The position numbers and the translations under genes are program-made. DNA of 14,617 bases from Zygophlyctis sp. KS116 (Eukaryota; Fungi; Chytridiomycota), in contig BAAFSQ010000246.1 in assembly GCA_054661495.1 (NCBI GenBank), forward strand, positions 1 through 14,617, given 5' to 3'. The notes beneath the pieces are model-generated. The model was given only the letters and a program-made list of their open reading frames with translations, was not told the origin of the DNA and did not search any database. This document shows positions 1 through 14,617 of the stretch, piece by piece; within the stretch, counting starts at the first letter, position 1; each line of letters opens with the position of its first letter.

Positions 1-77
1 GTTGACTTGTTTCAAAATAGATTCTTACCGCATGATTACGGCGTAATGTATCACTTGTTGACTTGTTTCAAAATAGA
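1..77. repeat. Direct repeat GTTGACTTGTTTCAAAATAGA at 1-21 and 57-77 (56-bp period, left copy cut by window edge)
   Basis: Exact 21-nt identity between 1-21 and 57-77. The intervening 35 nt contain the inverted repeat ATTACG-G-CGTAAT (35-47). Confidence 0.85.
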
Positions 78-137
78 AATTTAAACAGGTAATTTGAAAT
101 CTCAATAAAATCAATTTTAAAGTATAAGAGAATTTCT

Positions 138-467
138 TTAATCAAACAGTCCGAAACCCATATCATCATCAGATTCTTCCTTGGCTTCTTCCTTCTTCTT
201 TTCCTCTTTTGGAGCAGCGGCCGCAGCAGCAGGAGCAGATCCAGAAGCAGGAGCAGCAGCACCACCAGATGGCATTGATGCCAATTTTGAAGATCCTTGA
301 GCAATAAGTTCATCAATAGATTTTCCTTCTAATTCCTTCAATAGGGTATTTAAACGATCTTGATCAGCTTCAATTCCAACAGATTCTAAAATTTTAGAAA
401 CATCTTTAGCTTTGGGTGATTCATTTCCTCCAAGAGTAGCAAGTAAATAAGCAGCAATGTGTTTCAT
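138..467 (-). CDS. RPP2: 60S acidic ribosomal protein P2 (109 aa, intronless)
   Basis: [11 protein letters not shown]-terminus, Ala-rich hinge and the conserved P-protein tail [13 protein letters not shown]. Confidence 0.97.
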
Positions 468-613
468 TATTTTTTTTTAAAAATTTATTAGACAAGTGGC
501 TTGCAGTGACTTGAATAATTAGTGCCAGGTTTTCCTGTCTGGCTGGGTGCTGACTGGGTGCTGACTGGGTAGGTTTTACAAGGATCAGGGCAGTGTTTAA
601 AAAAAAACTAAAA
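468..613. promoter_or_regulatory. 146-bp bidirectional promoter between head-to-head RPP2 and RPL31
   Basis: Divergent ATGs at 467(-) and 614(+). The GC-richer core holds a tandem repeat and is flanked by poly-T and poly-A tracts next to each ATG. Confidence 0.75.
543..570. repeat. 11-bp tandem repeat (CTGGGTGCTGA)x2.5
   Basis: Units at 543-553, 554-564 and a partial unit at 565-570. Confidence 0.9.
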
Positions 614-995
614 ATGGCTGGTGAAAAGACAAAGTCATCTACTTTAAAGGAAGTTGTTACTAGAGATTACACTATCCACTTACACAAACATCTTCACGGA
701 TGGTAATATAATCAGATCTAATTCTAGTACTTTTAAAAAGAGAGCTCCAAAAGCTATAAAGGTGATTCGGGAATTTGCAAAGAAACAAATGAATACAACC
801 GATGTTCGATTACATCCTTCTCTAAATGGAGCTGTTTGGGCTAAAGGTATAAAGTCTGTGCCACACCGATTGCGTATTCGATTGGCAAGAAAGAGAAACG
901 AGTCTGAAGATGCAAAGGAAAAATTATACACTTTAATCTCTCATGTCCCAATGTCAAAGTTTAAAGGTGTTCAGACAGTCACGGTAGAAGAGTAA
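614..995 (+). CDS. RPL31: 60S ribosomal protein L31 (eL31); join(614..702,728..995), 118 aa
   Basis: ATG at 614 gives [29 protein letters not shown]. Removing the 25-nt intron 703-727 (gtaata...ctaattctag) joins it to [12 protein letters not shown]...RLARKRNE. The ORF-track TTG start at 654 is wrong. Confidence 0.96.
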
Positions 996-1013
996 AAAAT
1001 AAACTTCAGTTTG

Positions 1014-2511
1014 TTACCCCATAAACTCTGCTAAAATAAGGGGTGCTATTACAATGATTGCAGTGTACAATACTGCAATTATTCTCCATAATGAGAAGGG
1101 GAATCTAGTTTGCTGGAGAATAATCCAGGCCCCGTAAAAGGCAACTGCAAAAAAATGTCCAATGAGTGTTAAGGGTTCTTGCACTAGACCTGCTAATAAC
1201 CCTACTGGAGTTGAAGCGCAGATTCCACCAAGTTTAAAATAGGCAAAACATGCTTTTTGAAGCCAAATTAGATTAATATCTAGAATAAATTGTCTATAAA
1301 ATTACCATCTCCTGCTGCAAAAAGAGAATACAAGGCATTTGCAAGAATATTTATAACTGCACAGGATGATTTTCTAATCCAAAAGAATCGTTTATTCACC
1401 TTTGCTATTCTTCTTACATCTTTGAAATTATTAAATTTAGATAATTCTTTAGCATAATATACTACATCCCATAAAGCAACAGTCATTCCACCTCCAGTTA
1501 ATGGATGTCTTGCATTCATTGCATCTCCAAGAATCATACCTCCAGGAACTGTATTTATAGAAGGAGGAAGCCAAGAATTAGGCATTGAACGTATTCTATC
1601 ACGTTCTAAAGCTTCATAAAAACTTGTCTGAATAGATTCAGGAAGTTGAGGACCAATAGAATTTTTCAAATACTTTTTCAAATTTACAGGATTTGGTAAA
1701 GTTCCTGGAACATCAATTAGAATTCTTGTATCTGTAGTTGAAATTTGATATAACAAGACTGGAGATGGTTTAGCCAAAAAAACAGTCCCATAATTTGGAT
1801 ATGGAAGCACAGCATTTTTGAGTATTAATCTTGATTCAATAAAAAGAAAAAATACCCAACAAAACTTGATTGAGTAACTAGACTCTTTGTAATAAAAGTC
1901 TTTCTAAATTTAGAAAAAATCCCATCAGCAATTATAGTAAGAGGAGCACGAATCTTTACCCCCTTTTCTCCGTTTTTATAAGAAATTTCAGCCCCTACTA
2001 TAGTTCCATTTTTCATACAAAGATCATTCACTGTAGCTTCTAGACAAGTCACACTAATTTTAAAAAAATTTAAAATAATACTTGTCTTGATACAATGCAA
2101 AAGACCTTAGATTCATGACAAATCTCCCATGATGAAAAGCGACTCCTTTATTTTTTTCTAGTTGCGGATAAGTCAATAAAACCTTTTTTTTATAAAGAAA
2201 AATCCACTTACTTGATCATCTTGAGCAAATACTGCATAACCTCGTACTTGAATCCCATCAATCCCCTCTACAGCATCTTCCAATCCTAATTCTCTGAGCG
2301 CATTAATTCCTCCTGGCTGCAGCAATTCCCCAACAATTCTATCAGGCTCTTTCCAGTCTCTTTCTATTAAACAAACATGTTTATTTTGGTTTCCTAGAGC
2401 TACAGCCATGGCACATCCAAGTATACCGCCTCCAACAACTACAACATCAAACTCATCCGACTTGTAAGTATTTAGAATTGCATTTGGGAGTTTTTCATTC
2501 AGCGCTAGCAT
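1014..2511 (-). CDS. ERG1: Squalene epoxidase/monooxygenase; complement join(2212..2511,2082..2182,1856..2053,1306..1829,1014..1279), 462 aa
   Basis: FAD motif VVGGGILG, plus ERDWKEPDRIVGELLQPGG, FHHGRF, ADGIFSKFR, LGDAMNARHPLTGGGMTV and a hydrophobic C-terminus. Introns 2183-2211 (29), 2054-2081 (28), 1830-1855 (26) and 1280-1305 (26) restore one frame to the TAA at 1016-1014. Confidence 0.95.
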
Positions 2512-2738
2512 TTTGTATTTTATTAATTTTTTTAAGAGTGAATTGGATCGAGACTATTGATCGTGAATGTTGTCTAGTATCATGTCTACTCAATGTCTGG
2601 TATCATGTCAAGCAAGTAGTTCATGGAGAGCAGTAAATCCCAAAAGTATAAAAGCACTGAAAGAATGGTCACTTTAGCGCAGGGGCAAGTCAAGAAATTT
2701 TTCTTGTTGGCAGCAAAAATTTCTTGTTTCAGCGACTT

Positions 2739-3956
2739 ATGATTTCCTCCAGAATGCTCTATTCTCAAAGAAAAAAGATGATTGTAATAGTCTTGATCCT
2801 TTGCTTCTTGTATTTTCAAACACCCAATCATCATCAGCGCTCTCAAAATCCTCAATTGGAAATTATAAAAAACTTGATTTCAAAATCTCAAAAGGAATGC
2901 AATCTAGACTCTTATTTCAATAGGATTCTAGAGAATTTACAACTGGAAAGTCTTTCAAATTGTCATTTTTCTATTCATCATCTCTCGGGTCTTTTAGGGA
3001 TTTACGGACTCTCTAAAAATCATTGGTTCTTACAAAAATCTCTTGAAATTGTTTATAATAATTCCGATAAATTCAAAACTTCTTCAGGGATTCCTAATAT
3101 AGGTTCTCAAAATTCTCAAAATTCTCAAAATTCTAAAATTGTGTCTGTAGATGTGTTTTCAATCTATGCTCTGGAATTCTACTATTTGGCAGATTTAACT
3201 CAAAATTTTACATTTGTGGATCAAGTAGAAAGAGGACTAAAAACTATAAATACTTTAATTATTCTAAATAGGACTCTTGATTTGATAAATGTTGATGATC
3301 CTTTAAGGATTTCAAAAGGTTTAAATTCTATAAAAGTTTCTAAACTCTATCCGACACTCTTGAAATTATGGATTTCTACAAATTATACTATATACAAGGA
3401 TATGTATGATAAATCATTATCATTAATTACTCCATTTATTCAATCTATAACAACAATGGAATGTTTTTTTCCAGGAATGTTGACTCAAGGTGCACTATTA
3501 GATCGAGTTCAAAATTGGACTGTAAATCTAAATTTGGCTCATAATTTGCAACAATACTGCAATGTACCTAGAGATTTAAAAGATTCAAGAAATTCTAATG
3601 ATTCTGGGATTGAATCTCATCTAAATTGTTCAGATGGAAATCCTTTAATTCTTGAAAACTTTTTTTACATGTATAGACTTACTCTGGACAAGTCTTGGAG
3701 AGAATTAGGATGGGAGTATATTACTACTTTTGGGAATTGCTTGGATGATTATAGTTTAAGATTTGCATATTTTTTATTTTCAGATTCTAGTCTGTATCCT
3801 TTAGAGGAGTATACATTTTCAAATGGATTTCCTATGGCTATCAGAGGAGTAAAGGATAGACGTGTGTTTTTGCCCAAGAGAGAGGAATCTTGTAATGATT
3901 GTATTGAAGGATATGGTCTGGATTCTCTATTGAATGGTGCATTTTCTAATTATTAA
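2739..3956 (+). CDS. Glycoside hydrolase family 47 (alpha-1,2-mannosidase)-like type II membrane protein, probably catalytically inactive (405 aa; alternative ATG at 2754)
   Basis: Basic residues followed by a TM segment (RKKMIVIVLILCFLYF). GH47-like blocks appear in the right order: LSGLLGIYGLS, FKTSSGIP, LEFYYLADLT, LYPTLLKLW, CFFPGML, ENFFYMYRLTLDKSWRELGW, AYFLFSD. Confidence 0.75.
   Translation: MISSRMLYSQRKKMIVIVLILCFLYFQTPNHHQRSQNPQLEIIKNLISKSQKECNLDSYFNRILENLQLESLSNCHFSIHHLSGLLGIYGLSKNHWFLQKSLEIVYNNSDKFKTSSGIPNIGSQNSQNSQNSKIVSVDVFSIYALEFYYLADLTQNFTFVDQVERGLKTINTLIILNRTLDLINVDDPLRISKGLNSIKVSKLYPTLLKLWISTNYTIYKDMYDKSLSLITPFIQSITTMECFFPGMLTQGALLDRVQNWTVNLNLAHNLQQYCNVPRDLKDSRNSNDSGIESHLNCSDGNPLILENFFYMYRLTLDKSWRELGWEYITTFGNCLDDYSLRFAYFLFSDSSLYPLEEYTFSNGFPMAIRGVKDRRVFLPKREESCNDCIEGYGLDSLLNGAFSNY
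3104..3138 (+). repeat. 9-bp in-frame tandem repeat (TTCTCAAAA)x3 plus a variant, encoding SQNSQNSQNSK
   Basis: Units at 3104-3112, 3113-3121, 3122-3130 and a degenerate unit at 3131-3138. Confidence 0.9.
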
Positions 3957-3994
3957 TAAAGAATTAAGTCTGATGAAAGCCCTACTGTTAAGTC

Positions 3995-5702
3995 ATGAAT
4001 CTAACAAGAATGATCAATGATCGCAAACAGAAGCAATCTTGTAAATTTACAATGTTTCAAGAGATTAAGAGTCTTTATCCCTCTGTGATTTATCCAAATA
4101 AAACATTGTACAATACAAATATGTCTGGAATTCGTCGTTTTACTCCCGATGGAAAGTATTTGCTATGCATTGGATCTAGAGTTGTATCGCTCTATAAATA
4201 TTTAGGACCGGTCCCAAAACAAGGCGTCGCTGATGATTTTGCAAAGTTCTTTACTCTAAAGTATGAAAAAGCATTAACGGCCGGAAATGAAATTATTTGC
4301 AAGGATTTCTCATTATTTACTCAAGATCAAAAAAGGATGATTTTAGCATCTGCAGCTTCTAATGAATCTCATCATACTAGTCTTGATGATATTACATTTT
4401 GGATTTTGGATATTGAGTCTGGTCAAATTCTTGGATCTAAAACATTTCTGAATGATTATATATTTCTAAACAATAATTCTGGAGTTCATTTATTCAAGAA
4501 TTATTTAGCGATTGCTTCTGTACAAAAACAGGCAATTTATATTTGTCATATACGGGTAAGATTTTGAATTACTAATTTTTTAGATGGATGGATCGCTTAT
4601 ACTTGCACAAACAATTGGTCCTAATCTATTTGAAGATGATGAAATGATTCTTGCAGAAGCCACAAGAGTTCGAAAATACAATTTGGAAGAACATGAGGAT
4701 AAAAGGCAGAGAGTTCAAGTTGAAGAAGTCCCTCTAAATTCTAGAAAGAAAAGACCACAAAGTGGATTAATGCAGAGAATTCTGACATTTTTGTTTAAAA
4801 ATGCAAAAGGAACTGGAAAAAAGGCGTAAATCTCAAGAGTTAACATTTAGATCATTAAATCACTTTAACTTGACATTTGGACATTTTGAATCTCTTTTAC
4901 TCTGGAAAGTATTGTTTATTGATGATGATAGACTCTTTATTAAAATGGGAAATAGTGAAAATATTATGGGAAAGGTATTTCAATTTTAGGATTACTAAAT
5001 GTTATTAGAGTGCTGAAAGTTCTATAACTCATACTTCATTTTTCGTAATATACAATTATAAAACTGCAACTGTTGAAAATATGTTTGATAATAGTTGTAA
5101 AGAATTATTGGAATTTTGTCAATCTATTCAGTTACTAATTGGAAATATTCCTGATGAATCTTCACTTTTCATTAGTGGTAACCTTTTATAATTTCAATAT
5201 TAGGACCAGAAAATAATATATATGCCATGGAAATAATGAAATCTCATATTTTTGCTGTCCAGTAAGATTTTAAGATTTTAAAATTTAGAAAAGCAAGAAA
5301 CGGAGGAGCTGCACAAGCAGTAAAACGTCTAGTGTCTGGATGTCCTCATAATCCTCAATCTTTCTATTCCACACCTTATTTTGACCACAATTTGTTCAGT
5401 TGGGATGATAAATTGATAAATGCCTATGATAGAGCACGACCATGCTCAGAATTTCCAGTTAAATTCTTTAGTAGAAAAACAGGAAAACTGAAATTCAAAA
5501 TTGATCCACATATGATCCCTTATGGCTCAAACCCAAATTCACCTCCTTACAGATCATCAAAGTAAGTTTTTATAAGAATTTTTCAACTATTAGAAAATAC
5601 GTGTATTATGTCTTTCATCCAACAGACCCATTCTGTTTTTCTATCCAACATACTCCTACACAACAGATTGTAAACATTCATTATCGAGACCCACTTTTAT
5701 AA
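3995..5702 (+). CDS. DET1: De-etiolated 1 homolog (CRL4/DDB1-associated); join(3995..4555,4584..4825,4851..4974,5009..5177,5204..5261,5289..5561,5594..5702), 511 aa
   Basis: DET1-type motifs: IRRFTPDGKY, CKDFSLFT, DYIFLNNNSGVHL, ARNGG..QAVKRL, PQSFYSTPYFDHNLFSWDDK, FHPTDPF..S, VNIHYR. Six introns of 28, 25, 34, 26, 27 and 32 nt restore the frame. Confidence 0.92.
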
Positions 5703-6635
5703 TTTCTCCAATGTCTTGATAAATATTTTACCTTTATTTTCTGTACTAAATCCACCTACAGCAACTTTAAAACTTGTTCCATTAGATTCCAAGAGTGCCA
5801 TTGAATTAAATTTCTGACCTTTATTTTCTAAATTTGAAATTCTTTCTAAATTAGAGTCCCAAAGAGAAATATTCCCATCTAATCCTGTTGATAATATCCA
5901 ATCCTTATCAAACAAGACTGAATTTATAGCCCATCTATGCCCATGTACCATTTTAGATTTCCAATTTTCCTTCTTTTTTGATCCTTTAATTGATTCAAAA
6001 AGCTGTAAATCCCCATTAAATCTACCCACCAGCACCTTTTTCCCAGATTCATTAAACTTGCAACTTGTCACAAAAGGAGCATTAATCTGCATTCCTCCAG
6101 AATTCTCTTCCAATCCTTGATCAGAACTAAATTCGGACATTATAGATCCTCTAGAGAAATCTGAAATAATTGCTTTCGAATCAAATCCTCCTGATAATAC
6201 TTGCCAATTAGAATTTGGTCTAAATGCAATACAAGATGCAACATTTGAATGTAGAAAGAGCCTTTTGGGTAATTTATTCCTCCAGTCCAGAATTATTACT
6301 TGTCCTTGATCTTGAGCTATTCCAATTAATTCATGATTATAATTTAAATCTATGCAATTTATATCATCATTTGAAACTTCCATAATACTATCTGGAGCAT
6401 TAATTACAATTCTATTCCTGAGATCAAACAATTTGATAGTCTTTTGACTAGCTATAACAATAGTATTTCCTAGTATTCCAAAACTAGATATTTCATCTTT
6501 AGTCTTTATCCCAACTACAACCTTTTCCTTTACTAGATCAGAGATTCTTAGCTCTCCAGCAGTATCAGAGGAATATAATAAATTACATTCTTTAAGAAAT
6601 TTCAAGTCTGTTATTTCTGCAGTATGTCCCTTCAT
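5697..6635 (-). CDS. WD40-repeat protein, WDR53-like (312 aa from the first in-frame ATG at 6635)
   Basis: Repeats such as GHTAEI and GHRWAINSV...LSTGLDGNISLWD. DDINCIDLN, HSNVASCIAFRP and GMQINAPFV resemble WDR53 as I recall it. There is no in-frame ATG between 6635 and the upstream stop at 6746-6744. Confidence 0.85.
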   Translation of the reverse strand: MKGHTAEITDLKFLKECNLLYSSDTAGELRISDLVKEKVVVGIKTKDEISSFGILGNTIVIASQKTIKLFDLRNRIVINAPDSIMEVSNDDINCIDLNYNHELIGIAQDQGQVIILDWRNKLPKRLFLHSNVASCIAFRPNSNWQVLSGGFDSKAIISDFSRGSIMSEFSSDQGLEENSGGMQINAPFVTSCKFNESGKKVLVGRFNGDLQLFESIKGSKKKENWKSKMVHGHRWAINSVLFDKDWILSTGLDGNISLWDSNLERISNLENKGQKFNSMALLESNGTSFKVAVGGFSTENKGKIFIKTLEKL

Positions 6636-6680
6636 CTCAATCTCACTAGAGAGTAAATTCTCTTTCAAATTCTCATTTAA

Positions 6681-6923
6681 TTTTCTCAGTTTTCTCAGGT
6701 TTCTCAGTTTGTCAGTTTTATTACATTTAGATCTCAGTTGGAATTACAATCAGTTGGAATTAAAACTAGAAAAACTAGAAAAACTCATTTAAAAAAAATT
6801 AAAAAAATTAAAATAAATTGCGATTGTTAAACGTGTCAAATTGATATATTCACTTAAATAAGGTTGGTTGAGTTTTTGAGTTTCTATAAATTAAAGCTTC
6901 CTATCTATACTCTATATACTCTA
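6681..6923. repeat. Cluster of short duplications in the WD40/PPR divergent intergenic region
   Basis: (TTTTCTCAG)x3 at 6681-6707 (third copy has 1 mismatch); TCAGTTGGAATTA at 6734-6746 and 6750-6762; (AAAACTAGA)x2 at 6762-6779; (AAAAAAATT)x2 at 6792-6809; (TATACTCTA)x2 at 6906-6923. Confidence 0.85.
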
Positions 6924-6950
6924 AAGACTTGGGTGAGGTTTGTAGAAAGA

Positions 6951-9352
6951 ATGGATTTGTATTCTCAATTGTTGATGCTGATTAAAGGTCAAAAAGAACT
7001 ATTATGTTCTATAGACTTGATAAAGGAAATGATGTTTGATAATCTGACAATTCCAAAAGATTTAATTCATTTGTTATTAAGAGAAGCTGGGAAAAGAAGG
7101 GATTCAGAGACTGTGTTTCAATTATATAATCTATTAAAAAATAATTGGATAGAGTCTGAACGGATACTGATTCTAAAAACTCTAATTTCTTGTGGAAATT
7201 CATCTATGTTTTTAAAGATTTTTACAAAAGTACAATTATCTATTACAGATTTTACTAGACTATGGGAAACTGCAACAGAATTAAAGGAAAATGATATTAT
7301 ACAGATTTTGTTTGATTATATTCTAGGAAAAGTTGAAGAAGAGAAAAATTGGGATTTCGGGAATAGAATTATGGATAGATTGTTGGGATTAAAGTCTTTT
7401 AACAATATTTTAATTCTATTAGATAGAATTTATGAATGGAAAGTAAATGCATCAGATATTTTAGATTTAAAAACAATGGTCAGATTAATAGACTATTTAG
7501 GGAGTACAGGGGATTATAAAAGGTCTTTTAAACTTATTTTTGAATTGGAAAATCCAGAAATTATACATTTTACAATTCTAGGGATATTTAAAGATACATT
7601 TTTGAAAAATAGGCATTTTGAATTGGCTCAACAAGTAAGGATTTTTGGATTTTTAACTTTAAAGGCGTTTTCTTGGATAACAAGTAAATTACAATTAGAC
7701 TATAGAGATTTTAACATCTTGCAAGGGTATTTGGCTTTTGCAATTTATGCAACAAGAGATCCTCTAGATGTTTTTGAAGCTTTTACAAAATTACATGGAA
7801 TTGGAGTTGTTTTTTCACAAGAGCTTTTAAGTCAATTATTTGATTATAGCATTGAATTAAGGCATCCAGAAATTTTAATCAAGTTGTACTCTCATGTTTT
7901 GGTAAAGGATTATCAAATTTCTTGTGAATTTTACTCTAATATGATTGATTTGGCAATTAAACTAAATATGAAGGATGAAGCCATCATTTTTTATAGGTTA
8001 GCAAAGGAGAGTCAAGTACCGATTGGGCGTGATGTTTTGGGAATATTAAAGGAAAAGCAATATATAAATCATGATGAAGTTTTAGAAGATATTGAAATTT
8101 CATATTCAAAACTGGATGATAGGACTATTATGCCTCTTGTTGATCAAGAGGAGTCGTTAAACCAGATTTATCAGAATTTAAATACTACAAATTCAACATA
8201 TCAAGATGCTGCAGTTTTTGATGATCAATTGATTCAGAATTATTCTGTAGATAATCTTTTGGGTTTTATGCAAGATATGACAAAATGTGCAGATTGGGAA
8301 AATGCAGTTAAATTGATTCCTAGAATTTTAAATGAAGTTCTCCCAAATCTTGCAGAAGATGATTTATTTCCTATAGCTTGTTATATTCTAATATCAGCCA
8401 CAGAAAAAAGAGAAAGTGTAGATCGTCTCATTCAATTGTATAGTATGCTCAGAAATCATATCAAGATACCTCTACCAGAACATACATTGATTAAACTGAT
8501 TGACTTGTTTTGTAAGAATCAAAGATTTATGGATGCAGCACAGTTGGTCAAAGATATGCGGAAATTATGCATGTCTGTTAGTCCAGAGGGGATCCGAATA
8601 TATGTCTGTGAACTGGAGCGTAATTATGGAAAATCAGCCTTTAGTTTACTTTTACAACTTTTTTATCTTGCAGTCGAAAACGGAGCATTTAGAATGCCCA
8701 AATTTGCTTTCCATTCATGGGGAATGGTATCTACAGCTTGGTCTGATACATTTGTAAAGTTGGCAATCATTCGTCTCCTTCATTTTGTACGCTCTAAACT
8801 TTTTGAAGGCGACTGGGATAATTTACCAACAGTTGAAATTTTTGTTCCTTTTAAACTGCATATTCACTCACCTGATTACCTTAAAGGAGAGAGTGTATGT
8901 AAAGAAATCAGACATTGGTTAGAGAATGAATTATTGCCTCCTCTTGAAGTTGAAGATCAGAGATTAAACTCTTCACCAATGGGAAGAGTAAGCGAAAAAT
9001 GGGCTCTTTATATCCAGCCTTCTAGTATTCGTGATTGGATAAAAGAATCTGAAAATATGTGCTTACCGGATATTTTCCCATATTCTACAATGTCTGATTG
9101 GGATAATTCCAGTACATTGTCTGTAGATCTTATTCATCGGGTAAATCTAATTTTAGAATCTTACTATAGGCCACAAACTTGGTAATTCCGTGTTTTGAGT
9201 CTCTAAATCCCTATCAACCTGTTGGATCATCTTATGCTTATGGGAAGAATTCGATGGTTAATTATATTTCTAAATCAAGACATCATCCATACTCACAAGA
9301 GGAGACAAAACCATTTGCAAAAAATAGGCGCATTGTGGCGTCGTGGAAATGA
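6951..9352 (+). CDS. Pentatricopeptide-repeat-like helical protein with a degenerate SMR/TOPAZ1-like C-terminal domain; join(6951..7634,7665..9140,9170..9352), about 780 aa
   Basis: PPR-like units: TMVRLIDYLGSTGDYKRSFKLI, FYSNMIDLAIKLNMKDEAIIFY, TLIKLIDLFCKNQRFMDAAQLVKDM. The first ATG is at 6951. Two introns are predicted: 7635-7664 (30 nt, in-frame, stopless) and 9141-9169 (29 nt), the latter opening a 60-codon last exon. Unspliced, the ORF stops at 9185. Confidence 0.7.
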
Positions 9353-11319
9353 ATCATAATCGCAAATGGTCACTCTCTGCAGAAGCAGACCCCATACTGA
9401 TTGAGCAATCCAAAAGACCAGAATCTATTTCTTCTCAGACTGATTCTAATGAGCAACCAGATAATTATTATCCTGTGCCTGGAAATCGTCGGCTATCTAG
9501 TTTTCCCCATAATTCTGTTCCAACAAACATTCCCAAAGCTTCCACATTTAAAATGTTTTTACACTCTCCCTCTGTATCTCACTCTTTTCCCAAACCAGAC
9601 TTTAACATGGGAATTTCCCCCTCTGATAAGCAAGTTTTATCAAACCATCTAATGGAAGACTCTCAGACATTTGGCTCAGTTTCTCATTCTTTGCTTGGGG
9701 GAGAAACTACTAGAGATATTTATCAATGGAAGGAAAAACAACAAAGTACAAGTAGAAAACGTAGAAATTCCGAACCGAATTTGGTTCTTATTGATGAAAA
9801 TGAGGAATCTATAGTTTACGCTTCAGAATTAAGAGAACCGGGAGTGTTTAGAAGATTTTTTATGGCTGCCAAAGCTGCAAGGTAATGTAATTTTGAATTT
9901 CTGATCAGCAGGGAAGGGAAAGCAGCACCAGTTATTACAAAGAATTTTATAGATTTTCTAGTTTTATATGGGACTTATGGCGGTGATGTTTGCCCCAGTG
10001 ATGATGAAGAAGATGAAGAAGAAAGTGAAGATGCTCCTTTGCTGAGATCTAAATCTCGTACTCCAAGTCAAAATACTCAGGTTCAGGGGACTTCTGCAAA
10101 GAAGGCATTCTTTATGCTTTTGAAGGCATTTGTTGGAACTGGTGTTCTTTTTTTACCACAGGCATTTAAAAATGGTGGAATGGGATTCTCAATTGTAATT
10201 TTAATCTTTTTAGGATACTTGAATCTTTATTGTATGAACTTGTTGGTTGAAGCGAGTATTGTAATGGGTGGACTATCTTTTGGTGATATGGCACATCAAC
10301 TCTTTGGATCTGGTTTTAAAAAATTGGTTTTAGGATCAATAGCTATTTCTCAGGTATGAAATATTTAATTTAATTTCTAGATGGGATTTAGTTGTGCGTA
10401 CTATATTTTCGTTGCAGCAAATTTACGATATTTAACTCTACTTGCAACAAGTTGTAGATGGGACTTTCCTCAATGGTTTTTTATGGCGATACAGGTATTA
10501 GTGTATGTCCCATTATCATGGGTCAGGAAAATTAAATCATTTTCAACAACGTCTTTAATAGCAGACGTTTTTATTCTGTTTGGATTGGTCTATATTTTAT
10601 CTTTTGATATTTTTAAAATTTCTTCTCGAGGCATTGCAAAAGACTTACTTTGGATTAATTTAGAATCATTTCCTTTACTTATAGGGACTGCAATGTTTGC
10701 ATTTGAAGGTATTTGCTTAATTTTACCAATTGCTGGATCAATGAAGAAACCAGAGCAATTTTCTTCAGTTATTACATGGTGTATGTTTACTATTGTAGTT
10801 GTACTAACTGTGATTGGATCCATGGGTTACTTAGCTCTTGGTAATGATGTTAGCACTGTAATTTTTCTGGATCTTCCTCAAGGTTCTTTTCCGAATGGAT
10901 TACAATTTTTATATGTGATTGCTATAATTCTATCTTTCCCATTATGTGTGTATCCAGCAATTCGTATAACTGAACAAGGCATATTTGGACACAAAAATGG
11001 CAAATCTTCACGCTTGGTTAAATGGCAAAAGAATATTTTCCGTACTCTATTAGTATCATTTCTAGGAGTCGTGGCATGGGCTGGTTCTGATTCATTAGAC
11101 AAGGTAGTATCTCTTGTTGGATGCCTTGCATGTATCCCACTCAGTTTTATTTACCCAGCAATGTTTCATTACAAGATCACTACATCTCAGTTTTACAAGA
11201 CTATTGATATATTACTAATAGTGTTTGGTACTATTTCAATGATATATACTACATTTGTTACACTACAGCAATGGGCTGTGAATGCCCCATCACCTCAAAA
11301 AGATCCTTGTAGAATATAG
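9349..11319 (+). CDS. Vacuolar neutral amino-acid transporter, AVT3/AVT4 (Aa_trans/SLC36-like); join(9349..9881,9912..10353,10381..11319), about 637 aa
   Basis: Avt3/4-type N-terminal motifs LLGGETTRDIYQW, PGVFRRFF and TKNFIDFLVLYG, then KKAFFMLLKAFVGTGVLFLPQAFKNGG and FAFEGICLILPI, with multiple TM segments. Introns 9882-9908/9911 and 10354-10380. The start is the first in-frame ATG after the TAG at 9325-9327. Confidence 0.92.
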
Positions 11320-11377
11320 TAAAAAACATTTTTCGTTGAAGCGTTTTCTCTCACGCGCCTAGGCGAAACCAATCAAA
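11320..11377 (+). promoter_or_regulatory. 58-bp intergenic spacer with a CpG-rich element and the palindrome CGCCTAGGCG (11356-11365); candidate VPS35 core promoter
   Basis: Perfect 10-bp palindrome ending 12 nt upstream of the VPS35 ATG in an otherwise AT-rich context. Function is inferred only. Confidence 0.4.
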
Positions 11378-14300
11378 ATGGTGAATACTCCTCCGTCCAC
11401 TCCCAGTCTTGAAGACCAAGGAAAACTACTCGATGAGGCTTTACAAGTTGTCAAGATGCAATCGTTTCACATGAAAAAGTTTCTTGTAATCAATCAGTCT
11501 GACCATAGGAGAATAATAAACTGATGGAAGCGTTAAAGCACACATCCAATTTTCTATCAGAGTTAAGAAGTTCTTCGTTGAGCCCAAAAAATTATTATCA
11601 ACTGTGTAATAATTCTATACATTAATGCAAAAGATATTGTTATTTTTGATGAACTTGCGCACTTAAGCGGATACCTCTACGATTCCCATAAAAATGAAGG
11701 AAACCAACTAGCAGACTTGTATGAACTTGTACAGTATGCTGGCAATATTTTGCCAAGACTCTATTTGATGATTACAGTTGGATCAGTTTACCTAAGAGTT
11801 GCAAAAGAACGGGCAAATTCAGAGTTGCCGCCAAGTAAAGAAATAATTAGGGATATGTTGGAAATGGCTAGAGGAATACAGCATCCCACTAGGGGGCTAT
11901 TTTTAAGATATTATCTCTCAGTCATGATAAGAGACTATTTACCTGATAGTTCAATCGAAGGGTAATTAGAAAACTCTAAATTTAGGCCTAATGGAACAAT
12001 CATCGATTCTGTTCATTTCATTCTCTCAAATTTTATGGAAATGAATAAATTATGGGTCAGGTTGCAGCATCAGGGGCATTCCAGGGAACGAGAAAAACGT
12101 GAAAGTGAAAGGAAAGAGTTAAAGTTACTCGTAGGATCTAATTTGGTTCGATTGAGTGGTTTAGAAGCTATGGATTTGGAGCTTTATAAAAATGTAAAAT
12201 TTAAATCAGTAATATTAGACAGTTTTACCAAGCATTTTGGAGGAAATAGTTTGCTGTAGAGATGTAATCGCGCAAGAATATTTAATGGAAGTAATTATCC
12301 AGGTAGAGATATTATCCCGTATTAATTTTAAGGTTATACAGGATGATTTTCATTTGCATACATTGGATTCTTTTTTAAATGCCACTGCCAAACTGGAGAG
12401 AAATGTAAATATAAAGCAAATAGTTATAAGCATTATTGATCGCTTTGCAAATTATGCTGCTCGAATCCAAAATGAAAATTCAGAACTGGATAGTAATTGT
12501 TTATAGTTTAATAGGTAGCATCGGCTTCCGGGATACCAGATAATGTAAAATTATTTGACGTGTTCTGGAATCAAATTATTGAAATTGTAGATGTAATTTA
12601 TTTTTGGCTCAATTTTAGGCTCGCCCAGAGCTACTCCTCGAGGATGTAATTTCTTTATTAGTGTCTCTTTCAAACCTCTGCACTAATTGCTATCCGAACC
12701 GCATTGAATACATCGATACCATATTTGGATATGCCAAAAATCGTATTTTGGCAAGAAAAAATGCCGAAGGGTATTTAAAAATCTTGAACGCTAACATTAT
12801 AGATTCGAGGAATTCTCAAAAGAAGCTAATGAAACGATATTTCAACTACTGCTATCCCCCATAAATGCATTTTCATCAAATCTCCTGGTTTTTTTAAACT
12901 TTCCATCCAGCTCATCTGTTACAAAGTTAGAAGATGGATTACTTGGAGGGAACTATTCTGAACTCCTTTTTTCTCAAAATTATTTGATAAGGCGACAGAT
13001 ATCGCATGAAATAGCTAAAACTGCTTTGAAAGCTTCCCTTTCTTCGGATTTTGTCATTGACAGCGTAGATGGTGTTGATTTGTTTTTCGGAGAGCTATGC
13101 GATACAATAATTCGTAATCAAAAAGATGGTGATCTATTTGGAACTAGAGGACCGATGCTTGAAAATAAGCCTGAAAATGATATAAAATTAGAATGGGAAG
13201 ATATTGTAGAAGAACAATCTCTTGTATCACGTTTGATTCAGTTGATAAAATCATCTAATGGTGCTGCAAATGATGAATTTACGGTATTTTCAATTTCTAA
13301 ATTATTAGTTACTCACTGCAGCTAGAGCACATTTAGGCCAGGGTGGTGAAGTCAGAATTAGATTTAGTCTTCCAGCTATAGTTTTGAATGCCGTCAGAAT
13401 TTTTAAATTCCATTATGACAATAACGTAAAATAGTTTTATATTTAAGTATAGAAAGACATGGTCTTTGATCACGTAGGACTCCTCAAATTTATACACCAA
13501 ACGATATGCTCTCTTGGTGAAATTAGAGAGTACTTGCCGGACAACGAATCCATTCGTGATAGTCGCTCCCAGATACTTAAACAATCATATAATCTACTGC
13601 CAGCTCCTGAAATGGCTCTTAGATTGTTTCTACTTGGTGCTAAAATCTCAGATGAATCCAATCAAGAAGAGCTTGCTTATGAATTTATAGTGCAGGCATT
13701 GACAGTATACGAAGAAGCCATATCAGAATCTAAGGCTCAATTTGCTTGTATGACCCTGATAATTGGGCGCTTATGTTCCGTTTCTGTATTTGGATATGAA
13801 AACTATGAAACTTTAATTACAAAATGTGCAGTTCACTGCTCAAGACTGTTAAAACGGGCTGATCAGTCTCGTGGGCTCATTCTTGCAAGTCACTTGTTTT
13901 GGGGGGATGAATCTTTAAAACGCAATGAAGATAAGCCTGTTTATCGTGATAGCAAAAAAGTAGTTGAACTCTTATTGCGTTCTACTAAAATAGCCGAGTC
14001 TGTCATGGATAAAAGCGTAAGTATTGATCTTTTAATTGGAATTTTGGATCGATATACATGGCACTATGAAGCAGGAAATGATCAAATAACTCCTCGCATC
14101 ATTAATTCATTAATTCAAAATATTAGTGATTCTCTTAAAGGAATGGACATAGAAACCCAATTAGTAGAGACGGACGTACATTCTCCATCACTATTTGATT
14201 CAAAGTCATCTTCTAACCGTATATCTCCAGTTATATTTGCACATTACCAAAATACTCTAAATTACATATCGCATAAAAAACAATCAGAAAGTGAATCCCT

Positions 14301-14385
14301 GGATGCAAGCATATCTGGTGTTTTAAATTCAGGGTTTGGGGGCGAAGCTAAAGGACGATGGGGAGATTTCTTAACCAATTTATAG
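11378..14385 (+). CDS. VPS35: Retromer subunit VPS35; join(11378..11485,11509..11605,11634..11961,11986..12193,12219..12302,12333..12492,12519..12592,12619..12770,12803..13283,13309..13425,13453..14385), 913 aa
   Basis: Signature motifs [71 protein letters not shown] and [11 protein letters not shown]. Ten introns of 23, 28, 24, 25, 30, 26, 26, 32, 25 and 27 nt restore one frame. Confidence 0.96.
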
Positions 14386-14540
14386 CTTTTATCGAACTAA
14401 AAATGATTATATAATTTTATCCTGCGCATTTTTCTGAAAGCATAATCTATTTGGAATTCTAATTCCGTGAATCTTGTTCGATAGACCATACATGTTATAT
14501 TTTGGCTTTATAATAATGTGACAATTATCCGAAATCACAA

Positions 14541-14617
14541 GCAGATATGGCCGAGCGGTCTATGGCGGAGGTCTTAAGATCCTCTCTCGAAAGAGGCGTG
14601 GGTTCGAACCCCACTGT
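14541..14617 (+). tRNA. tRNA-Leu(UAA), intronless, 3' end cut by the window edge
   Basis: Acceptor 5' strand GCAGATA; A-box/D-arm TGGCCGAGCGG; anticodon loop CT-TAA-GA (TAA at 14575-14577) in stem GAGGT/TCCTC; long variable arm CTC-GAAA-GAG; T-arm GTGGG-TTCGAAC-CCCAC. Confidence 0.93.

Follow-up and report, generated by a model that had tools for sequence, protein, structure and literature searches.

Gene content and layout of the locus

The window analysed here is the whole 14,617-nt stretch of contig BAAFSQ010000246.1 from the chytrid Zygophlyctis sp. KS116 (assembly GCA_054661495.1, 12.7 Mb in 1175 contigs), and is AT-rich, with 33% GC overall. On its forward strand, a long gene encoding a tentatively PPR/Smr-like protein is followed by an amino acid transporter gene, the two coding sequences sharing four bases (Table 1). 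The surrounding genes are also closely spaced: 38 nt separate the GH47 stop codon from the Det1 ATG and 58 nt the transporter stop codon from the Vps35 ATG, while the stop codons of the convergent Det1 and WD40 genes abut tail to tail (0 nt). With packing this tight across the window, many promoters and 3'-end signals must be located within adjacent genes.

Table 1. Features at the junction of the PPR-like and transporter genes, in window coordinates
Feature	Position	Strand	Description
PPR/Smr-like gene (tentative), exon 1	6954..9140	+	long ORF, 729 codons
PPR-like gene, micro-intron	9141..9169	+	29 nt, phase 0, spliceosomal, GTAAAT...TATAG
PPR-like gene, last exon	9170..9352	+	60 codons and TGA; open in the spliced frame only
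Conserved cis-element, gene-specific	9327..9348 (core GGCGTCGTGG, 9337-9346)	+	directly 5' of the transporter ATG; identified by identity across relatives
ATGA overlap	9349..9352	+	transporter ATG 9349-9351, upstream TGA 9350-9352; read from the sequence
Transporter exon 1	9349..9881	+	low-complexity N-terminal region; 65-74% identical ORFs in five relatives
Transporter intron 1	9882..9911	+	30 nt, tandem CAGCAG acceptor; missing from the cDNA-like contigs L024 and L025
Transporter exon 2	9912..10353	+	Pfam Aa_trans, E 1.9e-19
Transporter intron 2	10354..10380	+	27 nt; missing from the cDNA-like contigs L024 and L025
Transporter exon 3	10381..11319	+	Pfam Aa_trans, E 3.2e-60; stop codon TAG 11317-11319

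The exons of both genes were searched separately. The transporter belongs to the Aa_trans family (Pfam PF01490), with scores of 70.1 and 204.3 bits for exons 2 and 3 against a cut-off of 25.6, and is a putative member of an AVT3/4-like subfamily. Two JGI contigs lacking both of its introns, and in that respect cDNA-like, are 96% (L024) and 84% (L025) identical to exon 3. Their junction fits the 30-nt form of intron 1, which could alternatively end at 9908 in a 27-nt form. Both contigs come from relatives and neither reaches the junction between the two genes; L025 opens 6 nt 3' of the ATG, and since it is of the L040 type, a lineage with no PPR-like gene upstream, it is uninformative on the overlap.

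The upstream protein is described as PPR/Smr-like tentatively. The Pfam PPR profile matches exon 1 below threshold (E 0.0067, 17 bits against a cut-off of 25). A profile built from four orthologues matches designer PPR proteins in the PDB with an E value of 2.7e-15 that is summed over repeats, one motif being matched repeatedly, and one orthologue (P0005) has faint PPR/TPR matches. Word-index protein searches, whether with exon 1 in full or with the 283 aa at its C-terminus, returned no match; only an exhaustive HMMER search recovered relatives, a few distant ones. Some of the PPR-like relatives, which are fungal or chytrid, have long N-termini rich in R, G and S. For the C-terminal 283 residues, an AF2 model (pLDDT 74) predicts helical repeats followed by an alpha/beta domain. 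In structural alignment of this model (VIA-align), residues ~140-248 align with Smr domains along their entire length, at Z values of 5.8-6.1, which are in the middling range (3fau, Z 6.1, 71/71; 2zqe, Z 6.0, 79/80), and 164 residues between 64 and 267 align to components of the plastid RNA polymerase complex (9epc_G, Z 7.2) that we take to be PPR-SMR proteins. Foldseek against the PDB gave weak helical-repeat matches only. Like the plant PPR-SMR proteins of the GUN1, pTAC2/PAP2 and SOT1 class, the chytrid protein would thus carry PPR-like helical repeats followed by a C-terminal Smr fold. It differs from them in having no Smr match at the sequence level, with either Pfam or the orthologue profile, and no LDLHG-type motif conserved among the orthologues, and its membership of this group is tentative.

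Micro-intron and terminal exon of the PPR-like gene

The long open reading frame of the PPR-like gene reaches codon CGG (R, 9138-9140), directly 3' of which the candidate micro-intron begins. With the intron retained, the frame ends at TAA 9183-9185; with the intron removed, it runs on without a stop for exactly 60 codons (9170-9349), until TGA 9350-9352. Both the 29-nt phase-0 intron, said to match the other introns in size and signals, and the resulting extension of the protein had been proposed by the first-pass annotation. The coordinates of the intron and the extent of the open frame proved correct, and both elements find support in the genome's own introns and in orthologous genes.

A model of the introns of this genome was built from 102 unambiguous introns in 200 kb drawn from its ten longest contigs, each training intron being a GT...AG segment that connects two open frames which are each 70 codons or longer. 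Candidate intron lengths in the 200 kb sampled peak sharply at 25-29 nt, and the class as a whole is 23-32 nt long and about 20% GC, with a GTA[A/T] 5' end and a [T/A]AG 3' end. Its internal signals are weak but clear, with a branch region rich in A at -9 to -7 and T at -3 in 75% of the 102 introns. On this model the intron at 9141-9169 reaches 14.1 bits, which places it at the 29th percentile of the training set, and its GC content is 21% against the mean of 20%. Decoys scoring as high occur inside long ORFs at 0.17 per kb of coding DNA. By our own calculation, the probability that a frame stays open over 60 codons in DNA of this base composition is about 0.01. The codon-usage log-likelihood of the 60-codon tail is +2.2 in the spliced frame, the other two giving -8.7 and -12.2; a score of +2.2 is modest, at roughly the 25th percentile for windows of real coding sequence and within the upper range of spurious ORFs, and the codon usage of the tail resembles that of the adjacent fast-evolving parts of both genes. 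Two other ways of joining the exons were rejected. An intron with the internal AG (9155-9156) as its acceptor would be 16 nt long, which is below the size range of the genome, and gives a frame that stops after 13 codons. Use of the tail as a 5' exon of the transporter, from a GT at 9340 or 9343 to the AG at 9381-9382, leaves the frame unrestored, as checked by hand.

Orthologues of the PPR-like protein were recovered in L043 (56% identity over 243 aa), P0001 and P0005; for the contigs of P0001, P0011 and P0016, gene tables were used. In L043, a 26-nt GTAAGT...ACAG intron (734-759; 14.6 bits) interrupts the gene after the same codon and in the same phase 0 as in the window, 13 residues after a conserved SDW in both, and is followed by a 56-codon exon. 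The more distant L044 likewise has a 26-nt intron (230-255; 14.2 bits) at the same codon and phase, followed by a tail of 55 codons, so that the tails of the window, L043 and L044 measure 60, 56 and 55 aa, respectively. The NCBI gene model of L003 ends at a GT donor at this same position and the ORF called in P0001 extends just one codon further (V, then stop); an intron is probably present there in both, in the case of P0001 as judged from the ORF call.

The tails themselves are related. Those of the window and L043 are 43% identical over 40 aa in BLASTP (E 8e-4), with NLxIPxFE and RxHPY motifs common to both, and their Smith-Waterman score of 64 was reached by none of 2000 shuffles. Among the nine combinations of reading frames, only the in-frame pair scores. 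Nucleotide identity at the three codon positions is 0.67, 0.59 and 0.44, the third positions having diverged most, which is the pattern of coding sequence.

An alternative is that the intron is seldom or never removed, in which case the protein would end at TAA 9183-9185, positions 9186-9348 would be a 163-nt spacer and there would be no overlap. The weak signals of the micro-intron and the modest codon-usage score of the tail speak for this, and, although the length of the intron is not a multiple of three, the short tail of the retained form would probably be tolerated. Against it stand the scarcity of decoys of equal score, a frame that is open exactly from the acceptor to the ATGA and only when spliced, and the conserved position of the intron and the in-frame homology of the exon that follows it in relatives. 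The tails produced by retention, moreover, are unrelated between the window and L043. Retention therefore seems very improbable, and the hidden last exon of the PPR-like gene is almost certainly real.

The transporter start codon and the element preceding it

The transporter ATG is the first ATG after the in-frame stop at 9325-9327, the frame opening just seven codons earlier, and the upstream TGA overlaps it as the first-pass annotation had read. Searches with exon 1 retrieved five close relatives on metagenomic contigs, with 65-74% identity over 100% of its length, in addition to one match that is more distant, P0012. Two of these contigs, L043 and L044, carry the orthologue of the PPR-like gene upstream. 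In five lineages (L039, L040, L042, L043 and L046), the ATG and the roughly 11 residues beginning with it (M-S/N-H-K/N-R-N/K-W-S-L-S-A) are conserved, and the gene calls start at this same ATG. This conservation indicates that the four-base overlap is real at the level of coding sequence. The overlap would exist on paper only if the transporter started at a downstream ATG, for example at codon 68, 86 or 101. Several in-frame ATGs do lie further 3', and the N-terminal 177 residues are of low complexity and match no Pfam family; however, the closeness of the first ATG to the opening of its frame, its conservation as protein together with the residues that follow, and the full-length identity of exon 1 among relatives make a downstream start extremely improbable.

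The arrangement upstream of the ATG is variable. In L043 and L044, the stop codon of the tail lies 222 and 172 nt, respectively, before the transporter ATG, so the overlap is not conserved. The first-pass annotation had named conservation of the junction in related genomes as a check on its proposal; the position and phase of the intron and the homologous tail are indeed shared, but the overlap itself is not. In L040 and in the contigs of P0011 and P0016, the gene order is Det1, WD40 (minus strand), transporter, Vps35, with no PPR-like gene upstream and with the divergent WD40 gene ~110-155 nt from the transporter. In L046, the upstream neighbour is another divergent gene, whose start lies 118 nt from the transporter. 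The PPR-like gene is absent from the locus in the closest relatives sampled (L039 and L046) too.

Directly before the ATG, an element of about 20 nt is retained in all four relatives that have readable upstream DNA and no PPR-like gene there (L039, L040, L042 and L046). Its core, GGCGTCGTGG, is identical in L039, L043 and L046, and reads GGCGTCGAGG in L040 and L042. The DNA 5' of the element is unrelated between lineages, and this holds even for the pair L039 and L046, in which the exon-1 proteins belong to the same 90%-identity cluster. The core occurs six times in the 12.7 Mb genome, compared with 11 and 3 occurrences for reversed-pattern controls, and the element is therefore constrained at this gene specifically and is not a general motif. 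In the window it supplies the final 7-8 codons of the PPR-like gene; the same letters would also read ASWK in L039, L043 and L046, where they are non-coding.

The element coincides with a patch at 9326-9346 that had been remarked on in the window as CpG-rich, and which is indeed so. Its retention in lineages without the PPR-like gene upstream implies that the transporter is expressed on its own elsewhere, and the divergent genes close upstream in relatives imply that ~100 nt or less of upstream DNA is enough for this. We infer that the element is a minimal promoter or 5' leader of the transporter gene; it could instead act in the 5'-UTR or as a translational element. Of the two mechanisms put forward in the first-pass annotation, the conservation of the ~20 nt before the ATG in all sampled lineages favours the one in which the promoter of the transporter lies within the final exon of its PPR-like neighbour, although the retention of the element would also be compatible with an added route of reinitiation.

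Spacer loss and coupled translation as possible explanations of the overlap

The other mechanism put forward was a functional bicistron, in which one capped mRNA would carry both genes and ribosomes ending at TGA 9350-9352 would reinitiate at the overlapping AUG. Its appeal lies in the shared ATGA, with no intergenic DNA between the two frames, and in the lack of a canonical poly(A) hexamer 3' of the stop, both of which had been pointed out in the first-pass annotation and both of which hold: the frames overlap by 4 nt, and no AATAAA-type hexamer of the canonical form is found in 9353-9900, although the organism's own 3'-end signals may differ from it. Stop and restart are also as close as termination-reinitiation demands (about 20-30 nt). 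The same four-base overlap of stop and start is found in bacterial operons with ATGA coupling, where coupling is by retention of the 70S or 30S ribosome and polycistronic mRNAs are the norm; the chytrid pair differs in being nuclear and intron-containing, and in having a downstream gene with its own conserved upstream element. Out-of-frame overlap of stop and start after a long ORF is shared with calicivirus TURBS, influenza B segment 7 and victorivirus CP/RdRp (AUGA/UAAUG; PMC10275272), but these viral systems require a structured, conserved element close upstream with complementarity to 18S rRNA, and their arrangement is shared among relatives.

Reinitiation after a long ORF in such viruses depends on a TURBS-type structured element no more than a few tens of nucleotides away, and its efficiency is 3-20% (PMC10275272). 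The upstream ORF here is ~790 codons long, and the 100 nt that end with the ATGA (9253-9352) fold no better than shuffled sequences under pseudoknot-free folding (z -0.22). No calicivirus-type TGGGA lies close to the ATGA, the nearest being 104 nt upstream, and this is a common word with 46 occurrences in the window. No conserved stop/start arrangement was found among the relatives: spacers intervene in L043 and L044, and elsewhere the upstream gene is absent. Several relatives thus express the transporter with no PPR-like gene upstream, and their upstream element is retained in the window. With a lineage-specific overlap, no RNA structure and no nearby motif, the proposed bicistron with translational coupling finds no support, and we regard it as improbable. 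That ribosomes ending the ~790-codon PPR/Smr-like ORF reinitiate at the transporter AUG as one case of a genome-wide eukaryotic analogue of operon coupling appears a shade less probable again.

Quite probably, the spacer was instead lost by compaction while the two genes continue to be transcribed separately, the overlap being a by-product and not a device for coupling. The orthologous loci keep spacers of 172-222 nt, to be set against the 38, 58 and 0 nt between other neighbours in the window. Distances from stop codon to ATG for ORF pairs in the 200 kb sample were discarded as evidence, as they are contaminated by exon-exon junctions. The ancestral order would have been a PPR/Smr-like gene, the micro-intron, a tail exon of ~55-60 codons, a stop codon, a spacer of ~170-220 nt and the transporter ATG. 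In the lineage of the window, the spacer would have been lost and the proximal element GGCGTCGTGG kept, such that the frame of the tail now reads through the element and ends on the TGA made up of the last two bases of the ATG and of the A that begins the second codon. The transporter would still be transcribed from a minimal promoter or start site of its own, inside or beside the element and hence within the last exon of its neighbour. The upstream mRNA would be cleaved and polyadenylated inside the transporter coding region, or would read through it, giving overlapping transcripts, and each mRNA would be translated for its 5'-proximal ORF only, as described for microsporidia.

In the compact genomes of microsporidia, transcripts overlap, and only one gene per mRNA is apparently translated (PMC2742732). 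Encephalitozoon cuniculi and Antonospora locustae, together with nucleomorphs, show gene crowding comparable to the 38- and 58-nt spacers, abutting stop codons and 4-nt overlap described here. The microsporidia are, however, intron-poor parasites with genomes of 2-3 Mb, whereas the chytrid genome is intron-rich, with ~12.7 Mb and hundreds of introns of 23-32 nt. The chytrid case also differs in that the overlap is one of coding sequences on the same strand, with the conserved element before the downstream gene serving as codons as well, and overlap of its transcripts is predicted.

The gene model of the upstream protein is corrected by the addition of a conserved 60-codon last exon that annotation from ORFs would miss. 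If the spacer was lost as proposed, the locus would be a clean case of eukaryotic spacer loss anchored in relatives, whose orthologous loci, with spacers of 172-222 nt, represent the state before the loss; a control element would survive as the last codons of the neighbouring gene, whose stop codon is supplied by the start codon of the next. Its weight would lie less in the single locus than in documenting one instance of what may be a genome-wide habit of this chytrid lineage. Such a locus would allow one to study the minimum size of a fungal promoter and of a 3'-end signal, and whether both can function inside coding sequence.

Presence and absence of the PPR/Smr-like gene at the locus

Several related lineages lack the PPR/Smr-like gene at this locus, as seen in metagenomic contigs L040 (184-624) and L046 (1-276) and in the gene tables of the contigs carrying the transporter relatives P0011 and P0016. 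In L040 and the P0011 and P0016 contigs, the order is Det1, WD40(-), transporter, Vps35. The gene is present in the relative L043 and at the more distant orthologous locus L044, a distribution that points to its repeated loss or relocation among lineages. In L003, from a GC-richer zoosporic fungus (GCA_027604605.1), positions 9544-9588 would be the counterpart of the gene's last intron, with a length of 45 nt. The tail exon following this putative intron starts ALH, as does the L044 tail, and the deposited L003 gene model is 3'-truncated, ending at the donor of the homologous intron.

Gene junctions and the transporter start

Intergenic distances on the contig are short (see table), and given their abutting convergent stops, the predicted Det1 and WD40 RNAs must overlap at their 3' ends. 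Another GC-rich patch of the window, CGCGCCTAGGCG, lies 5' of the Vps35 ATG.

Junctions and transporter intron 1 in the window
Feature	Position	Strand or orientation	Detail
GH47 stop to Det1 ATG spacer	within 3954-3997	same strand	38 nt
Det1 (+) / WD40 (-) stop codons, tail to tail	5697-5702	convergent	TTA/TAA, abutting, spacer = 0
Transporter intron 1, tandem CAGCAG acceptor	9882-9911	+	30-nt form matched by L024, L025
Transporter stop to Vps35 ATG spacer	within 11317-11380	same strand	58 nt

The transporter start region of relatives reads ATGAGTCA(C/T) (L039 116-125, L040 622-631, L042 107-116 and L043 1153-1162). Within it lies TGAGTCA, a GCN4/AP-1-type heptamer, here on an amino-acid transporter gene; window 9349-9357, ATGAATCAT, has one central mismatch to it. 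The heptamer may be a coincidence, because the same letters are the codons M-S-H.

Transporter splicing and transcript records

The 30-nt form of intron 1 agrees with cDNA-like contigs from two relatives, L024 (Ga0255223_1009067) and L025 (Ga0255233_1007226). Because of the tandem acceptor, NAGNAG alternative splicing, adding or removing one Ser codon, is possible. Both records, which come from the 'metagenome' collection, lack both transporter micro-introns and are therefore spliced transcripts. Spliced records of this kind can supply transcript-level evidence on further genes in this lineage.
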